Below are positions 1-64,000 of a DNA stretch of 64,000 nt, in pieces; the first letter of the stretch is position 1, and the number at the start of each line of letters is the position of its first letter. The translations under genes and the position numbers were made by a program. Under the pieces are notes generated by a model, which was not told where the DNA came from, searched no databases, and saw only the letters and a program-made list of their open reading frames with translations. Location: contig MGMG01000081.1 of the NCBI GenBank assembly GCA_001796355.1, positions 196-64,195 on the forward strand. The letters run 5' to 3'. Source of the DNA: Chloroflexi bacterium GWB2_54_36. Lineage in GTDB: Bacteria > Chloroflexota > Anaerolineae > Anaerolineales > Anaerolineaceae.

Positions 1-1
1 C

Positions 2-469
2 CATCGGGACGCAGTAAAACTCATCGGCGTCCGGGTTGGTTTCGGGTGTGCAAAATTCTGGACGGTCATCCGATATGGCTACGCGAAATTTCAATGTTTT
101 TGCCAGCGTCGCAACTGCTTTTCCAACATGCCCGCCCCCAATCACCACGATCAATGGGCTCGGAATTATCGGTTCCACAAACACCTCCATCGTTCCACCG
201 CATACCCCGGCGTCGCCAGATTTTGGATCTACCATGCGGTATTTCAACAACCGGGTTTTCCCATCCACTAATGATTCAGCGGCTTCCTTCTTGATTCGGT
301 TCTCGACTTCTCCGCCACCAACCGTGCCGATAAAGCTGCCATCCTCATAGACCAGCATCTTGCTGCCTTCGTGGCGCGGCGTGGATCCCTGGGTGTCGAT
401 TATGGTACACAACGCGCCTGCCCGATGGTCGGTTTCCAACTCAAGAATCGCTTGATAAATATTCACCAT
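2..469 (-). CDS. xdhC: XdhC/CoxI-family molybdoenzyme maturation factor; partial, runs off the left edge
   Basis: Not in the ORF track. Manual translation from ATG at 469 gives MVNIYQAILELETDHRAGALCTIIDTQGSTPRHEGSKMLVYEDGSFIGTVGGGEVE...GVCGGTMEVFVEP...LIVVIGGGHVGKAVATLAKTLKFRVAISDDRPEF, with the XdhC motifs GSTPR, GTVGGG, CGG and GxGHV. Confidence 0.93.
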   Translation of the reverse strand, partial: MVNIYQAILELETDHRAGALCTIIDTQGSTPRHEGSKMLVYEDGSFIGTVGGGEVENRIKKEAAESLVDGKTRLLKYRMVDPKSGDAGVCGGTMEVFVEPIIPSPLIVVIGGGHVGKAVATLAKTLKFRVAISDDRPEFCTPETNPDADEFYCVPM

Positions 470-491
470 GCTGCGATACCTCTTTCCACAA

Positions 492-3400
492 TTAAGGGGT
501 GACTTTTTTCAATGCTCGCCAGATTCTTTCCGGCGTGGCGGGAATTTCAAGAACCGCAGCACCGCAGGCGTCCAAAATGGCGTTTCCCACGGCTGGCGCT
601 ACGCCATCCATGGGGATTTCAGCCACGGCCTTAACGCCGAATGGGTGCGAAGGTTCGTAGGTCTGCACAAAAATGGTCTCGAGCGCCGGCATTTCGTCCG
701 CCCGGAAGATATGGTAATCATCCAGGTCAGTCTCACGCGCCCGACCTTTTTCATCATACACCATTTCCTCGCACACCGCATAACCCAACGCCTGGGTCAT
801 CCCGCCCTCGATCTGACCGGAAGCGGTGATTGGATTAACGATGATGCCGGAATCAACTGCCATTACCAACCGGTCCACCACAACTTTGCCGGTCTCCACA
901 TCGACTGTGACTTCGGCAAACTGGGCGGCGAAGGGCGGCGGGGATACCGGCGAATAGTACGATCCGGTGCCCATAATTTGTTCCTGGTCGTCGTGGTGCA
1001 GCGCATTCAAAGCGATCTCTTGCATGGTTACTGCGCGGCCATCACGCGTACTAGCGTGTTTGTTACCCAGCACAATGTCGTCTTCCGTTACTTCTAGCCC
1101 TTTAGCCTGCTTATTAATCATCCTGGCTGCGCGGATTTTGATGCGTTCTGCTGCCATTTCAGCTGCTAGAGCCACCGCAGCGCCGGAGATATACGTAGTA
1201 CTGGAGGCATATGCCCCCTTATCGAAGGGGGTGAAGTCGGTATCCGAGGAATACACCAGAATGTCATCCACCGGAACGCCAAGCACCTCGGCTGCCATTT
1301 GCGCCAGAACCGTATCCGAACCGGTGCCAAGGTCGGTAGCGCCGACCAACAGGTTGAACGACCCATCATCATTCATTTTTATGCTAGCGCCGCCCATATC
1401 CAGATATGGGATAGCTGTCCCTTGCATGACGGTTGCCACACCGATTCCACGGCGCAAGTGCGGCTTGCCAGGTACAGCATGCCATTCAACGTTAGGATAT
1501 TTTTGATCCCAGCCAATGGCGGCTTTGGCTTGCCGGACGCACTCTTCCAGCCCGACGGTATGCACAATTTCCGGACGCGGTTCGCGGCCCTCACTCCAGG
1601 CAGTGCTAAAAGGATGCAGCTCGCCCGAACGCAGCGTATTTTTCAACCGGAAATCGATCGAATCCAAGCCAAGATCGCGCACAATGTGCTCGACCTGTCG
1701 TTCGAGCGGCCAAAATCCCTGCGGAACCCCGTAACCGCGGAACGCGCCGGCTGGCGGTGTATTGGTATACACCACATCGGCATAGAAGCGGATATTGGGT
1801 GACAGGCGGTATGGTCCATCACCAACATACAGCGCCATGGCTTTATGACCGGTATTGCCGGTCACCGTCAGGGCATGGCAGCCATAGGCGCCGGTGTCAG
1901 AGAGTGCATACATGGCATTGGCCGTTATCGTGCCGTCCAGCTTCACGCCGGTTTTCATGCGAACGCGCATTGGGTGGCGCGACCGGGCAGCGATAAATTC
2001 TTCCTCGCGAGTTGTCTCATAGATGACCGGGCGACCGGTGGCGATCGTCAGGTGGGCTGCCACATCCTCAATCAAAACTTCCTGTTTGCCGCCAAAACCA
2101 CCGCCAATGCGCGGTTTAATCACGCGGATGCGTTTAACCGGCAAGCCCAATACCGGGGCAAGAATGCGACGGGCATGGAAAGGTACCTGGGTGCTGGTGC
2201 GAATGACCAACCGGTCATCCTCGTCCCAGTAGGTAACCACCACATGCGGTTCGATGTGCGCCTGCTGCACCTTGGGTACCGTGTATTCTTCCTCGTAAAT
2301 CCGGTCAGCCTCGGCAAATCCCTTTTCGATATCGCCGATATCGATGCGAATTTCAGCTGCAACGTTTTTGCCCGGATTGGAGTCAGCAAAATTGACAAAC
2401 TCCGGCTCATCATGGATGCGGATGGCTCCGGGCTGCATGGACTCCCGTGAATCCAGAATCGCGGGCAGCTCTTCATATTCGACTTTGATCAATCGCAGCG
2501 CCTGTTCCGCAATTTTGGCAGTCTCGGCCGCGACAAAGGCTACCCGGTCACCCACAAAACGCACTTTCCGGTCCAGTGAAAAGGCGTCCAGCGGCCCGGG
2601 AATAGGGTCAGATTGGCCGGCGGTCGAATAGATAACCCGCGGAATATCTTTGTAGCTCAAAACCGCCGCGACGCCTGACAGTGCGCGGGCATCGCTCAGG
2701 TCAATGGACTTGATCCAGGCGTGGGCTAACGGCGAATGCAGCACTTTCGCCACCAACATACCGCGCTTCTCGATATCCGCGGAGAAGGCAGGCTTGCCCT
2801 GCACCAATTTGACCGCATCCACTTTCACCTCGGGGCGGCCTATATGGGTGCGGGGTTTCTCCCTGGCATCCTGCGAAGTCCATATCTTTGGCATCACTTG
2901 GGTCTGGCTGGTGGTTTCAGCCAGGCCAGCGCTGCTTTCCGGTTGGTCGCCGGGGAGCGGCATGCTGACCGGCCAACCTTGTGTCTCGGTTTCGGGGGTA
3001 CCCATGATGGGCGGAATCATTTCACCGCGCATGACGGCAGCAGCGCGCAAAATGGCCTGGACTGGCTTTAAATAGCCTGTGCAACGGCAAAGAATGCCGG
3101 AAATGGCGGCTCGGACTTCGGCTTCAGTAGGATTCGGGTTTTTCTCGATCAGTGCGCGGGCTGCCAGTGCGAAAGCCGGCGTGCAGTAGCCGCATTGAAT
3201 GGCGCCACTCTCCACCAATGCCTGCTGGATCGGATGCAGTCCGGCTGTTTTTTTCCACCCCTGCTCAGGGTGCTCGCCCATGGCTTCAATCGTCTCCACC
3301 TGGTGACCGGTAACCTGAGCAGCCAGCAAGGTACACGAGTTGATGGGCTTCTTATCCAACAAAACTGTGCAGGCGCCGCATTCACCCTTGGCGCATCCGC

Positions 3401-3524
3401 CGGATTTGACGCCAAACATCCCTTGCCGGCGTAAAACGGAGAGCAGCGACTCGGATGGATCAGCTTCCCATTCGACCAGATCGCCGTTCAGCGTGAAGTA
3501 AATCATCATAGTTGCTTCTTTCAT
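492..3524 (-). CDS. Xanthine dehydrogenase-family molybdoenzyme with fused 2x[2Fe-2S] and Mo-cofactor domains (XdhD/YgfN-like)
   Basis: N-terminal Fe-S motifs GCAKGECGACTV, QCGYCTP and LCRCTGY. Mo-domain motifs STQVP, GGGFGGKQ, AFRGYG, GQIEGG and the catalytic-Glu region KAVAEIP. The start could also be the ATGATG at 3509/3506. Confidence 0.95.
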   Translation of the reverse strand: MKEATMMIYFTLNGDLVEWEADPSESLLSVLRRQGMFGVKSGGCAKGECGACTVLLDKKPINSCTLLAAQVTGHQVETIEAMGEHPEQGWKKTAGLHPIQQALVESGAIQCGYCTPAFALAARALIEKNPNPTEAEVRAAISGILCRCTGYLKPVQAILRAAAVMRGEMIPPIMGTPETETQGWPVSMPLPGDQPESSAGLAETTSQTQVMPKIWTSQDAREKPRTHIGRPEVKVDAVKLVQGKPAFSADIEKRGMLVAKVLHSPLAHAWIKSIDLSDARALSGVAAVLSYKDIPRVIYSTAGQSDPIPGPLDAFSLDRKVRFVGDRVAFVAAETAKIAEQALRLIKVEYEELPAILDSRESMQPGAIRIHDEPEFVNFADSNPGKNVAAEIRIDIGDIEKGFAEADRIYEEEYTVPKVQQAHIEPHVVVTYWDEDDRLVIRTSTQVPFHARRILAPVLGLPVKRIRVIKPRIGGGFGGKQEVLIEDVAAHLTIATGRPVIYETTREEEFIAARSRHPMRVRMKTGVKLDGTITANAMYALSDTGAYGCHALTVTGNTGHKAMALYVGDGPYRLSPNIRFYADVVYTNTPPAGAFRGYGVPQGFWPLERQVEHIVRDLGLDSIDFRLKNTLRSGELHPFSTAWSEGREPRPEIVHTVGLEECVRQAKAAIGWDQKYPNVEWHAVPGKPHLRRGIGVATVMQGTAIPYLDMGGASIKMNDDGSFNLLVGATDLGTGSDTVLAQMAAEVLGVPVDDILVYSSDTDFTPFDKGAYASSTTYISGAAVALAAEMAAERIKIRAARMINKQAKGLEVTEDDIVLGNKHASTRDGRAVTMQEIALNALHHDDQEQIMGTGSYYSPVSPPPFAAQFAEVTVDVETGKVVVDRLVMAVDSGIIVNPITASGQIEGGMTQALGYAVCEEMVYDEKGRARETDLDDYHIFRADEMPALETIFVQTYEPSHPFGVKAVAEIPMDGVAPAVGNAILDACGAAVLEIPATPERIWRALKKVTP

Positions 3525-3542
3525 TTTGGAAATAAATCTTGC

Positions 3543-4301
3543 CTAGACAGCCTGTTCCTGACCCATCAGGCGCAGCACCAACCGGGTTCCAGCCTCTTGC
3601 CGGTACTCGGCGCTGGCCCATGGATCGGCTGCCCGTGACAAAGCATCGCGTACTGCAGCTTCCGCTCCGCCTAGTTCAGGGGCATCCAGTGCCAGAATCG
3701 GCGCTGAACCGAATCCGCCCAGAGTAATCCGAGTGCGGCCAGACGGCCACTTTGCGACTGCTGTGCAGATGACAGGCAAATCATCCGGAGTGCGGCCAAT
3801 GGTATCAAATGCCAGACTGGCGTTGAGCGGAATCTGCACCCTGTTGATGAACAGAGCATTCACTGGCGGCTGGCGCAGCGCAAACCATTCACCCAGCGCT
3901 TGATCCTGATCTACCGGCAGCCAGTGAAGCAAAGCATCGAGCGCCAGCAGCGCAGCGCCGAAGGTCGATCGCCCTCCACTGGAGACCAATGTACCGGCGA
4001 CGGTCGCCTGCTGGCGTAAATTTTGATTTGCCTCCAACCGAATGGCTGATTTTAGGCCGGGTTGGAGATAGTCCAAATTGGCCAGTGACGCTAACGTGGT
4101 AGTTGCCCCAATTTGCAGGAATTGACCTTCCTGAGTCAGACTGTTTAGACCGAGCGATTGCAGATCGACAACAGAGATCGTTTGAGCAGACATTTGGCTC
4201 AAGGTCACTCCGCCGCCCAAGGGGCGGTATTCGCCGTCGGTGCGCGACAAAATTTCCAGCGCCTCTGCCAAATCTTTTGGCCGATAGTAGGCTTTAATCA
4301 T
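3543..4301 (-). CDS. FAD-binding subunit of a xanthine dehydrogenase-family enzyme (YgfM-like)
   Basis: YYRPKDLAEAL, PLGGGVTL, LQIGATTTL, NQNLRQQATVAGTL and C-terminal ASAEYR; lies next to the Mo subunit. Confidence 0.88.
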   Translation of the reverse strand: MIKAYYRPKDLAEALEILSRTDGEYRPLGGGVTLSQMSAQTISVVDLQSLGLNSLTQEGQFLQIGATTTLASLANLDYLQPGLKSAIRLEANQNLRQQATVAGTLVSSGGRSTFGAALLALDALLHWLPVDQDQALGEWFALRQPPVNALFINRVQIPLNASLAFDTIGRTPDDLPVICTAVAKWPSGRTRITLGGFGSAPILALDAPELGGAEAAVRDALSRAADPWASAEYRQEAGTRLVLRLMGQEQAV

Positions 4302-4777
4302 GCACCATCTCCATCAGGATACACTTTCCAATTTTCAGGGTCCAATTCCAGTTTTCCGGCCAGTTCGGTGGGCGCCTCCATCAGGAGTGCGCGCGCATTG
4401 GCCAAAACCTGCCCCTGCTCATTTTCTATTCTACTCGTTGCGTGAATAATTTCACCTTTATCTTCGGTCAATTCACCGATCACCTTTAGGGGTGTATTCA
4501 GCGGCACCGGTTTGCGGTAACGCACTTCCAGCGATGCAGTCACCACAATCCGCCGGGAACCATTGGCGCCCAGCACCGTGCGAGTGGCTGCCTCGTCGAG
4601 TACCGACGCCAGAATTCCTCCGTGAGCAATCCCGGGGAATCCCTGAAATTGCTCCGAAACCATCCAGTTGGCTTCGACACGCCCGGGAGCGGTATCGTAA
4701 AATTTTAGTTGTAATCCAAATTGATTATCGACCCCGCAAACGAAGCAATGCCGAGCGTTGGCTTGCTTCTGCCTCAT
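4298..4777 (-). CDS. PaaI-family hotdog-fold thioesterase
   Basis: [32 protein letters not shown] and [14 protein letters not shown]; 4-nt overlaps with both neighbours. Confidence 0.9.
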
Positions 4778-5772
4778 AGCTGCGCAAAAGTATCGATAAG
4801 CACCTTGATATCTCCACCGACCGGGTAGAGGATCGGGCAGGTGCAGCCATTTTTACGATATTCAGCCACTTTGGCGCGGGCTTCTTCGGGTGTACCAGAG
4901 GCAGTGATGCGGGTAATCAGGTCCTCTGGAACCAGATGTTTGGCTTTGTCGATCTGTTCCCTTGTAGCAGGCCAGCCCAAAATTGACTGAATTTGAGCAA
5001 CCACATCCATCGAAACTCCGGAGGCTTTTGCGATGTGCGGCTGCTGAGCCAGGTATTGGGTTAATAAGCCGCGGGTGGAGTCAATCGCTTTGTCATGGTC
5101 GAGATCCACCGAACACACGATCAACTGCGGGCGATCCATATCTTCAACCCGGCGGCCGGATTTTTTGGCGCCAGCATCCAGCAGTTCGAGCGCTTTACTG
5201 TTGTAGCTTGGCTCGACGCAATAATTCAATACCACGCCGTCAGCAATTTCGCCCGTCATTTCCATCATATTGTCGCCGGTAGCGCCAATCATGATCGGCA
5301 CATTGCGCGGTTCGCGCCGTCCATGGACTACATCCAACTCGATCCCAGATACATGGACGAACTCACCATCAAAGCTGACCCGTTCCATGTTCAGCAGGCG
5401 GCGCAGAACAGTTACCGTCTCGCGCATGGCGGTCAGCGGTTTTCTACGATCAATACCCACGTTTTTGGCTAGCGGATCCCACCAGGCGCCAATACCGCAA
5501 ATGATGCGGTCGGGAGCCAGATCGTCCAGGGTTAAAAAGGTCGAAGCCAGCAACCCGATATTACGCGTCCAGTTGTTGATGACGCCGGATCCGACTTTCA
5601 ACGTTTTCGTGACTGCAGCGTAAGCGGCCATAGGAACGATCGCATCACGGACCAGCCGGCTTTCGGCCTGCCAGACCGCTTCAAAACCGCGTTCCTCGGC
5701 ATAACGAACATAATCCAGTCCGTCGCGAAGATCGTGAGCATCCTGCAGATAAAGTGCTACTCTTTCACTCAT
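4774..5772 (-). CDS. LLM-class (luciferase-like) oxidoreductase, Mer-like, probably F420-dependent
   Basis: [25 protein letters not shown] (cf. Mer GPGVTNPYTR), GIGA, IMIGATG and [10 protein letters not shown]; clustered with cofC, cofE and npdG. Confidence 0.88.
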
Positions 5773-5831
5773 GGTACCTCCGGGTGTTGTGCGTTGTGGG
5801 TGGAATATTGGGTCGCAGTGGTAGAAAATGA

Positions 5832-6446
5832 CTAGGGATCTACCTGGAAAGCTTCAATTTGTCGAAGTAAAGCCAGGTCTTCTGGCTTATCGATATCAAG
5901 ACCCAAGGTAGTCAGATGACATAATTCGACCTGAATTCCCTTACTTTGAGCCTTCTTTAAATTCTTTTCATACGAGCCGGATCCGATGGTGCAATCGATG
6001 ATGTCCGGTGGATTCATATAGATGGCGTTGGTTCCGTCGTTATGCCGGTCGGGGGCGATAACTATAGCGGGTGTTCCTTTTACCAGCGACAGCATCTTCT
6101 CGATGTCCCGGCGGGAGACCAGCGGCAAATCGGCGGACAGGATTAACAAGCTCTCGGCATTGTACATCTTCGCCACAACCACTGCCCTCTTCAACGCGAT
6201 TTTCAGATCAGGCTGTCCGTCTTCCTGCAGCGTCCGTGCGCCATATTCCCGGGCCATTGCCAGGGCAGCCGAGTCGCTGCTGACAACCAGGATGTGGTCG
6301 ATTGCCGGGACTTCTTTCAAAGTCCTCAGGGTTTGACTCAACATGGTAAAGATCAGTAATGCTCTTTCATCTTCCGTTAATACGTCTGACAAACCAGATT
6401 TCGCTTTTCGCAGCGGTTTTACCGGTACAATCGCCCAAAGGCTCAT
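5832..6446 (-). CDS. cofC: 2-phospho-L-lactate/PEP guanylyltransferase (F420 biosynthesis)
   Basis: [37 protein letters not shown] and [11 protein letters not shown]. Confidence 0.92.
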
Positions 6447-6568
6447 TACGGTATCTACCCTCCAGGTTCAAACAGGATATTTATTTGTAAACAATGATCA
6501 GGTGTGGTCGGTCAGCAGATTTTTCCCTTTAATTATACCGTAAGGTTCAATCCGGCCGGTGATGGGGA

Positions 6569-7117
6569 TTATCCCTGGCTGCCGAGAAGTGGAAAACGAT
6601 ACAGGCCTCCATGGTCATCGCCGTGAAAATACCCGAGATAAATGTGATCCAGCTTGATTTCGATCCGCAGCGCTACGGTGCTGAGGTTGGCTACCAGACA
6701 GGCGATTGCTTCTTTCATCTCCGCTTTGCCGTACAGAATCGAGATGTGCGGTACCCATTCTTCCGGGGAAAAATAGCGGTTTACAGACCTGGCCAGAGGG
6801 GACAGCGCCTCCCAAAGGGTTGCGTTCAGGGCAGATAACGCCGGCGTACGGGTTACCGACAGATAAACGACCGGCTCAGCGCCGGTGAAGACGCCCACCC
6901 CATCGATGCGGGTAGTGACGGGAGCAAAGGTCCTGGCGATTGTGCGCATTCGCAGCTCAACTTCATCCAGGAAATAGGATTCGGCTCCCTGCCACGAGAG
7001 GTGCAATGGCCACTGGAGCGGGGCGGGGTCAGGTCCGCAACCTGCCAGAGCAACACCCCGAATTTGCTCCACTTCACGCGCTGATTCACTCGCCAGTTCA
7101 GTAATGATCGCGTACAA
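6569..7117 (-). CDS. 2H phosphoesterase (2'-5' RNA ligase superfamily)
   Basis: Two HxS motifs (PLHLSW, VPHISI) about 85 aa apart; TTG start preceded by GGAG. Confidence 0.78.
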   Translation of the reverse strand: MYAIITELASESAREVEQIRGVALAGCGPDPAPLQWPLHLSWQGAESYFLDEVELRMRTIARTFAPVTTRIDGVGVFTGAEPVVYLSVTRTPALSALNATLWEALSPLARSVNRYFSPEEWVPHISILYGKAEMKEAIACLVANLSTVALRIEIKLDHIYLGYFHGDDHGGLYRFPLLGSQG

Positions 7118-7128
7118 CGCAGGCTCCC

Positions 7129-7899
7129 TTAGCGGAACAGGTCCAATTCAAGCGGCCGGTGAAGCTCTTCAAACTTTCCCTCGCGCAAAGGGAATGGAAA
7201 GCCACGAACGTGCACCGCCGGAACGCGCTCATTCGCCTGTCCCATAACAAGAGACGCTGAACCAGCCAACTCGTCGGCCGCTGCTACTTGCGTCACCCGC
7301 AAGGTATACCCGAACATATCCTGGTGACCGCGTAAATCTACCAGGCCTGGCATTCCGGAGAAACCGATCGAGATGCCAACTGTGCCAATCCGCCAGGCGC
7401 GCCCATGCGAGTCGATGATCATGACCCCGATCTTGGCTCCTGTCTGCGTTTCAATCGAACTACGAATCCGGGCAGCCGATTCGTCAGCGTTTTTAGGCAG
7501 CAGCAAGACCCAATCATCCGGATTGCCGTAGCGTCCCTCGACGTTGGAATGGTCGATGCCCGCATTGGCGCACACAAACCCGGCCTTGTGCTCGACGATT
7601 ATGGTGCCCGGGCGGACGCGCAGCACGCTGCGGCTCTCCTGTAACATCAACTCTACCAGTCGGGGGTCTTTCTCGGCTGCAGCGCCCAGTTCGATTGCCC
7701 GCTGCGAGGGTTTAACATCATTCAGATTGACCAGGCGGTTTTCAGATTTGGACACGATCTTTTGCGCCAGCACCAGGATATCGCCATCCAATAGCTTCAG
7801 CCCGGCTGCTACCATTTTTTCGAGCAGGATGGCCGGCAGATCGTCACCTGGTTGGATGAGCGGGATTTCGGAAATTGGAGTAAAAATCAGGGGCTGCAT
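7129..7899 (-). CDS. cofE: Coenzyme F420-0:L-glutamate ligase (single domain)
   Basis: DGDILVLAQKIVSKSE, VCANAGIDHSN, IIDSHGRAWRIG and ADELAGSASLVMGQANE. Confidence 0.95.
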   Translation of the reverse strand: MQPLIFTPISEIPLIQPGDDLPAILLEKMVAAGLKLLDGDILVLAQKIVSKSENRLVNLNDVKPSQRAIELGAAAEKDPRLVELMLQESRSVLRVRPGTIIVEHKAGFVCANAGIDHSNVEGRYGNPDDWVLLLPKNADESAARIRSSIETQTGAKIGVMIIDSHGRAWRIGTVGISIGFSGMPGLVDLRGHQDMFGYTLRVTQVAAADELAGSASLVMGQANERVPAVHVRGFPFPLREGKFEELHRPLELDLFR

Positions 7900-7915
7900 A
7901 ACTTATGAAAGCGGA

Positions 7916-8593
7916 CTATGAACGCGGTAAACCGGTGATGCGAATGCCGGCGTCCTGGACGCCGAATTGTTTATTCAAACCGATCAGGACCGAGGTTAAC
8001 CCCTCCACCACGACAGAATTTTCAATCACGCCGCCGCTCCAACCAACCAGACCAGCGTCTTTAACCAGGCCGATAACTTTCTCTCGCGCCTCTTTCGGGC
8101 CGCAAACCAAAACATCACAGGCCACTTCATCGTCATGGATCAAGTGTTCATAGGAAATATTCTGGAACGCGGATACAACTTGCACATCATCACCTAATAT
8201 CGCTTGCGCTTGTTGTGCTGCACTGCCTTCCGGTGGCATCTGAACCTTGGCCACTTTGGGGGGAACCAGAGGTACGGTAACATCTATAAAGATTTTACCC
8301 CGTACATAGGGTTTTAAGAGCTCACACATATCTACATGCACGCCAAAGGGAACCGTCAAAACGACGATATCGGCGCGGATTGCGGCCTTTTCATTTTCCA
8401 GGCCAGATACCACATCCTGTTTAGCAAGCATTAAGTTCACATCACTGGCCGCTGCCTGAGCCTTTTCGGCCTGGCGCGAACCGATGATGATCGTATGTCC
8501 GGCTTTTGCCCAGCGGTATGCCAGCCCTTTACCTTCTTTTCCAGTACCGCCAATAATTCCAATCGTGTATCTTTCTGCGCCAGTGTCAGTCAT
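7916..8593 (-). CDS. npdG: NADPH-dependent F420 reductase (Fno/NpdG)
   Basis: Rossmann IGIIGGTGKEGKGLA, NADP-type GSR, VVSAFQNIS and VEGLTSVLIGLN. Confidence 0.92.
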   Translation of the reverse strand: MTDTGAERYTIGIIGGTGKEGKGLAYRWAKAGHTIIIGSRQAEKAQAAASDVNLMLAKQDVVSGLENEKAAIRADIVVLTVPFGVHVDMCELLKPYVRGKIFIDVTVPLVPPKVAKVQMPPEGSAAQQAQAILGDDVQVVSAFQNISYEHLIHDDEVACDVLVCGPKEAREKVIGLVKDAGLVGWSGGVIENSVVVEGLTSVLIGLNKQFGVQDAGIRITGLPRS

Positions 8594-8611
8594 TATGGGT
8601 TCTCCCTGAGG

Positions 8612-9961
8612 TTAATGGTTTTGAGCGATCGTGTTATACCGTTTCCACGTTTCTTTGGAAAGCCGGCGCGCCTCGTACGTGATTTTTTCTTCGTCCAAAG
8701 TGAGCAACTGCCGGTCGCGCATGAGCACTTTCCCGCCAACCATGGTGGTAGTCACCATGCTCTCATGAAAGCCAAAAATGATATGCCACGGCAAGTTGCC
8801 AGCGTCTAGTTCGGTAAAGGGGTGATAGTCAACAAAAATCAGGTCCGCTTCCGCCCCTGGCGCCAGAACACCGATAGGCCCGACGCCAAATTGCTGCTCT
8901 GCCAACAGTGCGTTGTTGTAAACTGCCATCTGGACCACATCGGTGCCAGACATGCGACGCGGGTCATGGTTCCATAGTTTATGCGCCAGGTAAGCGGTCT
9001 TCCATTCCTGCCACATTTGATTGGAGAAACCGTCATTCCCCAGACAAACCTTGATGCCCGCTCGCATCATGGCTTCCGGTTGAGACATGCCAACTGCGTT
9101 ATTCATGTTAGACCGCGGTTGATGGGTAACCCAGGTCTGACTGGCTGCCAGCAGTTCGATTTCACGGACATCGACGTGCACGGCGTGCACCGCTATCGAG
9201 CGCGGACCAAGAATACCATGCCGCTCCAGCCGGTCCACCACCCGCTCACCGCATTTTTGCAAGCTGTCGTATTCATCCACCGGATGTTCGGCGACATGGA
9301 CATGGAAACCGACATCATCCGGGCAAGCCACCCGGCAGGCCTCAAGGGTTTTTTCCGACAGGGTCAAGCTGGCATGCAGGCCAAAAGTAGCTGCCAGCTT
9401 GCCGCTTTTATCCGCCTTTACGGCGTTGATAAAGCGGACATTCTCGGCGATGCCATCTTTTGTGCCCTGCTCCCCCTCGCGATCGGTGACTTCATAGCAG
9501 AGCGAGGTGCGAACCCCGGCTTCCTGGACTGCCAGCGCTACTTCCGTCAGTGAACCACTGATTGCATTAGGCGAAGCATGGTGGTCTATTAGCGTGGTTG
9601 TGCCGTGTTTAACCGCATCGATCAGACATACCAGCGCCGAGTAGCGTACATCCTCCAGCGTGAGGGCTTTATCCAATGACCACCATAATTTTCCCAGAAT
9701 TTCAGGAAAATCTTTGGGCGCCGGTCCCGGGATTCCCATACCCCGCGAGAATGCTCCATAGAAATGAGTGTGCGCGCAGATATTCCCAGGCATGATATAT
9801 TGGCTATGCGCATCCAGACGTTCTTCCTGCGGGTATTTTTCGAGGATTTCGGTTTGTCTGGCAATTTCAACGATCTTGCTTTCTACAATTCGCAGCGCGT
9901 ACCCTTCAAGAATGCGATTAGGTTGTTCCCAGGTGATAATCTTTCCGTTGGTAAGTATCAT
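8612..9961 (-). CDS. ssnA: SsnA-like metal-dependent amidohydrolase
   Basis: MPGNICAHTHFYG, LWWSLDKAL, GTTTLIDHHASP, FGLHASLTL, HVHVAE, HQPRSNMNNAVG and LGNDG; RBS GGAGGG upstream. Confidence 0.88.
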   Translation of the reverse strand: MILTNGKIITWEQPNRILEGYALRIVESKIVEIARQTEILEKYPQEERLDAHSQYIMPGNICAHTHFYGAFSRGMGIPGPAPKDFPEILGKLWWSLDKALTLEDVRYSALVCLIDAVKHGTTTLIDHHASPNAISGSLTEVALAVQEAGVRTSLCYEVTDREGEQGTKDGIAENVRFINAVKADKSGKLAATFGLHASLTLSEKTLEACRVACPDDVGFHVHVAEHPVDEYDSLQKCGERVVDRLERHGILGPRSIAVHAVHVDVREIELLAASQTWVTHQPRSNMNNAVGMSQPEAMMRAGIKVCLGNDGFSNQMWQEWKTAYLAHKLWNHDPRRMSGTDVVQMAVYNNALLAEQQFGVGPIGVLAPGAEADLIFVDYHPFTELDAGNLPWHIIFGFHESMVTTTMVGGKVLMRDRQLLTLDEEKITYEARRLSKETWKRYNTIAQNH

Positions 9962-9999
9962 GGCTGCCCTCCAGAAATGATGGCCAGTATTTTAACGAC

Positions 10000-10027
10000 A
10001 CAAAACCGAAAGGTAAACCTTTCGGTT
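10000..10027 (-). terminator. Terminator-like hairpin in the ssnA leader
   Basis: Perfect 10-bp stem AACCGAAAGG-TTTA-CCTTTCGGTT running into TTGTGT on the minus strand, about 40 nt upstream of the ssnA ATG. It could instead be an operator. Confidence 0.6.
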
Positions 10028-10102
10028 AAACGACCTGCTATTCGCATCAGGCGAACCAGGATAAATCGGAACAGTGAAAAACGAAGGGAATTTGATTGTC
10101 AT

Positions 10103-10200
10103 AGGATCGGTGGAGAAGGAAGGCGGCGCTTTTCGACGGGCACTTCTCATCCGGCCCGACGCCAGCCAAGCAAGTGCTTGAACTGACCACCGAACCCTGC
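10103..10200 (-). ncRNA. Candidate structured leader RNA (riboswitch-like, no family recognised)
   Basis: Closing stem AGGGUUCGGUGG/CCACCGAUCCU, hairpin CAAGC-ACUU-GCUUG, nested stems GGCGU/GCGCC and CGGGC/GCCCG, and complementary loops ACUU/AAGU. G-U pairs occur only in the minus-strand reading. Confidence 0.4.
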
Positions 10201-10204
10201 ATAT

Positions 10205-10231
10205 ATTTTAGCATAAAGCGGTTGTTGTCAA
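10205..10231 (-). promoter_or_regulatory. Putative sigma70-type promoter of the ssnA-F420-xdh operon
   Basis: Minus strand TTGACA-N15-TAAAAT with extended -10 TG; predicted start near 10200. Confidence 0.55.
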
Positions 10232-10250
10232 CAGAATTAAACCAGTCAAC

Positions 10251-10279
10251 TGGAAAACTATTCCGAATGAGCATATAAT
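10251..10279 (+). promoter_or_regulatory. Putative promoter of the M20 peptidase gene
   Basis: TGGAAA-N17-TATAAT, about 30 nt before ATG 10311. Confidence 0.45.
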
Positions 10280-10310
10280 CATCCCAAATACAGCATTCTG
10301 GAGAGAACCC

Positions 10311-11687
10311 ATGGATCCGCGCACCAAAGCGCTCGAATATGCCGTTTCGCATCAGGCTGAATTCCTCGAACAACTCAAAGATTTGATCCGCATGCCGTCG
10401 ATTTCGACGGCGCCCGAAAATAACGGGGATGTGCAAAAAACTGCGGAGTGGCTGGCGCACAAGCTGACCCGGATTGGCATGAAGAATGTGCAAATCCTGC
10501 CAACCGGCGGGCACCCGGTGGTTTACGGCGAATGCATTTGCGCTCGGGAAAAAGCCCCGACTGTTTTGGTTTATGGACATTACGATGTGCAGCCGGCCGA
10601 TCCGCTGGAGTTATGGACAGCTGAACCTTTTACTCCCGAACAGCGCGGTGAAAACCTGTACGCCCGCGGCGCATCTGACATGAAGGGTCAGGTGATGGCC
10701 AGCATTGATGCAGTCGAAGCGATTATGATGTCAGGCGAACCGCCTGTTAATATCAAATTCATCCTGGAAGGCGAAGAAGAAATTGGCTCGCCTAACCTGG
10801 TCCCATTTATTAAGGCGCACCGAGAACTGCTCTCCTGCGATGTGGCGCTCAACCCGGACTGCGGCATGATCGGCGCGGATGCGCCAACCATTACTTACGC
10901 GCTGCGCGGTTTGGCTTATTTCGAGCTGCGTCTTTACGGCCCGGAGCACGACCTGCATTCAGGGCTTTACGGCGGGGCAGTCCATAATCCAGCGATTGTG
11001 CTGGCTGAATTGATCGCCGGTATGCATGATGCAGATGGTCGCATTACCTTACCCGGATTCTACGACCGCGTGCGGTCTCTGGACGCCGAAGAGCGCGCTC
11101 AGCTCGCCCGATTACCTTTATCTGAAGCTCACTTCCTTGCCATGACCGGCGTTTCAGCGCTTTTTGGCGAAAAAGGGTACACCCCGGTCGAGCAGGTTGG
11201 AGCCCGTCCCACGCTGGATGTAAACGGCTTATACTCAGGTTTCATTGGCGCCGGATCAAAAACAGTTCTGCCAGCTTATGCCATGGCGAAGATCTCCATG
11301 CGTCTGGTCCCTGACCAGGACCCCGCCGAAGTCCAGGATCAGTTGATCGCGTACCTGAACGCCAAAGCTCCCAAGACAGTACGCTGGGAATTGACTAACC
11401 ACTCCTCCAGTAAAGCCTCCATATCCGATATTCACCACCCGGCCGTTAAGTCACTGGTGGATGGGTTGGCAGCAGCCTGGAAAACCGCGCCACTTTACAA
11501 GCGTGAAGGCGGCAGCGTGCCGATCGTTGGTGATATGCAGCGAATTCTAGGCGTGGAGTCCGTTTTAACCGGTTTTGGACTGTCGGACGATAATATTCAC
11601 GCTCCGAATGAAAAACTGCACCTGCCGACCTGGTATAAAGGCATCCAATCGTTGATTCATTTCTTCTACAACTACGGGCAAGCTTAA
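10311..11687 (+). CDS. M20-family dipeptidase
   Basis: YGHYDVQP, RGASDMKGQ, EGEEEIGS, DLHSG, EGGSVP and NIHAPNE. Confidence 0.92.
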   Translation: MDPRTKALEYAVSHQAEFLEQLKDLIRMPSISTAPENNGDVQKTAEWLAHKLTRIGMKNVQILPTGGHPVVYGECICAREKAPTVLVYGHYDVQPADPLELWTAEPFTPEQRGENLYARGASDMKGQVMASIDAVEAIMMSGEPPVNIKFILEGEEEIGSPNLVPFIKAHRELLSCDVALNPDCGMIGADAPTITYALRGLAYFELRLYGPEHDLHSGLYGGAVHNPAIVLAELIAGMHDADGRITLPGFYDRVRSLDAEERAQLARLPLSEAHFLAMTGVSALFGEKGYTPVEQVGARPTLDVNGLYSGFIGAGSKTVLPAYAMAKISMRLVPDQDPAEVQDQLIAYLNAKAPKTVRWELTNHSSSKASISDIHHPAVKSLVDGLAAAWKTAPLYKREGGSVPIVGDMQRILGVESVLTGFGLSDDNIHAPNEKLHLPTWYKGIQSLIHFFYNYGQA

Positions 11688-11710
11688 CGGTGGAAAGACT
11701 AGGAAGGTAA

Positions 11711-12658
11711 ATGAGCACTGATAAACTAAAAATGCCGTCCTACGGCGGCCAGGCCTTGATCGAAGGCGTGCTGATGCGCGGCAAGTTCGGCGTGGCAGCC
11801 GCATTCCGCACCCCGGACGGCACGATTGTCATTGACAGAGAACCGCTGACCGGTATCTACAACAGCAAACTCACGCGCATCCCATTTTTGCGCGGACTGG
11901 TGCTGCTGTGGGATTCGCTTGGGCTGGGCACCCGTTTCCTGACCCGGTCAGCCAACTTGCAGGGCGGCGAAGACGAAAAAATCGAGGGGCCAATGTTGTA
12001 CCTGACGCTGGCAGGATCCCTGTTGATCGCTGTGCTACTATTTTTTGTCGGGCCGGCCGCGTTGGGAAAACTCATTCAAAACTGGACCGGTATCTCCACT
12101 TTTGCCATGAATGTGCTCGAAGGTCTGATCCGGCTGGCGGGGATTGTGCTCTACATCTGGGCGATCGGCAAGATGAAAGATATCGACCGGGTGTTTGCCT
12201 ATCACGGCGCCGAACATAAGACAATCAATGCCTTCGAGGCGGGCGCAGAACTGACTCCGGTCGAAGTCAAGAAGTTCCCCCTGGAACATCCCCGCTGTGG
12301 CACCTCGTTCCTGTTATCGCTGGTGGTCATTTCCATCGTAGTCTTTGCCATTATCGGCTCGCTGCCTACCCTCTGGCTGCTGTTGAGCCGGATTATCTTG
12401 ATTCCAGTTTTGGCGATGCTGGCGTATGAATATATCCGCTTCACCGCCAATCACATGGATAACTGGCTCATCCGTTGGATGATTAAACCCAACCTGGCGT
12501 TGCAGCGTCTCACGACCCGTGAACCATCGCTTGATATCCTGGAAGTTAGCATCGCATCTTTTAATGCGATGATGGCGCAGGAAGCTGAGCTTTGTGGCAT
12601 CCCACAGAAAATCACCAGCCTGGTTGAACCGCAACCTGTCGCGGCAATCGAACAATAA
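11711..12658 (+). CDS. DUF1385 membrane protein (putative metalloprotease)
   Basis: YGGQALIEGVLMRG, IPFLRG, YHGAEHK, HPRCGTSF and LQRLTTREP. Confidence 0.92.
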   Translation: MSTDKLKMPSYGGQALIEGVLMRGKFGVAAAFRTPDGTIVIDREPLTGIYNSKLTRIPFLRGLVLLWDSLGLGTRFLTRSANLQGGEDEKIEGPMLYLTLAGSLLIAVLLFFVGPAALGKLIQNWTGISTFAMNVLEGLIRLAGIVLYIWAIGKMKDIDRVFAYHGAEHKTINAFEAGAELTPVEVKKFPLEHPRCGTSFLLSLVVISIVVFAIIGSLPTLWLLLSRIILIPVLAMLAYEYIRFTANHMDNWLIRWMIKPNLALQRLTTREPSLDILEVSIASFNAMMAQEAELCGIPQKITSLVEPQPVAAIEQ

Positions 12659-12677
12659 ATAGGATCCATTGCTTGCC

Positions 12678-12720
12678 ACAAACATCCCTGCCAACCCGCA
12701 GGGGTGTTTGTTTGTCTTTG
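12678..12720 (+). terminator. Intrinsic terminator after the DUF1385 gene
   Basis: 14-bp stem ACAAACATCCCTGC-CAACCC-GCAGGGGTGTTTGT followed by TTGTCTTTG. Confidence 0.7.
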
Positions 12721-12759
12721 ATCGCATTAAGATGACTGATCCTTAATCCTATCTTCCGC

Positions 12760-12789
12760 TTGACACGCTTCCCCGGCCGGATATACACT
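12760..12789 (+). promoter_or_regulatory. Putative promoter of the comEA-yqeY-7TM-HD-ybeY-dgkA operon
   Basis: TTGACA-N18-TACACT just after the terminator. Confidence 0.5.
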
Positions 12790-12815
12790 TAAAGGCAGCG
12801 GAGTTGCATCTGGCT

Positions 12816-13385
12816 ATGCGAAGCAAATTGGTTTACACCGGTTTCGGCGTTCTTATGGGGCTGTTGTCAGCAGCCTTGATTTTTATCGCCGCAGCGCCTC
12901 CCCGTTCAAACCCGATCACCCTGCTCCCGAGTCCGGCTCCGAGCAACCTGGCCGTTTTCGTCTCGGGAGCGGTGCAGAACCCGGGAGTTTTCGAACTCCC
13001 GACCGGCAGCCGGGTCGAAGCTGCCATAAAAGCTGCCGGTGGCTGGACTGACAATGCCGACTACGAAGCCATCAACCTGGCAGCGTTGCTGTCAGATGGT
13101 CAGAAAGTTTATGTGAAAGCAATTGGCGAGGAACCGCTTGTTCAAGCGGACAGCGAAAGGTCAACACCGCTGGAATTACCCGGCCTGATTGATATCAATA
13201 CTGCTACCGCCGAACAACTTGACGAACTTCCCGGGATTGGCCCGGCAAAATCAACCGAAATCGTTGCATACCGGCAAAAGAACGGCGCATTTGATAAAAT
13301 AGAAGATATTCAAAATGTGTCTGGTATTGGACCGGCGATTTTTGAAAATATTCAAGATTTGATTACGGTAACTGGCGCTCCTTAA
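12816..13385 (+). CDS. comEA: ComEA-family DNA-binding protein (TM anchor, SLBB and helix-hairpin-helix)
   Basis: VFVSGAVQNPGV, INLAALLSDGQKVYV and IDINTATAEQLDELPGIGP. ATG 12816 is preferred over TTG 12804 on RBS spacing. Confidence 0.9.
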   Translation: MRSKLVYTGFGVLMGLLSAALIFIAAAPPRSNPITLLPSPAPSNLAVFVSGAVQNPGVFELPTGSRVEAAIKAAGGWTDNADYEAINLAALLSDGQKVYVKAIGEEPLVQADSERSTPLELPGLIDINTATAEQLDELPGIGPAKSTEIVAYRQKNGAFDKIEDIQNVSGIGPAIFENIQDLITVTGAP

Positions 13386-13407
13386 GACTGCCAGAATAGG
13401 TGCCTAA

Positions 13408-13860
13408 ATGAGCCTGAAAGAAACCATCGAAGCCAATTTAAAGGCCGCTATGAAAGCTGGCGCAGACGACCGGAAACGGGTGCTGCGCCTGATTCTCGCA
13501 GCTGCGAAACTCGCAGAGGTCGAGAAAGGCAGTGGTTTGGATGACAGCGGTCTGCTGGGGATCATTCAGAAAGAGGTCAAGATTCGCCGCGAATCGATCG
13601 AAGGTGCGCAGCATGCACAACGCGAAGACCTTGTCGCCGCAAGCCTGGCAGAGATCGCCATTTTGGAAGAATTGCTACCGAAACAGATGAGCGACGAGGA
13701 ATTACTCGCTCTGGCAGTTAAAACGGCCGACGAAGTCGGGGCAACCGCTCTGACCGACACCGGAAAGGTCATGAAAGCCCTGATGCCAAAAGTCCAGGGG
13801 CGTGCTGCCGGTGACAAAGTCAGCCTTATTGTCCGGCAGGTGCTGCAAAACCGCGCATGA
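13408..13860 (+). CDS. GatB/YqeY domain protein
   Basis: LKAAMKA, IQKEVKIRRESIE, EIAILEELLPKQMS and GKVMKALMPKVQGRA. Confidence 0.93.
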   Translation: MSLKETIEANLKAAMKAGADDRKRVLRLILAAAKLAEVEKGSGLDDSGLLGIIQKEVKIRRESIEGAQHAQREDLVAASLAEIAILEELLPKQMSDEELLALAVKTADEVGATALTDTGKVMKALMPKVQGRAAGDKVSLIVRQVLQNRA

Positions 13861-16025
13861 AAAAAGAAGGATTCTGGGTTAAGCTCTGGGACCGGTTTAC
13901 CCGCACCCTCCCTCGATTAGGCTTGCTGGCAGTTTGCAGCGTCCTGGCGTTGGGCGCATTGGTTCTCCCGATCGCCATCCGTCCTACCGCCGTCAGCATA
14001 GCTCAGGGTGATGTAGCCAACCAGGACGTTCAGGCGCCACGCAGCCTCACTTACACCAGCCAGATCCTGAGCGATCAGGCGAAAGAAGACGCTCGAGCGC
14101 GGGTTCAGCCTATCTACCTGCCAACCGATCCGACCATCACCCGCACGCAAATCGAAAAGCTGCGGGTCGCGCATAATTACATCACGGTTGTGCGCTTTGA
14201 CTCATTTGCCACGCTGGAACAGAAGATTCAAGATTTGAATGCCCTGGAAGGGGTAGCGCTTGAACCAGAAACGATTTCAGCCATTTTGAATCTGAGCGAC
14301 GGGCGCTGGCAAACGATCCAGCAGGAATCGCTTTCCGTGCTGGAACAGGTAATGCGCCGCACGATCCGCACGGATGGAGTGGCGGAAGCGCGCCGCAGTA
14401 TTCCAACCCTGATTAATTTTTCTCTGCCAGAAGATCAAGCGGCAATTGTCACCGAAATCGTTGGGCCGTTCATCAAGGCCAATAGTCTCTACAGTCAGGA
14501 ATTAACCGACAAAGCTCGCCAGGAAGCGGCTGCAGCGATTGAGCCCGTAAGTCGAACTTTTATTTCCGGTGAAACCATTACCCGCCGCGGGCAAATCATT
14601 ACTCCGCTTGTCTGGGAAGCGCTGCTCGCCTTCAATTTGATCGAGACCGATAATCGAATTGAGGAGATATGGGCTGCGGTAGCGCTGGTTGGATTGATGA
14701 GCGTATTTTTACTGCTCTATTTTTATCGCCGCCGCATGGCGCCAGTTGATAATTTCCGCGCGCTGGTGGTTTTATCGATCACCTTTTTAGTGTTTTTATA
14801 TGGGGCAAGGGTAGTCATTCCGAACCGCACGATCATGCCGTACTTTTTCCCCATTGCGGCTTTTGCATTAACTTTGGCCAGTTTGTATAACCTGGAAGCG
14901 GGTCTGATTTTCCCGCTGGTTTTGAGTGTTCTGGCTGCCTACGGCCTGCCCAACAGCCTGGATTTGACCGTGTTTTACATCATCACCGGGATGGTAGGCG
15001 TCCTCTTCCTGGGCAAAGGCCGGCGGATTGCAAACTATTTTTGGGCTGGCCTGGCAATTGGCGTAAGTGGTAGCGCGGTCATTCTTGCATACCGCTTGCC
15101 AGATGCGATTACAGATTGGCTGGGTCTGGCAACCCTGATGGGGACGGCCTTCTTCAACGGATTTGCTTCCGCAGGCTTGACCCTGCTGCTGCAATTCTTA
15201 TTCTCTCACCTGCTGGGTGTGACAACCGCGTTGCAGCTGATGGACCTGCTGCGCCCTGACCACCCATTATTGCAATTTATGCTGCGCAATATGCCCGGTT
15301 CCTACCAGCATTCGCTGCAGGTGGCAAATTTGGCCGAACAAGCAGCCGAAGCGATTGGCGCCGACCCGTTGATGACTCGCGCTGGGGCGATTTTCCACGA
15401 CGCCGGTAAAGGAATGAACCCCTCGTTTTTCATCGAGAACCAGGTTGCCGGCAAACTGGACTCACATGACGAGCTCGACCCGGCTGAAGCTGCTGCCACC
15501 ATTATCCAGCACATTCACGATGGCGTTTCATTGTGCAAAAAACACCGCCTGCCGCCCCGCATTCAGGATTTTGTCCGCGAGCACCACGGGACTTTGATAA
15601 CCCGCTACCAATACTCCAAAGCAGTAGAAGCTGCCGGCGGCGATCCGGCTGCGGTCGACCTTGAGAAATTCCGTTATCCGGGCCCTAGCCCGCGCACTCG
15701 CGAAACCGCGCTCTTGATGCTGGCGGATGGCATGGAAGCTCGTTCCCGCTCGGAACTCCCCAAGAATGAAGACGAACTGCGCAGCATCGCCCGTAAAGTC
15801 ATCGCGTACTGCCAGGATGAAGACCAGCTAAGCCAGACAAATTTAACCCTGCGCGATTTGAATACCATTGCAGAAAGCTTTGTCAAAACTCTGCTCACCA
15901 CTTACCACCCGCGCATCCGCTATCCTGAAATGGCTCCGGCAAAAGTACAGGAGGATGGCAGCAAAAATCAGAATACCACGCCAATTCAACGACCTGCAAT
16001 CGAACAACAAGCGGATGAAAAATGA
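13857..16025 (+). CDS. 7TM-HD phosphohydrolase (PgpH/YqfF-like, candidate c-di-AMP phosphodiesterase)
   Basis: Extracellular domain, about 7 TM helices, then PGSYQHS, FHDAGK, HHG, YPGPSP and LMLADGMEA; precedes ybeY-dgkA as in Bacillota. Confidence 0.9.
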   Translation: MKKEGFWVKLWDRFTRTLPRLGLLAVCSVLALGALVLPIAIRPTAVSIAQGDVANQDVQAPRSLTYTSQILSDQAKEDARARVQPIYLPTDPTITRTQIEKLRVAHNYITVVRFDSFATLEQKIQDLNALEGVALEPETISAILNLSDGRWQTIQQESLSVLEQVMRRTIRTDGVAEARRSIPTLINFSLPEDQAAIVTEIVGPFIKANSLYSQELTDKARQEAAAAIEPVSRTFISGETITRRGQIITPLVWEALLAFNLIETDNRIEEIWAAVALVGLMSVFLLLYFYRRRMAPVDNFRALVVLSITFLVFLYGARVVIPNRTIMPYFFPIAAFALTLASLYNLEAGLIFPLVLSVLAAYGLPNSLDLTVFYIITGMVGVLFLGKGRRIANYFWAGLAIGVSGSAVILAYRLPDAITDWLGLATLMGTAFFNGFASAGLTLLLQFLFSHLLGVTTALQLMDLLRPDHPLLQFMLRNMPGSYQHSLQVANLAEQAAEAIGADPLMTRAGAIFHDAGKGMNPSFFIENQVAGKLDSHDELDPAEAAATIIQHIHDGVSLCKKHRLPPRIQDFVREHHGTLITRYQYSKAVEAAGGDPAAVDLEKFRYPGPSPRTRETALLMLADGMEARSRSELPKNEDELRSIARKVIAYCQDEDQLSQTNLTLRDLNTIAESFVKTLLTTYHPRIRYPEMAPAKVQEDGSKNQNTTPIQRPAIEQQADEK

Positions 16026-16477
16026 TCCATGTTCTCATTGAGGAAGCCTACGTAAGCCTTGTGGCAGAGGGATCCCTCAAGCAGGCTGGCCAGGCAGTAC
16101 TCGCTCATCAAGGAGCCGATCCAAATACGGACCTGAGCATTGTGATCGATTCCGATGAGAAATTGCACAATCTCAACCGTGATTTTCTTGGCATCGACGC
16201 TCCAACCGATGTACTTTCCTTTCCGTCAGATGAATTTGATCCCGACGAGCAAGCTGTGTATATCGGTGACGTTATTATTTCTTTCCAACGGGCTGAAGCA
16301 CAGGCTAAAAATGCCGGTCACCCGGTGATCAACGAGATCCAGTTACTGGTGGTGCACGGGGTCTTGCACCTGTTAGGCCATGATCACGCTGATCCAACCG
16401 AGAAAACCCGCATGTGGACTGCCCAGGCAGAAATACTGGATCAATTGGGCGTTCAGATCAACCAGCTTCCGGAATAA
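16022..16477 (+). CDS. ybeY: rRNA maturation RNase YbeY
   Basis: LNRDFLGIDAPTDVLSF, GDVIIS and HGVLHLLGHDH. Confidence 0.95.
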   Translation: MIHVLIEEAYVSLVAEGSLKQAGQAVLAHQGADPNTDLSIVIDSDEKLHNLNRDFLGIDAPTDVLSFPSDEFDPDEQAVYIGDVIISFQRAEAQAKNAGHPVINEIQLLVVHGVLHLLGHDHADPTEKTRMWTAQAEILDQLGVQINQLPE

Positions 16478-16480
16478 TCC

Positions 16481-16855
16481 ATGCGTAATTTCACCCGCGG
16501 CCGTTTATTTTCGTTCAAATACGCATTTTCAGGTTTGCGATATGTCATCATCTCACAGCGCAACGCCTGGATTCATGCAGCGATTACCCTTCTGGTAGTG
16601 ATTCTGGCCGTTTTATTGAAATTAAACCTTCAGGAGTGGGGTATTTTGCTGCTTGCGATAGGCCTGGTCTGGACAGCCGAAATTTTTAACACGGCATTGG
16701 AAGCTCTGGTGGATTTGGTCAGCCCGCAGCCGCATCCGCTGGCAAAAATCGTCAAAGACACCAGTGCAGCAGCCGTGTTGGTCAGCGCGATTATCAGTAT
16801 ATTGATCGGTCTGTTGATTTTACTGCCGCCGCTCATTGCGGCATTGGTCAATTAA
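16481..16855 (+). CDS. dgkA: DgkA-family diacylglycerol/undecaprenol kinase
   Basis: SFKYAFSGL, QRNAWIH, AEIFNTALEALVD and KDTSAAAVL. Confidence 0.92.
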   Translation: MRNFTRGRLFSFKYAFSGLRYVIISQRNAWIHAAITLLVVILAVLLKLNLQEWGILLLAIGLVWTAEIFNTALEALVDLVSPQPHPLAKIVKDTSAAAVLVSAIISILIGLLILLPPLIAALVN

Positions 16856-16883
16856 TTTATAAATAGACGATACGGAGGAAAGT

Positions 16884-17720
16884 ATGGCATCCTTTGCGTT
16901 CGGAACGGTAGGCTCCCCCATCTCGACTCCCAAAAAGCCCGGGGGCAGTGTTGGTGCGGTGCAACAAATGGCATCGCTTGGATTGGCGGCTTTAGAATTG
17001 GGCTGGGTCCAATCTGTGCGGGTTTCCGAGGAGACCTGTGCTACCATAAAAAGTACCGCCAAAGATGCGAAGGTTGCGATCAGCGTTCACGCCCCATACT
17101 TTATCAATCTAAACGGAACGGAAGAGGAATGGCCTAAGTCGCGTAAGCGGTTAATGGATGCTGCCCATTACGGCAATTTAGCTGGTGCCACCGACATCAT
17201 CTTTCATCCCGGGTCATATTTCGGCAGCCCACCTGACCAGGTGCTTGGCATTGCGATTCCACGCTTACGGGAGTGTGTGGCAGAGCTGCGCGCCAACAAA
17301 AATCCGGTGATCCTGCGGCCGGAAACGATGGGCAAATCGGCTATGCTGGGCTCGCTCGAAGACACCCTGGTCATGAGCCAGGCAATTCCCGGGGTCGAGC
17401 CCTGCCTTGATTTTGCCCATCTCCACGCCCGCGCCGGCGACGGCAGCATGAACTCGCTGGCTGAATGGACCCAGGTTCTTGCACAATATGCCAAACTTCT
17501 GGGGGAAACGTCTCTCCAGCGACTTCATATTCATCTGTCGGGCATCGAGTACGGAGCGAAGGGCGAAAAGAATCACCTACCTGTGGCTGAGTCCGACTTG
17601 GACCTTACGGGATTATTCAAGGCGCTGGCCAACGCGAAATGCGCCGGGCGCATTCTTTGCGAAAGCCCGGTGTTGGAAGAGGACGCATTGTACATGAAAC
17701 AGGTCTGGGAAAGCCTGTAA
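16884..17720 (+). CDS. nfo: Endonuclease IV-like TIM-barrel AP endonuclease (archaeal-like subtype)
   Basis: SVHAPYFINL, FHPGSY, RPETMGK, CLDFAHLHAR and HIHLSGIEYG...GEKNHLP. Confidence 0.85.
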   Translation: MASFAFGTVGSPISTPKKPGGSVGAVQQMASLGLAALELGWVQSVRVSEETCATIKSTAKDAKVAISVHAPYFINLNGTEEEWPKSRKRLMDAAHYGNLAGATDIIFHPGSYFGSPPDQVLGIAIPRLRECVAELRANKNPVILRPETMGKSAMLGSLEDTLVMSQAIPGVEPCLDFAHLHARAGDGSMNSLAEWTQVLAQYAKLLGETSLQRLHIHLSGIEYGAKGEKNHLPVAESDLDLTGLFKALANAKCAGRILCESPVLEEDALYMKQVWESL

Positions 17721-17738
17721 TCCGCACTTAAATTAAGT

Positions 17739-18398
17739 TTATAGATATTCCCGCAGATTATGTTCCACCGCGTAGGCGGCAGCTTCAGCGCGGTTACTCA
17801 CGCCCAACTTGGACAAAATGCTGCTGACGTAATTACGAACCGTGCCTTCGCCCAGAAACAGGGATTTGGCTATCTCCCGGTTTGTCTTGCCTTCTGACAC
17901 CAGCAGCAGCACATGTTTTTCTTGTGTGCTCAGCGTGGCAAAGGCTGAGGCCTCTTCTTCCTTTACTGCCCGGCGGACTTCCTGGAATACCCGCTGGGTA
18001 ACCGCCGGATCCAATAACGCCTCGCCTCGTCCGACCGCCTCAATGGCGCGGATCAGGTCCTCAGCTCCAATTTGTTTGAGTACATAACCTGAGGCTCCGG
18101 CGCGGATGGCGGAAAAGAGCATCTCGTCTTCCGCGTAGGAAGTAAGCATAATAACTCTGGTTTCCGGATAATTCTGGGTTATCTCTTCGCAGGCTTCGAT
18201 CCCGGACGTCCCCGGCAAACGAATATCCATTAAGACCACATCTGGCCGCAACTGCGCTACCTGATCAAGGGCCTCTTTAGCGGTTCCCGCCTCACCTACC
18301 ACCTCAAAGTTGGGGTGATGCTCGAGTAAAGCTTTTAAACCCAGTCGAACCACCTCGTGATCGTCAACCAGTACGATGCGCTGTTTTGCCATGGTCAT
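17739..18398 (-). CDS. NarL/LuxR-family response regulator
   Basis: [16 protein letters not shown] and C-terminal LuxR HTH (GKTNREIA...[13 protein letters not shown]). Confidence 0.95.
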
Positions 18399-18469
18399 TG
18401 TCTCCAGCTGTGAGTATATCAGAGTTTGTATGGGTTAATCTATATATTGCTTATTAGACTACACGCAAT

Positions 18470-19231
18470 TTAGTCGATATCCAGAGTTACTGGACAATGA
18501 TCCGACCCCATCACCTGATCCTGGATGGTAACCGTTCGAACGCTGTCCATCAATGCGTTGGAAACCAGGTGATAATCCAAACGCCAGCCGACATTCCGGG
18601 CGCGTGCATTGGAAATGTACGTCCACCAGGTATACTGGATGCGCTCCGGGTACAACTTCCGGTAGGCATCTGTAAAACCATTCTCAAGGTAGCGCGTGAC
18701 CCAGGCGCGTTCCTCTGGCAGGAAACCGGATGTATTGCTGTTCTGTTTGGGATGGGTCAAATCGATCTCCTGATGGGCGGTGTTGAAGTCGCCGGTAATG
18801 ATGATTTTTTGGTCATGATCGTGTAAATCACCGCACAATCCCAACAGGCGGGCATAAAAATCCAGCTTGTACTCGACCCGGTCCTGCCCGCGCTGCCCGT
18901 TGGGGAAATATATATTGAACAATGTAAATTTAGGGAAACGCAGCCAAACCACCCGGCCTTCCGAATCAAAGCGCGGATCATCCAGCCCAAACCCTGTTTC
19001 CAGCGGCGGAATGCGGGTAAATAATGCAACCCCGCTGTAACCCGGACGTTCCGCTGGATTCCAAAAAGCGGTGTAACCATCCCATGATCGGTATATTTCT
19101 TCGATCTGTTCCGGGCGTGCTTTTACCTCTTGCAAGCAGATAACGTCGGAATCATCCTTTTGCAACCAATCACCAAAACCTTTTTTCAATACTGCTCGAT
19201 AACCGTTGACATTCCAAGTGGTTATTTTCAT
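18470..19231 (-). CDS. xth: Exodeoxyribonuclease III
   Basis: MKITTWNVNG, CLQEVKA, GYSGVA, YFPNG, GDFNTAH, GWRLDY and GSDHCP; start placed at ATG 19231. Confidence 0.96.
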   Translation of the reverse strand: MKITTWNVNGYRAVLKKGFGDWLQKDDSDVICLQEVKARPEQIEEIYRSWDGYTAFWNPAERPGYSGVALFTRIPPLETGFGLDDPRFDSEGRVVWLRFPKFTLFNIYFPNGQRGQDRVEYKLDFYARLLGLCGDLHDHDQKIIITGDFNTAHQEIDLTHPKQNSNTSGFLPEERAWVTRYLENGFTDAYRKLYPERIQYTWWTYISNARARNVGWRLDYHLVSNALMDSVRTVTIQDQVMGSDHCPVTLDID

Positions 19232-19337
19232 ATTTGTTTTTAAGGTTTTTCCCTCTGCTGTGGTAAACTTAATTTCTACTTGGCCAGTTGCGTTGCGCTC
19301 TTGCAACCGTCCGGGTAAATTCGACCAGGAACGATAT

Positions 19338-19733
19338 ATGCTTCAGTCTGATCCGCGTAGCATTATTTACATCGAAGACGACCAAGAAATGATTGATCTG
19401 GTCGCTATGATTCTAAGCCGGCGCGGGTATGAAGTAAAGGGTATCCAAGGCGGGCGGGCCGGATTGTCAGCCATCATCGAGGAAAAACCTGACCTGATTT
19501 TGCTCGACCTTATGATGCCCGACGTTGACGGGTGGGATATTTTTCAGCAAATCCGCTCTCGCGAAGATACGAGTGCCATCCCGGTGATTATCATCACTGC
19601 AAAAGCCCAGGCAATCGATAAGGTTCTGGGTTTGCATATTGCGAAAGCCAATGACTATATTTGCAAGCCCTTCCGGCCGCAGGAACTACTCGATAGCATC
19701 GACAAGGTCCTTAAGCCGGGACAAGCCGCTTGA
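19338..19733 (+). CDS. Single-domain response regulator (receiver)
   Basis: YIEDD, LLDLMMP, IITAKA and KPF; start placed at ATG 19338 to avoid overlapping xth. Confidence 0.9.
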   Translation: MLQSDPRSIIYIEDDQEMIDLVAMILSRRGYEVKGIQGGRAGLSAIIEEKPDLILLDLMMPDVDGWDIFQQIRSREDTSAIPVIIITAKAQAIDKVLGLHIAKANDYICKPFRPQELLDSIDKVLKPGQAA

Positions 19734-19760
19734 TCCAACCGAACGGATCACTACTGGCGT

Positions 19761-20132
19761 ATGACCAGAACCGTCACGATCCAAAATTACACCAACCCGC
19801 TCGACGCTCCCATTCGCGCGCAAAATTGCGCCGATTTTTGGAGCAAATTTCGCGGATTAATGCTGCAAAGTTCCATCCCGCTCGATGGTGGTGCTCTACT
19901 CGCTGAAGATAAAAGCAGCCGGATGAATGCATCCATTCATATGCTGTTCATGCGGTTCGACATCGCGGCTATTTGGATCGACTCAGATATGATAGTCGTC
20001 GACGTGCAAATTGCCCGCCGCTGGCGGCTGGCTTACATGCCAGCAAAACCAGCCCGTTATATTCTCGAAACACACGTAAACCAGGCAAAGCATTTTAAAA
20101 TTGGAGACCAGGTCTCATTCACCTATGATTAA
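19761..20132 (+). CDS. DUF192 family protein
   Basis: KFRGLM, IHMLFMRFDI and ARYILET. Confidence 0.85.
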   Translation: MTRTVTIQNYTNPLDAPIRAQNCADFWSKFRGLMLQSSIPLDGGALLAEDKSSRMNASIHMLFMRFDIAAIWIDSDMIVVDVQIARRWRLAYMPAKPARYILETHVNQAKHFKIGDQVSFTYD

Positions 20133-21534
20133 ACGATTGATAGCTATCTTCCTCGCTGTTATTCAAATTTTTTCCTTCTTTACCCCCGCGTTAGCCCAGA
20201 CCGGCGGGGATTTGCCGGTCTATATTGTTCAGCCTGGTGATTCGCTAAACTTAATCGCGGTCCGTTTTGGCATCTCCGCTGAAGATCTGATCGCCGCCAA
20301 TGACCTGGCCGACCCGAATGTGCTGAATGTTGGCACTGCGCTGCGCATCCCCGGATTGGAAGGCTTTTCCGGCACCCTTACCACCGACGTAGCGGGGTTA
20401 GGTGCCACATTGACCGGTCTGAGCCGCCAGTATCAGTTCTCAAGAGATCTTATTGTCGACTTGAATCGCATTACAAGCCCAGCCGAGATTTATGTTGGCT
20501 CAACATTGGTCCTCCCCTTGCTGGAAGAAACGACTGCCATGCAGCCGGCTGCCCCGATTCACACAGGCGATTCATTCCTCGAGACTGCCGTCAAGCAGAA
20601 TAAAAACCCGTGGGCCATCCTAGAAACGAATGCAGCCCCTGGTTCCGCTGCGCTTTTACCGCTCGAACGGTTGGTATCTGCCGTAGGAGCTGAAACAGGC
20701 AGTATATTAGGATCCGACCTGGTGCAATCAGTCGATATCAATCCGCTGCCGCTCCGCCAAGGAAAAACCGAAGTCATCACAGTCAAGACCACAGGTCCGG
20801 CCAGCCTGAGCGGCGAACTCAATGGCAAACCACTGAATTTTTTCCAGGTTGCAGATAACGAATACGCTGCTATCCAGGGCGTTCATTCGCTGGCGCAGCC
20901 TGGCCTGACGGGAATCAAAGTTCAGGTGGAGGCGCCGGCTGCCGACCCATTCACCATTGAACAATCCATCCTGGTTGAATCTGAGTTTTATCCGCAAGAT
21001 CCGCCGTTATATGTGGATCCTGAAACTCTCGATGAAGCGTTTACTCAGCCAGAGGACGAAATCGTTCGCGAAACTACTACTCCGGTAACTCCGGAACGCT
21101 ATTGGACTGAAATTTTCAAAATCCCAGTTGATGAACCCTGGTGTATTAAGTCCGGGTATGGCAATCGCCGTTCTTACAACGGCAGTCCGTTCACTTATTT
21201 TCACTCGGGGGTCGATTACGGCGTCTGCGCCAATTTGAATATCTATGCTCCCGCACCCGGCCGGGTGGTTTTCAGCGGTGAATTAACCGTGCGCGGGATC
21301 GCCACCATCATCGATCACGGCTGGGGTATTTACAGTGGTATGTACCACCAATCCAAAACACTGGTAAAAGTCGGTGATTTTGTAGAAGCTGGCCAGTTGA
21401 TTGGTGAAATCGGGGGAACCGGCCGCGTAACCGGTCCACACTTACACTGGGAGGTTTTTGCCAACGGCATACAGGTCGAGCCTTTGGATTGGCTGGACCA
21501 CCTTTACCCGGAAGATTTCCTTCCTGCCCCCTAA
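20125..21534 (+). CDS. Secreted LysM + M23 metallopeptidase
   Basis: Signal peptide, LysM (YIVQPGDSLNLIA), HSGVDY, YHQS and TGPHLHWEV; start placed at ATG 20125. Confidence 0.9.
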   Translation: MIKRLIAIFLAVIQIFSFFTPALAQTGGDLPVYIVQPGDSLNLIAVRFGISAEDLIAANDLADPNVLNVGTALRIPGLEGFSGTLTTDVAGLGATLTGLSRQYQFSRDLIVDLNRITSPAEIYVGSTLVLPLLEETTAMQPAAPIHTGDSFLETAVKQNKNPWAILETNAAPGSAALLPLERLVSAVGAETGSILGSDLVQSVDINPLPLRQGKTEVITVKTTGPASLSGELNGKPLNFFQVADNEYAAIQGVHSLAQPGLTGIKVQVEAPAADPFTIEQSILVESEFYPQDPPLYVDPETLDEAFTQPEDEIVRETTTPVTPERYWTEIFKIPVDEPWCIKSGYGNRRSYNGSPFTYFHSGVDYGVCANLNIYAPAPGRVVFSGELTVRGIATIIDHGWGIYSGMYHQSKTLVKVGDFVEAGQLIGEIGGTGRVTGPHLHWEVFANGIQVEPLDWLDHLYPEDFLPAP

Positions 21535-21616
21535 AGGTAAGGTATAATGAGCGAGTGGTTTACCAACAGCCCGCAATTAGGGCTGATTCGAACAACAAGG
21601 TGAGAACTGCATTAAG

Positions 21617-23203
21617 ATGTCGATTGCCCCATTAACTCTGCAAGCGAACTACTGGGAAAGTTTTGAACTCCAGGACGAAGACCTGGAATACCTTTACAAC
21701 CATTTGCTGGAAATCGAGACGCCGCTAACCTCCCGTGAGTTGGCGGAGGTACTGGTTAAAGAACGCATCCGGTTCGAAACGGAAGAGATCAAAAAGCAAA
21801 TTGGCAATGGGGCGACATATTTTCCAAAAGATCATTACAAGGTGGGGGACAAAATCCGGTTCCCAGCGTTAAAGTGGGAAGCGGGAAAAATCGCCGGCAT
21901 CCGGCCGGGCACTAATCCCGAATATAGCCCTTTTGAAGTCATCGAAGTCGAATTTAATACTTTTGGCAAGCGCGCCTTTGCCTCCGGCGTCGAAAACCAT
22001 CCACTCAACGCACCGATTGGATTGAGCACCGACGATCCTGCCCTGAACCTGCAGACTGTCATATCGCAGCACACTAAATCGATTCAAGCCAAGCTGGCCG
22101 AAAAATTTAATGCGGTGCCCGATCTTGTGCAGATTGCTGGCGCATGGTTCCCGCGCTCATTGCTGGTGGACGTCAATATCGGACATCTGAATCTGGCTGA
22201 GGCCGTTTTGGAAATGGCAGATGGTGGTCCGCTGCCCACCCGCCCCATCTTGGAACAAATTGAGCTGCCAACGGATGTCAACCTGAAATTGACCGAATTT
22301 TCGATGAATCTGGCGCTCCAGGAAGACGAGCGTTTCGATGAAGTCGGCCCTAGCGGTGAAACTTTATGGTTCTTGCAGCGTCTGGAACCGGAAGGGGTGC
22401 GGACAATACCGTTCCACCTGCGCTATCAGACTCCCTCAAACCTAGCCGCACTGGAAAACACGGACCTGGCCGCTGACCTCAATTCTATGGTCTTCGACGA
22501 ACTCGAGACTGAAGACGACCAGCCATCCCGCGGGAACCACATTACGGTCAGTTTGATTTACCCGCACTGGCGCAGCGGCACAATCCCGCTCTCGAAAAGC
22601 ATTGCCCGCCTGCTGCCCACCGCCTATGAAGCCCCCCGCGTCAACTTCACCTTTGTCGATGAAGATACCCACAAGGAATTCCCAGGCTGGGTGGTACGCC
22701 CACACCGCTATGTCTTCGGTCTCAAGGAATGGTACGAGGAAAAATCCTTGATCCCCGGCTCTCTGTTTGTTATAAAACAGGGAAAGATACCCGGGCAGGT
22801 TTTAATCCAGGCATTGAAAAAACGTCCCACGAAAGATTGGATCCGCACGGTTCTGGTTGGGACCGACGGGGGCGTTGTATTTACCATGCTCAAACAACAG
22901 ATCAGCAACGACCTGGATGACCGAATGGCGATCATGGTTCCCGACCCTGAAGCGATCGACAAACTGTGGGAACAGACCGGAAAAGCGCGCGGGACCCTGG
23001 AAGTTTCCATCATCAACACAATGCGCGAATTGATCAAACTGTCTCCACAGGGGCATGTTCATGCTCAGGAGCTGTATGCGGGCGTTAATATCCTCCGCCG
23101 CTGCCCGCCCGGCATCATCCTGCAAGTTCTCGCCAATCAACCGCAGGTGTCTCACCTGGGGGACTTATATTTCAAATTGGACGAGACGGCCTCCGAGGAG
23201 TAA
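21617..23203 (+). CDS. Hypothetical protein with several winged-HTH-like segments
   Basis: 528-aa ORF with normal codon usage, -10-like GGTATAAT upstream; the fold assignment is inference only. Confidence 0.75.
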   Translation: MSIAPLTLQANYWESFELQDEDLEYLYNHLLEIETPLTSRELAEVLVKERIRFETEEIKKQIGNGATYFPKDHYKVGDKIRFPALKWEAGKIAGIRPGTNPEYSPFEVIEVEFNTFGKRAFASGVENHPLNAPIGLSTDDPALNLQTVISQHTKSIQAKLAEKFNAVPDLVQIAGAWFPRSLLVDVNIGHLNLAEAVLEMADGGPLPTRPILEQIELPTDVNLKLTEFSMNLALQEDERFDEVGPSGETLWFLQRLEPEGVRTIPFHLRYQTPSNLAALENTDLAADLNSMVFDELETEDDQPSRGNHITVSLIYPHWRSGTIPLSKSIARLLPTAYEAPRVNFTFVDEDTHKEFPGWVVRPHRYVFGLKEWYEEKSLIPGSLFVIKQGKIPGQVLIQALKKRPTKDWIRTVLVGTDGGVVFTMLKQQISNDLDDRMAIMVPDPEAIDKLWEQTGKARGTLEVSIINTMRELIKLSPQGHVHAQELYAGVNILRRCPPGIILQVLANQPQVSHLGDLYFKLDETASEE

Positions 23204-23207
23204 GTTC

Positions 23208-23642
23208 ATGATTGCCTCCGGCAAATTTAGCCTGGTAAAGCCCACCATTGAAACACCATTCAAAATCGATTTTGAATGGTGGAAAACACATGACCACAAC
23301 TGGCGGGTTTATCTTTTTAGCTTTTTATGCGCTGAGCATCAGCAAGTATTTGAGAATGTCGGCGACCAGGCCTGGATCGATTGGATCGATCCGGAAACCG
23401 CTGAAGTCACCCAGGTGGACGGTCTGCAACACATTTTGATGACCCACTGCGCGCTCCAACCTGAATTTGTAAATTCAACGACCACCCTGGTCGATGCAGT
23501 TTTTCGCGTTCTGCTTTCCAATGGCAACACCCCCATTTCGCCGGCTGAACTTTCAGATCGCGTCAACAAGCCAGCCGAAACCATTTTGCGAACTCTTTCT
23601 GGCCCGCGGGTTTATCAAGGCATTCGACCGGCGCACTCGTAG
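23208..23642 (+). CDS. Hypothetical protein with C-terminal HTH-like segment
   Basis: ATG 4 nt after the previous stop; PISPAELSDRVNKPAETILRTL. Confidence 0.7.
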   Translation: MIASGKFSLVKPTIETPFKIDFEWWKTHDHNWRVYLFSFLCAEHQQVFENVGDQAWIDWIDPETAEVTQVDGLQHILMTHCALQPEFVNSTTTLVDAVFRVLLSNGNTPISPAELSDRVNKPAETILRTLSGPRVYQGIRPAHS

Positions 23643-23690
23643 TCTCAATCAAAGTAGATGCGGCTCGCGAGCCGCCCCTGCAATACCAAA

Positions 23691-23717
23691 TTGACGGTCA
23701 GATACATGTGCTATAAT
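23691..23717 (+). promoter_or_regulatory. Putative tRNA promoter
   Basis: Extended -10 TG-C-TATAAT at 23709-23717; TTGACG lies 15 nt upstream of the -10. Confidence 0.55.
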
Positions 23718-23747
23718 AATTTTCAGGCGTCGAAAACCGCTTCGTAC

Positions 23748-23820
23748 GCCCCTGTAGCTCAATGGACAGAGCACCGGACTTCTAATCCGATGGTTGTGAG
23801 TTCGAGTCTCACCAGGGGCG
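23748..23820 (+). tRNA. tRNA-Arg (anticodon TCT), CCA not encoded
   Basis: Cloverleaf: GCCCCTG/CAGGGGC acceptor, GCTC/GAGC D-stem, CTTCTAA anticodon loop, GTGAG-TTCGAGT-CTCAC T-arm; one C-A mismatch at the top of the anticodon stem. Confidence 0.96.
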
Positions 23821-23848
23821 CTGCATCCTTCTTTCAGAGGAGATAACC

Positions 23849-24367
23849 ATGATTGAAAGAAAAGGTGTTTTCACCTTTCGTAACCGTGATGTAATCATTA
23901 TCGGTGAGGATGTTAAACCGGGCGACCAGGCTGCCGAGTTTGAAGTATTAAACCAGGATTTTGAAGCCATTAAAGGGCTGGCAAGCACTGTCGGCAAGGT
24001 GCGCATCATTGCCGCCGTTCCTTCTCTGGAAACCTCGGTTTGCGACCGCGAAACCCGCCGGTTTAATCAGGAAGCCGCCAATCTGAGCAAAGATGTCGCC
24101 GTCCTGGTGGTCAGCATGGATTTGCCGTACACCCAAAAACGGTGGTGCGGCGCGGCAGGCATTGACCAGGTAACCGTGGTCTCAGACGCAAACCATAAAG
24201 AGTTTGGTCCCCGCTATGGAGTGCTGCTGAAAGAGATTGGCGTTTTTCGCCGGGCGATTTTTGTGGTTGACAAAAAAGGCTTCATCACGTACGCAGCTTA
24301 CATGCCGGTGTTGGGCGATGAACCGAATTACGAGGAAGTCATAGCTGCTGCCCGAAAGCTGGTCTGA
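23849..24367 (+). CDS. tpx: Thiol peroxidase (atypical 2-Cys peroxiredoxin)
   Basis: VPSLETSVCDRETRRFN, SMDLPYTQKRWC and RAIFVVD. Confidence 0.92.
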   Translation: MIERKGVFTFRNRDVIIIGEDVKPGDQAAEFEVLNQDFEAIKGLASTVGKVRIIAAVPSLETSVCDRETRRFNQEAANLSKDVAVLVVSMDLPYTQKRWCGAAGIDQVTVVSDANHKEFGPRYGVLLKEIGVFRRAIFVVDKKGFITYAAYMPVLGDEPNYEEVIAAARKLV

Positions 24368-24400
24368 TTCAAGTTTTAGCGGGAAATTGGTGGAGGTAAG

Positions 24401-24832
24401 ATGATCACTGTAATATTTAAACCCAGACAGGTTCGCCCTGGGTATTCCATTGCTGAAGATCCTCTGGTCAATTTTGCCGGAAATCGTAATTATCGCCCGA
24501 ACTATCAGAGCCGTACCTGGCGCCCCTCCACAGACATCTATGAAACGGAAGAGAATATCAGCGTCCTGGTCGAAATTGCCGGTATGGACGAGGAAGATTT
24601 TTCGATCAGTATGGACCGGAATGTGCTCAACATTCAGGGAGTACGGCCTTCCCCGGTGGAAGAGCGGCGGGCTGTTCACCAGATGGAGATCCCATTTGGC
24701 GAATTTTCGGTCGAAATCGTCTTTTCGATGGAAGTGGATTTGAACCGGGTTACCGCAACCTACAACAACGGTTTTCTTAACATCATCTTGCCTAAAGAAC
24801 CACCCAAACACATCGACCTTACGAGAGAATAA
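24401..24832 (+). CDS. Hsp20/alpha-crystallin small heat-shock protein
   Basis: WRPSTDIYET, LVEIAGM, GEFSVEI and YNNGFLNIILPK. Confidence 0.92.
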   Translation: MITVIFKPRQVRPGYSIAEDPLVNFAGNRNYRPNYQSRTWRPSTDIYETEENISVLVEIAGMDEEDFSISMDRNVLNIQGVRPSPVEERRAVHQMEIPFGEFSVEIVFSMEVDLNRVTATYNNGFLNIILPKEPPKHIDLTRE

Positions 24833-24841
24833 CGAGCAACC

Positions 24842-27424
24842 ATGCCAGCATCCAGGTGGAATGTCGATCTTAGCCACATGTTATATGAAGCCGAGACAGA
24901 AGAAGGAAATTACGAAGAAATCTATTTTGGCTCTGCTGATTCTGAATTTGAAGGGCTTGTCGAAGAGCAAACCGGCCCTGAACCGGACTTTGTCGAAGAA
25001 TCCACGGTAAAACTGCCGGATGTTTTACCAATCCTGCCCCTGCGCGGATTAGTGGTTTATCCTCAAACTGGCGTGCCGCTCACCATTGGCCAACCGCGCT
25101 CCATCCGCCTGGTGGATGATGTCGTAGTTGGCGACCGCATGATCGGTTTGATAGCTTCCAAAGATCCCGAGCAAGAAAATCCCGGCCCGGAAAATCTCTA
25201 TCAGATTGGGACAGCGGCTTTAATTCACCGGTTGTTCCGCGCGCCAGACGGGACGATACGGCTGCTGGTGCAGGGTATTTCCCGCTTCAAGGTTGTTGAA
25301 TATACATCGCTAGAGCCCTATTTGCAGGCCAAAGTGGAGCCGCACGCAGAGACGCAGGAAGAAGGAATCGAGGTCGATGCCCTGGCGCGTAATATCCGCG
25401 ACCAGTTTGGCCATATCGCTGAAATGATTCCCTCCATGCCGCGCGAACTGGTGGCATCGATTGCCAGCCTTACTGATCCGTTGGCAACAGTTTATTCCAT
25501 CGCCAATTTACAGCGGATGGAAATTGCGGACGCCCAGGAAATTCTGGAAGTCGATTCGATTAGCGCAAAACTACACAAACTGGTCTCTTTGTTGACCCGG
25601 GAGAGCGAGGTCCTCGAGCTAAGCCAAAAAATTCAGAAAGAAGCGCGCTCAGAAATAGACAAAGTTCAACGTGAGTACTTCTTACGCGAACAACTCAAAG
25701 CCATCCAGCGCGAACTGGGCGAGGAGGATGAGCAGGCCGCAGACGTTGAAGAATTCCGCAAGAAGATCGAAGCCGTAACCATGCCAGAGGAAGCCGGAAC
25801 GCTCGCCCGGCGTGAACTGGAACGCCTCTCCCGCCTGCCTACCGCAGCCGCGGAATACGGCGTCATCCGAACCTATCTCGATTGGCTGGTCTCGATCCCC
25901 TGGTCAACCAGTACCCCGGATAATCTCGATATTTCTCACGCGCGCGAGGTGCTGGACGCCGACCACTACGGCCTGGAAGACATCAAAGAACGCATCCTGG
26001 AATATCTGGCCATCCGCAAGCTGCGCCACGAACGTCGTGAGGAATTTGCCGGTCAGACCAGCGAAGATAAAATCCGCAAAGAGCGCGAAGGCGTCATTCT
26101 GTGCTTTATAGGCCCGCCTGGCGTCGGAAAAACCAGCCTGGGCATGTCTATCAGCCGTGCGATGGGACGCAAATTTATCCGCATCTCGCTTGGCGGCGTG
26201 CGAGATGAAGCAGAGATTCGCGGTCACCGCCGGACTTACATCGGCGCCATGCCCGGCCGGATCATCCAGGCGCTACGACGAGCGGAAACTCGCAACCCGG
26301 TATTCATGCTGGATGAGATCGACAAGTTGAGTTTTGACTTCCGCGGCGACCCGGCCTCCGCTCTGCTCGAAGTCCTCGACCCGGAACAAAATGTCGAATT
26401 CCGGGATAATTACATCGAGGTAGCCTTCGATCTTTCGCAGGTGATGTTCATTACCACAGCCAACCAACTGGAGACCATTCCAGGGCCGCTTCTCGACCGG
26501 ATGGAAATCATCCACCTTTCCGGATATACCGAAAACGAGAAACTGCAAATCGCCAAGCGGTATCTCATACCCCGGCAGTTCCGTGAAAATAGCCTGCGCG
26601 AAGGTGAAATTGAATTCAGCGATAAAGCAATTGCCGCCATTATCCGCAGCTACACCCGTGAGTCGGGCGTACGCAGCCTGGAGCGGGAAATCGGTGGAAT
26701 TTGCCGAAAGATCGTCACCCGCATTACAGAAGGCAAGACCGAAAAAGTGGTGATCGACGCGGACATGGTGCGCGAGCTGCTTGGCCGACCGAAATATTTG
26801 GCGACCGAGGAAATTCAACGCCGCCTGGAAGTTCCCGGGGTTGCCACCGGATTGGCCTGGACGCCGGTTGGCGGAGATATTTTATTCATCGAGGCCACGC
26901 GCATGCCGGGCAGCAAAGGATTTATGACCACCGGTTCGGTTGGCAAGGTCATGCAGGAATCAGCTCAGGCGGCGTTGTCCTACGTCCGTTCGCGGACCTC
27001 CATTTTGGGCATCGATGATGCATCCTTTGAGCGTTCCGATCTTCACCTGCACATTCCGGCAGGCGCCCAGCCAAAAGATGGTCCTTCGGCAGGCGTCACC
27101 ATGGCTACCGCGCTGGTGTCGTTGATGACCGGCAAACTGGTACGATCGGATGTCGGGATGACTGGGGAGATCACCCTGCGCGGGCAGGTATTACCGGTTG
27201 GTGGGATTAAAGAGAAGATTCTGGCAGCCCACCGCGCCGGACTCAAAACGATTATCCTGCCGCGCGAAAACGAACCAGACCTGGAGGAACTACCTGAGGA
27301 AGTTCACCAGGCGATTAATTTTATTCTGGTCGATACTATGGATGAGGTGCTTAGCCAGGCATTAGAACCCCTCCCTCAGCCCGACCCGGTTAAAACCTCA
27401 GACGCAACCCATTCAAGCGAATAA
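24842..27424 (+). CDS. lon: ATP-dependent protease La
   Basis: LPILPLRG, Walker [24 protein letters not shown] (Ser) and GGIKEK (Lys); acidic N-terminal extension. Confidence 0.97.
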
Positions 27425-27429
27425 TCCTT

Positions 27430-27801
27430 ATGACACATGTTGTGCTGATCGAAGACGACCCGTCCATGCGGCATTTGCTCAAAATATTTTTGGAGATGGA
27501 GCAGTTTAGGACCACGCTCATCGACCATTTTGAGCCGAATGCAGTCATTGCTGAATTACAATCCAGCCAGGCTGATTTCTTACTCATGGACGTCCACTTG
27601 AACGGCGCAAATGGCCTTGCGCTATTGGCATCGGTCCGCGAGCAGCAGGGGTTAAAAGACCTCAAAATTTTGATGACTTCTGGCGAGGATTGCGAAGACG
27701 CCTGCCTAGCGGCAGGCGCTAACGGATTCCTCCTCAAACCCTATGCACCCACAGATTTACTCACCTGGCTGCGGTCTAAGGATTCGTCGCTCTCCAACTA
27801 A
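27430..27801 (+). CDS. Single-domain response regulator (receiver)
   Basis: LIEDD, LLMDVHL, MTSG and LLKPY. Confidence 0.88.
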   Translation: MTHVVLIEDDPSMRHLLKIFLEMEQFRTTLIDHFEPNAVIAELQSSQADFLLMDVHLNGANGLALLASVREQQGLKDLKILMTSGEDCEDACLAAGANGFLLKPYAPTDLLTWLRSKDSSLSN

Positions 27802-27818
27802 ATTTGAGGAGCATACTT

Positions 27819-29567
27819 ATGGCAAGAAAACAAAACCAGGCTGCCAGTCAATGGTATACCGTTGATTTGCACCTGCACACCCCTGCGTCCACTGATTTTC
27901 AGCAACCGGATGCAACTTACATTGACATTTTAGAAAAGGCCGAAACGCGCGGTCTGGATATGATCGCCTTCACCGACCATAATACGGTGGCAGGCTATCG
28001 CAAACTCAGCGACGAGATTCAGCAGTTGGAGCTGCTCGAAAAATTAGGGCGGCTGCTGCCGGAAGAGCGCACGCGGCTTGACCAATACCGGCGGCTGATG
28101 GCCAGGATCCTGGTGCTTCCCGGATTCGAATTCACTGCCACCTTTGGTTTTCATATCCTGTGCATTTTTCCACCGGATAAGCCCGTGCGAGAACTCGAAC
28201 ATTTGCTGCTGACGCTGAATATCCCCCCGGAACACATCGACGAGGGTTCTCAAACGGTCGGCGCCACCTCGGATGCGCTTACTGTTTACCGGGTGGTCAA
28301 CCAGCATGGCGGCCTGGTGATCGCCGCACACGCCAACTCAAGCAACGGCGTTGCCATGCGCGGTTTCAATTTTGGCGGCCAAACCAAGATCGCCTTTACG
28401 CAAGACATCAATTTGCATGCGTTGGAAGTGACCGACCTGGAACAAAAGGGGCCGCGCAGCACAGCGGCATTTTTTAACGGCACCAAACCGGAATACCCTC
28501 GCCGAATGCACTGCGTCCAGGGATCTGACGCCCATCGGGTAACGGCTGACCCATTGCGCAAGAAAAATCTCAGTATTGGTGATCGGGCAACCGATGTGCT
28601 GATGACCGAATGTACCTTCCAGGCGCTCAAGGAAGTTTTCCTTGGCAACGACTTTTCGCGTACCCGCCCCCACAGCCATGCAGAAGAACAGGCGTACGAC
28701 TTCATCCAATCCGCTGTAGAAGAAGGTTCGAATATCATCACAGAGTTCCATGACAGCATTACGGTTCGCGGCGGAAAACTGTACGATATTTTGGCGGATG
28801 TGTGCGCCTTTGCCAATACCAACGGCGGGACGCTCTACCTGGGGGTGAGCGAAGATGTCAAAAAGCTGCCAGTGGGTATTCCTGACCCGGAGCAAGCGAT
28901 TCAGCAAATCGAGAAAGAGATCAACAATCGAATCAGCCCTCCGCTTCATTGTCAGATGGACATTCACGACTACCGCGGCAAGAAATTGGTGCGGGTGCTG
29001 GTGCCGCGCGGCGATGAACCACCTTACGCCGTGGACGACAACAAGATTTATGTACGCGATGAAGCCGAAACCGGCCTGGCTGTGCGCGACGAAATCGTCA
29101 GTTTGGTGCTGCGCAACAAACGCGAACCGCACGCTGTATCTCAGCCCTCGACCAGTCCGACCGAACCGGTTACCCGCGCGGAGGCGCCTGTCAAAGAAGA
29201 AGCCGATATGGATGATGCGCCGCGTACTGGTGTGGAAGTGTTGAATCCCGAAGAACGACAGGGTAAAACGTACTTCACCATGCGGGATTTGCGCAACGGC
29301 AACATGGTCAAAAATGTCACCCGCGCATCCGCCCGTAAGTTGTGGCATTACGCCATCAACCGGTATAACGAGCTGGCGCCTAATTTAGAAAATACGCACA
29401 TCACCTGGCAAGGCGACCTGGGTTTCATAGGCCAGGTCAGACAGGGTAGCACGGTGCGCTACGACCTGATTCAACGCACCACGGGCGGATATCGTTTCTA
29501 TTTTGGCGTCACCGCTGATGGCATACACGGCGGCTGGAAGCACTTGATTGGCGAGGATGAAGGCTAA
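27819..29567 (+). CDS. PHP phosphoesterase fused to a Schlafen/AlbA_2 domain and an unknown C-terminal domain
   Basis: PHP motifs DLHLHT, TDHN, GFEF...FHIL, AHAN and GSDAH. AlbA_2 motifs DVCAFANTNGGTLYLGV and RVLVPRGDEPPY...IYVR. RBS GAGGAG before ATG 27819. Confidence 0.85.
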   Translation: MARKQNQAASQWYTVDLHLHTPASTDFQQPDATYIDILEKAETRGLDMIAFTDHNTVAGYRKLSDEIQQLELLEKLGRLLPEERTRLDQYRRLMARILVLPGFEFTATFGFHILCIFPPDKPVRELEHLLLTLNIPPEHIDEGSQTVGATSDALTVYRVVNQHGGLVIAAHANSSNGVAMRGFNFGGQTKIAFTQDINLHALEVTDLEQKGPRSTAAFFNGTKPEYPRRMHCVQGSDAHRVTADPLRKKNLSIGDRATDVLMTECTFQALKEVFLGNDFSRTRPHSHAEEQAYDFIQSAVEEGSNIITEFHDSITVRGGKLYDILADVCAFANTNGGTLYLGVSEDVKKLPVGIPDPEQAIQQIEKEINNRISPPLHCQMDIHDYRGKKLVRVLVPRGDEPPYAVDDNKIYVRDEAETGLAVRDEIVSLVLRNKREPHAVSQPSTSPTEPVTRAEAPVKEEADMDDAPRTGVEVLNPEERQGKTYFTMRDLRNGNMVKNVTRASARKLWHYAINRYNELAPNLENTHITWQGDLGFIGQVRQGSTVRYDLIQRTTGGYRFYFGVTADGIHGGWKHLIGEDEG

Positions 29568-30076
29568 TGACCGTCCGGTTTAGCGTGCTCACCGTGTCAG
29601 ACCGGTCAGCCCGCGGCGAGCGGGAAGATTTGGCCGGTCCGGCGTTGGTTAAACAGGTAGAGACTGCCGGCCACAGGATCGTCCATATCGCGATTGTTGC
29701 GGATGAAGCAGCCGATATCAGCCGAGTGTTGACAATCTGGTGCGACTCCGGTGAGACCGATGTGATTCTAACCACGGGCGGGACAGGTTTTGCCCCACGT
29801 GATGTCACGCCGGAAGCTACCGCGGCGGTTATTCAACGGTCGGCTCCCGGCATTGCTGAAGCAGCTCGGGCTTTCAGCTTACAGCTGACGCCGCATGCCA
29901 TGCTGAGCCGCAATGCTGCTGGCATTCGCGGTCGTACGCTGATCATTAACCTCCCGGGCAGCCCAAAAGCTTCCCGGGAGATCCTGGATTATCTGCTGCC
30001 GGTGCTGTCGCACGCGGTTGAACTCCTAAAAGACGACCCGCGCGCTGAACAAGGCCACGGAAAGATTGGCGTGTAA
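29567..30076 (+). CDS. mog: MogA/MoaB molybdopterin adenylyltransferase
   Basis: LTVSDR, TTGGTGFAPRDVTPEAT, SRNAAGIRG and NLPGSPKA; TAATG overlap with the upstream gene. Confidence 0.92.
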   Translation: MTVRFSVLTVSDRSARGEREDLAGPALVKQVETAGHRIVHIAIVADEAADISRVLTIWCDSGETDVILTTGGTGFAPRDVTPEATAAVIQRSAPGIAEAARAFSLQLTPHAMLSRNAAGIRGRTLIINLPGSPKASREILDYLLPVLSHAVELLKDDPRAEQGHGKIGV

Positions 30077-30078
30077 GT

Positions 30079-31401
30079 TCACCCGCCGTTTTTGGGTGGT
30101 TCCAACACCGAACCATGGGGCAATTTTCCGAATTCCAGAGCGGCCTGCAGCGTATCATCCCGCCGGATCAGGCTGACCGGGACGTTATACTGGCGTATTT
30201 TTTCCGCTATTTCATCGGAACTGGTTGCCGAGCCAAACCCGCGCGGGTCAATCAGCACAACCACCGGCTGCAAATCGCGGCGCTGCAAGATATCAACCGC
30301 CAGGACCATATTCTCCGTATTGGAGGCCGTGACCAGCACCACGGTGCTTCCCCGGACGATCTGATTGGCCTGCCCTTCAATTAACCCCAACAGGGGGAGC
30401 TTGCCTTCAGGTTTCAGAAATGCGCAGACCTCGAGAATCTTTCCCAATTGCCGCTCGCCGCGCTCAGCCGGGATTAAATTGAGGTGAGTGGCTGAGCTGG
30501 CGAACCCGACAGACCGGCCTTCCAAAATATAATAATTTGCAATGGAAGCCGCCGCAGAGACAGCATACTCAAAGGTATCCGGCGGCAGCGGAACCTCGAC
30601 CTTGTGCGGCAGCACCCAGAACTGTTCACGCTGCAACTGGTCGTAAGGCTCATAAGGCAGCGCCAGGTTAACGCCCTGCAATGCATCCAGCAGGACCCAG
30701 ACATCGGCCTGGGGATCCTGCTCGAATTCCTTGACCATCAAGCGGTCCTTCCGGGCTGTGGAGCGCCAGTGGATGCGGCTTAGCGGGTCGCCAGGGGCGT
30801 ATTCGCGTACGCCTGCCGCATACGGCGTAACTTCCAGACTCTTGCGCCGCAGCGCTCGTCCACCTGGCAAACGCCCGGTTGGGCCGGGAAAATTTTCAAG
30901 ATTCACCATAAAAGGCAGCACCACCAGTTTATGGTCTGATTCGAATAATTTCTCTCTAGCAAACAATCCGAATGGATCGCCGGATGAAATCATAGTCGGG
31001 CCGAGTAGAAAAGAACCGCGCTGGGTCAATAGGGTACGCGAATAATACGAGCGGTACTGGTGCGGGCCAATATTGGCAACCACTTTGGAACCACGTTTAC
31101 CCGGCAAATCCGTCAGGTCGCGTACTTCTAGCCAGAGACGCCCCAGCCGCGAAAGATTGATGATTTCAAAGCGTTCTTCGAAGATTTGCCCCACCTGCTG
31201 CCGGAGAACACGGGAAGTTCGATGAATTTCCAGTCCGCGCAGCGATGCTGCCGTCCAGATGAGGGATACCAATCCAACTAGAATCAACAGATAGCCGATG
31301 CGGTAATATACGTAGGTGTTTTGCGGCTCGGACAAATAGGTAGCCAGATACACGCCCCCCAGCAGAACCAGATAGGCTAAAAAAGCGCGTCGAATGATCA
31401 T
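30079..31401 (-). CDS. DUF58 domain protein
   Basis: SGDPFGLF, GVREYAPGDPLSRIHWRSTAR, LMVKEFE and FEYAVSAAASIA. Confidence 0.92.
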   Translation of the reverse strand: MIIRRAFLAYLVLLGGVYLATYLSEPQNTYVYYRIGYLLILVGLVSLIWTAASLRGLEIHRTSRVLRQQVGQIFEERFEIINLSRLGRLWLEVRDLTDLPGKRGSKVVANIGPHQYRSYYSRTLLTQRGSFLLGPTMISSGDPFGLFAREKLFESDHKLVVLPFMVNLENFPGPTGRLPGGRALRRKSLEVTPYAAGVREYAPGDPLSRIHWRSTARKDRLMVKEFEQDPQADVWVLLDALQGVNLALPYEPYDQLQREQFWVLPHKVEVPLPPDTFEYAVSAAASIANYYILEGRSVGFASSATHLNLIPAERGERQLGKILEVCAFLKPEGKLPLLGLIEGQANQIVRGSTVVLVTASNTENMVLAVDILQRRDLQPVVVLIDPRGFGSATSSDEIAEKIRQYNVPVSLIRRDDTLQAALEFGKLPHGSVLEPPKNGG

Positions 31402-32375
31402 CCCACTTCGGTTTTGGTGCTCAGATCTCCGCCAGGTACCGGCAGGTTCGCCATTACTTCATGCACAATTTGGTCAGCCGAAAGATTGCGCAGGCGGGCT
31501 GCTGGTTGTACCACCATGCGGTGCGCCAGAACGTACTCCGCCAGGAATTTGACGTCATCTGGCAGGACGTAATTGCGTCCTTGCATGGCAGCCATTGCCT
31601 GCCCGGCCCTGAAGAGGCCCAGACTGCCGCGCGGGCTCGAGCCCAGATAAACATCCGAGTTATCCCGGGTGGCGCGCACGATCTCCACAATGTACCGTTT
31701 GACTGGAGGAGAAACAAAAATCGTCTTTACCAACTCCTGGATTTCCAGAAGCTCGGTTACTTCAGCAACTGATTTGAGGTCCAGGATAGGATGCCGGAGC
31801 TGCTGCAGCTCTAAAATGCGAATCTCATCCATCAAGGCTGGGTAACCCATGCGAACCCGCATGAAGAACCGGTCCAACTGTGCTTCGGGCAGCGGAAAAG
31901 TACCTTCGTATTCAATCGGGTTCTGGGTGCCAAGCACCATAAATGGTTTCGGCAGCGGGTAAGTCACGCCGTCCACCGTAACCTGACGCTCTTCCATGGC
32001 TTCCAGCATCGCCGATTGGGTCTTTGGCGTTGCCCGGTTGATTTCGTCCGCCAGGATGATCTGAGCCATAATCGGCCCCGGCCGGTATTCAAATTCACGC
32101 GTGACCTGATTAAATATGGCTACGCCGGTCACATCGCTTGGAAGCATGTCCGGAGTAAATTGAATGCGGCTGAATTCACAACCCAGCGATTTAGCTAAAC
32201 TGCGTGCCAGGACGGTTTTGCCAACCCCCGGCACATCATCAATCAACAAATGCCCCTGGCACAAAAGACCAACAGCAACTAATTCGAGCGTCTGGTTTTT
32301 CCCGACAATGACCTTTTCCAAATTGGTAATGATCCGTTTCGAAAAGTCCTGGATCTTTGGCGCGGGGTTATCCAT
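31398..32375 (-). CDS. MoxR-family AAA+ ATPase
   Basis: DVPGVGKT, IQFTPDMLPSD, ADEINRATPKTQSAMLEAM and GTFPLPEAQLDRF. Confidence 0.96.
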   Translation of the reverse strand: MDNPAPKIQDFSKRIITNLEKVIVGKNQTLELVAVGLLCQGHLLIDDVPGVGKTVLARSLAKSLGCEFSRIQFTPDMLPSDVTGVAIFNQVTREFEYRPGPIMAQIILADEINRATPKTQSAMLEAMEERQVTVDGVTYPLPKPFMVLGTQNPIEYEGTFPLPEAQLDRFFMRVRMGYPALMDEIRILELQQLRHPILDLKSVAEVTELLEIQELVKTIFVSPPVKRYIVEIVRATRDNSDVYLGSSPRGSLGLFRAGQAMAAMQGRNYVLPDDVKFLAEYVLAHRMVVQPAARLRNLSADQIVHEVMANLPVPGGDLSTKTEVG

Positions 32376-32416
32376 TCATAGCTCCTTCAATGTGCAGGTT
32401 GATTCGCCTGTAAAGG

Positions 32417-34735
32417 TTATTTGGATTTTTGTCGAAGTGCCAGCCGGGCCAGTCCCATGAAAACCCATGATACCAGACTAACCCATAAACCTGAAGTAAA
32501 ACTGTCCGGTTTATATTCTAATTCAACCTGATGTAACCCGGCAGGCACGCTGACCGCTTTGAACAAATAATCCGCTCGCAAAACCGGCGATGGCATACCA
32601 TCTACGGCTGCTTCCCAACCCGGATACCAGGTGTCCCGTATCACTACCCAGCCGTCACTGGAACTATCCAATCTAAGCACAATAAGGTTGGGTGAATCTG
32701 TCTGGACCGCCAGTCTTCCCTGCCCAGTACTTGTGCCGGCTGTGTCAACAAGATGATTTCCCTCCAAAACCACACAACCCGGCGCTGCGTCGGCCGCAAA
32801 GCGGTCGTTAACCATTTCGAAGGAATCGTCTGCTGACTCGGCCCATGCTGCGCAAGCCGACCAGGTAAAACGCGAGTCAGCTTCCAGGGGCTTTAATCCC
32901 GTCCGCTGCGTACCAGCGGGGTCCGCAACAATTTCAGCACCAGCATTCATCATCGCCAGCCATCGTTGCTCAAGTATTGGCTGAGCATATTCCATCTGAT
33001 CAAACCAGGTCGCGAATCGTGCAGGCGCCAGCGGATCAAAATTATTGACCATCGGCACCCCATCCAATAAATTCAGGTTTGGAACCAGAACATCCCGCAA
33101 TCTGCTCCAGTCCTTGCCTGATCCAAAATCCGCAAAATCAAATAACCGGTTGTACACAATTTCATATTGATCTTCGGGATCGATCCACACGCGCGCCCCT
33201 TCGAGCGTCTTATTGATTTGTTCTATTTGGCTATGCGCGGTATTGAATATTTTAACCGGGATGGTTGGGCTAACAACCGCTTGAGCAATCAGTAAATCGA
33301 CCAAAATCCATGCGCTGGCGACATATCCCCAACCGCTCAACCTGCCCACGGTTGGCAAGCGCCTGGCGATAAATGCACTGACCGTCGAAGCCAGGCCGAA
33401 TAAAATTAAACCGCGCACCATGCCCGACTTCACCTGAGGCAGAGCCATTGAGACTAAAACGGTGCTTGCGGCCAGAATTAATCCGCCAAAGGTTATCAGA
33501 TTGAACGCCACCCTGCCCTTCTTCCCGGGCTGCGTCCAGCGGTCAGCGGCCAGGCCGGCGAGCAGCGCCAGCGCGAAGGTTGGCCAGATCATCCAGCGGG
33601 CAGGTGCCTGGAACATCTCGAATGTTGGAATATTGTGAAATAACCAGGGGAAGATGGGTGTATTCGCACCCAGCGCGAGCAAAGTTCCACTAATGGTGAT
33701 TACCCACAAGAATCCGGCCAGATTGTGCAAACCATCCGCCCGATCTTTTTTCCGAAACAGCCAGGGAAGCGAGGTTAAAGCCAGGATGAACGGAATGAGC
33801 CCGATATAAACCGCATCTTCCCAATAGGTAGCGTAACCATAAAAATCACCATAGCCAGGATTGCCAAAGAGGTCGGGGATCAGAAATCCGAGCAGCCGCA
33901 AGGGTGAAAACGAATAAACCATGGCAGTTTCGAGGTCGTACGCCGCTGCGCGCTGCGATTGAAGCAGGTATTCAAAAGTAGGCATTAGTTGAATCGCTGT
34001 CAACAGCCCTGCAAAAATGCTGCAACCCACAAAGATGCCGGCGCACCGAAGCGATAATTTCCAACCGCCAAGCTGCCAACCTCTGACCAGTGCCCAAAAT
34101 CCGGCAAAAAGCAGAGCATACCAGGCGACCTGTGCATGCCCTGCCAGCAGCATCATGGCAAGGTACAGCGCTAGCTTCAGCCCAACCCGCAAGCCCTCCA
34201 TTTTCGTTTTGCAGATGAACAATCCGTCGATGGCGGTCAATATCCACGGCAGCCAGACTGCTGCCCAGATCATGGAGAAAAAGCTGCCGCGCGCTACCAG
34301 ATAGCCGCCCATGCCAAAGGCCAGGCCAGCAACAATTTGACCGCGCTGCCGGACGCCTAACCCACGCAGCAGCCGTACCACCCCAACAGCGCCCCAGGCC
34401 AGGTGGAGCGGTACTAATAAGGTAAACCCCCAAGCCAAACCGGCCGGGCCCCAGAGTTCATCCATCAAGAATAATGGCCATGCGGGGGGATAAAACAACG
34501 CCAGTTGATAGTTAGCCATCAGCGGCGCGCCAAGGCCATTGAGTGGATTCCAAAGCGGAAAAATCCCTTCCCGCAGTAAAGTCCAGGCATAATGCCGCCA
34601 GGGGATGAATTGCAGGGTTGGCAGCCCCCAGAAGATTGCCCTGCCGCGGAGTAAGGGCAGCAAAAATAACAATAGAGGAGCAGCGCTCACCCACCATTCC
34701 GAAGTAAGCAGTAAACGGATCTTACGGCTGGTCAT
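32417..34735 (-). CDS. YfhO-family (GT-C-like) membrane protein
   Basis: PLWNPLNGLGAPLMANYQ, LLAGHAQ, FQAPARW and DTWYPGWEAAVDG; start placed at ATG 34735. Confidence 0.85.
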   Translation of the reverse strand: MTSRKIRLLLTSEWWVSAAPLLLFLLPLLRGRAIFWGLPTLQFIPWRHYAWTLLREGIFPLWNPLNGLGAPLMANYQLALFYPPAWPLFLMDELWGPAGLAWGFTLLVPLHLAWGAVGVVRLLRGLGVRQRGQIVAGLAFGMGGYLVARGSFFSMIWAAVWLPWILTAIDGLFICKTKMEGLRVGLKLALYLAMMLLAGHAQVAWYALLFAGFWALVRGWQLGGWKLSLRCAGIFVGCSIFAGLLTAIQLMPTFEYLLQSQRAAAYDLETAMVYSFSPLRLLGFLIPDLFGNPGYGDFYGYATYWEDAVYIGLIPFILALTSLPWLFRKKDRADGLHNLAGFLWVITISGTLLALGANTPIFPWLFHNIPTFEMFQAPARWMIWPTFALALLAGLAADRWTQPGKKGRVAFNLITFGGLILAASTVLVSMALPQVKSGMVRGLILFGLASTVSAFIARRLPTVGRLSGWGYVASAWILVDLLIAQAVVSPTIPVKIFNTAHSQIEQINKTLEGARVWIDPEDQYEIVYNRLFDFADFGSGKDWSRLRDVLVPNLNLLDGVPMVNNFDPLAPARFATWFDQMEYAQPILEQRWLAMMNAGAEIVADPAGTQRTGLKPLEADSRFTWSACAAWAESADDSFEMVNDRFAADAAPGCVVLEGNHLVDTAGTSTGQGRLAVQTDSPNLIVLRLDSSSDGWVVIRDTWYPGWEAAVDGMPSPVLRADYLFKAVSVPAGLHQVELEYKPDSFTSGLWVSLVSWVFMGLARLALRQKSK

Positions 34736-36872
34736 TCTGACTCCCTCGCCGGTTTTTTCGGAATGAAATGTAGCCAAATCCCAGAGCAATCAACCAGGTC
34801 AGAATAGAAACCACCTGGCCAAGGGTCAGCAGCGGGGATTTAAAAGTCAAATCGACTTCGTGCAAGCCCTTACCGACCTCGGCACCAATCAATAAATTGG
34901 CTATGCGCAGTTTCTTAGCAGATTTCCCATCCACCGTCAGGCTCCATCCAGGGTAATCTACCATGGAAAAAACCACCAACCCCGGGCCATCCACTTCAAC
35001 CTTTAGTTGATTCGGCCGGTTCAGGATGATGCGGCCTGCCAATATGCTTCCAGTCCCATCTGCTCCATCCGCCGGCTCGACCCACACTCGTGGTTTCGCG
35101 TCAAGGTTTTCATAAATGTGAGTGCCGCCTGCTTGCCATACTTCCCTCAGGCGCTCATCTGTTAGCTCAAATTCGGAAACCACGTACTTGACATTGAGTA
35201 GACCTAACAACTCAGTATCCGGCTTTGCGCTGGCATTATCGACCTTCGGATCGCCACTGACAAATGCCGGGGTGGTAACCGAATAACCAGTAGATGCCAC
35301 ACCGCTGGCCCTTTCCATAAATTTGGCCGTGCTTGCCAGTTGCATTGGATTCACGCCGTCGGTCAATTCGAGTCCTAAATCCGCAGCGGTCTGCTGCGGG
35401 ATGGAATAAGAAGGTGAGTAAACTCGAAATTCACCTTCCTGGTTGGCCAAATAGAGCGCTGCACCTGCTCCTTCGCTCAGCACGTCGCATTTTGAGCGAA
35501 ATTGCACGCCCGCTAAATTGACACCGCTTAAATCAGCGACAACCAGCACCGCCAAACCGGCTGCCCAACTGCTTTTGGCAGCCCCAAATCGGTTGACCAG
35601 AACAATCAGCGCCAACCCGATTGGAAATGCCACGGCTGCCCAGATCATGCCTGTTGGCAGTGTTCCACTCATCAGGACCAAACCAGCAGTGATAAAGACA
35701 CTCAGTGCGGTCAGCCCGACCATGGGCAAGATCCACCGAGGTTTTTCCTGCCGGGTAGTCATTTCAAACAAATCATTGAATGCGTACGCGGCAACGATCA
35801 CCAATGCGAGACCAACGAGAAACCAAGCCCGACTGGGAACACGCAATAAATCGACCAGCGGCAGCTGCGCAACGGTCTCAGCGCCAGGCCACATGGATCC
35901 AAGTGAAATGACCGTCCCTGTCAATGCCAGTACCAGCCAAAACCCCACTTGCTGGCGCACTTTTTTTACAGTCAGCGCATAAATCGTCAGCAGCACATCC
36001 GCAGCGCCTGGATAGACCACCCACTCCGCGTACCCGCCAATATTCGGGAAAATGAGCGCTGCCAATTGGACAGGCGGTAAAGAGAAGGTTAAAACGTCCA
36101 TCGCTGTCAGGTTTGACCGGGTGGAAAGTTGGGTAAATTGCGCCAGCGGTAGCCACAAAACCGCAGATACCCCCAGCGCAAGCAGCGCCTGTAAACCACC
36201 GCGAGGCAGCCAGCGCAACAAATGGTTCCATGAATTCGCTCTCAGCGCCTGCCACAATCCCCACAAGACCCAGGCACCAGCGGCATAAGCCGCCCAGCGT
36301 GGATCGGCTAAAAAGATCACGCCAATCACCAGGCCGGGAAGAAAGGATGCGGCGGAAACTGATTTCCGCGTCTGCTGCCAGTAGAGCTCCGCCAGGAAAA
36401 GCCACGGCGTCCAGCTTACCGCATAAACCAGCGTGATATGTCCGGCTGCGGCGTGCGCGAACAATTTCGGCATCAATTCAAATGCAATCCCGCCCATCAA
36501 GGCTGCTTCCCGCCGCAATCCAAGCCGGCTGAGCAGCCAGACGATACCCAGCCCGCCCCACAGTACATGCAGCAGCAAAACGAGATTAAATCCAGCCGGT
36601 TGTGGCAGTCCATATGCCAGCCAGCCGGGCAAGTACCACAATCCTGATAGCGGATCAGCAGCAAAAGGCGCACCACTGAGGATCAGGTTTGACCATAGGG
36701 GTATCTCGCCGCTCTCACTCAGTGAACGGAGCAAATAGGTGGCGTTCGGAAGGTGGCTGACAGCCAGATCTGAGTATTCCGAGTTGATGTTATAGAAATA
36801 ATTGCCAGACTGTACAATCCACGGCAGGAGCGGCAGCAGCAGTACCAGGATGACTAACACCCAGCGTTTCAC
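34722..36872 (-). CDS. YfhO-family (GT-C-like) membrane protein
   Basis: YSDL, PLWSNLILSGAPFAADP, LLRVPSRAW, GLLNVKYVV and YPGWSLTVDG. Confidence 0.85.
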   Translation of the reverse strand: MKRWVLVILVLLLPLLPWIVQSGNYFYNINSEYSDLAVSHLPNATYLLRSLSESGEIPLWSNLILSGAPFAADPLSGLWYLPGWLAYGLPQPAGFNLVLLLHVLWGGLGIVWLLSRLGLRREAALMGGIAFELMPKLFAHAAAGHITLVYAVSWTPWLFLAELYWQQTRKSVSAASFLPGLVIGVIFLADPRWAAYAAGAWVLWGLWQALRANSWNHLLRWLPRGGLQALLALGVSAVLWLPLAQFTQLSTRSNLTAMDVLTFSLPPVQLAALIFPNIGGYAEWVVYPGAADVLLTIYALTVKKVRQQVGFWLVLALTGTVISLGSMWPGAETVAQLPLVDLLRVPSRAWFLVGLALVIVAAYAFNDLFEMTTRQEKPRWILPMVGLTALSVFITAGLVLMSGTLPTGMIWAAVAFPIGLALIVLVNRFGAAKSSWAAGLAVLVVADLSGVNLAGVQFRSKCDVLSEGAGAALYLANQEGEFRVYSPSYSIPQQTAADLGLELTDGVNPMQLASTAKFMERASGVASTGYSVTTPAFVSGDPKVDNASAKPDTELLGLLNVKYVVSEFELTDERLREVWQAGGTHIYENLDAKPRVWVEPADGADGTGSILAGRIILNRPNQLKVEVDGPGLVVFSMVDYPGWSLTVDGKSAKKLRIANLLIGAEVGKGLHEVDLTFKSPLLTLGQVVSILTWLIALGFGYISFRKNRRGSQNDQP

Positions 36873-38395
36873 GAATCCACTCCAGTCTTGTAAATGGTTA
36901 CCTCAACGTTTTCATAAACTACCGGGAATCTGTTCACCCAGGTCAACTCACCCCCGAATTTTCGTTCGAGCGGGCCAATAAAAACATAATCAGCTCCGAT
37001 GGTTTCGATATATTCCATGATTTCATCGGTACTTTTCATACCATAAAATATTTGCTCAAGGGTTAATTGGGTATTATATGCGTCCGGAGTTTCTACATGA
37101 TGCCCATAAACGACTCGCCATCCGGTTTCACCCGGAATAAAAGCCCCGGTTCTGGGAGCAGCCAGGACAACATTCTCCGAAGGCCGGTTTACTAGCATCC
37201 ATCCGAAAGCAGTTTGCATGGAAACCGGATAAAACAAATCCGGATTGTGTTTTCCAATTTCCTTGATGGTCGAGCTGATGACAACCAGGTTGGTTATGAA
37301 TGAAGCAGTAACGGCTAACATTGCTATGGTGCGAATTAATCTCTTATTCTGTCGATAAGCCCAGCCAATGGCTATAGCGCCTAAACTGGCAACTGGAATG
37401 TAATAACCCAATAGAAAGCGCCGCTGCAGCTGAAACGGGAAATATGCCAATATTAATCCAGCAACGGACCACCCCACCAATAATTTATACTCCGCGACAT
37501 GGCCAGATTTTATTAAATAAATGATCGTGCCAATTGCCAGCAGCAACGCAGGGGAAAAACTTGCTAAAATATCCCAAATTGGAGGGGTTAGCGTAATGTT
37601 TTGAATATCCCATTCCCGCAAAACCGGATCTGACCTGAGCACAATGAATTGATAGATAAGGACCAATCCACCGGGGATAAAAAACCAAAGCATCCACCAG
37701 CGGACAGGATGTTGTTTTTTAATCATTTCCCACGCCTGAGTCAAGCCTGCTGCAACGCCCGCGACAACTACCCCGAATTGCATGGTAATTCCCAATAGCA
37801 TGCCCTTCAGCGTCAGGGGGATTATATGCCGCCGGATGAAAGGTTTTCGAAGTTGAACGAGAAAATCAACAACGAGCGCCATGCCCAGCGGAAAATGCGG
37901 GTTGGTGTACATGGACAAGAAAGGATAAGCTTCCGGGATCCAAAAATCTCCAGTCTGCCCACCCACTATCACGGCCATCCAACCCATGCCTGATCCAAAG
38001 CAGAGCAACAATAAGGCGATATTTTTGGTTTTTGTATCATGTCTTTCCAGATAAACATCAACGAAGCGGCATAATTGATACCAGAGCAAAATCACGGCAA
38101 GCCCGCGTGCTGCATGAAAGGTGAGAATCAGCGGCAGTCCAAGCCAACGGGCAACATGACCCAGGAAGAGATAGAACAAATAGAGATAATTCTTTCCAGG
38201 CGGAATACTGGAGCTGAGCATGGAAAATTGCCAGGATCCCAGCCAGCCCTCGCGCATTTTTCCAATATAAGAATAGTTATCGGGTATGTTTATGATGAAA
38301 CCGTTGAAAACCAAGTTATCGCTGGCTGCTGCGACACCTATTACTAACGGGAGCGCAATCAAAAATATGAGTAAACCCAAAATCGCATATTTCAT
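36869..38395 (-). CDS. Multi-TM membrane protein, GT-C-like (paralog of the next gene)
   Basis: About 11 hydrophobic segments; first-loop DNYSYIGKMREG; YPFLSMYTNPHFP; C-terminal VVYGHHVET...DYVFIGPLE. Confidence 0.75.
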   Translation of the reverse strand: MKYAILGLLIFLIALPLVIGVAAASDNLVFNGFIINIPDNYSYIGKMREGWLGSWQFSMLSSSIPPGKNYLYLFYLFLGHVARWLGLPLILTFHAARGLAVILLWYQLCRFVDVYLERHDTKTKNIALLLLCFGSGMGWMAVIVGGQTGDFWIPEAYPFLSMYTNPHFPLGMALVVDFLVQLRKPFIRRHIIPLTLKGMLLGITMQFGVVVAGVAAGLTQAWEMIKKQHPVRWWMLWFFIPGGLVLIYQFIVLRSDPVLREWDIQNITLTPPIWDILASFSPALLLAIGTIIYLIKSGHVAEYKLLVGWSVAGLILAYFPFQLQRRFLLGYYIPVASLGAIAIGWAYRQNKRLIRTIAMLAVTASFITNLVVISSTIKEIGKHNPDLFYPVSMQTAFGWMLVNRPSENVVLAAPRTGAFIPGETGWRVVYGHHVETPDAYNTQLTLEQIFYGMKSTDEIMEYIETIGADYVFIGPLERKFGGELTWVNRFPVVYENVEVTIYKTGVDS

Positions 38396-39930
38396 GGGTT
38401 CACCTTGGTTTTGAAGATAGTAACTTCATCGCCTTCAAAGACAACATCAAAAGCGTCGATCCAGGCTAAATCTCCGCCCAGCCCCCTTTCATCCGGTCCA
38501 ACGAAAACGGTATCGATCCCAAGCGAATCGAAATATTGCTGCACTTTAGCCAGGCTCATCTCACCTGAAAAAATATCCTCGACCTCCTGCTTTCGTTGAT
38601 TCGCATGCGGCGTTTCATAAGGATGGCCATAAACCACACGCCAACCGGTTGCTCCCGGGATAATTGACGAAGTACCTGGGGTAGCCAATACGACGCTGTC
38701 ATCTTTGCGATGGGCTAACATCCAATCGAATACCCCCTGGATACTCTTTGAATAATATAACTCAGGCTGATGTTGGGCGGCAGCAGACACGCCACCAATC
38801 AAAATAAACAGATTGCTGATCAGGGAAGCTGCGACCGCTGCAGCGGCGCTGACCCGCAACAATCTCTTTCCCGAGGTGGCCAGCCAATCAAGCGCAATCG
38901 CCGCCAGGCAGGCAATGGGGATGTAATAGCCCAATAAGAAACGCCGCTGGAGTTGAACTGGAACGTAAGCAAGAATTAATCCAGCTGCCAACCAAACGAC
39001 TAGAAGCTTGTATTTCTCCACCTCGCGAGACTTGATCGTCCAGGAAATTACACCCAAAGCAAGAATGAGTGCAGGAGAAAAACTGATCAAAATATCCCAA
39101 AGAGGCGGGGTATAGGTCAAATTTTGGGCGTTCCACCCGGCCAGAACCGAATCGGATTGAATAACAATGTATTGATAAATGAGAAATAATCCCCCCGGGA
39201 CTAGAAATCCAAGCATCCACCAACGTATCGGGGATTTATTCGCAATGATCTCCCACAATTGCACGCCGCCAGCTACCAGACCAGCCACCACCACCCCGAA
39301 CGGCATTACGATCGCCAGTAAAAGCCCCTTTATTACCAGCCCAAAAAAGCTACTCCGAGTAACTGGATTGCGCAGTTGAACAAAAAAGTCGAGGATTAAC
39401 GCCAACCCGAGCGGAAAATGCGGGTTGGAATACATGCTCAAGAAGGGATAAGCCTCAGCCACCCAGAAATCGGCAGTGAAGCCACCAAAAAAAGCTGCCA
39501 ACCAGCCCAAACCCGACCCAAAACACAACAGGGCAAAGGCAATAGTTTTTGTCCCCTGGCTGCGCCCTGCCAGATAAACGTCAATGAACCGGTATAGCAT
39601 CCAGCAGAGGAAAAAGGCACTCAGTACTCGGGCAGCATGGAACGTAAAAATAAGCGGTAACCCCAACCAACGGGAAACATGACCGAGAAAAATATAAAAT
39701 AGGAATAAGTAGCTTCCCTCCGGCTCCTGACTGGAATTTAGCAAGGTAAATTGCCAATGTCCCAGCCAGCCTTCCCGCATCTTGCCGAGGTAGGAATTAC
39801 CGTCAACAGGATTTAATAAGAACCCGTTAAAGACCAGACTGTCTCCCCCGCTTTGAGCCGCGAACAGATACGGGAGCGTCATGAGCAAGATCGTCAATGA
39901 AGTAAGGATGATAAAGCTGCGCTTTGACAT
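38392..39930 (-). CDS. Multi-TM membrane protein, GT-C-like
   Basis: DGNSYLGKMREG, YPFLSMYSNPHFP and VVYGHPYET...VFVGPDE; colinear with 36869-38395. Confidence 0.75.
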   Translation of the reverse strand: MSKRSFIILTSLTILLMTLPYLFAAQSGGDSLVFNGFLLNPVDGNSYLGKMREGWLGHWQFTLLNSSQEPEGSYLFLFYIFLGHVSRWLGLPLIFTFHAARVLSAFFLCWMLYRFIDVYLAGRSQGTKTIAFALLCFGSGLGWLAAFFGGFTADFWVAEAYPFLSMYSNPHFPLGLALILDFFVQLRNPVTRSSFFGLVIKGLLLAIVMPFGVVVAGLVAGGVQLWEIIANKSPIRWWMLGFLVPGGLFLIYQYIVIQSDSVLAGWNAQNLTYTPPLWDILISFSPALILALGVISWTIKSREVEKYKLLVVWLAAGLILAYVPVQLQRRFLLGYYIPIACLAAIALDWLATSGKRLLRVSAAAAVAASLISNLFILIGGVSAAAQHQPELYYSKSIQGVFDWMLAHRKDDSVVLATPGTSSIIPGATGWRVVYGHPYETPHANQRKQEVEDIFSGEMSLAKVQQYFDSLGIDTVFVGPDERGLGGDLAWIDAFDVVFEGDEVTIFKTKVNP

Positions 39931-40036
39931 GGGAAGTGTGAACTAAAGTATACTTGAGAAGAAAAAGGCACGCAACGCGCGCACCTTACATAATTGTTTA
40001 TAAACCCCATTCCATAAATCACCTATAATTTAAACT

Positions 40037-40738
40037 ATGAGCCACAGCTTTCACCTCTACCAGCTTCAAAAAATTGATACTCAGCTTGACCAGGGCACGG
40101 CACGCATCCTGGAAATCAAGGCAAAGATCGATAGCGACAACCGCGTGACTAATGCGGAAACAGGAGTAGCCGAAAGTTTGGCAAGCCTGAAGGCTGCACA
40201 AGCACATCTGGCCAAAATCGAACAGGAAGCTGCCGCCAAACGTATGAAGCTGGAACAAAGTGAATCAACCTTGTACGGAGGAAAGGTAAAAGTTCCAAAA
40301 GAACTGCAAGATTTGCAACACGAGGTTGCCTCACTCAAACGAGTCGTTGCAGGGTTGGAAGATCAACAGCTTGAAGCCATGATGCAGGTTGAAGAAGCGC
40401 AGGCAAGTTGCGATGCAGCCAATAAGCATTTGATCCATAAGCAAGGTGAAACTACCAGTGAAAATGCGGTATGGATGGGTGAAAACGGCATGCTGACAGC
40501 ATTGAAAGCGCGTCTGCAGATTGAACGCGATGCAATTGTCAACCAGATCGATCCAGTCTACCTTGAGGAATATGCCAGACTGCGAAAAAACAAGCGCGGG
40601 GTTGCTGTAGCGACTCTTTCGGAAGATACCTGTTCGGCTTGCGGCTCGCTCCTCACTGCTGCAGATCGTCAAAACGCTCGCTCACCCATCCAGGTCTCTC
40701 ATTGTCCTTCGTGTGGTCGATTTCTTTACGGTGGTTAG
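40037..40738 (+). CDS. Coiled-coil + C4 zinc-ribbon protein (DUF164/CT398-like)
   Basis: LYQLQKID, long coiled coil, CSACG...CPSCGRFLY. Confidence 0.88.
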   Translation: MSHSFHLYQLQKIDTQLDQGTARILEIKAKIDSDNRVTNAETGVAESLASLKAAQAHLAKIEQEAAAKRMKLEQSESTLYGGKVKVPKELQDLQHEVASLKRVVAGLEDQQLEAMMQVEEAQASCDAANKHLIHKQGETTSENAVWMGENGMLTALKARLQIERDAIVNQIDPVYLEEYARLRKNKRGVAVATLSEDTCSACGSLLTAADRQNARSPIQVSHCPSCGRFLYGG

Positions 40739-40746
40739 GCCAAACA

Positions 40747-43257
40747 ATGTTACAAAACTTTGACAAAATTTCCTTCTGGCTGGGTTTTTTAGCTGCCAGT
40801 TTATTCTGGTGGATCGCTGTTCGATTTTGGCGGCAATTTCCACAGGCAAAGACACAGCTAAAAAATCGATTTACCAATCTGCGTGCCCGGCAAATCGCTG
40901 GAATTGATGGCACTTTACGCCGTGAAGTATTAAAACGGGCTCAACGCAATCATCTAGCCAGTCCTTTGTTTTCATTGGATGAAGTCCTGGTTGTTCCGCG
41001 CCTGCAGGCTCCTCCCCCGCAGGTTGATCCGGATAATCCGGACCCGTTTGGCAGTTTCCGACCGCCGATTATTCCGAACCTTCCATACGTCCCTCAGTTT
41101 TCCGCCCAGTATGACGGCGATAGCCTGTCGCTGGTGCGAACCGTACGGTCTGGGGTTGATCTTGCTATCATTGGCCACCCGGGCGCAGGAAAGACAACCG
41201 CATTAGCCTATTTAGCTTCACTTTTCGCTCGAAAAGATGAATCCCTTGGCTCAATAGCCCAATATTTCCCCATTTATCTTCACATAAATGACATCGAGGA
41301 CCTGACAGATACCAAGCAGGATCCCGGGGATATCCTCGCCAAGGCATTGTCATGGCATACACCGGCCGCCAGCCGCCCTCAATTGCCCGGGTTCATTCAT
41401 AAGACCATAGCTGCAAAAAAAGCAATATTGATTCTGGATGGATTGGATGAAATTCCTTTTGAGCCATACCAGCAGGCTGTTGGTTTCCTCTCCCGCCTGA
41501 TTAAAACCCAGTTCAAATTGCGCATCGTGACGACTGCTGCGATCGATCGCGCAGAGGGGCTATTCGAGCTAGGCATCGAACCGCTGCCGATTGCCGGGTG
41601 GAATCGCAGCGATATCACCAGCTTCACAAAAAGGTGGGGCAGCCTGTGGAATTCCCACATCGCCCCTCGGACCGGCGCGAACAATGACGGCCCCATCGAT
41701 GATTTGCTAATTGATGCCTGGCAGGCTGCCGACGGTGATTTTTACACACCCATCGAGTTAACCTGCCGTCTGTGGGGAGCGTTTTCAGGAGATCTGCCCG
41801 GCATGCGTGGAGTGGATGCCATATCCGCATATTTCAGCCGGCTTGAGGGCCAGGGTATCAATCTACAATCTCTGGCCAGCCTGACAGACCAACTCATCTC
41901 GATGAAACAGAGCTATACAACGTACATCGAAGCCGAAAAAGAATTCTCTTCATCAGGAGCAACCTACACCAACTTAATTGACGAACGCCCCCTGAGGGGT
42001 GAAGCGCAAACTCCTGTGATTCAGATTCCGCTGGAAACCTTAGGTCTGGATAAAAAACTGCGGATGGCAACCAGCGAGGAAAAAAGTATCGACAAATTGA
42101 TCGATATGGGAGTCTTGCGAGAGCATCCACACGAGCGGCTTTCATTTTCTAATCCAGTTTTGTGGGGATATGCCGGCTCGCTATCCAATTACACCTATGA
42201 TCTGTCGTCCAAATCACCAGATGATGATCCATGGAGCGCCGAATCGGAATTTTTTCATTATCTGCTGTCCAGCACGCCGGCAGAGTGGCTGAAGACGTAT
42301 CTCGCAGAAGACAAGCCGCCATTTTATTGGCGGACAACGCAGGTTACGCTTTGGATGCGTGATCTTACGCCTGGCAACGCCAATCGTTCTTATATCATGC
42401 GCCACCTGTTAGCGCTCACCCAGCTAGAATCCCTGCCGTATCCCACCCGGCTCGGGTTGTTGGGCGCGGCTGCCATGTCCAATGACCCAGCGCAGAACCT
42501 TTTAATGAACCAGCTGGCAAGTTCCCCCTCAGTGCCGTTGAAGCAAATTGCCGCCCTCTGCACTGGGATCCTGCGCGAGCCGAAATCGATCGCTGAACTC
42601 ACTGCAGCTGGAACGGATGAGCAAGAATTAGTTCGATTTGCTGCTTGTTTTGCAATTGCCGCCCTGGAGACACCAGAAGCCCAGGCTACCCTCGAAAGCA
42701 CCATTAATCAAGGCGACGAGCACACGCGGTTAGCCGTCGCAGAAGCAGCAGCTTTACGACCTCCCTGGGGGCACAAGTTGCTGCGTGAAGCCGCAGCCTC
42801 TGCGGATATTCTCACCCGGCGGGCAGCGATCTACGGTCTGATGCAGCTCAAAGCGCCCTGGGTTGCCGAGTTGTTTGAAAAAATAGCCACAGAAGACGGC
42901 CAATTTGTTGTGCGAAATTTAGCCGGCAGCGCTCTGGAGTCTCTGCAGCGCACCCGAAACAAAAGCCGAGCCGTTCTGGGTCCACCCGCCGATACCCCCT
43001 GGTTGATTACTTATGCCGCCAAAAGCGGGCATGGAATCCCCCGAAACGAATCCCCGGTTCCACTATTGCTAAAAGTAGCCAATTCTGGCACCCCGGACCA
43101 ACAAATTGCAGCGGTACAACTGCTGGCGCGTTGCCAGGATGCCTCTGCTACCGATGGGATCCGCACTGCGCTGGGCGCAGCCGATCTTGACCTGCGGGTT
43201 GCCGCGCACTACGCGCTCTGGTTCGCTAATCTGACCCACAAGAATTCAGGGCAATAA
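40747..43257 (+). CDS. N-terminally membrane-anchored NACHT-type NTPase with C-terminal HEAT repeats
   Basis: TM segment FWLGFLAASLFWW, Walker A GHPGAGKTT, Walker B ILILDGLDE, and HEAT-like repeats (VRFAACFAI, TRLAVAEAA, TRRAAIYGL); start placed at ATG 40747. Confidence 0.8.
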   Translation: MLQNFDKISFWLGFLAASLFWWIAVRFWRQFPQAKTQLKNRFTNLRARQIAGIDGTLRREVLKRAQRNHLASPLFSLDEVLVVPRLQAPPPQVDPDNPDPFGSFRPPIIPNLPYVPQFSAQYDGDSLSLVRTVRSGVDLAIIGHPGAGKTTALAYLASLFARKDESLGSIAQYFPIYLHINDIEDLTDTKQDPGDILAKALSWHTPAASRPQLPGFIHKTIAAKKAILILDGLDEIPFEPYQQAVGFLSRLIKTQFKLRIVTTAAIDRAEGLFELGIEPLPIAGWNRSDITSFTKRWGSLWNSHIAPRTGANNDGPIDDLLIDAWQAADGDFYTPIELTCRLWGAFSGDLPGMRGVDAISAYFSRLEGQGINLQSLASLTDQLISMKQSYTTYIEAEKEFSSSGATYTNLIDERPLRGEAQTPVIQIPLETLGLDKKLRMATSEEKSIDKLIDMGVLREHPHERLSFSNPVLWGYAGSLSNYTYDLSSKSPDDDPWSAESEFFHYLLSSTPAEWLKTYLAEDKPPFYWRTTQVTLWMRDLTPGNANRSYIMRHLLALTQLESLPYPTRLGLLGAAAMSNDPAQNLLMNQLASSPSVPLKQIAALCTGILREPKSIAELTAAGTDEQELVRFAACFAIAALETPEAQATLESTINQGDEHTRLAVAEAAALRPPWGHKLLREAAASADILTRRAAIYGLMQLKAPWVAELFEKIATEDGQFVVRNLAGSALESLQRTRNKSRAVLGPPADTPWLITYAAKSGHGIPRNESPVPLLLKVANSGTPDQQIAAVQLLARCQDASATDGIRTALGAADLDLRVAAHYALWFANLTHKNSGQ

Positions 43258-43271
43258 GCCGTAATCGCAAC

Positions 43272-43589
43272 CTAATCGGATGCAGCAGTAATTTTGCGCT
43301 GGAGATCTTCGGTGGATAACCCCGTGATCGTTACCAGGCGTTCATTCGAAGTTGGATTGCCAAGCAGTTCCACCTGATGAGATTTCACGTTAAAAAATGC
43401 TGCTACAAAAGCAGCCAGGTTCGCGTCGATTTCAGATTTGTTCTTAGCCATAAGCTGAATAAAAACCTTGCCATCGCGGCTGATACGCAAAATGCTATCC
43501 TGAGCAGCATTGATTTTGACATGGACGGCAATTGCAGCACCCACTCGGCCGTTATGGAATTGGGGGTTGGTGAGCCGCTTTGGTTTCAT
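43272..43589 (-). CDS. DUF167 (YggU-like) protein
   Basis: ATGA-coupled to yggT; AIAVHVKINA, DANLAAFVAAFFNV and RLVTITG; standard yggS-yggT-yggU context. Confidence 0.75.
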   Translation of the reverse strand: MKPKRLTNPQFHNGRVGAAIAVHVKINAAQDSILRISRDGKVFIQLMAKNKSEIDANLAAFVAAFFNVKSHQVELLGNPTSNERLVTITGLSTEDLQRKITAASD

Positions 43590-43852
43590 CGCAACCTTGA
43601 GAGCACCGATATCAATACCCACTCGACTACCTGAATTAAGATGATCAAGACGATCGGGCTGAAATCGAGCATTCCAAGAGGCGGCACCACCCGGCGAATA
43701 GGTAACAAGAGCGGGTTAACCATGCGGTCGAGAAACACGCGGATATTGTTATAGGGCGGCAGAAAATAAGATAGCAAGACGGAAGCGAGAACGGCCAGCA
43801 GCAATACTGTACTTAAAGTCTGAATGATGTTGATCAAAATAGAAATCAGCAT
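43586..43852 (-). CDS. yggT: YggT family membrane protein
   Basis: NPLLLPIRRVVPPLGMLDFSPIV. Confidence 0.92.
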   Translation of the reverse strand: MLISILINIIQTLSTVLLLAVLASVLLSYFLPPYNNIRVFLDRMVNPLLLPIRRVVPPLGMLDFSPIVLIILIQVVEWVLISVLSRLR

Positions 43853-44620
43853 TTATACCTGCCTTAATTTTGTGAGTTGCGATAAGGGTCTGTCCGGCCT
43901 GGGCCCAAGGATAGATGTACCGATCCGGACAAATGTGGCGCCTTCTTCGACCGCGGCCTCATAATCCGAACTGGTCCCCATGGACAGTTCTGCCCAATTT
44001 GACTGCGGAAATTGCTTACGCAAGTATTTTTGCAGTTCAACCATCTTTTTGAAGTGGATACGGGCTTCATCCCGGTTTGCGGTTAAAGGTGGCATGGTCA
44101 TCAAGCCATGTACCTGTAGGTGAGGGAACTCCAGGATTTGTCGAATTTCTGGTAATAATTGAGGCCAATTGCTGGCTTCGCCTGCGAGCCAACCCGATTT
44201 AGTTTCTTCGCCGCCGACGTTAAATTCGAGCAGGACGGGCAGCGGCTGGTTACGTTCTGCAAGCAGACGCTCCATTTTCTCTGCCAGATGCAGGCTGTCC
44301 AACGATTGCATCCAATCAAAATGATCACAAACCAATTTTGCCTTTCGGCTTTGCAAATGGCCAATCATGTGCCAGGTAATATCCGCCGAGTCGACTGCCT
44401 GGATTTTTTCTATGGCTTCTTCGGGATAATTTTCTCCAAAAATTTTTGCTCCGGCTGCAATTGCTGCTTGAATTACCTCCAATGGCTGCCCCTTGGAGAC
44501 GACTACCAGCTTGACCTCATCCGATTTTCGCCCGGCGCGCATAGCAGCAGCGCCGATACGCTCATAAACCTGGTTTAAGTTTTGCTTTATTTCAAGAAAG
44601 CGGTCCATTGTGGTTTTCAC
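43853..44620 (-). CDS. yggS: YggS-family PLP homeostasis protein
   Basis: LVVVSK, FGENY, WHMIGHLQSRK, GLMTMP and LSMGTSSDY...VRIGT. Confidence 0.95.
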   Translation of the reverse strand: MKTTMDRFLEIKQNLNQVYERIGAAAMRAGRKSDEVKLVVVSKGQPLEVIQAAIAAGAKIFGENYPEEAIEKIQAVDSADITWHMIGHLQSRKAKLVCDHFDWMQSLDSLHLAEKMERLLAERNQPLPVLLEFNVGGEETKSGWLAGEASNWPQLLPEIRQILEFPHLQVHGLMTMPPLTANRDEARIHFKKMVELQKYLRKQFPQSNWAELSMGTSSDYEAAVEEGATFVRIGTSILGPRPDRPLSQLTKLRQV

Positions 44621-45402
44621 GATGAAAGAGCGAGAAATGCGCCAAAGCGTCCGGTTTTACCGTGTTCGGCGCGGTGAGAGTACCAACGATTGAGGTCACA
44701 GGCAGTGCACATTCCGGCGATTTCGACTGAACCAACTTGTGCTTCCTCCAACAGGATGGCATTCGACTTCCACAAATTCAGATGCGTTTTCCCGTTCTTG
44801 TTTATCAGAATTTCATCCGCTCGTTCGCCAAAGCTGGCCTGCACTTGTTCGAACACATCCGCTCCAACCTGGTAGTGGTCTGGGCCAATGGACGGTCCAA
44901 TGCCAGCTAAAATATCGCCGGGACGCGTGCCGTACTGATCACTCATTTTTTCAACTGCGCGCGCGACTACCTTTTTGACCGTCCCCTGCCAGCCGGCGTG
45001 CACCACCCCAATGACTCGGCGGACAGGGTCATGAAGCAGAATAGGCACACAATCAGCGAAACGCATGAAGAGGGTAACTTCCGGATTATCGGTCAGAATT
45101 GCATCGCCTTTTTCGTGGGCAGCATCCAACGGTCGCGGGTTGCTGGTGCATATCACATCGGCGCTGTGTACCTGCCAAACGTCAAAAATGGATTCTACCC
45201 TGCGTTCCATCACCTCATAGATCCGTCGCCGATTTTCAATAACATTGGGGCGTTCATCCCCTACAGTACCTCCCAAGTTTAATGATACCCAGGGAGCTGG
45301 GCTGACCCCGCCTTTGCGGGTAAATATGCCGTGATCGACCTTGGAGGGACTAAAGCTCGCGAATTGAAAATATTCTAAGCCATTTCGTTGAATATAGGGC
45401 AT
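44617..45402 (-). CDS. pgeF: PgeF/YfiH-family protein
   Basis: SLNLG, QVHS, FADCVPILL, VHAGW, GPSIG and WYSHR; start placed at ATG 45402. Confidence 0.92.
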   Translation of the reverse strand: MPYIQRNGLEYFQFASFSPSKVDHGIFTRKGGVSPAPWVSLNLGGTVGDERPNVIENRRRIYEVMERRVESIFDVWQVHSADVICTSNPRPLDAAHEKGDAILTDNPEVTLFMRFADCVPILLHDPVRRVIGVVHAGWQGTVKKVVARAVEKMSDQYGTRPGDILAGIGPSIGPDHYQVGADVFEQVQASFGERADEILINKNGKTHLNLWKSNAILLEEAQVGSVEIAGMCTACDLNRWYSHRAEHGKTGRFGAFLALSS

Positions 45403-45407
45403 GTGGT

Positions 45408-46424
45408 TTAGCTTGCCTGCTGGATTTGAGATACAACGGCAAATTTGCCAGCCAACATCTTGCGCGTCTCGCGCATGCTCTCTTCGATCATGGGAAACAG
45501 GTACCACGAAGTCGTAATGCCAAAAAGCGCTCCGGTGATGGTTCTTAATACGGGCGTGCTCTCGCGGATTAGCATCCAATCCGGCAGTTGAGCGATCAGG
45601 CTCGGCAGTTGCGAAAAGCCGTCAATGCCAATCGGAATTAACCCGAATAATAACCAAAAGTACCAGCGCAATGGCTTGATCTTGCGGCCGGAAGCGATAA
45701 AAATGAGCGCGAACAACGCCATCGCCCCGTAAATAGCCACGTCGCGCTGGCACAACGCCACCTTGTATCCGATGGCTTCCGCGCCAAACCCCTGTTCTTC
45801 TCTTCCGGTAAACTTCCGCTCCTCAGTCAAGTTCAATACCTGTGAGCCGGTGATTTCTTCGTAGCTGGCAACCCCCTGGATTCCTGCTAATTCACGCGGG
45901 TAATAGGGCTGCGAGCCGTACAAAAACCAGGAGCGGAAAGGCAGTTGGTGGCAGAGCGGGCTGTAAACTTTATAAATCACATTGGCAGCCCCGGTCGCGC
46001 CGGCGCGAGAAAGAACGGGGGCCAAAAAAGGAAGTCCGACATATAAAATCAGAATAAAAGCGATAACCACCATATACCAGCGGCTAAACCACCAGGAGAA
46101 ACGATCGCTGCCCGATATGGTACGACCACGCTCGACCCGTTTGGCGTGTTTCTCGTCCCCAACGCGGGTCAGGTGGTCACTGCGGTCGCTAGCCGCTCCT
46201 AGAGCCACCTGAAGCTCCTGGCGGGTGATTGGAGCTTGCAGTTTGTATGGTCCGATCTGTGCAACCGGCACATGCTCTGAAAATGCTGCGCTGAGTTCCG
46301 GCGCCGCCTCGACATCGATAACTGCCAATTGGTGTGGATACATGCTGCCAAGCGATTTCAAATCTTGCTCAACTTGTTCGCTGGCAGCATGATTCTTTTT
46401 CACGTAAAGCGTAACGATAATCAC
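45408..46424 (-). CDS. DUF2085 membrane protein with N-terminal glutaredoxin-like domain
   Basis: YSPLCHQLPFRSW, ALCQRD and PIGIDG. The N-terminus TLYVKK...IDVE...VPV resembles DUF836 glutaredoxin-like proteins. Confidence 0.78.
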   Translation of the reverse strand: MIIVTLYVKKNHAASEQVEQDLKSLGSMYPHQLAVIDVEAAPELSAAFSEHVPVAQIGPYKLQAPITRQELQVALGAASDRSDHLTRVGDEKHAKRVERGRTISGSDRFSWWFSRWYMVVIAFILILYVGLPFLAPVLSRAGATGAANVIYKVYSPLCHQLPFRSWFLYGSQPYYPRELAGIQGVASYEEITGSQVLNLTEERKFTGREEQGFGAEAIGYKVALCQRDVAIYGAMALFALIFIASGRKIKPLRWYFWLLFGLIPIGIDGFSQLPSLIAQLPDWMLIRESTPVLRTITGALFGITTSWYLFPMIEESMRETRKMLAGKFAVVSQIQQAS

Positions 46425-46966
46425 GGTTCAATCCCTAATTGTGCCAGGTAAGTATCAAGTAAATCAGGAGTAAGCTGGCCAAGGTGAACAGCCCGAATCA
46501 CTCCCAGGGCGTCAATGAAATAGGTGGTAGGCAGGCCAATGATCTTCAACCGATCGGTGACCTTACTTTCCGTATCGAGCCAGACAGGGAATGTTATATC
46601 ATACTTGGCCACAAACGGCTGGATGACCTCTTCTGCCTCACCGGAATTGATGCCAATGACGGCAATTTTTGGATATTTTCCAGAGACCGCCTGAAGCAGC
46701 GGCATTTCGATCTCGCAAGGTTTACACCAGGTTGCCCAGAAGTTAATCACTGCAGGTTTACCAGCCAGGCTAACAGGCGAATGCGCTTCGCCAGTAAGAT
46801 CGTTCAGCAAAAATGCGGGCAAAGAACTACCGGCGTTGACGGCTGGTTGATTGGTACCCGTCAATTTCGCAGCGGTTGGAAACAAGAAAAACGACCCGCC
46901 AAGCGCCAAACTGATCAGCAACCCGGCTGCGCTAAACAGGATCCATTTGCCTTTCAAGTCCGGCAC
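46421..46966 (-). CDS. TlpA/ResA-family membrane-anchored thioredoxin
   Basis: INFWATWCKPC and GLPTTYFID. Confidence 0.92.
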   Translation of the reverse strand: MPDLKGKWILFSAAGLLISLALGGSFFLFPTAAKLTGTNQPAVNAGSSLPAFLLNDLTGEAHSPVSLAGKPAVINFWATWCKPCEIEMPLLQAVSGKYPKIAVIGINSGEAEEVIQPFVAKYDITFPVWLDTESKVTDRLKIIGLPTTYFIDALGVIRAVHLGQLTPDLLDTYLAQLGIEP

Positions 46967-46969
46967 CTT

Positions 46970-47689
46970 TTACAGGCCAAAATCGACAAAGAAGCCAAAT
47001 TGGCTAAGTGTATTGAACACGCCAAAGAACAACAGGACCCCTACGATAATCAAAATAACGCCCATGCCAATTTCAATGGTATGCATGACCTTGCTATATT
47101 TCTTAAGAACCGTTGTCACCCAGCCAATCCCCACGGCAGCAACCAGGAAGGGAATAGCCAGCCCGATTGAGTAGAACCCCAGCAATACAACGCCCCGTGA
47201 TACAGAGCCCCCGTTGATCGCCAGGGTCAGGATCATGCCCAGGATGGGACCAATGCACGGTGACCAGCCAGCCGAAAATGTGATTCCAAGGAGAGCGGAT
47301 GAAAAATAACCGCGGCGGCGGTCTATTTGAGTCCGCGGGCGCAAATCATATTCCAGAAATGGGATGCGCAGGAGGCCGGTCATGTGCAGCCCCAGGATGA
47401 CCACAATTAATCCGCCAATTTTTGACAGCCAGAAACGCATCTCATACAACAGGCCGCCCACTGCTGACATGGTCAAACCCAGGGTAAGAAAGATCAGGCT
47501 GAACCCGCCTACAAAAGCCAAACCGTGTAAAAACGTTTCGAGTTTGCTGGGGGTGCTTTCCACCTGGTTGGCTGCGATCGACCGGCCGCTCAGATAACCC
47601 ACATACGCCGGCACCAGCGAAAACACACACGGTGAAAGAAAAGATGCCAGCCCGGCCAGGAAAGCCAAACCGATGGTCAAATCTACCAT
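46970..47689 (-). CDS. ccdA: CcdA-family thiol-disulfide transporter
   Basis: SFLSPCVFSLVPAY and WSPCIGPILG. Confidence 0.93.
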   Translation of the reverse strand: MVDLTIGLAFLAGLASFLSPCVFSLVPAYVGYLSGRSIAANQVESTPSKLETFLHGLAFVGGFSLIFLTLGLTMSAVGGLLYEMRFWLSKIGGLIVVILGLHMTGLLRIPFLEYDLRPRTQIDRRRGYFSSALLGITFSAGWSPCIGPILGMILTLAINGGSVSRGVVLLGFYSIGLAIPFLVAAVGIGWVTTVLKKYSKVMHTIEIGMGVILIIVGVLLFFGVFNTLSQFGFFVDFGL

Positions 47690-47710
47690 TTGGACTCCAA
47701 TAATAAAGTT

Positions 47711-48823
47711 TTAAGCTTCCACAATATCAACCTGAGTTCCACCAGGCATTGCAATAGTCATATCACCCGGGTCGTAAGGGATTTCCGGCAGCGTCCAACG
47801 AAAAACATATTTGGCATCGTCCGGCGCGCAATTGACGCAGCCGTGAGAGCGCGGCGTGCCAAAGTCATTATGCCAGAAGGTCGAATGTACTGCTACGCCT
47901 TCGCCAGTAAACAAGGTGGTCCAGGCAACACCCGGCAGGTCATAGCCTGTTCCTGTTTGACCGCCAGACATGTGGGTGGATATCATTTTTCGCCAGATGC
48001 GATGGTTCGAACCAATGGGGGTACCCCATTCTTCCACAATTGCCCCTTCAGCGTTCCACTTTGCGCCCGACGAGATGCGGCAGGCATAAACTTCCGAATT
48101 GCCTTCATATAACGATAAAATTTGGCGGGTGGGCGTCACATCCACAACCACCTTTTTATTTTCGACTTCAGGCGAGATCGGTGAAATCTCTTCATCTGTC
48201 AGTGGACGAAAGGCTTCAGCCGCTGCCCAGAACAAATCTCCCGGACCGTAACGTTCGTTGATCCGGTACAAAACCTGCCCCTGTGAGCTGGTTCGAATGT
48301 CATCCACCCAGATCACCTGGCTGTAGTAAAGTCGCGGGACCAGGCCATAATCCAGTGCATATTGCAGCCAGGCTGAGGCGGCAGTATCTCTTTCCAGGAA
48401 AATTTGCGTTTGCGGGACGCTGACCTCAACCCACATCCCTTTGCCCAAACCAGTTTGCGGCATCTCGGTAACGGGAACATTCGGCTGATTGCGTACCGGT
48501 TGTACGCTGGGGGCATACACATAACCGTCCGGTGTCTCGACCCAGCGGCGGCTCTGACGGCCCATGGGCGCTTCGCCGACCACTTCCCGCAGCCAGACGA
48601 CGATAGCATCCTCGTACAGTACGCCAACCGACTCGGCATCGACCGACGGTCGGGAGCGGACATCGACTTTGCCAACACAGATGCGCCCAAGCTGTTCTGC
48701 GTTAGGAAATTCGTCCAACAATTGGCTCCAATTGTTCCAGGGACGCAGCACCAGCGCACCCAAACTTAACGCCCCTAATTTTAAGAAACCACGTCGAGAG
48801 TAAGAGGTGTCAATCCACTTCAT
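47711..48823 (-). CDS. Tat-exported L,D-transpeptidase (YkuD family)
   Basis: Twin-arginine SRRGFLK and active site AVHSTFWH...SHGCVN; start probably ATG 48823 (alternative 48859). Confidence 0.88.
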   Translation of the reverse strand: MKWIDTSYSRRGFLKLGALSLGALVLRPWNNWSQLLDEFPNAEQLGRICVGKVDVRSRPSVDAESVGVLYEDAIVVWLREVVGEAPMGRQSRRWVETPDGYVYAPSVQPVRNQPNVPVTEMPQTGLGKGMWVEVSVPQTQIFLERDTAASAWLQYALDYGLVPRLYYSQVIWVDDIRTSSQGQVLYRINERYGPGDLFWAAAEAFRPLTDEEISPISPEVENKKVVVDVTPTRQILSLYEGNSEVYACRISSGAKWNAEGAIVEEWGTPIGSNHRIWRKMISTHMSGGQTGTGYDLPGVAWTTLFTGEGVAVHSTFWHNDFGTPRSHGCVNCAPDDAKYVFRWTLPEIPYDPGDMTIAMPGGTQVDIVEA

Positions 48824-48880
48824 GCGGGTTAGGATAATATCAATAAAGGGTTTTGTCAATCAAGCCTGGATTAAGCCTGA

Positions 48881-50407
48881 TTAAGAGAATGCTTCTTTTT
48901 TAATCAAAGTTGCGACTGTCTCGATCTCCGGACCCCACAGTGCATCGCCAGCCTGGTAAGGAACTGCCGCCCGCAAGATGTCATACGCCTTGCCGGTGCC
49001 AACACCTAATTGCGCCTCTGGCTGCTGCTTCAAACGCAGGTCCAACGCGCGGGCAGCGGTATACAGTTCAATCGCCAATACATGCCGGGCGTTGTCCAAT
49101 ATCTGCCGGGCGTGCCGGGCAGCGGTCATGGCATTGGCGTTGTGATCTTCCTGCTCACCGGAGGTTGGCAGCGAGTGGACGCTGTCCGGATGGGCCAGAG
49201 TCTGGTTTTCGAGCACCAACGATGCAGCCGTGTACTGCGGCATCATCAACCCTGAATTCAAGCCGGCAGCTTGAAGGTGATCCACCAGCATGGGCGGTAG
49301 TCCAGTGTTCAAATTCCCATCCGTCATGCGGAAAATTCGCCGTTCTGATATGGCAGCCAGTTCTGAAAGCGCGATGCCAAGATAATCCATCACCAGGCCT
49401 ACAGGCTCGCCATGGAAATTGCCGCCAGAGAGAATATCCAACGGCGAAAAAAGCAGCGGGTTATCGGTGGCAGCATTGATTTCCCGCTCGATGATCTGGG
49501 CACAGAATTCGATCGTATCCAGCACCGCTCCCTGCACCTGAGGCGCGCAGCGCAGCGAGTAGGCATCCTGCACCCGCCCTGCGCCATCCATCAAAGTGGA
49601 GCCGCGAGTGTGATCTTTTATCGCTTTGGCCACGCGTAACTGGCCCGCCTGTTCACGAACTGTATGCAGACGCAGGTCAAAGGCTGCGCTGGTACCCATC
49701 AAAGCTTCGAGAGTCATGCTGAGCGCCAGTTCCGCCACATGCGCCAGGTTGCGAGCATCATAAACGGCTAAAGCGCCAATGGCGGCTGAAAATGTCGCGC
49801 CGTTGTTGAGCGCCAAACCCTCTTTAGGGCCAAGCACCAGCCGCTGCAAATTTGCCTTTGCCATGGCATCCTTGCCGCGCAAAGTATTCCCCTGGTAGGT
49901 TGCCCAGCCCGAATCCTCTACACGATCCAACGCATCGGTCGTCATGACCAGTGCCAGATGGGAAAGCGGACCTAGATCGCCGGATGATCCCAATGAACCC
50001 TGAGACGGAACTACGGGTGTGACGCCAGCCATGAGCATATCTAACAGGGTCTGCACGATCTCTGTGCGGACGCCAGAATAGCCTTTGGCCAGGGTATTGG
50101 CGCGCACCAGCATTGCACCGCGCACAATTTCATCGTCCAGAGCGGGTCCGGTGCCGACAGCATGGCTCAAGATCAAATTGCGACTGAGCTGGTTGCTGTC
50201 CTTTAATGTTATGTGTCGGTCTGCGAAAATGCCAAAGCCGGTGTTGATGCCATAAACCGGCAGATCGGTGGCCAGGACGTTTTCCAGCCATCCGCGCGCG
50301 CGTTCGATATTAGTCAGGCCTTCCGGTGAGATTTCAACCGGTTCATTTTTCCGGGCGACCGTGACGACGTCTTCAATACATAGGTTGTGACCATGAATCG
50401 AGATCAT
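48881..50407 (-). CDS. hutH: Histidine ammonia-lyase (MIO enzyme)
   Basis: YGINTGFG, NLILSHA (HAL-type Ser-His), GSLGSSGDL, QDAYSLRC, NFHGEP and QEDHN. Confidence 0.88.
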   Translation of the reverse strand: MISIHGHNLCIEDVVTVARKNEPVEISPEGLTNIERARGWLENVLATDLPVYGINTGFGIFADRHITLKDSNQLSRNLILSHAVGTGPALDDEIVRGAMLVRANTLAKGYSGVRTEIVQTLLDMLMAGVTPVVPSQGSLGSSGDLGPLSHLALVMTTDALDRVEDSGWATYQGNTLRGKDAMAKANLQRLVLGPKEGLALNNGATFSAAIGALAVYDARNLAHVAELALSMTLEALMGTSAAFDLRLHTVREQAGQLRVAKAIKDHTRGSTLMDGAGRVQDAYSLRCAPQVQGAVLDTIEFCAQIIEREINAATDNPLLFSPLDILSGGNFHGEPVGLVMDYLGIALSELAAISERRIFRMTDGNLNTGLPPMLVDHLQAAGLNSGLMMPQYTAASLVLENQTLAHPDSVHSLPTSGEQEDHNANAMTAARHARQILDNARHVLAIELYTAARALDLRLKQQPEAQLGVGTGKAYDILRAAVPYQAGDALWGPEIETVATLIKKEAFS

Positions 50408-50418
50408 CCAATACCTCT

Positions 50419-51126
50419 CTAAAATAACAGTAAACCCAACGCAACTGCAACCAAGGGGACGGTCAAATTGTCCAAATCGCGCACTGGTAAGGATTCAACC
50501 GCCGCGCAGACAACGGAAATCAGCAGCAGCCTGGGGACAAGTTCGCCCTGGGTGAGGTCAAAAACGCCAAATTGGATAAAAACCGTCAACACAAGTAAGG
50601 AAAAAACAAAACCTCCCACCAACACCGCCAAAGAACCCGCCCAGGTCTTGCGCGGAGACCATGGCAGCGCCCGCGAAGCGATGCGTTTGCCGATCACATC
50701 GCCGAAGCCATCGCCGCCGCATAACACCATTAATGCAATAATACCTACTGGACTATCTAGCCAGAAGGTCACAGTCAATACGACAAAGACGATACCGTAA
50801 TACAGCGGGCCGCGTAAAAGTTCGCGCCGGTCGCCGGTGCGAGCCATTGCATCCACTGCCGCCTTGTCTTTAATAATCCCGACACCAACCATAAAGAATT
50901 GGAGGGTAATCCCTAGTGGGACGATTGCCGCTACAAAGCGCGCTGACGGCGCCGAGGTAAACAGTAGCCAACACAGAACAAAAATAGGACCGGTGCCAAT
51001 GTGAATAATTTTTCGGCTCAGGGCTGAGCTGATAATCCCACGGTGCGCCAGGAAATCATTCAACCGCAGCCATACCAATGCGGCAACCAGGGTGATCACA
51101 AGAGCAAGCAGGTCACTACCAAGCAT
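50419..51126 (-). CDS. CTP-dependent isoprenoid-alcohol kinase family membrane protein (SEC59/VTE5-like)
   Basis: SRKIIHIGTG, GPLYY, GDGFGDVIG, KTWAGS and DNLTVP. Confidence 0.82.
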   Translation of the reverse strand: MLGSDLLALVITLVAALVWLRLNDFLAHRGIISSALSRKIIHIGTGPIFVLCWLLFTSAPSARFVAAIVPLGITLQFFMVGVGIIKDKAAVDAMARTGDRRELLRGPLYYGIVFVVLTVTFWLDSPVGIIALMVLCGGDGFGDVIGKRIASRALPWSPRKTWAGSLAVLVGGFVFSLLVLTVFIQFGVFDLTQGELVPRLLLISVVCAAVESLPVRDLDNLTVPLVAVALGLLLF

Positions 51127-51155
51127 ATTCTTATTCCAATCTGAATAAAATAATT

Positions 51156-51608
51156 TCAGGAACGCTCTTTTTGTTCGCGTTCCAGCTCCCGTTCCTGGTC
51201 CCGGCGGGCGATATCCTGGCGCTTGTCATACAGTTTTTTGCCTTTGGCCAGTGAAATTTCGACCTTTGCGCGGCCTTCTTTCAGATATACCTGCACCGGA
51301 ACGATGGTCATACCCTTCTGCCTAACCGCGTCCCACATTTCGCGAATTTCGCGCTTGTGAAGCAGCAACCGGCGCGGGCGTTTTGGATCATGGTTGAACC
51401 GGTTAGCCTGCTCGTAAGGCGCAATGTGCGCATTCATTAGCCAGGCTTCGGCGCCGTCGGTCTGAACAAATGCCTCAGCCAGACTGATCTGGCCGGCGCG
51501 CACCGATTTGATCTCGCTGCCAAATAATGAAATTCCTGCCTCATAATGTTCCAGCAGGAAGAATTCAAAACGCGCTTTACGATTGGTTGCAACGACCTTG
51601 ACGTTCAT
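51156..51608 (-). CDS. smpB: SsrA-binding protein
   Basis: NRKARFEF, EAGISLFGSEIKS, LLLHKREI and GKKLYDKR. Confidence 0.97.
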   Translation of the reverse strand: MNVKVVATNRKARFEFFLLEHYEAGISLFGSEIKSVRAGQISLAEAFVQTDGAEAWLMNAHIAPYEQANRFNHDPKRPRRLLLHKREIREMWDAVRQKGMTIVPVQVYLKEGRAKVEISLAKGKKLYDKRQDIARRDQERELEREQKERS

Positions 51609-51627
51609 AGGGAACATTTTAACATAA

Positions 51628-52944
51628 CTACTTCTCGCGAGCTATGATAATGCCTGTAATTAATCGGACTGCCGCAAATATGGTCAGGGCCAGCCGAATG
51701 CCAGCCCAATTGGAAACCAGCGGTCCGATCAAGGCGCCAAGCAGCATCCCGGCATTGGCAAACAGCGTGAACCAGGCCAGATAAGGGGCGGGCTGATTTG
51801 GGGCAGCTTTTTCAAGCCCGTAGTTATACATCGCTCCGCTGGCCAGCGCCCAACCGGTGCCGCCAAAAATGTTAGCTGCCAGGTACAACCATTCATCCTG
51901 AGCAACCGCCAGAAAGATTGGAAAAATCGCCAGCGAGATCAAGCCTATTCCGGTGGTGCGTCGATATCCAAACCGGCCGGCGATTTGGGGCATGCGCGTG
52001 GAAGCCATAAACATAAACAGGTAAAACAACGCATTGCCGATGCTGATGGTTTGATCCGACAAATGTAGGATTTTGACGGAAAGGATGGGAAACAGCGGCA
52101 GGGGTAAGTATTGCGTCAGGTGGAAGGCAAATATAAGCAGGAGTACCTTGTTGTATGGACTCTTTACGATATCAAACCGCAGCTGGGCCTGATAGTCCCG
52201 TGCGGTCAGGCTGGCTTGCTGTTTGCGACCTTCAGGCAATGAAGCGTTATAGAGCATTCCATCCGAGCTGCCACCTGCGGCGTGCGCAGGTTCGCTCGCT
52301 TGAACGGCTGGCAGCGGAAGCGGGCGCACGAAGTACAGCGAAGCCACACTCAAGGCAGCCCCGACGAAACCGATCGCAAATACAATCTGGTAACCGCCAG
52401 GAAATGGGGTGGATTTCAGAATGAAGCCACTAACCAGCGCGGTCAGAATGCAGACAACGGCAAAAATAGCATTACGCGTCCCGGCGACATACGCTCGCCA
52501 TTCCTCGGGAACCGCTTCTCCAAAAAGGACAGTAAACCCAACCTGCACCCCGGCGCCTGGGATGCTCATCAAAAACGCCATAATGATGATCAACCAGATC
52601 TGGAGGGGTGCGGTTAATATTGCTGGTAACAGAATAAGCGGCAGGTAATAAATCCGCATCAAGGCGGCGTTGATCAATACCACCCGACGAGTAGACTTGC
52701 CATACATCCACGCGCCGAAGGAAAGCGAAAAAAACAAGCTGACAAAGGCGGGGGCTGCGTTGATCAGCCCGATTTGCTCCGTGCCCGCACCCAGGCGGGC
52801 AACATAGATAGACAGGAAAGCGATCGTGCTGCCGGAAAGCACGCCAAACCAGCCGATATCGCTGAAGAGCAGCCAAAAATTCCGGCGATATTCTGGCGGT
52901 ACCAACCGCATGGGCGAAAGGATTCTGGCAAACAATGGAGTCAT
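51628..52944 (-). CDS. MFS transporter
   Basis: About 12 hydrophobic segments in two halves; AGRFGYRR loop motif. Confidence 0.85.
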   Translation of the reverse strand: MTPLFARILSPMRLVPPEYRRNFWLLFSDIGWFGVLSGSTIAFLSIYVARLGAGTEQIGLINAAPAFVSLFFSLSFGAWMYGKSTRRVVLINAALMRIYYLPLILLPAILTAPLQIWLIIIMAFLMSIPGAGVQVGFTVLFGEAVPEEWRAYVAGTRNAIFAVVCILTALVSGFILKSTPFPGGYQIVFAIGFVGAALSVASLYFVRPLPLPAVQASEPAHAAGGSSDGMLYNASLPEGRKQQASLTARDYQAQLRFDIVKSPYNKVLLLIFAFHLTQYLPLPLFPILSVKILHLSDQTISIGNALFYLFMFMASTRMPQIAGRFGYRRTTGIGLISLAIFPIFLAVAQDEWLYLAANIFGGTGWALASGAMYNYGLEKAAPNQPAPYLAWFTLFANAGMLLGALIGPLVSNWAGIRLALTIFAAVRLITGIIIAREK

Positions 52945-52996
52945 CTAGCGGGATGCAATGTTACAATCTAGCCCGTGAAAGGCGCAAGGCTGAACC

Positions 52997-54139
52997 ATGA
53001 AAGAACTCTTCCTGCTCGATCCCGACATTACCTTTCTTAATCACGGCTCGTTTGGGGCCACCCCCCGGCCGGTATTCGAGAGTTACCAACGCTGGCAGCG
53101 TGAGTTGGAACGCCAACCGGTGGAATTTTTAGGAAGGCGGAGTGACGAACTCCTCAATTTCGCCCGGGCCAGGTTAGCCGCCTACCTGGGTACAAGCCGC
53201 GACAATTTGGTGTTCGTAACCAATGCCACCCTGGGAGTCAACATAATGGCTCGCAGCCTCGCCCTCGGTTCGGGCGACGAAGTCCTTGCCAGCAACCATG
53301 AATATGGAGCGCTAGACCGCACCTGGGGATTTCTCTCGCAACAATCCGGCTTCAAGTATATCAATCACCGGGTATCCCTGCCAGTCAAATCCGTTGACCA
53401 GTGGGTCGACGAATTTTGGGATGCAGTTACCCCTCATACTCGCGCGATTTTCTTAAGTCACATCACCTCGCCCACCGCTATGATCTTCCCGGTGGAAGAA
53501 ATTTGCCGCCGCGCCCGTCAGCACGGCATACTGACTGTGATCGATGGCGCACATGCCCCCGGGCAGTTAGATCTGGCGCTCGACACGCTTGGCGCAGATT
53601 TCTACACTGGCAACTTGCACAAATGGCTATGCGCACCAAAAGGCGCGGCTTTTCTTTATGCCCGGCCTGAGGTTCAGCACTTGGTTCAACCACTGATTGT
53701 ATCCTGGGGTTGGCAGAGTGATACACCCGGCTCATCCCCTTTCGTCGACTGGCAGCAGTGGACCGGAACGCGTGACATTTCAGCTTTTCTGGCTGTCCCG
53801 GATGCCATCGACTTCCAGGCGGCACGCAATTGGCCAGTTGTGCGCGAAAGTTGCCATAAGCTGGCATCCGAGCTGCGGCAGCGCGTCACCGCCCTTACCG
53901 GCCTTGAAGCGCTCTACCCCGATTCACCGCAATGGTATCGCCAAATGGGAACCGTTCCGCTGCCATCCTACGTAGATATTAATAACCTCAAGATAAAATT
54001 GTATGATGAATACAAGATCGAGGTACCGCTCATTGATTGGGACGGCTACAAATTAATCCGCTTCTCACTGCAGGCCTATAACAGCGCGGAGGATGTTTTT
54101 GCGCTGGAACAGGCATTAAAAACTTTATTACCTGGTTAG
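52997..54139 (+). CDS. Class V PLP enzyme (isopenicillin N epimerase / cysteine desulfhydrase-like)
   Basis: FLNHGSFGA, SHITSPT, DGAHAPG and GNLHKW. Confidence 0.88.
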   Translation: MKELFLLDPDITFLNHGSFGATPRPVFESYQRWQRELERQPVEFLGRRSDELLNFARARLAAYLGTSRDNLVFVTNATLGVNIMARSLALGSGDEVLASNHEYGALDRTWGFLSQQSGFKYINHRVSLPVKSVDQWVDEFWDAVTPHTRAIFLSHITSPTAMIFPVEEICRRARQHGILTVIDGAHAPGQLDLALDTLGADFYTGNLHKWLCAPKGAAFLYARPEVQHLVQPLIVSWGWQSDTPGSSPFVDWQQWTGTRDISAFLAVPDAIDFQAARNWPVVRESCHKLASELRQRVTALTGLEALYPDSPQWYRQMGTVPLPSYVDINNLKIKLYDEYKIEVPLIDWDGYKLIRFSLQAYNSAEDVFALEQALKTLLPG

Positions 54140-54177
54140 AATAATTTCACCGTGTCATCATCTATGGAGGGTACATC

Positions 54178-55089
54178 ATGGAAGAAATAGCCCTTGCACT
54201 CGGCGGCGGTGGCATCAAAGGGGTTGCCCATCTGGGAGTCATTTTCTGCCTTCAGAAGGCGGGTTACAAAATTAAAGCGATTGCCGGGACCAGCGCGGGT
54301 GGCGTTGTGGGCGCTGTAATCGCATCTGGTGCCAAGGAAGCGGAAATTCTGGCTGCACTTACAGAATTGAGCGGGCATAACTTCTTCTCTCATCGCAACC
54401 AGGACGGGCCCTCTCTTTTAGGTCTGTCCGGGCTGGTGAAGCTGCTTTCCCCTTTTCTAAAAGACAAAACCTTTGCGGACTTGAAAATCCCATTTGCGGC
54501 CACTGCTGTTGATATTATCACCAAGCAGGAGTTCATCTTAAACAGAGGCCCGGTGATCGATGCAGTCGTGGCAACATCCAGCATACCGGGCGTTTTTCCG
54601 CCGGTTAAAATGGGCAAGGCCGAGCTGATTGACGGCGGTGTTTTAGATCCGGTACCTGTGGCAGTGGCGCGCTGGCTGGCGCCAAAACTGCCCATCGTGG
54701 CAGTCTGTTTGAGCCCGGTACCGGCGCAATGGCGGGAAATTCCTGAAATCAGCCTGCCGCTGGACACAAGAATCCCCAAGCCCATCCTCAGCCGCATCGT
54801 AAACATGCGCATTAGCCAGGCGATCCGCGTTTTTGCCGATTCAATGGATATCACCAGCCGGATGATTACCGAACTGAGGCTTCAGATCGAAAAACCGGAT
54901 GTGATTATTCGTCCGGATGTGTTGAAATTTGGCTATTTGGACCCAGGCGACCCGCACGAGTTGATCCAGGTTGGCGTAAAAGCAGTGGAACAACACCTTC
55001 CGGAGATTCAGCATTCGTTAACCTGGCGGCATAAACTGGGGAGGCAGTTTCAGAACCCGCAGCCGCCAAGCAAGGTGTTCGAAGACTAG
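54178..55089 (+). CDS. Patatin-like phospholipase
   Basis: GGGGIKG, GTSAG and DGG. Confidence 0.93.
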   Translation: MEEIALALGGGGIKGVAHLGVIFCLQKAGYKIKAIAGTSAGGVVGAVIASGAKEAEILAALTELSGHNFFSHRNQDGPSLLGLSGLVKLLSPFLKDKTFADLKIPFAATAVDIITKQEFILNRGPVIDAVVATSSIPGVFPPVKMGKAELIDGGVLDPVPVAVARWLAPKLPIVAVCLSPVPAQWREIPEISLPLDTRIPKPILSRIVNMRISQAIRVFADSMDITSRMITELRLQIEKPDVIIRPDVLKFGYLDPGDPHELIQVGVKAVEQHLPEIQHSLTWRHKLGRQFQNPQPPSKVFED

Positions 55090-55106
55090 AAAACCGACCT
55101 CCGGAA

Positions 55107-55331
55107 ATGTCTGACTTGCGCCGTTACTCCCGCCAGACCATGCGCCGGTTAATCACCGGTGGATTGGTGCTGCTGATTGCCGTTGGCGGGATTTTGATTT
55201 ATTGGATTTACGGCGCCGGGGCAGCTTTTTTCGGCATTTTATGTATACTGATTGGGCTTGTCCCCGTTGGTTTGATTATCTTAATTTTAGGAATCATGGA
55301 GTGGATTTTTGAACGCAACCGAGAGCAATGA
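55107..55331 (+). CDS. Small two-TM hypothetical protein
   Basis: 74 aa, two hydrophobic helices, co-oriented between the patatin and esterase genes. Confidence 0.65.
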   Translation: MSDLRRYSRQTMRRLITGGLVLLIAVGGILIYWIYGAGAAFFGILCILIGLVPVGLIILILGIMEWIFERNREQ

Positions 55332-55977
55332 TGCCCTGATCCTGCTGCTTAACGATTGGATTGTACGGGTTCGCCCCCCGCTGACCCAGGGCAATGACAG
55401 AGTATTTCTGATGCTACACGGCCTTACCGGCGACGAAAATTCGATGACGGTTTTCACCCGCAATCTACCTCGCGACGCATGGATTTTTTCACCGCGGGCG
55501 CCAAATCCAGCGGATGAGAGTGGATTCAAATGGATCACTTCTAAAAACGGTATGAGTGCATCGTTTGCCGAATTTCAGCAGGCAACCTTCCATCTGCATG
55601 AGGCTTTTGGTGGTTGGATAAAATCATTCCACATTCATGCGCAATCCGTCGATGTGATTGGATTTAGCCAGGGCGCGGTGATATCTGCCGCCTACGCGCT
55701 GTTGTATCCGTGGCAAGTTAACCGGGCGGCTTTTCTTTCCGGTTTTTTGCCTGCCGACACGCCGGATTTTATACCTCCGGGTCAATTAATAGGCAAGCAG
55801 GTATTTGTTGCCCACGGCAATCAGGATAAGACCGTTTCCATCACCAAAGCGCAGCAATCTGCTGCCTGGTTGGAGCAATGGGGCGCCGAGGTCATCTTCT
55901 GTGAAGCGCCAGTTGGCCACCGGTTAAGCGCGAACTGCTTTAAAGGGTTTGCAGATTTCTTCAAAAACCCGGTATAG
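55309..55977 (+). CDS. Alpha/beta hydrolase (phospholipase/carboxylesterase)
   Basis: LHGLTG, GFSQG, HGNQD and VGH; start uncertain (TTG). Confidence 0.85.
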   Translation: MNATESNDALILLLNDWIVRVRPPLTQGNDRVFLMLHGLTGDENSMTVFTRNLPRDAWIFSPRAPNPADESGFKWITSKNGMSASFAEFQQATFHLHEAFGGWIKSFHIHAQSVDVIGFSQGAVISAAYALLYPWQVNRAAFLSGFLPADTPDFIPPGQLIGKQVFVAHGNQDKTVSITKAQQSAAWLEQWGAEVIFCEAPVGHRLSANCFKGFADFFKNPV

Positions 55978-56002
55978 TTCTCACTCCCCATGGGTTTATG
56001 GT

Positions 56003-56671
56003 TTAGCGCCGCTGGATAAACGAGAAAATTCCCAGCAAAATCCCAATACTGAACAGAATGAGGATCACCAATCCCATCGGCACACCGGAAAGGACCTGTC
56101 CACTGTTTGATGTTGTAAAAGTTGGCACGGTCAAAGGCGGCGGCGGGGTGAAAGTTGGCAGTCGGGTCGGCGCAGCGGTGACGATAAACTGAGCTGCCAG
56201 GGTCGGATCGATGGTTTGGGTCACTTCCGGAGTTGGGCTGGCAGGCGGCTGCACCACGGGCAGATTGCCCGGCGAAAGATCGACATATTTGCTAAAAACC
56301 CAGCCCTGCCCGCTCGGGACGCCGGCATAGCTGATCAAAATCCAATCCGAACCGCTCGACCTGCCCAGCGCCGGAACACTCTGGCCTTCCATCAGCACGC
56401 CAATTTTCGGGTAATACAGGGCATGCGGCCCGGAACGCACATTGATGGAGTCTTCATTTAATCCGCTTTTGACTGTAGCCATCACCCCGAGGGGTGTACC
56501 CGTAACCGTTGGGATCGAACCGGTCGGAATTTGCGCATTTGCCGGGTTGGTTCCCGCCGAAAGCAACCCAAAAGCCAGAAGACTCGTAATAATGATAGAA
56601 TAAAACAGATTTTGCGCGGATCGACGGCGCATTCGCAATCCAGGAATTTTCATAAAATCTGACCTCGCCAC
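56003..56671 (-). CDS. Surface protein: signal peptide, SH3b domain, Pro/Thr-rich linker and C-terminal TM
   Basis: INVRSGP, WILISY...GWV, PTRLPTFTPPPPLTVPT and a hydrophobic C-terminal tail. Confidence 0.8.
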   Translation of the reverse strand: MARSDFMKIPGLRMRRRSAQNLFYSIIITSLLAFGLLSAGTNPANAQIPTGSIPTVTGTPLGVMATVKSGLNEDSINVRSGPHALYYPKIGVLMEGQSVPALGRSSGSDWILISYAGVPSGQGWVFSKYVDLSPGNLPVVQPPASPTPEVTQTIDPTLAAQFIVTAAPTRLPTFTPPPPLTVPTFTTSNSGQVLSGVPMGLVILILFSIGILLGIFSFIQRR

Positions 56672-56686
56672 CGATTATAACCGACT

Positions 56687-57277
56687 ATGGACCAACGCAT
56701 TTACCACGGAAAAATATCCCCTCACGATTTTGCCCAGAGTTTGATCGCACATTTCAACCGCGGCAATTTACGCGTGCAGCAAGTCGGCAGCGGCCAACAA
56801 GTAGGGGTTCAAATTGCCAGCCGGCAAGGGGCGGAATCTGGCGGGCAAACCGCGCTTGGGATCATGATGCAAACCGTCGAAGACGGTGTATCCGTTCAAG
56901 TTGGCAAACAGGCCTGGCTGGGTGTAGCAGCCAGTCTGGGAATGACCGCACTGGCAGCCCTGCGGAATCCGTTATCCTTGCTCAACCGCATGGATGATCT
57001 GGCTCAGGATATCGAATATGTGCAGTTGACCGACGAGGTCTGGCGGGTGATCGATCAAACCGCCCGTTCTCTAAAAGCCGGGCATGAACTCTCGGAACGG
57101 TTGCGGCGGTTGGTATGCGACTACTGCGACACACCCAATCCGGTTGGCGAGCCCAGTTGTATTGCCTGCGGCGCCCCCTTGGGGAACGTACAGCCTGTTG
57201 CCTGCCCCAAATGCGGGTTTGTCGCCACCTCCCGCACGGCGCGCTGCCCAAACTGCGGTACGCTGCTGCCCTTCTGA
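56687..57277 (+). CDS. Double zinc-ribbon domain protein
   Basis: CDYC, CIAC, CPKC and CPNC at the C-terminus. Confidence 0.8.
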   Translation: MDQRIYHGKISPHDFAQSLIAHFNRGNLRVQQVGSGQQVGVQIASRQGAESGGQTALGIMMQTVEDGVSVQVGKQAWLGVAASLGMTALAALRNPLSLLNRMDDLAQDIEYVQLTDEVWRVIDQTARSLKAGHELSERLRRLVCDYCDTPNPVGEPSCIACGAPLGNVQPVACPKCGFVATSRTARCPNCGTLLPF

Positions 57278-57318
57278 AACAGGAAATTATTTCGGTTAAT
57301 TACAGTTCTACCGGCCGC

Positions 57319-58806
57319 TTAACGCCAGGTAAGACCGTTCAAATGAATAAATTCGTCCAATCCGGGCGGTCCCCAGGTGCCGGACTCATAAACCGGCAGA
57401 TTGCGCACCGGATTGTTTTTCCAACCATTAATAATATCGGTCACGTAGGACCATTGTCCGCGCACTTCGTCTGCGCGGGTGAATAGTGTGGCGTCACCCA
57501 TAATGCAGTCGAGGAGCAGACGTTCATATGCGTCAGGCGGCTCGCTGCCAAAGGTTTCATCATAATCGAATTCCATATTGACCGGTAGAATCTCATTGAC
57601 CGGGCCGGGTGCTTTTGCGCCAAACTCCAATCGAATCCCTTCATTGGGCTGTAAATTCAAAATCAAGGTATTGGGCGCATCGCCTGCCAGATTGGTCCAG
57701 TTGAACAATGAGAGCGGGGCTTGCCGGAAGCGAATCAAAATCTTGGTCATGCGGCCTGGCATGCGTTTGGCGGAGCGTACGAAGAATGGCACGCCAGCCC
57801 AACGCCAGTTATCGACGTACATGCGGACTGCCAGCAAAGTTTCGGTCACTGAATCGGCCGGAACCCCATCTTCGTCTTTATATCCAGGTACCCGTTTTTT
57901 GCCGATCAACCCCGAGACATATTGCGCCCGGAATGTATTCGTGATCACCTCCTGATCGCGTATCGGCCTTAACGCCTTCAGGACTTTTACTTTTTCGTCG
58001 CGTACAGCGTCTGCATTAAAACCGACCGGCGCTTCCATGGCAGTCAATGTAACCAGCTGTAGCAGGTGATTCTGGAACATGTCCCGGATCACGCCCGAAT
58101 TGTCATAATACCCGGCGCGGGTACCTACCCCCATGGTCTCTGCAACGGTAATTTGAACGTGATCGACATAACGCCGGTTCCAAAGCGGCTCAAAGATGGC
58201 GTTGGCAAAGCGGAATACCAGAATATTTTGCACAGTTTCTTTGCCAAGGTAGTGGTCGATCCGGTAAACCTGGTGTTCGGCGAACACCTTATGCACTTCT
58301 GTGTCCAGCGCAATGGCGGATTCAAGATCGCGACCATAAGGTTTCTCGATGATTATGCGGGTCCAACCCCGCGGCTGTTTGTTTATTCCTGCAGCGCCGA
58401 TCTGTGCGATGATCGTGGCATATTCCTCCGGCGGCGTAGCCAGGTAATACAGAATATTTTTTACCTGCAGCGCATCCAATTTATCGCACAGGCGTTTGTA
58501 GCCATCCGGATCCTCGAAGGTGGAGCGCAAATAAAAAGAATTTTGCAAAACCTTATTCATTGGGGCTTTGGCTGGTTTCTTGGGGGAAATATCTTCATCA
58601 ATCCCCGCTTTGAAGGTCTCGCGCAAGTTTTCATCTGACCATTCCCGGCGAGCAAACCCGATGATATAGGTTTCCGCCGGCAATTTACCGGCCTCTGTTA
58701 ATTCATAAATCGCCGGAATCAGCTTGCGGCGGGTCAAATCGCCGGTCGCTCCGAAAATAATGATCGCCAAGGGCGAATCGTTGTTGTTCACATGATCTGC
58801 ATTCAT
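57319..58806 (-). CDS. zwf: Glucose-6-phosphate 1-dehydrogenase
   Basis: [29 protein letters not shown] and YERLLLD. Confidence 0.97.
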
Positions 58807-58919
58807 GGTTTTTCCTTGTTATCGCACAAAAATGGATGCCAACTCCATGACCAGCTGATGGATCATACGGTTATAATGGGAGAATCATATCAGAGAACGC
58901 CTAAAATATTATTCCCATT

Positions 58920-59903
58920 ATGAAACTTTTTCCAGGATCGATCACCGATGTGCTCGGGATAAAAGTCGGGCACGACCAAGACCTGAGTGCCCTCACAGGC
59001 TGCTCAGTGGTGCTATGTGAAAGCGGTGCGATTGCAGGGGTCGACCAGCGCGGCGGCGCTCCCGGCACCCGTGAGACCGATTTGCTGCGCCCGATGCATC
59101 TGGTCGAGAAAGTACATGCGATCGTGCTGGCCGGCGGCTCGGCTTTTGGGCTGGAAGCTGCAACTGGCGTCATGCGCTATCTAGAGGAACGCAAAATCGG
59201 TTTCGACGTGCGGGTTGCCCACGTTCCCATCGTTCCTGCCGCAATTTTGTTTGATCTGGAGGTCGGTGACTCCACGGTGCGCCCGGATGCTGCCATGGGA
59301 TACCGCGCCTGCCAAAACGCAGCGTCACCGATGGTTAGTCAGGGGAATATCGGCGCCGGGACAGGCGCAGCGGTGGGCAAAATGTTCGGGGTAAAACGGG
59401 CGATGAAGGGCGGAATTGGCACGGCCAGTATGGATTTGGGCGGCGGCGTGATCATCGGCTCGCTGGTTGCCGTCAATGCTTATGGCGATATTCTGGATCC
59501 CACCTCCAACCGTTTGATCGCAGGACTGCTGGATCAAAATAGCGCTTTGGCCGACACCATGGCGATCATGAAAACATTCATGGGACGCAGGATCCTCCAG
59601 TTCAGCAGCCACCACAACACGGTGATCGGCGTCGTGGCGACCAATGCCAAATTGAGCAAAGAAGCAGTCAATAAAGTCGCCCAGACAGCCCATAACGGTC
59701 TGGCGCAAACCATCCGTCCGGCGCATACCATGTTCGATGGCGATACGATATTTGCACTCTCGACCAACCAGCGTCGCACGGATGTCAATATCGTGGCAGC
59801 CTATGCTCCTGAGGTGGTCGCACGGGCGATTTTGAATGCCATCATAGCGGCTGAACCGGCTGGCGGCCTGCCGACAGCGCGTTCTCTGGGTTTTATCGAT
59901 TAA
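58920..59903 (+). CDS. Peptidase S58 (DmpA / P1 family)
   Basis: ITDVLGIKVGH, GGAPGTRETDLL, GGSAFGL, NTVIGVVATN and HTMFDGDTIF. Confidence 0.9.
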   Translation: MKLFPGSITDVLGIKVGHDQDLSALTGCSVVLCESGAIAGVDQRGGAPGTRETDLLRPMHLVEKVHAIVLAGGSAFGLEAATGVMRYLEERKIGFDVRVAHVPIVPAAILFDLEVGDSTVRPDAAMGYRACQNAASPMVSQGNIGAGTGAAVGKMFGVKRAMKGGIGTASMDLGGGVIIGSLVAVNAYGDILDPTSNRLIAGLLDQNSALADTMAIMKTFMGRRILQFSSHHNTVIGVVATNAKLSKEAVNKVAQTAHNGLAQTIRPAHTMFDGDTIFALSTNQRRTDVNIVAAYAPEVVARAILNAIIAAEPAGGLPTARSLGFID

Positions 59904-60052
59904 TGGGTGGCTTCAATTTTATTTCCTGGAAATAATTTTAAATCCAACCGGCTATCGAGGGGACTGTAGCCAACCTATCCGTATAATAAACAAATATCGC
60001 CGGATCAGTCTGTTGTCTTCATTACATATTTATCATCGAAGGGAATAATCAA

Positions 60053-60898
60053 ATGATCACCATAATTGCAGATACAATATCGAGCATCCCACCTTCCCAA
60101 GCCGTTGAAATGGGAATCCCCTACGTCCCGCAAATCATTATTTTCGGCAGCGAGTCTTATAAAGATGATTATGAGATGGACACCGACACCTTTGTCAAAC
60201 GTCTGCGTGCATCTCCAGAATTACCCAAAACGGCTGCGCCGTCGCCTGCCATGTATGCCCCGCTTTACGAAAAATTCTCCGCTGACGGAAATACCGTGGT
60301 GGTGATTGCCCCCTCCGGCGATGTCAGCGGCACGCTGCGCGGCGCAACCGTTGGCGCTGAAGATTTCCCAGGGAGGGACATCCGGATCATTGACACCCGC
60401 ACTGTAGGCTCCGGATTAGGGTCACTCGTTCTTCAGGCGCATCAATGGGTGAAAGAAGGCATGGATGCAGATACACTGGTCGCCAAAGTGAAAGCGATGG
60501 CCAGCCGACAACGGGTCTATTTTATTGTCGACACGCTCGAATATCTTTACAAAGGCGGCCGGATTGGCGGCGCAAAAATGTTGATGGGCAGTTTGCTTCA
60601 GGTTAAACCCATTTTACAATTGACAGATGGCCACATTGAACCGTTGGAGAATCAACGCACAAAACGCCGGGCGATTGCCCGCCTGAAAGAATTGGTGGCT
60701 ACCGAATGCCCACGGGATGACAGCGCCCACCTTACCATTATGCATGGCGACGCTCTGGATGAAGCCAATGCAATTGCCGATGAAATTTCAGCCGAAACAG
60801 GAATGCCACGCCCGGAAATTTTCAATCTCCCGCCTGCTGTTCTGGTCCATGCTGGCCCGGGGGTAATCGCAGTGAGCTTTTTCGTCAAGCCTGATTAA
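60053..60898 (+). CDS. DegV family fatty-acid-binding protein
   Basis: PKTAAPS, DTLEYLYKGGRIG, VKPIL and HAGPG. Confidence 0.93.
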   Translation: MITIIADTISSIPPSQAVEMGIPYVPQIIIFGSESYKDDYEMDTDTFVKRLRASPELPKTAAPSPAMYAPLYEKFSADGNTVVVIAPSGDVSGTLRGATVGAEDFPGRDIRIIDTRTVGSGLGSLVLQAHQWVKEGMDADTLVAKVKAMASRQRVYFIVDTLEYLYKGGRIGGAKMLMGSLLQVKPILQLTDGHIEPLENQRTKRRAIARLKELVATECPRDDSAHLTIMHGDALDEANAIADEISAETGMPRPEIFNLPPAVLVHAGPGVIAVSFFVKPD

Positions 60899-60996
60899 TC
60901 CCATTGCCTGGGACACCAGTCCTCTATAAGCCCGTCATCATCCATGCACCCTATTGGGGCGATTTAGAACCAGATTGGCAGTTCTGCGCCAATAAT

Positions 60997-61032
60997 AAAA
61001 AGGTGGTCAGTTGAGAAAATCTGACCACCTTT
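60997..61032. terminator. Bidirectional intrinsic terminator between degV and hppA
   Basis: 12-bp perfect stem AAAGGTGGTCAG-N10-CTGACCACCTTT with an A-rich flank on the left. Confidence 0.75.
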
Positions 61033-61052
61033 CGCTTTAAAACCGTTTAGGT

Positions 61053-63347
61053 TTATTCCAGTTCAGGCACCGGGCGCTTGCTCTGCCAGACCGCCCAGAG
61101 GAAGCCACCGAACAGCACGATCACAGCCAAAATACCTATCGGACTTTTCAAAGTGAAGTTGACCAGGATCGGGGCTGCCAGCAGGCTGACCAGATTGACC
61201 ACTTTGATCATCGGGTTGAGCGCCGGACCAGCGGTGTCTTTTAATGGATCACCGACGGTATCGCCCACCACGCCGGCTTTGTGACGTTCAGAACCTTTAC
61301 CGGTATTGGCAACCAAGTCACGCGGCTCATCTTCGATCGATTTCTTGGCATTATCCCAGGCTCCGCCGGCGTTGGCCATAAAGACGGCCAGTAGTTGGCC
61401 GGAAAGAATGACTCCGGCCAGGAAGCCGCCAAGCGCCTCAACGCCTAGCACCAGGCCAACAAACAGCGGCATCGATATCGAAATCACCGCCAGCGGGATC
61501 AATTCTTTTTGCGAGGAGCGGGTGGAAATCGACACCACGCGGGCATAATCCGGTTTGACGGTGCCTTCCATGATTCCTGGCAGCCGGAACTGCTTGCGGA
61601 CTTCCTCTACAATCTGGCTGGCAGCGCGAGAGACTGCGCGAATGGAGAGGGAAGAGAACAACCACGGCAGCGCGCCGCCCAGCAGGAAGCCAATGAATAC
61701 GGTGGTATCCGAGATGCGGATCGCATCGAGCATCCCCGGTTTGACGCGGTTCACGTCAGCGATGTAGGAGGCAAACAGACTGACCGCCGCGATCACTGCC
61801 GAAGCGATGGCCACCCCCTTGGTGATGGCTTTGGTCGTGTTACCGACCGCATCCAGGTCCGCCATAATCTGGCGAGCGCGCAAAGTATCCGGATCGGTCA
61901 GTCCCTGCCAGGCCATTTCAGCAATGCCATTGGCGTTATCCGAAATTGGGCCGTAGGAATCCATGGCGACGTTGTTGCCGGTGTGGCTCAACATACCGAT
62001 ACCGATCATGGCGACAGCGTACAGCACATAGGTTGGGCCATCGCCCTGGTACAGCAGCAGCGCACCCACAAAAGAGATGGCGATCACGACAACTGCCCAT
62101 ACGCTGGATTCCATCCCGACCGAAAGGCCGGAAAGGATGGTGGTCGCAGGGCCAGTTTTTGTCGATTTCACAATTTCCTTGACCGGAGAGCGCTTGGTGG
62201 CGGTGAAGTAGGAAGTCAACGGGTTGAAAGCGACTGCCAGAGCTACGCCCAGAGCGGTCAAAGCGCCCATACGCCAGTCGTGCGCATAGAAGATCGCCAG
62301 CAGGAAGGCAAATACTATAGTGTTAACGCTGGAAACTTCATACGAGCGGAACATGGACTCTTCAGCATCGTGCGCTCGTAACCACTTGATCGGGAACTTT
62401 TCCCAGATCGGCACCGCAAAGGTCCCCAGGATCGAGCTGATCACGCCGATGGCGCGAATGATCAACGGATAAACAATGTACACGATCTGCCCGGTGGCTT
62501 CGTAAAGCACCAGACCGAGGATCAAAGCCGATACGATGGTGACTTCGTAGCTTTCGAAAATGTCAGCCGCCATACCAGCGCAGTCGCCAACATTATCGCC
62601 TACCAGGTCCGCTACAACCGCAGCGTTGCGCGGGTCATCCTCAGGGATATCTTTTTCAACCTTGCCAACCAGGTCGGCGCCAACATCAGCAGCTTTGGTA
62701 TAGATACCGCCGCCAACCCGCATGAACAAAGCCAGCAGCGTACCGCCAAAACCAAACCCAAGCAGTGCATCCGGGGCGGCCCGACCAAAAATAATAAAGA
62801 TAACAGTACCACCCATCAAACCGAGGCCGTCGGTGAGCATACCCGTAATTGTGCCGGCATAATAAGCGATGGACAGTGATTCGTTGAACGACCGGCGGGC
62901 AGCCGACGCCGACCTTACGCTGGCCTGAATGGCCATGCGCATGCCCAACTGACCGACAATCAGCGAAAACGAGGCGCCCAAAATAAACGCGATCGTACGG
63001 CCAAAGGCGACAATCAGTATAACTGCCTGTTCACCCAGGTGGCCAAACTCGCGTTGGGCTTCCAGACTGGGTTTGCCGGTGATGACACTCAAAAAGAGCG
63101 CGATTGTCAAAATCGCCATGGCCGGAAGGATGGTTTTTAACTGGCTTTGTAGGTAACCGTTGGCGCCGACGCGGATCGCATCCCATACTTCCTGCATTTT
63201 TTCGGTGCCTTTATCCTTCTTCAGCACACTGGCGCGCAGGAACCAGGCGTACAACAGGCTCAACAATGCAACCACCAATACCCCAAGCACGGCAATCTGC
63301 TCGAATGCAGTTGTCAAACCGTGCCTGGACATTCCAAAGATATCCAT
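61053..63347 (-). CDS. hppA: Membrane-bound cation-translocating pyrophosphatase, K+-independent H+-PPase type
   Basis: GGIYTKAADVGADLVGKVE, DNVGDCAG, DAVGNTTKA and GDTVGDPLKDTAGP; RBS GGAGG before ATG 63347. Confidence 0.95.
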   Translation of the reverse strand: MDIFGMSRHGLTTAFEQIAVLGVLVVALLSLLYAWFLRASVLKKDKGTEKMQEVWDAIRVGANGYLQSQLKTILPAMAILTIALFLSVITGKPSLEAQREFGHLGEQAVILIVAFGRTIAFILGASFSLIVGQLGMRMAIQASVRSASAARRSFNESLSIAYYAGTITGMLTDGLGLMGGTVIFIIFGRAAPDALLGFGFGGTLLALFMRVGGGIYTKAADVGADLVGKVEKDIPEDDPRNAAVVADLVGDNVGDCAGMAADIFESYEVTIVSALILGLVLYEATGQIVYIVYPLIIRAIGVISSILGTFAVPIWEKFPIKWLRAHDAEESMFRSYEVSSVNTIVFAFLLAIFYAHDWRMGALTALGVALAVAFNPLTSYFTATKRSPVKEIVKSTKTGPATTILSGLSVGMESSVWAVVVIAISFVGALLLYQGDGPTYVLYAVAMIGIGMLSHTGNNVAMDSYGPISDNANGIAEMAWQGLTDPDTLRARQIMADLDAVGNTTKAITKGVAIASAVIAAVSLFASYIADVNRVKPGMLDAIRISDTTVFIGFLLGGALPWLFSSLSIRAVSRAASQIVEEVRKQFRLPGIMEGTVKPDYARVVSISTRSSQKELIPLAVISISMPLFVGLVLGVEALGGFLAGVILSGQLLAVFMANAGGAWDNAKKSIEDEPRDLVANTGKGSERHKAGVVGDTVGDPLKDTAGPALNPMIKVVNLVSLLAAPILVNFTLKSPIGILAVIVLFGGFLWAVWQSKRPVPELE

Positions 63348-63424
63348 GTTGCCTCCAGGTATTAAAATATAGAAAAAGAGGGATAGCCCCTGACACAGCC
63401 AGGGGGTGCTCATAGAACAGCACT

Positions 63425-63452
63425 ATTGTATATATAAGCGCTAAATTGTCAA
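63425..63452 (-). promoter_or_regulatory. Putative hppA promoter
   Basis: Minus strand TTGACA-N16-TACAAT. Confidence 0.65.
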
Positions 63453-63498
63453 TAATAATGTGAAACATTAGTATTTCATTAGAAATTTCACAACCTAG

Positions 63499-63527
63499 TT
63501 GTATTTGAATTTTGATTGTTGTATATT
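63499..63527 (+). promoter_or_regulatory. Putative promoter upstream of a short terminated transcript
   Basis: TTGTAT-N17-TATATT with TG extension. Confidence 0.45.
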
Positions 63528-63575
63528 GTTATGCGGCCGTTTTCCGGAGCGTAAAATCGCTGCCGTGAGGCTTTG

Positions 63576-63603
63576 CGGGCGGAATCTGCATTCCGCTCGT
63601 TTT
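63576..63603 (+). terminator. Intrinsic terminator-like hairpin
   Basis: CGGGCGGAAT-CTGC-ATTCCGCTCG followed by TTTTGTGT. Confidence 0.6.
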
Positions 63604-63677
63604 GTGTGTCCATTAACATGACGACTATCACCGAGTGGCTCTCTTCATAAGGTTCGCTTACGGTGGCGAAACAGGTA

Positions 63678-63706
63678 TTGAAATTCAGACGTAAAAAGTG
63701 TATTCT
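63678..63706 (+). promoter_or_regulatory. Putative promoter of the sigma factor gene
   Basis: TTGAAA-N17-TATTCT with TG just upstream of the -10. Confidence 0.55.
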
Positions 63707-63808
63707 GAAATGGCAACCTGACCAGGCAGGCGACCGATGGAATTGGATAACGGAAAAATTCGAAGGATTTTGAAATCCTTCTACCATAAGAGGCAATTGG
63801 CAAGCAGA

Positions 63809-64000
63809 ATGGATAACCCTTTAATTAATGTTGTTGACGATGAAGATGAAGAATACCCTGCGATTGCAAGGTTAATTGAGCTTGGACGTCAGAAAACTTA
63901 CGTAACCATCGATGATATTCTGCATTTCTTCCCCGATGCCGAGCAAGATGTAGAACAGCTTGAGGAAGCTTTTGCGGCCTTGATGAGTGCCGGGATTCCA
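63809..64000 (+). CDS. rpoD: Primary sigma70-type factor, region 1.1; partial, runs off the right edge
   Basis: Not in the ORF track. Manual translation gives MDNPLINVVDDEDEEYPAIARLIELGRQKTYVTIDDILHFFPDAEQDVEQLEEAFAALMSAGIP, matching the region 1.1 pattern LIxxGKxxGYVTxDEI. In-frame ATG 63737 is an alternative start. Confidence 0.8.
   Translation, partial: MDNPLINVVDDEDEEYPAIARLIELGRQKTYVTIDDILHFFPDAEQDVEQLEEAFAALMSAGIP

Follow-up and report, generated by a model that had tools for sequence, protein, structure and literature searches.

Purine-catabolism genes interleaved with coenzyme F420 genes in an Anaerolineae operon: a Mer-like LLM as predicted replacement for the reductase YgfK

The locus belongs to Chloroflexi bacterium GWB2_54_36 (Anaerolineaceae; GCA_001796355.1), a Bellilinea-like Anaerolineae bacterium, and lies at one end of contig MGMG01000081.1, of which positions 196–64,195 were analysed as one stretch of 64,000 nt (the window). 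Ten co-directional minus-strand genes run in the order ssnA, fno (npdG), cofE, 2H, cofC, Mer-like LLM, hotdog, ygfM-like, xdhD-like and xdhC (Table 1). From ssnA on, the open reading frame listing gives gaps of 18, 16, 11, 122 and 59 nt, then two 4-nt overlaps, then gaps of 18 and 22 nt, exactly the order and spacing of the original prediction, and the gene assignments were confirmed with Pfam and NCBIfam. A simple terminator scan of the intergenic gaps of the operon returned no convincing minus-strand terminator. The ten proteins share 90–99% identity with their orthologues in a relative with 90% DNA identity, which indicates that the genes are under purifying selection.

Table 1. Features of the operon and its upstream flank, in window coordinates, with scores as bits against family cut-offs.
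Feature	Position	Strand	Support and remarks
xdhC (Mo-cofactor insertion chaperone), N-terminal 156 aa	2..469	-	PF02625, PF13478; runs off window and contig end
XdhD-like fused 2Fe-2S and molybdopterin subunit, 1010 aa; proposed urate to 2,8-dioxopurine reductase	492..3524	-	Fer2, Fer2_2, Ald_Xan_dh_C, MoCoBD_1, MoCoBD_2
YgfM-like short FAD subunit, 252 aa	3543..4301	-	PF00941; best NCBIfam match TIGR03312
Hotdog-fold (4HBT/PaaI-like) protein	4298..4777	-	PF03061; 4-nt overlap with each neighbour
Mer-like LLM (F420-dependent luciferase-like oxidoreductase), 332 aa; proposed F420H2:2,8-dioxopurine reductase in place of YgfK	4774..5772	-	PF00296
cofC (2-phospho-L-lactate/PEP guanylyltransferase)	5832..6446	-	TIGR03552, 153 (cut-off 105)
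2H phosphoesterase-superfamily protein	6569..7117	-	PF13563
cofE (F420-0:gamma-glutamyl ligase)	7129..7899	-	TIGR01916, 258 (cut-off 181)
fno / npdG (NADPH-dependent F420 reductase)	7916..8593	-	TIGR01915, 197 (cut-off 150)
ssnA (amidohydrolase, reduced purine ring opening)	8612..9961	-	NF005540, 520 (cut-off 444); TIGR03314, 483 (cut-off 455)
Terminator-like hairpin and U run, between leader RNA and ssnA start	10001..10027	-	Read from sequence
Three-way-junction leader RNA, riboswitch candidate, operon 5' end	10103..10200	-	Covariance model R1
M20 dipeptidase-like metallohydrolase, divergent from ssnA	10311..11687	+	PF01546; NF006053, 519 (cut-off 441)

The contig ends only 195 nt from the start of the window and cuts the gene run within xdhC, so that this is not the natural end of the operon; the full-length xdhC orthologue in a 90%-identical relative (L026) encodes 263 aa. 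In that relative the operon continues past the break with a second xanthine-dehydrogenase-like enzyme, yqeB, a yqeC-mocA fusion and a second mocA-like gene. The same relative joins the window to contig C15, where the Se/Mo cofactor maturation set yqeB, yqeC and mocA is present: YqeB (TIGR03309, 310 bits against a cut-off of 220), a YqeC-MocA fusion (YqeC part, TIGR03172, 132 against 73) and a second MocA-like gene.

Among the proteins of the genome, the window's ssnA product and XdhD-like subunit are the best matches to E. coli SsnA and XdhD (the latter 36% identical over its full length), and the YgfM-like subunit is the sole match to E. coli YgfM. SsnA passes both of its family cut-offs, whereas the XdhD-like subunit, at 681 bits against TIGR03313 (cut-off 1102), and the YgfM-like subunit, at 68 bits against TIGR03312 (cut-off 241), fall below theirs, and the Mo enzyme scores about equally against XdhA- and XdhD-type models, below the cut-off of each. 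The XdhD-like subunit nevertheless contains the XdhD-specific loop, with a glutamate aligned to E606 of E. coli XdhD, and this loop is missing from E. coli XdhA and from the operon's second xanthine dehydrogenase. The functional meaning of Glu606 comes from a docking model (Li et al., 2025; PMC12507026).

Genes for the lower part of a reductive purine pathway were sought elsewhere in the genome, as the original prediction had proposed, and most of them were found on contig C80. HyuA (TIGR02033, 533 bits against 393), YgeY (TIGR03526, 482 against 321) and a carbamate kinase homologous to YqeA (431 against 266) all exceed their cut-offs. A YgeW-like carbamoyltransferase is also encoded there but scores better as an ornithine carbamoyltransferase (OTC) than with the YgeW model (200 bits against 453), and the genome holds no YgeX orthologue, only ThrC-like and CysK-like PLP enzymes. 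Direct adjacency of C80 to the window was considered and rejected, since in the close relative the window continues into C15; ssnA and the YgeY locus are 0.7–1.2 Mb apart in closed relatives. On the other side of the operon, the M20 metallohydrolase gene is possibly part of the module: 24 of 80 species loci, as well as G234, have an orthologue upstream of ssnA, mostly directly adjacent and divergent.

The LLM is the sole LLM paralogue in the genome. It matches PF00296 with 211 bits; its top 15 NCBIfam matches are F420-dependent LLM classes, including Mer, all below their cut-offs, and no FMN-dependent class scores above 35 bits. An AF2 model (pLDDT 87) finds F420-dependent LLMs (Mer, FGD and Adf) as all of its top 26 PDB fold matches, the nearest solved proteins being Mer, the F420-dependent methylene-H4MPT reductase (8QPL and 1Z69), with about 28% identity in the fold alignment and a TM-score of 0.87. 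Residues G63-V64, within an invariant GSGVxNN motif and just past a modelled strand at 59–62, align to G61-V62 of jMer, where a Gly-Val cis-peptide motif supports F420 from behind; for the LLM the cis conformation is predicted. With a (beta/alpha)8 fold and F420-dependent nearest relatives, the LLM appears to be of the F420 type, and its use of F420 is predicted from sequence and model.

Unlike Mer, the LLM falls below both Mer equivalog cut-offs (NF002619, 170 bits against 276; TIGR03555, 167 against 349) and occurs in an organism without a methanopterin context. The pterin-site residue Asp96 of jMer aligns to Trp98 of the LLM (GAWWD), and the catalytic Glu6 probably corresponds to Tyr8, a pairing that rests on a constant offset and the position of strand beta-1 in the model because HMMER left the first 18 LLM residues unaligned to Mer. 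In sequence comparison the replaced pterin-site residues show that the LLM has a new substrate, though not which one.

The F420 genes of the operon are more restricted in scope than the original prediction of a toolkit for cofactor assembly and regeneration had supposed. CofC, CofE and Fno each lie above their NCBIfam equivalog cut-offs. A tblastn search of the genome with the CofD proteins of relatives returned no match, and its sole PF01933 protein is YvcK-type (TIGR01826, 361 bits). Most relatives carry a true CofD between cofE and cofC (TIGR01819, 302 bits against a cut-off of 257), but five other operon-bearing genomes (G301, G302, G303, G305 and G306) also miss it. The FO synthase models TIGR03551 and TIGR03550 gave no match in nine and ten related genomes, respectively, three closed genomes included, with positive controls. 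With no CofD in the genome and no FO synthase (CofG or CofH) in the related genomes searched, cofactor assembly as encoded therefore cannot start from scratch, and a set that builds only the F420 tail points to scavenging of the deazaflavin. The 2H gene occupies the CofE-CofC gap, where relatives have cofD and/or an FbiB-C-like nitroreductase (80 loci). A general role for the 2H protein as a replacement for CofD was rejected, as 12 loci have both and five have neither in the gap, including L028 from the CofD-less genome G306. As to other possible F420 users, one FDOR-A-like gene occurs in the host genome and eight FDOR-A paralogues in G043; the closed genome G076 has neither FDOR-A nor FrhB.

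The linkage of these genes, suggested originally from this one locus, is conserved. The series SsnA-Fno-CofE-CofC-LLM is co-directional in 13 genomes from two families and beyond. Across 61 Anaerolineales species loci with enough flank, the order SsnA-Fno-CofE-(CofD)-CofC-LLM includes SsnA in 57 and Fno, CofE and CofC in 58 each; cofC lies directly upstream of the LLM gene in 58, and ssnA is the first gene of a tightly spaced co-directional unit in 57. Mo-enzyme genes directly follow in only about 24 of the 61, and a hotdog orthologue lies downstream of the LLM gene in 17, being missing in the same-genus genome G234. The cluster also occurs in L031, from a MAG that bears the name Anaerolinea thermophila, a species of which strains are in culture.

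The two proteins also co-occur. Taking at least 62% identity as the criterion for an LLM orthologue, we found SsnA in 57 and the LLM in 46 of 301 Chloroflexota genomes, with both in 45 of the 46 LLM-bearing genomes, and the three same-class genomes without SsnA also have no LLM. In other Chloroflexota classes the LLM gene is not beside ssnA but lies 120–178 kb from it in two genomes and on a different contig in the others, and is accompanied by an Fno-like gene. Within the order, LLM identity (78–87%) exceeds that of SsnA (55–74%), which could reflect a broader or different role of the LLM.

YgfK shows the opposite distribution. The original prediction had noted that no YgfK-like protein occurs in the locus, and this holds for the whole genome (tblastn, E<1e-4; TIGR03315 HMM, no match at 1e-10). 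Because the only PF01180 match in the genome is a weak one on contig C40, there is no candidate for UacX either. Among the Chloroflexota genomes, YgfK exceeds the family cut-off only in two that have SsnA but no LLM (G002 and G015), as expected from the proposed anti-correlation. Two genomes of family f28 differ in the same way: in G289, which has no LLM, a YgfK-N-terminal/4Fe-4S gene stands between ssnA and ygeY, whereas G225 has the same cluster minus this gene, and an LLM elsewhere in its genome.

Upstream of ssnA lies a conserved leader, a riboswitch candidate. The covariance model R1 matches in 14 sources, always at the operon 5' end, with compensatory changes in 15 of 26 pairs, and a terminator-like hairpin is kept in four of six aligned leaders. 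Within the host genome the R1 search covered the window, C80 and C15. An Rfam search of window positions 1–12000 gave no match, the leader included. A permissive regular expression for this RNA matched mostly by chance genome-wide and was replaced by the covariance model.

Taken together, these comparisons make it fairly probable that the locus encodes the upper half of the reductive (2,8-dioxopurine, 'yanthine') urate degradation pathway in an Anaerolineae form, with an F420 enzyme standing in for YgfK. Purines would be converted to urate by the second, PucD-like xanthine dehydrogenase past the contig break, together with adenine and guanine-type deaminases on C80. The XdhD-like/YgfM-like molybdoenzyme, matured by XdhC, YqeB, YqeC-MocA and the second MocA-like protein, would strip the 6-oxo group from urate, giving 2,8-dioxopurine. 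The Mer-like LLM would then reduce 2,8-dioxopurine at its electron-poor C6=N1 part, with F420H2 as the hydride donor, and Fno would regenerate F420H2 from NADPH. Hydrolytic ring opening by SsnA to ureidomethyl-hydantoin would pull this unfavourable reduction forward, and the separate C80 locus (HyuA, YgeY, the OTC/YgeW-like carbamoyltransferase, carbamate kinase and two PLP enzymes) would yield pyruvate, NH3, CO2 and ATP. The FO head group would come from outside the cell or by another route. We propose that the presence of cofC and cofE in the operon, with cofD in most relatives, reflects joint regulation of F420 tail assembly and the main user of the cofactor. The molybdoenzyme, SsnA and C80 steps are predicted by homology to characterised E. 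coli and C. difficile enzymes, and the LLM step is inferred from gene context, co-occurrence and fold. Thus the originally predicted F420H2-using purine route finds good support in comparative genomics, through linkage, co-occurrence, YgfK alternation and the lower pathway, with the enzymatic activity a prediction.

The E. coli cluster has the organisation ygeW-ygeX-ygeY-hyuA-yqeA / yqeB-yqeC-mocA-ygfK-ssnA-ygfM-xdhD (Li et al., 2025; PMC12507026); ring reduction there falls to YgfK, a large NAD(P)H/FAD/Fe-S/FMN enzyme. Common to both organisms are SsnA, a YgfM-like protein, an XdhD-like protein with the Glu606 loop, YqeB, YqeC, MocA, HyuA, YgeY and carbamate kinase, so that the yqeB-to-xdhD region is matched part for part except for ygfK, with ssnA preceding ygfM-xdhD in each. 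In contrast to E. coli, the Anaerolineae operon lacks YgfK and has a 5-kb block (fno, cofE, 2H, cofC, LLM and hotdog) between ssnA and ygfM, includes the XdhC chaperone and a second xanthine dehydrogenase, and is separate from the lower half (0.7–1.2 Mb in closed relatives), where ThrC-like and CysK-like enzymes occur without YgeX and the carbamoyltransferase resembles an OTC more than YgeW. Clostridioides difficile has the PydA-like, ferredoxin-linked UacX in YgfK's place (Li et al., 2025; PMC12507026), and the present case would likewise be one of non-orthologous reductases filling the ring-reduction step across lineages. UacX is a PF01180 FMN/Fe-S enzyme, whereas the candidate here, a TIM-barrel LLM of F420-dependent type, is free of Fe-S clusters and would be recharged by an NADPH-linked partner of its own. 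Mer and the proposed LLM reaction would share hydride transfer to a C=N-type carbon of a fused N-heterocycle.

Other readings share part of this evidence. We regard it as unlikely that the operon serves purine or other N-heterocycle degradation with the LLM at another step or on another substrate, the ring being reduced ahead of SsnA by something else. The LLM might then reduce xanthine or urate directly, or act on a later intermediate or on a non-purine heterocycle hydroxylated by the Mo enzyme. Its substrate is not deducible from sequence, its Mer pterin contacts are replaced (Asp96 by Trp98, Glu6 probably by Tyr8), the Mo enzyme is about as close to XdhA- as to XdhD-type models, below both cut-offs, and the hotdog and 2H proteins have no assigned role in the operon. 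Set against this, no further candidate reductase is encoded in the operon or linked to ssnA, and the genome has neither YgfK nor UacX; SsnA exceeds its equivalog cut-off and the XdhD-specific loop is present, and the occurrence of either YgfK or the LLM in SsnA-positive genomes fits the same step.

A distinctly lower probability attaches to an F420 branch that is non-functional in the host or that uses another cofactor. The cell would then be unable to make F420, and the LLM may work with imported F420/FO or a flavin, or the pathway may be in decay. The missing CofD (host and the five genomes above) and the missing CofG and CofH in all 9–10 related genomes examined would fit, but identities of 93–99% for CofC, CofE, Fno and the LLM to a relative at 90% DNA identity argue for function, and the LLM's fold and nearest relatives are F420-type rather than FMN-type. 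Import of FO or F420 would rescue the system, and this reading is partly compatible with the favoured one. We give least credence to fno-cofE-(cofD)-cofC-LLM being the lineage's housekeeping F420 operon, placed by chance beside ssnA and the Mo genes, with an unrelated LLM function. In its favour, conservation is highest for the F420 tail genes and the LLM (Mo-enzyme genes come immediately after them in only about 24 of 61 loci), the LLM of other classes sits with an Fno-like gene away from ssnA, and some relatives have other F420 users, such as the FDOR-A paralogues of G043. Chance placement nonetheless accords poorly with SsnA in 45 of 46 LLM genomes, the lack of LLM in same-class genomes without SsnA, the leading position of ssnA in tight units (57 of 61 loci) and the appearance of YgfK-type genes exactly where the LLM is missing; moreover, the host's LLM is its only one, and closed G076 has no FDOR-A or FrhB.

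The original prediction knew of no described F420-dependent purine catabolism, but Li et al. (2025; Life Metab, PMC12507026) had independently predicted the same variant, an F420 enzyme for YgfK, by bioinformatics (their Fig. 3c and Discussion), and the window locus is an example of exactly that variant. Their prediction consists of two sentences and a network colouring; the interleaving of fno, cofC, cofD and cofE, the lack of CofD and FO synthase, the alternation of YgfK and LLM, and the leader RNA do not appear in the paper. Because the variant is already in print, the value of the locus is in supporting detail: the near-perfect SsnA co-occurrence, the YgfK-or-LLM alternation, a tail-only F420 set that implies FO scavenging, and the candidate riboswitch.

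The solution of the reductive urate pathway dates only from 2025, and ring reduction is its chemically hard step. If the F420 reading of the locus is true, it would be the first link of coenzyme F420 to purine catabolism, by an Fe-S-free enzyme of 332 aa, and may offer a simpler reductase for engineered urate-lowering strains. It would also give a concrete answer to why Chloroflexota have F420, an open question in a 2021 F420 review (PMC8498797). A broader proposal, which we put forward only tentatively and hold to be rather doubtful as a whole, is that Anaerolineae with the operon make no deazaflavin head group but scavenge FO/F420 from neighbours such as methanogens, attach or extend and recharge its tail via cofC/(cofD)/cofE/fno, and use the cofactor chiefly for an Fe-S-free, F420H2-dependent purine-ring reductase, the whole unit being switched by an undescribed riboswitch class. 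Under such scavenging the CofD-less subclade would need another transferase or direct F420 import. If true, this would explain physiologically why anaerobic Chloroflexota have F420, and would make them dependent on cross-fed cofactor within methanogenic consortia.

Ten co-directional minus-strand ORFs occupy the first 10 kb of the window, and the ORF listing gave coordinates and spacings exactly as in the original prediction (gaps, from the ssnA end to the xdhC end, of 18, 16, 11, 122 and 59 nt, two 4-nt overlaps, then 18 and 22 nt). All of its gene assignments were likewise borne out by profile searches: SsnA, Fno (NpdG), CofE and CofC passed NCBIfam equivalog cut-offs, the 1010-aa protein combines 2Fe-2S and molybdopterin parts in one fused subunit, and the 252-aa short FAD subunit had the YgfM-type NCBIfam model as its top match. 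The other products of the run are a 332-aa Mer-like luciferase-like oxidoreductase (LLM), a 2H phosphoesterase, a hotdog-fold protein and an XdhC of which only the N-terminal part is encoded.

Since the contig ends only 195 nt from the window start, the gene run is cut there, not finished. A 1-Mb contig from a Chloroflexi MAG with 90% DNA identity (L026) aligned continuously from the left end of the window into a further contig of the same assembly (C15), the unassembled stretch between the two being about 450 nt. Past xdhC, the operon goes on with a second, PucD-like xanthine dehydrogenase (XDH), YqeB, a YqeC-MocA fusion and a second MocA-like gene (Table). The extended Anaerolineae operon has a counterpart for every gene of the E. 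coli yqeB-yqeC-mocA-ygfK-ssnA-ygfM-xdhD region, with the sole exception of ygfK. The E. coli cluster, for its part, has no counterpart of the hotdog-fold (4HBT) gene; 17 of 61 loci have an orthologue of this gene downstream of the LLM, and a genome of the same genus (G234) has none. An M20 dipeptidase-like gene (NF006053, above cut-off) diverges from ssnA. Of the 80 species loci, 24 have an orthologue of it on the upstream side of ssnA, as does G234, and in most of these the two genes are immediate neighbours; the product of the M20 gene may split a ureido or N-acyl intermediate.

The sequence upstream of ssnA carries, on the same strand, a conserved -10 box, then a three-way-junction RNA, then a terminator hairpin. 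A covariance model recovered this leader RNA in 14 of 95 sources, always at the operon 5' end, before ssnA or an XDH-like gene preceding ssnA. Compensatory changes were present in 15 of 26 pairs, and 91% of cells were paired vs 27-51% in slid controls, statistics drawn from an alignment fitted to the covariance model, which biases toward structure. The leader, for which Rfam gave no family match, is a candidate riboswitch, and it lends indirect support to the operon being a single transcription unit.

The linkage proved to be conserved, with the order SsnA-Fno-CofE-...-CofC-LLM on one strand in 13 same-class genomes. A one-genome-per-species scan detected LLM relatives in at least 587 species, of which the best 80 were examined (all Anaerolineales, at least 80% identity); gene counts were taken over the 61 loci whose upstream flank reached at least 6.5 kb. 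Fno, CofE and CofC were each found in 58 of these 61, an SsnA orthologue in 53 and a 43-44% identical SsnA paralogue in another four. Depending on the gene, 17 to 26 of the 61 loci had the hotdog, YgfM, XdhD and XdhC genes on the LLM strand and no more than 10 kb downstream of it. This second SsnA paralogue stands directly upstream of the LLM in several Anaerolineales, beside or replacing the main ssnA. Anaerolineales-type LLMs (83-84% identity) also occur on contigs filed under Syntrophothermus and Bacteroidota MAGs (L082, L090), labels which are probably binning errors.

The reductive urate pathway was established by Li et al. (bioRxiv 2025.05.19.654654; Life Metab 2025, PMC12507026), with XdhD/YgfM converting urate to 2,8-dioxopurine, which YgfK reduces only if coupled to SsnA. 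Within the GWB2_54_36 genome (2.9 Mb, 94.5% complete), E. coli YgfK had no tblastn match and the YgfK HMM no match at 1e-10; nor is there a UacX candidate, as the PF01180 search gave one weak match, distant, on another contig. Across a sample of 301 Chloroflexota genomes, SsnA was found in 57 and an LLM orthologue (at least 62% identity) in 46, and SsnA was also present in 45 of these 46; the one LLM-bearing genome without SsnA is a MAG of 58% completeness. The three genomes of the same class that lack SsnA were also without the LLM. The anti-correlation with ygfK that had been named as a check was observed, in that YgfK scored above its family cut-off only in G002 and G015, both among the 11 SsnA-positive genomes without the LLM. 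In another Chloroflexota genome (G289), ssnA and ygeY are separated only by a 682-aa gene whose product starts with a YgfK N-terminal domain and continues into 4Fe-4S domains. A second member of the G289 family, G225, has the same cluster minus this gene, and its LLM (75% identity) is elsewhere in the genome. As the compared genomes are kin, none of these counts represent independent events.

The fold of the LLM, the sole paralogue of its kind in the genome, was compared with known F420-dependent enzymes. Its best NCBIfam matches were Mer and other F420-dependent LLM classes, every score below cut-off, and its nearest solved relatives by sequence were Mer structures (E about 1e-37 to 1e-47), then FGD and Adf. 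The AlphaFold2 model (pLDDT 87, pTM 0.87) gave a TM-score of 0.87 vs Mer, and its first 26 PDB matches were all F420-dependent LLMs. The Gly61-Val62 cis-peptide, which in jMer (PMC11094777) sits behind F420, aligns to an invariant G63-V64. The pterin-site Asp96 of Mer aligns to Trp98, within an invariant GAWW motif, and the catalytic Glu6 probably corresponds to an invariant Tyr8, going only by a constant offset. Hence the LLM resembles F420-dependent enzymes in fold and cofactor site, and its substrate site differs from that of Mer.

The Mo enzyme is the top match of E. coli XdhD in the genome, with 36% identity across the whole fused length. It shares the XdhD-specific Glu loop (WSEGRE vs IGEGK in XdhD), which is kept in 12 orthologues and missing from E. 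coli XdhA and from the second XDH; the Glu in this loop is the residue singled out by Li et al. (PMC12507026), E606 in XdhD.

The proposed F420 toolkit stood in part: cofC, cofE and fno are present, CofD is missing from this genome and FO synthase from the genomes searched. In most relatives the cofE-cofC gap contains a true CofD (TIGR01819, above cut-off), frequently accompanied by an FbiB-C-like nitroreductase. No CofD was found anywhere in the GWB2_54_36 genome, where the sole PF01933 protein is YvcK, and it is also missing from five more operon-bearing genomes (G301, G302, G303, G305 and G306). Searches of 9 genomes for CofH and of 10 operon-bearing Anaerolineae (three closed) for CofG gave no match, with both controls positive. 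Taken with the absence of CofD in the subclade, this means that F420 cannot be made from scratch as encoded. The 93-99% protein identity of CofC, CofE, Fno and the LLM to the relative with 90% DNA identity nevertheless indicates that these genes are being maintained by purifying selection, and the simplest reading would be that FO or F420 is taken up from the community. At the position occupied by cofD and/or the nitroreductase in relatives, the window has the 2H phosphoesterase; over 58 readable cofE-cofC gaps the 2H gene (14 loci) and the nitroreductase gene (25 loci) mostly replace one another, with both present in 4. F420 is not strictly dedicated to the purine pathway: one FDOR-A-like gene is present in this genome, none in the closed G076 and eight in G043. 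No FrhB-type protein scored above the family cut-off in six genomes searched.

The search elsewhere in the genome for lower-pathway genes, also proposed originally, located HyuA, YgeY and an OTC/YgeW-like carbamoyltransferase in a single co-directional block on another contig (C80), and no clear YgeX. CysK-like and ThrC-like PLP enzymes of this block are also found in synteny with ssnA and ygeY in clusters of distant Chloroflexota (G225, G289, G129), and are therefore candidates for the YgeX step, as putative non-orthologous replacements for this diaminopropionate ammonia-lyase. The ssnA and YgeY loci lie 0.7-1.2 Mb apart in closed relatives. G234 (99% complete) has no YgeY orthologue at E<=1e-60; it nonetheless has the full ssnA-F420-xdhD operon, cofD included.

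Table. Features of the extended operon, its surroundings and related loci
Feature	Location	Strand	Remarks
Hotdog-fold (4HBT) gene	window 4298-4777	-	4-nt overlap with LLM and with ygfM-like gene
2H phosphoesterase	window 6569-7117	-	between cofE and cofC
Terminator hairpin	window 10027-10001	-	between leader RNA and ssnA
Three-way-junction leader RNA	window 10103-10200	-	98 nt
M20 dipeptidase-like gene	window 10311-11687	+	divergent from ssnA
Second XDH, PucD-like	beyond xdhC		fused FAD/Fe-S subunit, 121-aa protein, 746-aa Mo subunit
YqeB	beyond xdhC		TIGR03309, above cut-off
YqeC-MocA fusion	beyond xdhC		TIGR03172, above cut-off
Second MocA-like gene	beyond xdhC		
8-oxoguanine/guanine-deaminase-like protein, adenine deaminase, GntR regulator	C80 block
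YgeY, OTC/YgeW-like carbamoyltransferase, carbamate kinase, HyuA	C80 block
PnrA/BMP-type nucleoside ABC importer	C80 block
CysK-like and ThrC-like PLP enzymes	C80 block (locus L003) 3972-5438 and 6452-7699
SsnA paralogue	L023 (G112) 7891-9186; L024 (G218) 9622-10932		also L082, L084, L086, L099, L104

The original prediction knew of no described F420-dependent purine catabolism; Li et al. (2025, PMC12507026) had already published it as a prediction, and theirs was the only work in the literature searched to bring F420 and ssnA together. A 2021 review of F420 leaves purines unmentioned and counts what F420 does in Chloroflexi among the open questions. The predicted purine-ring degradation using F420H2 is well supported by comparative genomics and fold, and is not new as a prediction. 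Our main additions to the published prediction are the full operon extent, the co-occurrence of SsnA with the LLM and its alternation with YgfK, the leader RNA, and a tail-only F420 gene set without FO synthase and, in the subclade of GWB2_54_36, without CofD.

Follow-up and report, generated by a model that had tools for sequence, protein, structure and literature searches.

We propose that the luciferase-like (LLM) protein encoded at 4774..5772 on the minus strand of the window (the whole 64-kb stretch of DNA that we analysed) is most likely an F420-dependent, Mer-like TIM-barrel reductase that transfers two electrons to 2,8-dioxopurine (isoxanthine, 'yanthine') and so dearomatises its ring, as a step of the reductive uric acid pathway. 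It would stand in for YgfK/DOPOR, and for the clostridial enzyme UacX, without being homologous to them. Its family, its fold, the cofactor backstop, the loss of the Mer catalytic residues, the gene order, the gene content and the phyletic patterns are directly supported by the data presented below.

An F420-type reductase in place of YgfK is a published proposal and not a new one: in Chloroflexota clusters, Li et al. 2025 (Life Metab, PMC12507026) had already pointed, from gene neighbourhoods, to a 'putative F420-dependent yanthine reductase'. The 'putative F420-dependent luciferase-family reductase' of their Fig. 3c and Discussion, a PF00296 protein encoded at most 15 genes from Chloroflexota SsnA, is the same as our LLM protein. 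To this prediction we add stronger comparative evidence, an active-site signature, a puzzle concerning F420 supply and a candidate regulatory RNA.

Family, fold and active site of the LLM protein

The ORF is genuine, with an ATG start and 332 aa. It matches PF00296 with E 2.7e-62 and 211.4 bits (cut-off 27.9) over profile positions 18-313 of 314, a family match far above chance. Its best 15 NCBIfam matches are F420-type LLM families throughout (57-170 bits), and Mer is the best match in NCBIfam, in the PDB and with Foldseek. The nearest sequences and folds are those of Mer, FGD, Adf and FGD2. FGD1/FGD2 and Adf share the superfamily and the cofactor class of the LLM protein, but FGD and Adf are 18-21% identical to it and differ in pocket residues and context.

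The original prediction had aligned a ten-residue motif by eye with the GPGVTNPYTR bulge of Mer and had placed the protein in the F420 class; HMMER alignments to PDB Mers reproduced the first claim column for column, and the comparisons of families and folds bear out the second. Residues 61-70 (codons 5563..5592, minus strand), which would form the β3 bulge and F420 backstop, align without gaps on GPGVTNPYVR of Mer from M. jannaschii, jMer (8qpl/8qq8/8qpm; E 9e-37 and 4e-44 by phmmer and hmmsearch against the PDB), and equally on GPGVTNSYTR of Mer from M. barkeri (1z69). In jMer, Gly61-Val62 is a non-prolyl cis-peptide acting as the F420 backstop (PMC11094777). Its counterpart in the LLM protein, Gly63-Val64, is invariant across 15 orthologs, and the alignment predicts the same cis geometry after β3.

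To model the protein with AF2, we used an alignment of 67 sequences including relatives at 30-50% identity (the 15 near-identical orthologs alone gave a pLDDT of 57). The resulting model, with a pLDDT of 94.8, is a TIM barrel with eight strands and helices in which β3 is broken at residues 63-64. It superimposes on Mer structures (8qpl, 1z69, 1ezw, 1f07), which have the same (βα)8 fold and about 28% full-length identity, with TM 0.87-0.90 and an rmsd of 2.3-2.6 Å; in a Foldseek search, ranks 1-23 were all F420 enzymes. As judged from sequence and model, the LLM protein belongs to the F420-dependent subclass of LLMs and probably binds and uses F420. Presumably it also resembles Mer in its chemistry, with F420H2 donating a hydride to a nitrogen-bound sp2 carbon. 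A precedent for C=N reduction in the LLM fold is provided by the F420H2-dependent imine reductases of lincomycin and pyrrolobenzodiazepine biosynthesis.

Pfam labels the protein only as 'luciferase-like monooxygenase', and at NCBI its homologs go under 'LLM class flavin-dependent oxidoreductase'. These names would suit an FMN-dependent luciferase-like monooxygenase located among F420 genes by coincidence, which we regard as highly improbable. Indeed, FMN-type NCBIfam families reach 25-35 bits (E ~1e-8 at best) against 100-170 bits for F420 types, the backstop motif is retained, and the protein is very strongly tied to CofE across genomes (see below). In addition, the hosts belong to the Anaerolineae, which the literature describes as strict anaerobes.

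Since Mer heads the NCBIfam, PDB and fold matches, and some source databases label homologs 'methylenetetrahydromethanopterin reductase', we also considered that the protein is a genuine Mer or an F420-dependent methylene-tetrahydrofolate reductase of C1 metabolism. The chance of this is minimal. The protein scores below both Mer equivalog cut-offs (NF002619, 170 vs 276; TIGR03555, 167.2 vs 348.7). Catalytic Glu6 of jMer, at the C-terminal end of β1, would correspond to Tyr8, which is invariant among orthologs, and β1 of the model comprises residues 6-8. HMMER left the first 19 residues unaligned to Mer, with a single sequence as with a profile, so we infer this mapping by carrying over the constant +2 offset of helix 1, which does align, together with the position of the strand and the FGIEF/IGIGF pattern. 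Val8 of jMer corresponds to Gln10, and the pterin contacts Asp96, Phe233 and Val230 to Trp98 (with Asp99 adjacent), Gln239 and Leu236, all invariant among orthologs. At jMer position 178, given as Gln in the Mer paper and read by our count as Asn in the PDB sequence, the aligned residue is Asn183. The catalytic and pterin-binding residues of Mer therefore appear, by alignment and model, to be swapped for an invariant Tyr/Gln/Trp set.

The gene context also differs. No methanopterin C1 genes were found among the annotated ORFs of the window, as had been predicted together with the absence of a true Mer role; the LLM gene lies among bacterial purine and F420 genes and not among methanogenic C1 genes, in an Anaerolineae host whose genome encodes a normal MetF (PF02219, C25:12946-13818). 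We ruled out a true Mer/MTHFR identity because the scores miss the cut-offs, the catalytic residues differ and a MetF is encoded.

The purine operon and the proposed reaction

The LLM gene is part of a single co-oriented Bellilinea run, ssnA-fno-cofE-2H-cofC-LLM-hotdog-ygfM-like-xdhD-like-xdhC, on the minus strand, in which neighbouring genes are 11-122 nt apart or overlap by 4 nt. At its head, SsnA (8612..9961) is an amidohydrolase that would open the ring after reduction; with 520 bits for NF005540 (cut-off 444) and 483 for TIGR03314 (cut-off 455.5), it falls in the equivalog family of the enzyme with demonstrated activity on reduced 2,8-dioxopurine. Three genes of F420 metabolism are also above their cut-offs: Fno/NpdG, the NADPH-dependent F420 reductase that would supply F420H2 (7916..8593; TIGR01915, 196.6 bits, cut-off 149.8), CofE, the F420-0:γ-glutamyl ligase (7129..7899; TIGR01916, 258.5 bits, cut-off 180.65), and CofC, of the 2-phospho-L-lactate guanylyltransferase family (5832..6446; TIGR03552, 153.5 bits, cut-off 105). 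Between cofE and cofC lies a gene for a 2H phosphoesterase-family protein (6569..7117; PF13563, E 6.5e-17), present in 22 of 80 related loci. The gene for a hotdog-fold (4HBT/PaaI-like) protein (4298..4777; PF03061, E 4.8e-11), whose first 4 nt are also the last 4 of the LLM gene, is found in 21 of the 80.

Further downstream are the genes for a YgfM-like FAD-binding molybdoenzyme subunit (3543..4301; PF00941, E 1.4e-17; a weak match to TIGR03312; 27% identity to E. coli YgfM by tblastn) and for an XdhD-type dehydrogenase (492..3524), which the Pfam domain set describes as a fusion of 2Fe-2S and molybdopterin domains and which would convert urate to 2,8-dioxopurine. The top E. coli match of the latter is XdhD (36% over 1031 aa, 534 bits); it retains the XdhD-specific insertion, and its Glu645 aligns to Glu606 of E. 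coli XdhD, so that the Glu specific to XdhD is conserved. The last gene, which runs off the window (2..469), encodes an XdhC/YqeB-like molybdenum cofactor insertion factor (NF045664, TIGR02964 and tblastn with E. coli YqeB).

The remaining pathway genes are present in the source genome, which is 94.5% complete. On contig C80 we found genes for D-hydantoinase, YgeY, an OTC/YgeW-like transferase and carbamate kinase, and also for adenine deaminase, 8-oxoguanine deaminase, a Bmp-type ABC transporter and two PALP enzymes. We found neither YgfK nor UacX in this genome, and no further candidate reductase in its two purine clusters. The sole PF01180 protein, PRK07565 DHOD-like and encoded on contig C40 beside a PFOR-like gene, was rejected as a hidden UacX; it has no Fe-S domain and is 26% identical to a UacX-like protein.

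In E. coli and C. sporogenes the NADPH:2,8-dioxopurine oxidoreductase is YgfK/DOPOR (Liu et al. 2025; Li et al. 2025), which shares with the LLM protein the partners SsnA, XdhD/YgfM and maturation genes and, presumably, the reaction. However, the two are not homologous and their folds are unrelated: YgfK, with roughly 1030 aa, combines Fe-S, FMN and FAD/NADPH domains, whereas the single-domain LLM protein lacks an Fe-S cluster and depends on diffusible F420 and on Fno as a separate protein. Since YgfK is NADPH-dependent, Fno and the LLM protein together would rebuild an NADPH:2,8-dioxopurine oxidoreductase. UacX, the PydA-like (DHO_dh + 4Fe-4S) isoxanthine reductase proposed for clostridia by Li et al. 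2025 (PMC12507026), differs again, being an FMN/Fe-S enzyme of an unrelated fold family (PF01180) thought to be ferredoxin-linked.

In the proposed route, the XdhD-type molybdoenzyme and its FAD subunit would strip the 6-oxo group from urate, and Fno would reduce F420 with NADPH. The LLM protein would then reduce the N1=C6 bond of 2,8-dioxopurine by delivering to its C6 the hydride held at C5 of F420H2; the proton may come from Tyr8, Asp99 or Asn183 in the pocket, and C5 of the purine would be protonated via tautomerisation. Hydrolysis of the amidine product by SsnA would pull the unfavourable reduction forward, and the pathway would be completed by products of contig C80, namely the hydantoinase, YgeY, a carbamoyltransferase, carbamate kinase and the PLP enzymes. 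The substrate, the attacked atom and the actual use of F420 are what we infer here. The sequence of an LLM does not reveal its substrate specificity, which counts against a firm assignment.

Partners of SsnA among Anaerolineae

We surveyed 401 Anaerolineae genomes. In counts uncorrected for phylogeny, 186 have an LLM ortholog and 68 YgfK, with no genome carrying the two together. SsnA is present in 313 genomes, of which 173 have the LLM protein, 62 have YgfK and 78 have neither. Thirteen LLM-containing genomes show no SsnA, and most of these were judged to be incomplete MAGs. At the family level, 28 LLM families stand against 14 YgfK families, with one shared, and to judge by the SsnA tree, displacement happened only a few times. 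CofE follows the LLM protein (171 genomes with both, 15 with LLM only, 23 with CofE only and 192 with neither; odds ratio 95) and occurs in only one of the 68 YgfK genomes.

Among seven inspected genomes with SsnA and neither reductase, three have a UacX-like gene (DHO_dh+2x[4Fe-4S]) beside ssnA (loci L095, L097 and L098), in the slot that YgfK takes elsewhere, ssnA-reductase-yqeC/mocA. Li et al. relied on neighbourhood colouring only and described the Chloroflexota as being without YgfK and UacX, whereas we found the former in 68 of the 401 Anaerolineae genomes and UacX-like genes in others; it is this that makes the exclusivity of the LLM protein and YgfK informative. The two are mutually exclusive partners of SsnA, complementary in their distribution within one class, and UacX-like proteins are a third alternative. 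The interpretation first given to this gene, a candidate non-homologous replacement for YgfK, is thus well supported by comparative genomics, through phyletic exclusivity, co-occurrence with SsnA and CofE, the gene context and the absence of YgfK and UacX from the source genome.

The protein could nevertheless act as the F420-dependent reductase of the purine operon on another substrate, such as xanthine, 6,8-dioxopurine, 8-oxopurines, a pterin-like heterocycle or a later intermediate, with 2,8-dioxopurine being reduced by another enzyme. What the context tells is that it works with SsnA, XdhD and F420. In addition, the gene for an outgroup LLM (48% identical) overlaps that of a non-SsnA TRZ/ATZ-type amidohydrolase, so more than one kind of ring hydrolase accompanies the wider subfamily, whose heterocycles presumably differ as well. 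The 78 SsnA-containing genomes with neither reductase also fit this reading, and we found no reductase beside ssnA in four of the seven that were inspected. We nonetheless consider it unlikely, for the SsnA of the window scores above the equivalog cut-off of the enzyme for reduced 2,8-dioxopurine, the exclusivity with YgfK is strict, and the two purine clusters hold no rival reductase.

The gene order was compared between loci. Of the 59 related loci that extend at least 7 kb upstream of the LLM gene, 55 have ssnA, fno, cofE and cofC ahead of it on the same strand. Two observations on gene order count against the proposed role. The most conserved neighbour is cofC and not ssnA: cofC is upstream in 73 of 80 loci and in outgroups of 44-50% identity. 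In some families, for example in closed genome G023, the LLM gene, ssnA and cofE are 70-170 kb apart. In its favour, five loci encode, directly upstream of the LLM gene, a true SsnA (552 bits) of a second lineage that is separate in phylogeny.

The adjacency to cofC, together with the co-occurrence with CofE and the finding that the window holds no FbiB-C-like nitroreductase, might mean that the LLM protein serves the cofactor itself, for example by reducing dehydro-F420-0 instead of the FbiB C-terminal domain, or by maturing or repairing F420. This seems very unlikely to us. In 17 related loci an FbiB-C-like nitroreductase is found together with the LLM protein, so the two are not mutually exclusive. 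The Bellilinea clade has lost cofD, so F420-0 cannot be made there, and yet it retains the LLM protein at 88-100% identity. Moreover, a role in cofactor maturation leaves unexplained the exclusivity with YgfK and the adjacency to ssnA in the second SsnA lineage. We rejected it as the main role of the protein, given its persistence without cofD and its coexistence with FbiB-C-like genes.

F420 supply and a conserved leader RNA

FO synthase was absent from all 11 genomes checked. In the source genome we found neither FO synthase nor CofD, which counts against the proposed role. This genome encodes two further F420-class LLMs, so its F420 genes need not serve the LLM protein of the window alone.

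A bolder proposal, which we put forward tentatively and consider possible rather than probable, is that the LLM protein is the first F420H2-dependent purine-ring reductase and forms with Fno a two-protein NADPH:2,8-dioxopurine oxidoreductase in bacteria unable to make the deazaflavin head group. Their anaerobic purine fermentation would rely on FO or F420 scavenged from neighbours, for example methanogens, and the operon would be switched by an undescribed riboswitch class sensing a metabolite of the purine pathway. If the main proposal, reduction of 2,8-dioxopurine by the LLM protein, is confirmed, the hardest step of the reductive uric acid pathway has three unrelated solutions, in which NADPH serves YgfK, ferredoxin serves UacX and F420 serves the LLM protein. 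F420 would then have a role in the primary purine catabolism of anaerobic Chloroflexota, which are abundant in the subsurface, in sediments and in digesters. Being small, of one domain and free of Fe-S clusters, the LLM protein would perhaps also be easier to use in uricolytic probiotics than the 1030-aa YgfK, but F420 would be required.

The riboswitch candidate is a conserved structured leader RNA at the head of the operon (10089..10196, minus strand; covariance model R1, 86.7 bits). We found 12 full copies of it in related loci, each at an operon start. In their alignment 94% of cells are paired and 9 of 20 pairs show compensatory changes; a search of Rfam matched no family. Between this motif and the ssnA start, folding predicts a 10-bp hairpin followed by UUUUGUGU (10004..10027, minus strand), a terminator-like candidate expression platform that is also a hairpin in the centroid structure, with a z-score of -2.7.

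Family, fold and pocket of the luciferase-like protein

The luciferase-like oxidoreductase (LLM) is encoded on the minus strand at 4774-5772 (332 amino acids, ATG start) and matched PF00296, the luciferase-like monooxygenase family, in a Pfam search (E = 2.7e-62). In a phmmer search of the PDB it was closest to the four Mer enzymes with known structures (E = 9e-37 to 3e-26); a PDB search with an LLM profile matched Mer at 4e-44. The original prediction started from a likeness, seen by eye, between a short LLM peptide and a Mer motif. This likeness is borne out: LLM residues 61-70 align without gaps over the Mer motif (GPGVTNPYVR in M. jannaschii, GPGVTNSYTR in M. barkeri), and Gly63-Val64 is invariant in 15 orthologs. 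These two residues are the counterpart of Mer Gly61-Val62, the non-prolyl cis-peptide beneath the central ring of F420, which is common to the F420-dependent FGD and Adf (Gehl et al. 2024, PMC11094777).

An NCBIfam search with the LLM returned F420-class LLMs as all of the top 15 families, FMN-type LLMs reaching at most 35 bits. We also modelled the protein with AF2 from a 67-sequence alignment (pLDDT 94.8), an earlier model from a shallow alignment being poor. In a Foldseek search with this model, eight Mer chains came on top (TM 0.87-0.90, rmsd 2.3-2.6 Å), followed by FGD1, Adf and FGD2, with FMN enzymes further down; that the LLM is an FMN monooxygenase is very unlikely. The two Mer equivalog models gave 170 and 167 bits for cut-offs of 276 and 348.7, and the protein is therefore Mer-like, not Mer. 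We consider a true Mer or MTHFR scarcely credible; the source genome has a MetF.

The residues on the substrate side of Mer according to Gehl et al. 2024 (PMC11094777) are not retained in the LLM. Asp96 of M. jannaschii Mer corresponds to Trp98, followed by Asp99 (GIGAWWDPL in the LLM versus GIGPGDKAT), Phe233 to Gln239 and Val230 to Leu236. The catalytic Glu6, at the end of beta1, and Val8 would correspond to Tyr8 and Gln10, a mapping that we infer from the position of beta1 in the model (residues 6-8) and a constant offset of +2, since HMMER left the first 19 LLM residues unaligned. Tyr8, Trp68, Trp97-Trp98-Asp/Glu99, Asn183-Tyr184 and Tyr240 are invariant among LLM orthologs and mostly retained as far out as outgroups of about 43% identity, whereas position 8 is Gly in the majority of other LLMs. 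The LLM pocket thus appears distinct, rich in aromatic and amide side chains.

The operon and its leader RNA

LLM homologues at 96-98% identity bear Bellilinea names (Anaerolineaceae, Chloroflexota), which places the source organism in this genus. The LLM gene is one of a series of genes that all lie on the minus strand, separated by 11-122 nt or overlapping by 4 nt; the series comprises ssnA (8612-9961; NF005540, 520 bits for a cut-off of 444), fno/npdG (7916-8593), cofE (7129-7899), a 2H phosphoesterase gene (6569-7117), cofC (5832-6446), the LLM gene, and genes for a PaaI/4HBT-like hotdog protein (4298-4777), a YgfM-like FAD subunit (3543-4301), a fused Fe-S/Mo XdhD-type enzyme (492-3524) and an XdhC/YqeB-like factor (2-469). 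The closest E. coli match of the molybdoenzyme is XdhD (36%, 534 bits), whose specific insertion it retains; its Glu645 aligns to XdhD Glu606, a residue linked to urate 6-dehydroxylation (Li et al., PMC12507026). The 2H phosphoesterase gene, which starts 11 nt past cofE, is found in 22 of 80 related loci; as it occurs with and without cofD, it does not replace the latter. The hotdog gene (21 of 80 loci) shares 4 nt with the end of the LLM gene and another 4 nt with the start of the FAD-subunit gene, and the known pathway offers no expected thioester substrate for its product.

LLM relatives occur in at least 588 species genomes. The best 80 loci (80-98% identity) are almost throughout from Anaerolineales. 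Of these, 59 extend 7 kb or more upstream of the LLM gene, and in 55 of the 59 ssnA, fno, cofE and cofC lie ahead of it on the same strand. An XdhD ortholog (at least 66% identity) follows in 27 of these 80 loci. Immediately before cofC lies cofD in 57, and an FbiB-C-like nitroreductase gene is also present in 17. The adjacency of cofC could suggest that the LLM serves cofactor maturation, but this is quite unlikely, since the LLM persists where cofD is lost and coexists with FbiB-C-like genes. Median identities in the 80 loci are 84% for LLM, 63% for SsnA, 62% for CofE and 48% for CofC, a comparison biased by the choice of loci by LLM similarity.

Outgroup LLMs (44-50% identity) retain the cofC/cofD/cofE/fno neighbourhood, and one of their genes overlaps that of a non-SsnA amidohydrolase. 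In outgroup clusters, a protein of about 820 residues without Pfam match is encoded right after the LLM (L103:1891-4356 and L106:9002-11458, in the latter adjoining XdhC_CoxI and Metallophos genes). We regard this protein as a possible partner enzyme not recognised so far. Two contigs binned as Syntrophothermus and Bacteroidota, L059 (JBLNAU010000309.1) and L067 (JBLMZU010000041.1), carry LLMs that share 83-84% identity with the Anaerolineae ortholog. L059 further has typical F420 genes and ssnA, and in L067, where the LLM stands at the contig start, no neighbouring match was found. These bins are probably contaminated.

The 5' leader of ssnA contains a conserved three-stem RNA (10089-10196, minus strand), with a terminator-like hairpin downstream (10004-10027, minus strand). 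Its cores, GGUGGUC, GGCGUCGGG and CCCGUCGAAAAGCGCC, are invariant, and two variable hairpins show compensatory changes; in the alignment, 94% of cells are paired and 9 of 20 pairs have compensatory changes. With a covariance model we found a single strong copy in the source genome and 12 full copies in related loci, every one at the operon head, including L005:5575-5682, L007:6001-6115, L008:4873-4967, L010:4825-4916, L015:4780-4880, L021:1201-1307, L026:121-215, L028:2080-2186, L029:1488-1599, L037:159-267 and L052:1128-1236. In the last six, a considerable distance separates the copy from ssnA downstream, and in L026, L029 and L037 the copy is directly ahead of a molybdoenzyme-like match preceding ssnA. 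No Rfam family matched this RNA, which looks like an undescribed riboswitch candidate.

Distribution of the reductases and supply of F420

In 401 evenly sampled Anaerolineae genomes, we found LLM orthologs (E<1e-100, at least 67% identity) in 186, SsnA (E<=1e-80) in 313 and true YgfK (E<1e-130) in 68; no genome of the 401 had both LLM and YgfK. The 313 genomes with SsnA divide into 173 with LLM, 62 with YgfK and 78 with neither, and SsnA is found in 93% of the LLM-containing genomes. YgfK is often encoded next to ssnA (for example G155:C17:81106-85921). In three of seven inspected genomes with neither, this slot is occupied by a UacX-like gene (DHO_dh and two 4Fe-4S domains; L095:7586-10287, L097:9007-11723), followed by yqeC-mocA. 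LLM, YgfK and UacX-like proteins thus appear as three alternative reductases within one class, beside the same hydrolase. Chloroflexota were said to be without YgfK and UacX (Li et al., PMC12507026), a remark not strictly right in view of these genes, whose presence within Anaerolineae makes the mutual exclusion of LLM and YgfK informative. In an SsnA tree, 54 LLM-adjacent SsnAs form one clade (100/98), nested among those of YgfK, UacX and other types, and at the family level LLM occurs in 28 and YgfK in 14, with one shared, in different genera. Few independent events are therefore involved, and a Fisher p of 1.5e-26 overstates the association. In five loci, the SsnA encoded immediately upstream of LLM belongs to a second lineage of genuine SsnA (552 bits), which has a long branch.

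LLM also co-occurs with CofE: both are present in 171 of the 401 genomes, LLM only in 15, CofE only in 23 and neither in 192 (odds ratio 95), and just one YgfK genome has CofE. The FO synthase CofH was absent from all 11 genomes searched (the source genome and those of L005-L010, L012, L015, L033 and L060, including two closed chromosomes), and CofD was absent genome-wide from the Bellilinea clade (the source genome and those of L005, L006 and L007), in which cofC, cofE, fno and LLM are all intact. This suggests salvage of FO, or in Bellilinea of complete F420, the sole reading that we can offer. The cofD gene is split over two frames in two closed chromosomes of long-read MAGs (G006:C1:1935962-1936865, G007:C1:53880-54766); the gene is a pseudogene there, or the split is a frameshift error.

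The proposed reaction and the source genome

The source assembly is 94.5% complete, and neither a TIGR03315 profile search nor tblastn detected YgfK in it. Its sole PF01180 protein (C40:19937-20944, PRK07565 'DHOD-like protein') was rejected as a UacX: its identity to a UacX-like protein is 26%, it has no Fe-S domains and its gene adjoins a PFOR-like gene. A second purine cluster on contig C80 (L086: 1716-3137, 3972-7699, 7708-12903, 13019-16254, 17034-19993) encodes a D-hydantoinase (TIGR02033, 533 bits), YgeY (TIGR03526, 482 bits), an OTC/YgeW-like carbamoyltransferase, carbamate kinase, adenine and 8-oxoguanine deaminases, a GntR regulator, a Bmp-type ABC transporter and two PALP-fold enzymes; canonical YgeX was not evident there. 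The route described by Liu et al. and Li et al. is thus complete save for the reductase, and the LLM is the only redox enzyme without an assigned role in the two clusters.

Several independent comparative lines support the original prediction that the LLM substitutes for YgfK, and we consider it the likely 2,8-dioxopurine reductase. It is rather unlikely that the LLM works within this operon on a heterocycle other than 2,8-dioxopurine. As 2,8-dioxopurine reductase, the LLM would receive from Fno F420 loaded with hydride from NADPH and pass the hydride to C6 of the N1=C6 bond; protonation and tautomerisation would give the 5,6-dihydro form, which SsnA would hydrolyse at C4 to ureidomethyl-hydantoin. 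The potential of F420 is about -340 mV, which should be adequate for a reduction pulled by SsnA. Such a pull is indeed required, and YgfK with SsnA yielded ureidomethyl-hydantoin (Li et al., PMC12507026). Since YgfK is NADPH-specific (Liu et al. 2025), Fno and LLM would equal it as a two-protein version.

SsnA neighbourhoods have been coloured for PF00296 (Li et al. 2025, bioRxiv and Life Metab, PMC12507026), and a putative F420-dependent yanthine reductase was named in Chloroflexota clusters (Li et al., PMC12507026); the original prediction is thus a rediscovery of a published inference. Liu et al. 2025 make no mention of a PF00296/F420 reductase, and a full-text literature search returned no paper with a biochemical test of an F420-type purine reductase. 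Two more F420-class LLMs, possible other users of F420, are encoded in the source genome at C61:14033-15130 (TIGR03619, 216 bits) and C96:63285-64223 (TIGR03560, 264 bits), both above cut-off.

Follow-up and report, generated by a model that had tools for sequence, protein, structure and literature searches.

Several described leader RNAs share one property or another with the RNA reported here. The purine riboswitch family, with its xanthine, 8-oxoguanine and 2′-dG variants, is a three-way junction that serves purine metabolism and is defined by an L2-L3 kissing loop. The mgtA, ribB and lysC leaders are translational riboswitches whose effect reaches transcription by way of Rho: where translation of the first frame is blocked, transcription terminates prematurely. 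In the pyrBI and pyrE leaders of Escherichia coli, a reading frame runs across an intrinsic terminator, whose hairpin cannot form when a ribosome is close behind the polymerase; the signal in pyrBI is UTP-dependent pausing of the polymerase. In Rfam, family RF03031 (ssnA RNA; 48 positions, gathering threshold 37.3 bits) describes a candidate cis-regulatory RNA that, in other bacteria, precedes ssnA and forms the leader of ssnA and purine-hydroxylase genes.

The NMT1 xanthine riboswitch binds xanthine and urate and is an OFF switch that occludes the ribosome-binding site; it is a two-stem junction with conserved J1-2a, J2b-2a and J2a-1 strands, occurs in Proteobacteria only and is not tied to genes for the degradation of oxidised purines (PMC7373994). 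In the reductive urate pathway, whose biochemistry was not established until 2025, XdhD-YgfM converts urate to 2,8-dioxopurine, the ring of which is opened by SsnA. The gene cluster for this pathway described by Li et al. (2025), whose YgeY is listed as PF01546, has a Chloroflexota variant in which YgfK is replaced by an F420-type enzyme of the luciferase family (PMC12507026). Here, we describe a conserved leader RNA of the order Anaerolineales that abuts or contains the start codon of genes of this pathway.

The ssnA Leader and Its Gene Context

The sequence analysed, hereafter called the window, comprises 64,000 nt of contig MGMG01000081.1 of Chloroflexi bacterium GWB2_54_36. The leader occupies a 349-nt intergenic gap between a divergent M20 peptidase gene on the plus strand (10311-11687; same family as YgeY) and an ssnA-type amidohydrolase gene on the minus strand (9961-8612), which is preceded by the Shine-Dalgarno sequence GGAGGG (9972-9967). 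Pfam scans identified behind ssnA, all on the minus strand, npdG (8593-7916), cofE (7899-7129), a 2H phosphoesterase gene (7117-6569), cofC (6446-5832) and genes for a luciferase-like (F420-type) oxidoreductase (5772-4774), a 4HBT thioesterase (4777-4298), a ygfM-like FAD subunit (4301-3543), an xdhD-like Fer2+Moco subunit (3524-492) and xdhC (469-2), which is cut by the window edge. This operon content agrees with the form of the reductive uric-acid degradation cluster described for Chloroflexota (PMC12507026).

A first-pass annotation, made from the letters of the window, had proposed a riboswitch-like leader in this gap, with a promoter, a folded 5′ domain and a terminator. A BLASTN comparison with relatives showed that, of the 349 nt, only 10217-10095 is kept, that is, the −10 box and the RNA up to an AUG: at 73-92% identity, this section is shared by 21 of 22 genomes of the genus and by a second genus, between flanks that cannot be aligned.

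Within the proposed promoter (10205-10231, minus strand), the extended −10 box TGCTAAAAT (10213-10205) is confirmed, being invariant or nearly so across the genus; the −35-like TTGACA (10231-10226) is not, with no more than 15 nt between it and the −10 box. A box of the TGnTAnAAT type is found 13-17 nt upstream of the motif UCGGYGG in about 24 of 30 diverse loci, by which the RNA is placed at the extreme 5′ end of the mRNA, as had been claimed. Transcription would start near 10200, a few nucleotides ahead of the RNA.

A Conserved Three-Way Junction

The conserved RNA extends over 10100-10198 of the minus strand, as delimited by comparative evidence and by a covariance model (R1). From its 5′ end, it consists of the 5′ strand of P1 (10198-10187); P2 (10185-10163), in which CAAGC-ACUU-GCUUG (10180-10167) is lengthened by CAG/CUG (10185-10183 with 10165-10163); the invariant GGCGU (10163-10159); P3 (10158-10137) with the inner helix CGGGC/GCCCG (10158-10154 with 10141-10137); an invariant, single-stranded core strand of 15 nt, UCGAAAAGCGCCGCC (10136-10122); a pyrimidine linker (10121-10114); the 3′ strand of P1 (10113-10103); and, directly after it, an invariant AUG (10102-10100). 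Across carriers, the consensus reads [A/U]UCGGYGG-UC-[P2]-GGCGU-[P3]-YCGAAAAGNRCCGC(C)-[linker]-CCRCC..GAUCC-AUG, where GGUC, GGCGU and YCGAAAAGNRCCGC are the invariant core elements of the junction and the linker often holds a small hairpin and a Shine-Dalgarno sequence.

The single-sequence fold was no better than that of shuffles (z = −1.35 and −1.43), and it is the comparison between genomes that carries the structure. When 24 sequences were aligned with MAFFT alone, 92% of cells were paired under the P1/P2/P3 model, compared with at most 49% in slid controls, and nine pairs show double changes. In 61 further sequences, compensatory double changes affect 16 of 23 base pairs (259 cells), in an alignment that was fitted to the covariance model and, for that reason, leans towards the structure. 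RNAalifold independently recovers P1, P2 and P3. The pairings of P1, P2 and the inner P3 helix drawn in the first-pass annotation are all retained, and the conservation and covariation in relatives that it had named as a check were both found. Its reading of the strand is likewise borne out: G-U pairs occur on the minus strand only (for instance, pair 47-61 is UG in nine sequences), which fixes the orientation. The leader is a structured, conserved 5′ domain with covarying stems and invariant joining strands; on comparative grounds, the folded domain is real, a three-way junction (P1/P2/P3) of about 100 nt and a conserved cis-regulatory RNA.

Other proposed pairings fared differently. The outer P3 helix GGCGU/GCGCC of the first-pass annotation is broken in relatives: the pairing GCGU/GYGC meets C.A and G.A/G.G cells in three loci (L034, L052, L080). 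Two alternatives for the outer part of P3, C40-G68/G41-C67 across a U.U mismatch or GCG/CGC, are indistinguishable because all their columns are invariant. The kissing loop ACUU/AAGU, which had been taken for a signature of the fold, is what shuffled loops give (P = 0.54 in the window). Genus-wide, the sum is 68 against 62.5 ± 3.3 for shuffles (P = 0.06); over 99 sequences, the mean complementary run is 2.58 against 2.57 in shuffles; and close relatives carry GAUU in the P2 loop with the P3 loop unchanged. A pseudoknot between the P3 loop and the linker (GAGAAG/CUUCUC in the window) was rejected as well, since it is lost in three groups of relatives (G007, G010, G017).

With a calculated −16.0 kcal/mol, P1 is long and stable, which is unusual for a ligand-stabilised helix. 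The GGYGG of the P1 5′ strand could instead pair with CCGCC of the core (−10.4 kcal/mol); this is possible in every sequence, with both sides invariant. Such a helix would leave the AUG accessible and is a candidate for switching.

The core, invariant and unpaired, is compatible with a binding pocket. A 15-nt invariant single-stranded core together with a very stable P1 would suit a leader recognised by a protein just as well as a riboswitch, and a regulatory protein, be it a translational repressor or a moonlighting enzyme of the pathway, could bind the RNA with unchanged downstream logic. No conserved gene for an RNA-binding protein lies beside the RNA in the loci inspected, however, and aptamers typically show such a compact junction, in which the joining strands are conserved and the stems vary freely; we regard the protein-bound leader as rather unlikely, albeit a reading to be reckoned with.

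Distribution and Relation to Known RNA Families

Genome searches with covariance model R1, in which full-length copies were counted, found the RNA in 116 of 401 sampled genomes of Anaerolineales, representing 52 of its 123 genera. Across the phylum, a sample of 401 Chloroflexota genomes gave nine matches, all in Anaerolineales, and no copy in any other Chloroflexota order sampled. A pattern scan over 185,579 species genomes yielded 80 loci among the matches listed, 61 of which pass the covariance model; among these matches, the passing loci bear the labels Anaerolineales, Anaerolinea or Thermanaerothrix in nearly all cases, with Anaerolineaceae, Ca. Villigracilis and “Chloroflexia” MAGs also represented, while the proteobacterial and actinobacterial matches fail the model. 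The RNA is not universal in the family: ssnA occurs in 32 of 33 family genomes, about 20 of which lack a model match, and one genus has a degenerate copy of the RNA while another has none. A cultured carrier is Thermanaerothrix solaris 4228-RoL. A further, Anaerolinea-like carrier is a single contig of 3,532,378 bp, which we take to be Anaerolinea thermophila UNI-1.

The first-pass annotation could match the leader to no riboswitch consensus, and the Rfam search that it had called for gave no match either. At gathering thresholds, the 4227 models of Rfam 15 found only a tRNA in the window and nothing in 18 representative loci; at E ≤ 10, they returned noise only (snoRNA, FinP and lncRNA fragments of at most 14 bits). 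Resemblances to the ZTP, Moco, purine and NMT1 riboswitches, which had been considered, found no support in Rfam. RF03031 had no match in the window or its genome at E ≤ 1, and none in 121 genomes of Anaerolineales, a search in which no control genome responded above the cut-off. That ssnA RNA shares the gene context, but the Anaerolineales RNA is twice as long, forms a three-way junction and gates a start codon.

From NMT1, with which it shares the link to purine catabolism and, in our model, translational repression, our RNA differs by its P1-P2-P3 architecture in place of the two-stem junction and its joining strands, by its occurrence in Anaerolineales and by the missing Rfam match. The purine riboswitches are similar in size and junction type, but their defining L2-L3 kissing loop is missing here, the junction sequences are others, the long J3/1 carries a Shine-Dalgarno sequence and Rfam again reports no match. 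Literature searches did not find the motif described. By these searches, the RNA is a previously uncatalogued cis-regulatory family of the order Anaerolineales.

The RNA Sits on Start Codons of Urate Genes

Of 99 non-redundant representatives, 93 have a start codon either directly after the 3′ strand of P1 (67) or inside it (26); the embedded form reads CCACC-(N)AUG-AACC. A Shine-Dalgarno-like tract is present in the linker enclosed by P1 in 55 of the 99. The usual first frame encodes a FAD_binding_5/CO_deh_flav_C protein of 290-300 aa (ygfM, FAD subunit of the XdhD urate reductase), followed by genes for a fused Fer2-Moco subunit, a Nudix_N/NUDIX protein and an amidohydrolase, in this order. 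Even atypical copies are followed by the gene for an FAD subunit, an amidohydrolase, a Nudix protein or a DSP-type phosphatase. The RNA is found chiefly in front of ygfM and not of ssnA, which had been missed from the window; the association with purine and Mo-hydroxylase genes downstream was correctly anticipated.

Several genomes of the window's genus hold two copies, one before a ygfM-type gene (Shine-Dalgarno AAGGAG) and one before ssnA, while genome G000 has the ssnA copy only and no close ortholog of the other FAD subunit.

Covarying stems and the position on the start codon agree with the cis-regulatory structured RNA that had been proposed. The other option offered in the first-pass annotation was an independent, trans-acting sRNA of about 200 nt, from 10200 to about 9995. 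The leader in the window does have its own promoter and terminator, and its terminated transcripts would build up as a small RNA, but most genomes have no terminator and carry the RNA fused to the start codon of ygfM, only the 5′ 100 nt are conserved, and a start codon is abutted or contained in those 93 of 99 representatives. An sRNA acting in trans is, to our mind, scarcely credible.

An Upstream Reading Frame That Reaches the Terminator

In the ssnA leaders of the genus, the AUG at 10102-10100 is invariant and opens a short upstream reading frame (uORF); neither had been noticed in the first-pass annotation. In the window, the uORF (9992-10102, minus strand) has 36 codons and a TAA (9994-9992). 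Its spacer contains a hairpin seen in minimum-free-energy folds, CCUGGUUCGC-CUGAU-GCGAAUAGCAGG (10034-10060, minus strand); at its place, relatives carry a different CCGG...CCGG element. The uORF then reads through an intrinsic terminator (9994-10027, minus strand), AACCGAAAGG-UUUA-CCUUUCGGUU (10027-10004) followed by UUGUGUCGUU, and the stop lies just past the U tract.

The terminator had been described as a perfect 10-bp hairpin with a UUUUGUGU tail, and this holds: the hairpin (10027-10004) folds better than shuffles (z = −3.6) and is kept in about 20 leaders of the genus, where its stem has changed in a compensatory manner from AAAGG/CCUUU to AUAG/CUAU in places. A consensus terminator scan did not flag it, probably because its U tract is interrupted. 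The exact terminator core CCGAAAGG/CCUUUCGG is conserved within the genus, though the spacer is not.

The peptide of the uORF is not conserved, but its frame is open. All 20 leaders examined have a frame 0 of 23 codons or more, whereas the other two frames reach this length in about half. In all 12 lineages it is open as far as the terminator, against 5 of 12 for each of the other frames, even though the uORF varies from 11 to 63 codons and the terminator differs in sequence between lineages. In these 12 lineages and in two Anaerolinea-like genomes, which were read by eye and added, the stop falls between 12 nt before the terminator stem and 67 nt past the start of the stem: it lies 1-11 nt before the stem in eight leaders, in the loop in L031, and 30-67 nt past the stem start in the others (the positions in L030 and L031 were read by hand). 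Where the spacer has grown to 190 nt (G021), the uORF has 63 codons and stops 5 nt ahead of the hairpin. In the leaders of Thermanaerothrix type (L030, L031, L098), the terminator is unrelated in sequence, CGCCCGUG...CACGGGCG, and the stop falls in its loop or just after it, and the Anaerolinea-like genus has uORFs of 11 and 12 codons that stop 11-12 nt before a third kind of terminator. Where the stop precedes the stem by 11-12 nt, as in G012 and the Anaerolinea-like genus, a ribosome would come only to the edge of the hairpin.

When spacers were shuffled, the joint chance that all lineages are open that far was about 3e-7 for 12 independent lineages and about 5e-6 for a conservative nine, values that are optimistic because related lineages are not fully independent; the joint probability was used as the Fisher combination is unsuited to binary outcomes. 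The window uORF has no Shine-Dalgarno sequence, and in G035 the real ygfM starts from the same context devoid of one. In L035, the stop of the uORF overlaps the TTG start codon of the gene for the 2Fe-2S subunit, an overlap that suggests translational coupling.

A leader frame that reaches or crosses an intrinsic terminator before the gene, as in pyrBI, is present in the window, in all 12 lineages and in both Anaerolinea-like genomes. The likeness to pyrBI and pyrE lies in this frame, but in place of UTP-dependent pausing of the polymerase, a structured RNA would here gate initiation of the leader frame. With the mgtA, ribB and lysC leaders, the locus would share termination that follows from blocked translation of the first frame, but an intrinsic hairpin and U tract, inside or beside the uORF, would stand in for Rho.

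The open frame also bears on three other readings of the ssnA leaders. According to the first-pass annotation, the leader is a terminator/antiterminator riboswitch in which the P1 5′ strand (UUCGGU) pairs alternatively with the 5′ arm of the terminator (ACCGAA), the two folds being mutually exclusive; the AUG and the uORF would be irrelevant. This complementarity exists in the window, and the terminator core that is kept within the genus despite the unconserved spacer would suit such a role. It amounts to only 6 bp, however (−8.0 kcal/mol, against −16.0 for P1 and −14.3 for the terminator), and shows no covariation: in G005 and G021, the P1 5′ strand has become UCCGGU, but the arm of the terminator has not changed to match. 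In constrained folding, the terminator is not displaced but still forms with the P1 3′ strand blocked. The Thermanaerothrix-type and Anaerolinea-like leaders have unrelated terminators devoid of complementarity to the P1 5′ strand, and the invariant AUG and the open frame are left unexplained. We give this antitermination scheme little credence.

The RNA and AUG in the window's genus could, alternatively, be a remnant of a former ygfM start, with the hairpin acting as an attenuator, either constitutive or under some other control, and the uORF functionless. The N-termini of the uORFs (MTIK, MAIK, MPIT) resemble the ygfM starts MTIW, MNIW and MPIY, which does suggest descent from the ygfM arrangement. 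A mere relic is nonetheless improbable in our view, since the RNA is under strong purifying selection in ssnA leaders (73-92% identity between unalignable flanks) and, in every lineage, the AUG is invariant and the frame open to the terminator.

Attenuation of the inverse, trp-like kind would have translation of the uORF remove an antiterminator and promote termination, giving ssnA-type leaders a sign opposite to that of the ygfM type. Stops 1-12 nt before the stem in at least eight lineages are in keeping with it, as a terminating ribosome there could leave the hairpin free, but the frame of at least 11 leaders passes right through the hairpin (its stop being at +30 to +67), which a translating ribosome must melt, and we found no conserved antiterminator. 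There is, we believe, only a slim chance that the leader works in this manner.

A Proposed Mechanism

The reading that we favour, and which we place just on the probable side, is that of a riboswitch candidate that gates the start codon, with translation of the uORF suppressing the terminator in the window. The RNA would begin a few nucleotides after the transcription start and fold into the three-way junction; a closed P1, probably stabilised by a ligand, would block initiation at the AUG. As P1 ends at or contains the start codon, the folded state is expected to block translation initiation, and so the model makes it the OFF state: the fold would hide the start codon and, where present, the spacer between Shine-Dalgarno sequence and AUG. 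In most genomes, this would be a plain translational switch on ygfM, the first gene of a ygfM-xdhD-nudix-ssnA operon.

In the window's genus, in Thermanaerothrix and in the Anaerolinea-like genus, the operon appears to have been rearranged, such that the AUG now opens a short uORF before ssnA. With the AUG free, a ribosome following the RNA polymerase would cover or unwind the 5′ arm of the terminator and transcription would proceed into ssnA-npdG-cofE-cofC-LLM-ygfM-xdhD; with P1 closed, the uORF would stay untranslated, the hairpin would form and transcription would stop near 9995, leaving the operon off. That translation of the uORF suppresses termination is what we infer from the placement of frame and hairpin. 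On this model, the ygfM-type and ssnA-type arrangements would respond in the same direction.

From the aptamer-like anatomy of the RNA, we infer that a small molecule stabilises the fold, and its regulon points to the first candidates: urate, 2,8-dioxopurine, xanthine, an 8-oxopurine or a nucleotide derivative. The Nudix and phosphatase partners hint at a substrate at the nucleotide level. The purine, deazaflavin or Moco-related ligands named in the first-pass annotation are guesses. That the RNA is a new riboswitch class sensing urate, 2,8-dioxopurine or a related oxidised purine or nucleotide is a possibility that we put forward tentatively. A repressing ligand is counter-intuitive for a catabolic operon; NMT1 is likewise an OFF switch (PMC7373994).

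Significance

An RNA that sits on the start codons of urate genes across one order provides a testable regulator of the reductive urate pathway together with a short set of ligand candidates. Experiments are feasible as there is at least one cultured carrier, T. solaris 4228-RoL. If our reading is true, the uORF running through the terminator would show how a translational RNA switch was made transcriptional after an operon rearrangement, without a new antiterminator.

Conservation and Variation of the Leader

The core of the terminator stem (CCGAAAGG...CCUUUCGG, window 10027-10004), compared at the same position in relatives, is near-invariant throughout the genus to which the window belongs, whereas the 70-nt spacer ahead of it has fully diverged. 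The arms of this stem are, moreover, similar to both P1 strands (ACCGA and UCGGU). Neither the near-invariance of the core nor the likeness of its arms to P1 is accounted for by any of the explanations tested.

A second complementarity lies within the three-way-junction RNA itself, where GAGAAG in the P3 loop (window 10147-10142) is the perfect complement of CUUCUC in the pyrimidine linker (10118-10113). The pairing is retained in the closest relatives and in genome G012; it is not retained in the G007, G010 and G017 groups. It is probably a chance match of a purine-rich loop with a pyrimidine-rich linker.

In one genus of the same family, a degenerate variant of the motif (UAUCGGAGGUC...GGCGUUGGCA..UGCCAUCGAAAAGCGCCCCG) lies 5′ of ssnA at about positions 240-330 of locus L182 (G176:C1:1874820-1875320), and no P1 3′ strand, uORF or terminator is recognisable in it. 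At locus L035 (G298:C16), the motif is followed on its 3′ side by a uORF of 64 codons, the TGA stop of which overlaps the TTG start of the 2Fe-2S subunit gene (TTGA), this gene being preceded by GGAGG. The arrangement looks like translational coupling, and not like control by a terminator.

Genes of the Pathway and of Motif-Bearing Loci

Three ssnA matches carry one internal stop codon each, in the gene or in its extended upstream frame: TAA in G368:C3:79730-81082 and in G409:C3:309929-311281, and TAG in G277:C1:1346548-1347885. The ygfM-type genes (FAD subunit) behind the motif at loci L048 and L079 look decayed: in L048, the frame has a stop at codon 187 and altered GGTD and QQGR motifs, and in L079, separate short ORFs encode the FAD_binding_5 domain and the CO_deh_flav_C domain. 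In G000, which has only the ssnA copy of the motif, a FAD_binding_5 paralog (G000:C15:4-534) is truncated by the contig end, its 5′ part and any leader falling outside the assembly; with 29% identity to the motif-associated subunit, it is not that subunit's ortholog.

Two further genes on the minus strand lie within the urate/F420 operon: a 2H (2′-5′ RNA ligase-like) phosphoesterase between cofE and cofC (window 6569-7117), and a 4HBT thioesterase between the luciferase-like F420-type oxidoreductase gene and ygfM (4298-4777). The published urate pathway (PMC12507026) gives no role to either.

At three loci (L041, L052 and L110), the gene behind the motif is not ygfM but encodes either a Nudix_N/NUDIX hydrolase or a phosphatase of the DSP type. 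The Nudix-phosphatase pair occurs repeatedly in motif-associated operons, suggesting a nucleotide derivative as the starting compound of the pathway.

Follow-up and report, generated by a model that had tools for sequence, protein, structure and literature searches.

A predicted PHP phosphoesterase fused to a Schlafen-like AlbA_2 domain is encoded in a conserved hsp20-lon operon of Anaerolineae

PHP domains, which also include small-molecule phosphatases, and Schlafen domains, which in mammals carry an E-E-D catalytic triad, are both found in nucleic-acid enzymes. The PHP domain of Escherichia coli Ppl is described, in a review statement, as a 3'-5' exonuclease acting on single-stranded DNA (PMC12904381), and the catalytic centre of the prokaryotic Schlafen nuclease CbCash consists of E17, D22 and K24 (PMC13462974). 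Schlafen domains and PHP nucleases of the Ppl/TrlF type are now discussed almost solely as immune effectors. Here we describe a locus in which one protein contains both modules, encoded by a gene that behaves as a vertically inherited core member of a stress operon, in a bacterial class that is large, poorly studied, and abundant in digesters, sediments and wastewater. An earlier reading of this DNA from its sequence alone (the sequence-only reading) had allowed that the fusion might already be characterised; no description of a PHP-AlbA_2 fusion was found in the literature searched, and the search on TrlF returned spectroscopy papers only.

The gene lies within the window, i.e. the whole stretch of 64,000 nucleotides that was analysed, and its features and neighbours are collected in Table 1. 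The ATG at 27819, and not a TTG at 27804, was taken as the start because of the well-placed ribosome-binding site. The 582-residue product has more than 7000 full-length homologues with 66-99% identity; cultured strains that carry an orthologue include Leptolinea sp. HRD-7 and Oscillochloris trichoides DG-6. As the sequence-only reading had it, the gene follows hsp20, lon and a receiver gene, identified here by profile matches, and is coupled to mog by a TAATG overlap of stop and start codons that is read directly in the sequence. The spacing along lon, receiver, PHP-AlbA_2 gene and mog is a 5-nt gap, a 17-nt gap and a 1-nt overlap. The same reading had seen no defence-island or mobile neighbours, and this was borne out: PADLOC models gave no defence match among the neighbours, except weak matches of lon to BrxL and DolB that are due to its protease and ATPase regions.

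Table 1. Coordinates of the PHP-AlbA_2 gene, its predicted domains and the neighbouring genes (window positions)
Feature	Position	Strand	Basis
Hsp20-family small heat-shock protein	24401..24832	+	Pfam HSP20, 52 bits
LonA protease	24842..27424	+	TIGR00763, 934 bits (cutoff 608)
Receiver-only response regulator, directly upstream of the PHP-AlbA_2 gene	27430..27801	+	Pfam Response_reg, 66 bits
Ribosome-binding site GAGGAG	27806..27811	+	Direct sequence reading; 7 nt before ATG
Gene for the PHP-AlbA_2-orphan-domain protein (582 aa)	27819..29567	+	ORF list and translation
PHP metal-dependent phosphoesterase/nuclease domain, TrlF/Ppl type, residues 10-290	27846..28688	+	NCBIfam, PADLOC, Foldseek, ligand motifs
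AlbA_2/Schlafen-like domain, predicted non-catalytic, residues 295-435	28701..29123	+	Pfam PF04326, PDB profile matches, unconserved catalytic positions
Disordered Pro/Glu/Thr-rich linker, residues 436-465	29124..29213	+	pLDDT <50
Orphan beta-rich C-terminal domain, residues 466-578 (115-aa domain)	29214..29552	+	AF2 pLDDT 91
MoaB/Mog-type molybdopterin-binding protein	29567..30076	+	Pfam MoCF_biosynth, 116 bits; TIGR00177, 127 bits

The N-terminal domain scored marginally below the gathering cutoff of the Pfam PHP model (PF02811, 25.5 versus 26.4 bits), and its identity therefore rests on NCBIfam matches, fold and motifs, which together place it in the PHP superfamily. The best NCBIfam matches were the TrlF N-terminus (8.9e-31), Ppl (1.8e-22) and Spaf_1101 (3e-19), the PADLOC Ppl model matched at 5.7e-19, and plasmid-borne TrlF aligned with the domain end to end. 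Foldseek matched it to 2anu (E 3.8e-8). The metal ligands, which the sequence-only reading had called intact, are all present (D16, H18, H20, D53-H54, E104, H112, H171, D237 and H239) and show little or no variation among homologues, 86 of them from Anaerolineae and 17 more distant. Two further features of the domain are an insert that forms a helical hairpin (residues 58-96) and a flexible loop, FGGQTKIAxTQD (residues 182-196), that is conserved. Only profile positions 3-278 of the TrlF, Ppl and Spaf_1101 PHP-ATPase models were matched, with scores (107, 79 and 69 bits) far below the respective cutoffs (350, 1000 and 475 bits), and Pfam found no ATPase domain in the protein. Judged by these profile matches, the domain is a member of the TrlF/Ppl clade, and it is from this membership that we infer nuclease activity.

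On another reading the enzyme does not act on nucleic acids, and the substrate of the PHP domain would be a small phosphorylated compound (a nucleotide, for instance pAp, an alarmone or a polyphosphate-derived species); with its AlbA_2 and C-terminal domains the protein would then be a ligand-controlled DNA-binding regulator, or an adaptor or substrate of Lon. Many PHP proteins are small-molecule phosphatases, weak NCBIfam matches were seen to 3',5'-bisphosphate nucleotidase and histidinol-phosphatase-like models, and PDB 2yxo is among the matches of the domain. Furthermore, lon and a receiver domain are encoded in tight linkage with the gene, and relatives are publicly annotated as "transcriptional regulator" or "DNA-binding domain-containing protein". 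These names, however, are generic labels and not experimental results, the searches revealed neither a helix-turn-helix nor another effector domain, and the strong matches are to nuclease-type TrlF/Ppl PHP domains (1e-30), whereas small-molecule enzymes match at 1e-4. We consider this reading unlikely.

The assignment of the middle domain to AlbA_2, which had been proposed from the sequence alone, held on both profile and structural grounds. Pfam PF04326 matched residues 320-418 with 67.4 bits (cutoff 25.3) over profile positions 19-114 of 118, and the Oscillochloris-type and long variants of the protein also passed the cutoff. The AF2 model of the domain (pLDDT 85) was matched by Foldseek, with probabilities of 0.98-1.0, to 3lmm, 2kyy, SLFN11 (7fex), SLFN5 (7q3z) and SLFN13 (5yd0), and a family profile searched against PDB sequences matched SLFN11, SLFN12, SLFN13, SLFN14, SLFN5 and CbCash.

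The motif GSNIITEFH, in which the usual Schlafen lysine had been noted to be replaced by histidine, spans residues 303-311, and F310-H311 indeed align with the F-K of pig SLFN11. The two substitutions fare differently among homologues. Histidine at position 311 is found in 81 of the 86 Anaerolineae sequences (94%), but serine at position 304, the first acid position, is rare (P35/A26/S8/E6). The second acid position, 309, is mixed (D37/S16/A13/E11), and the downstream acid positions 344-346 are variable. In Chloroflexia homologues His311 is lost and a Schlafen-type motif is absent. Across the family the positions matching E17, D22 and K24 of CbCash vary, and the acidic-acidic-lysine centre of active Schlafen RNases was not found. 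Since the Schlafen catalytic positions are not conserved, the domain points to a binding role and not to an RNase. The earlier proposal of rewired Schlafen catalysis thus finds no support in the alignment, in which the equivalent positions are simply unconserved, and on this basis rewired catalysis is unlikely.

A fuller form of that proposal is that AlbA_2 would still be an RNase with a site rebuilt around His311, Glu312 and their neighbours, and that the PHP domain would process the resulting 2',3'-cyclic or 3'-phosphate ends. Within Anaerolineae Gly303, Gln308, Phe310 and His311 are nearly invariant, position 312 is Glu or Asp in 77 of 86 sequences, and the strand bearing residues 303-312 is kept in the predicted model. 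Cyclic-phosphate phosphodiesterases and 3'-phosphatases are both known among PHP enzymes, and weak NCBIfam matches were obtained to RNase RNM and cyclic phosphate dihydrolase. The nearest PHP relative with a characterised activity is Ppl, reported as an ssDNA 3'-5' exonuclease (PMC12904381). On the other hand, there is no conserved acidic pair to hold a metal, positions 1-18 of PF04326, where the catalytic motif is expected, are left out of the Pfam alignment, and Oscillochloris carries GGSTERQVLRPIDDE at the motif while its PHP ligands stay invariant. Taken as a whole, this scheme is highly improbable.

The strong conservation of His311 within Anaerolineae is left without explanation by a reading of the domain as purely dead.

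The Pro/Thr linker of the sequence-only reading proved to be rich in glutamate as well. It is unconserved (mean identity 12%), its length ranges from 14 to 61 residues in relatives, and in some it reaches hundreds of residues. In homologue variants of 700-1358 residues no extra domains were found; the added length is linker, low-complexity sequence or a second C-terminal domain.

The C-terminal domain has a predicted beta4-alpha-beta4-alpha topology, with halves at residues 472-525 and 529-577 of the model. No Pfam, PDB-sequence, PDB-fold or BFVD (viral-structure) match was found, and Foldseek against PDB and BFVD gave nothing at E <= 0.001. A Whirly-, PUR- or SsgA-like fold was considered and rejected, with no match better than E 0.04 and TM 0.36; the best match was the SsgA-like 3cm1 (E 0.04, TM 0.30). 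Region-restricted and genome searches for other architectures returned only the PHP-AlbA_2 protein, to which the domain is confined, with one per genome; in Oscillochloris-type homologues the whole 115-residue domain is tandemly repeated. Two similar units within the domain had been read from the sequence, but hhalign of residues 466-530 against 528-582, together with self-comparison, gave a probability of at most 0.1%, and an internal duplication was rejected at the sequence level. The two halves are seen in the predicted structure only and would be, at best, a structural pseudo-repeat.

The gene was found in 135 of 201 sampled genomes and in 87 of 118 genera of the class Anaerolineae, and it is single-copy in 38 of 41 relatives. 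One family lacks it in all 13 of its sampled genomes. The order hsp20-lon-receiver-PHP-AlbA_2 gene-mog is kept in most of 80 named Anaerolineae loci, the receiver-only regulator being the most constant neighbour. Identity to the window protein correlates with lon identity (Spearman 0.85, n=63), the dN/dS of the gene (0.036-0.067) is close to that of lon (0.029-0.043), and a full-length homologue is missing from all 50,697 phage and 72,556 plasmid records searched. The gene thus behaves as a housekeeping gene, vertically inherited and under strong purifying selection. Lineages that lack it retain hsp20-lon-receiver-mog, with receiver and mog adjacent; it is therefore dispensable, and for the same reason may be carried in the operon as a passenger, with no functional tie to Lon.

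These data bear directly on whether the protein is a defence effector, the second option of the sequence-only reading. It would then be a fixed, single-gene anti-phage or anti-plasmid relative of Ppl and TrlF, in which AlbA_2 and the orphan domain replace the ATPase sensor and sense foreign nucleic acid for the PHP domain to degrade. Elsewhere the PHP clade belongs to defence proteins (Ppl is in PADLOC), on IncF plasmids TrlF has a DEAD helicase and an N6-methylase as neighbours, Schlafen domains recur in prokaryotic defence (PMC13462974), and the gene has been lost in several lineages. However, a defence-island or mobile-element context, a patchy horizontal distribution and fast evolution, the general marks of defence systems, were not seen: the gene is fixed as a single copy in one housekeeping operon class-wide, co-diverges with lon at a similarly low dN/dS, is absent from the phages and plasmids searched and does not lie in a defence island. 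Nor does it encode the Schlafen catalytic set. A defence role, which we hold to be distinctly unlikely, is contradicted by the vertical descent, the fixed synteny and the strong purifying selection.

The best reading of the locus is instead a lineage-specific, stress-operon enzyme that processes nucleic-acid ends. We judge the chances about evenly balanced that the protein is a vertically inherited, non-essential PHP end-processing enzyme of Chloroflexota (mainly Anaerolineae) with a non-catalytic AlbA_2 dock, made alongside stress machinery. The PHP domain would be the sole catalytic module, a TrlF/Ppl-clade phosphoesterase with two or three metals, which most likely takes nucleotides or phosphate groups off the 3' ends of single-stranded DNA or of RNA; we infer its polarity and substrate, as well as its role in stress. 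AlbA_2, which keeps the fold without the Schlafen acidic and lysine residues, would serve as a nucleic-acid docking module, and the C-terminal domain, on its flexible and length-variable linker, as a second autonomous module that binds or targets nucleic acid or a partner protein. Co-transcription with hsp20, lon and the stand-alone receiver is presumed, so that the enzyme would be produced together with the proteotoxic-stress machinery and, under stress, would probably process or remove nucleic acids that are damaged or stalled. That stress induces the gene is an assumption drawn from what else the operon encodes; a search of the window and of 54 regions upstream of hsp20 found no CIRCE or HAIR heat-shock operator.

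The sequence-only reading had suggested a domesticated Schlafen that binds RNA and presents it to the PHP site. The general idea of such a hand-over fits the data. A more specific version, which we offer tentatively and with a modest chance of being right, is that a dead Schlafen domain docks tRNA or structured RNA and feeds 3' ends to a Ppl-type PHP exonuclease, which would be produced along with Hsp20 and Lon and would trim or clear tRNA, rRNA or stalled ends under proteotoxic stress, the C-terminal domain being an undescribed fold that binds nucleic acid or a partner. If this docking and trimming takes place, an immune-system module would serve core stress physiology class-wide, the reverse of the usual direction. 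Characterisation of the protein would reveal the binding target of a non-catalytic prokaryotic Schlafen domain and give a function to a confidently predicted but orphan 115-residue fold, and the protein would be a tractable monomeric model for a Ppl-type PHP exonuclease without the ATPase. The class-wide hsp20-lon-receiver operon is documented as well.

Compared with known systems, the closest likeness is to Ppl and the TrlF-family AAA-like ATPases, with which the protein has in common a homologous N-terminal PHP domain of about 280 residues, its W-x3-D-x-H-x-H-T-P-x-S start, the helical insert and all ligand motifs. In contrast to TrlF and to Ppl, a single-gene anti-phage PHP-ATPase, it lacks the ATPase/SMC-like part and has AlbA_2 and the orphan domain instead, the FGGQTKIAxTQD loop is specific to its family, and its gene, vertically inherited, lies on the chromosome among housekeeping genes and not in a plasmid or defence locus. 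The stand-alone PHP proteins TM0559 (2anu) and BAD_1165 (3e0f) and the PHP exonuclease domains of Pol III alpha and PolX are the best solved-structure matches of the N-terminal domain (E 4e-8 to 1e-6, identity 16-18%) and have the same metal-site architecture, but no nucleic-acid-binding fusion partners of the AlbA_2-orphan kind. With the Schlafen nucleases (SLFN11, SLFN13, SLFN14 and prokaryotic CbCash) the protein shares the AlbA_2 fold and the core motif AFANTxGGxLxxG (Foldseek probability 1.0), whereas their E/D-K (plus D) centre is unconserved here and there is neither a sensor domain (CARF-like or helicase) nor an immune context. The nuclease-inactive Schlafens (e.g. mouse Slfn2) and the bacterial AlbA_2 proteins DIP2311 (3lmm) and 2kyy ("RecG-related") have the same fold without catalytic residues and are presumed nucleic-acid binders; 3lmm and 2kyy are the best structural matches of the middle domain. 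These proteins carry HATPase_c_4/wHTH or no enzyme domain, whereas in the protein described here the fold is joined to a PHP enzyme domain and to the orphan C-terminal domain.

The segments of the PHP-AlbA_2 protein encoded in the hsp20-lon-receiver-mog operon (P0001) were delimited by combining profile searches with alignments of homologues and an AlphaFold2 model (mean pLDDT 84.9, pTM 0.74), and the motifs cited in the sequence-only reading were all located where it had placed them. Given the ribosome-binding site just before the ATG, an in-frame upstream TTG (27804) is not a likely start. At the other end, the stop codon shares bases with the start codon of the following gene (TAATG).

Features of the P0001 gene, its protein and the upstream region
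Feature	Position	Strand	Detail
528-aa protein	21617-23203	+	no Pfam match; syntenic upstream of hsp20-lon across the order, 49-65% identity
Promoter-like site TTGACG-18-AATAAT	23691-23720	+	precedes tRNA-Arg
tRNA-Arg (anticodon TCT)	23748-23821	+	between upstream gene pair of unknown function and tpx
Ribosome-binding site GAGGAG	7 nt upstream of ATG 27819	+	sequence reading
P0001 open reading frame	ATG 27819 to TAA ending 29567	+	582 aa
PHP domain	residues about 10-290
AlbA_2/Schlafen-like domain	residues about 295-435
First catalytic acid	residue 304		P35, A26, S8, E6 (86 homologues)
Second catalytic acid	residue 309		D37, S16, A13, E11 (86 homologues)
Catalytic lysine	residue 311		H81 (86 homologues)
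Downstream 'GV-D' acid	residues 344-346		variable (86 homologues)
Disordered linker	residues 436-465
Compact C-terminal domain	residues 466-578

The N-terminal domain scored 25.5 bits against Pfam PF02811, slightly below the 26.4 cutoff, but the other evidence for its PHP identity is much stronger. In NCBIfam, residues 10-285 matched the PHP module at the N terminus of TrlF-family AAA-like ATPases (8.9e-31), of the anti-phage protein Ppl (1.8e-22) and of Spaf_1101 ATPases (3e-19), while small-molecule PHP enzymes and RNase RNM reached just about 1e-4; the PADLOC Ppl model was in line with this (5.7e-19). The top solved structure in Foldseek was the phosphoesterase TM0559 (2anu, E 3.8e-8), with BAD_1165 also among the best, followed by Pol III alpha PHP domains. 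Residues D16, H18, H20, D26, D53, H54, E104, H112, H171, E203, D237 and H239 were invariant or near-invariant in 86 Anaerolineae homologues and 17 more divergent representatives, and the first 270 residues of a plasmid-borne TrlF aligned end to end with P0001, all ligand motifs in register. At a locus of an E. coli IncFIA plasmid (NZ_CP097428.1, 24260-35144), the gene for the TrlF-family PHP-ATPase directly follows those for a DEAD/DEAH helicase and an N6 DNA methylase, a restriction-like three-gene arrangement. A review describes E. coli Ppl as a single-stranded DNA 3'-5' exonuclease acting via its PHP domain (PMC12904381). Because of its clade membership, the best inference is that the PHP domain of P0001 would be a nuclease or phosphoesterase that depends on metal and acts at the 3' ends of nucleic acids.

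The second domain was recognized by Pfam PF04326 (67.4 bits, cutoff 25.3; match beginning at profile position 19), and its family profile matched, among PDB sequences, pig SLFN11 (4e-9), SLFN12, SLFN14, SLFN13 and SLFN5, as well as the prokaryotic tRNase CbCash (4e-5), whose catalytic centre consists of E17, D22 and K24 with Mg2+ (PMC13462974). In the SLFN11 alignment F310-H311-E312 lies opposite F-K-Q, so the Lys-to-His correspondence claimed earlier was right. Of the two substitutions then highlighted, His311 is kept by nearly all homologues and Ser304 by few (see table). The accompanying proposal of rewired catalysis was not borne out, since the catalytic positions vary family-wide; in an Oscillochloris homologue the entire Schlafen-motif strand reads GGSTERQVLRPIDDE, with the PHP ligands intact. 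Conservation is instead seen in the structural core (AFANTNGG-T-LY-G) and in a few basic positions (R413, R423), and from this pattern we conclude that the domain probably serves as a non-catalytic binding module, a role that would not account for the conserved His311 within Anaerolineae.

The linker is poorly conserved (12% mean identity), spanning 14-61 aa among close relatives and running to hundreds of residues in some representatives. Modeled alone, the C-terminal domain folded confidently (pLDDT 91.2, pTM 0.85) as beta4-alpha-beta4-alpha. No match was found in Pfam or among PDB sequences and nothing significant in BFVD or by Foldseek against the PDB (best SsgA-like 3cm1, E 0.04, TM 0.30). 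The two similar units noted previously are visible in the model as two beta-hairpin-plus-Trp-helix halves, but have no support in sequence (profile-profile probability 0.1%). The domain occurs once per genome, exclusively within the PHP-AlbA_2 protein; in Oscillochloris-type homologues all of it is tandemly repeated (24% identity, E 2e-8), showing it to be an autonomous module.

A word-indexed search returned more than 7000 full-length relatives (66-99% identity), generically named and, where the source is named, labelled as metagenome bins of Anaerolineae or Chloroflexota. When 1.84 billion cluster representatives were searched exhaustively, just 180 clusters reached E <= 1e-30, and the family is thus taxonomically narrow. 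One full-length copy was present in each of 38 of 41 close relatives (genus, family and order); in evenly drawn samples the gene was found in 135/201 genomes of the class (87/118 genera) and 27/201 of the phylum. Named loci, one of them from Leptolinea sp. HRD-7, belong to Anaerolineales, Caldilineales, Promineifilaceae and Thermoflexia, and the phylum sample includes homologues at 36-41% identity whose open frames span 770-816 aa, among them WP_006563248 of Oscillochloris trichoides DG-6. One family (f100; genomes G271, G308, G339, G368, G394, G417) carries two paralogues, one of Anaerolineae type (about 54% identity) and one long and Oscillochloris-like (34-39%, 780-806 aa), which suggests an old duplication or between-class transfer.

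The order hsp20-lon-receiver-X-mog, X being the P0001 gene, holds in most of 80 loci, and the receiver gene still precedes X where lon is not nearby. Four loci represent lineages that lack the gene (L103-L106; genomes G038, G081, G024, G036), and all except G036 retain hsp20-lon-receiver-mog; the gene is thus dispensable, and its distribution reflects a clean loss from a stable operon or a clean insertion into one. The receiver-mog gap is 15-18 nt in two of these loci and about 450 nt in G081, where the spacer might hold a remnant of the gene. In G036 mog directly follows lon and the receiver gene is absent. Two copies have in-frame stops (G398:C27:993299-995008, one TGA and one TAG; G300:C75:3472-5202, one TAG); possibly pseudogenes or sequencing errors, they fit dispensability.

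Identity to P0001 tracks lon identity across loci (Spearman 0.85, n=63), and dN/dS against two congeners was 0.036 and 0.067 for X and 0.043 and 0.029 for lon. No full-length homologue was found in phage and plasmid collections, and Chloroflexia homologues have ordinary genes as neighbours. The absence of defence context was confirmed by PADLOC, which matched none of the neighbours except lon, through the expected protease-domain similarity to BrxL. Together, evolution, distribution and neighbourhood argue strongly against a defence effector, the alternative raised earlier.

The promoter-like site before tRNA-Arg suggests that this tRNA and the tpx-hsp20-lon-receiver-X-mog string may be transcribed from a common start; several related loci likewise show a tRNA upstream of hsp20. 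An extended -10-like motif, (C)TGTGGTAGAAT / TGTGCTACAAT, recurs 40-90 nt upstream of hsp20 (L012, L041, L046, L047, L066, L069 and L072 among others), often accompanied by a TTGAGC-like -35; it resembles a conserved promoter of the sigma-70 type rather than a known heat-shock operator. Neither CIRCE nor HAIR elements were detected in the window or, across 54 loci, upstream of hsp20. One Anaerolineae MAG (L058) has a long tandem array of the heptamer CTGCAAT, with CTGCACT variants, about 140 nt upstream of hsp20. Since the receiver stays with lon when X is absent, it may belong functionally to Lon, by analogy with the single-domain receiver adaptors of AAA+ proteases.

We favour a lineage-specific physiological enzyme in which the PHP domain alone is catalytic and two tethered modules serve in recognition. 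Presumably expressed together with the small heat-shock protein and Lon, P0001 would process or clear nucleic-acid ends under proteotoxic stress, a link suggested by operon membership only. These predictions are directly testable. The substrate may be either DNA or RNA: likeness to Ppl would favour single-stranded DNA 3' ends, and the Schlafen lineage tRNA or other structured RNA. Our literature search found no paper describing a PHP-AlbA_2 fusion, NCBIfam has no model for one, and public names of the relatives are generic. The PHP and AlbA_2 modules are themselves known; the architecture that joins them to an orphan domain is undescribed and widely conserved.
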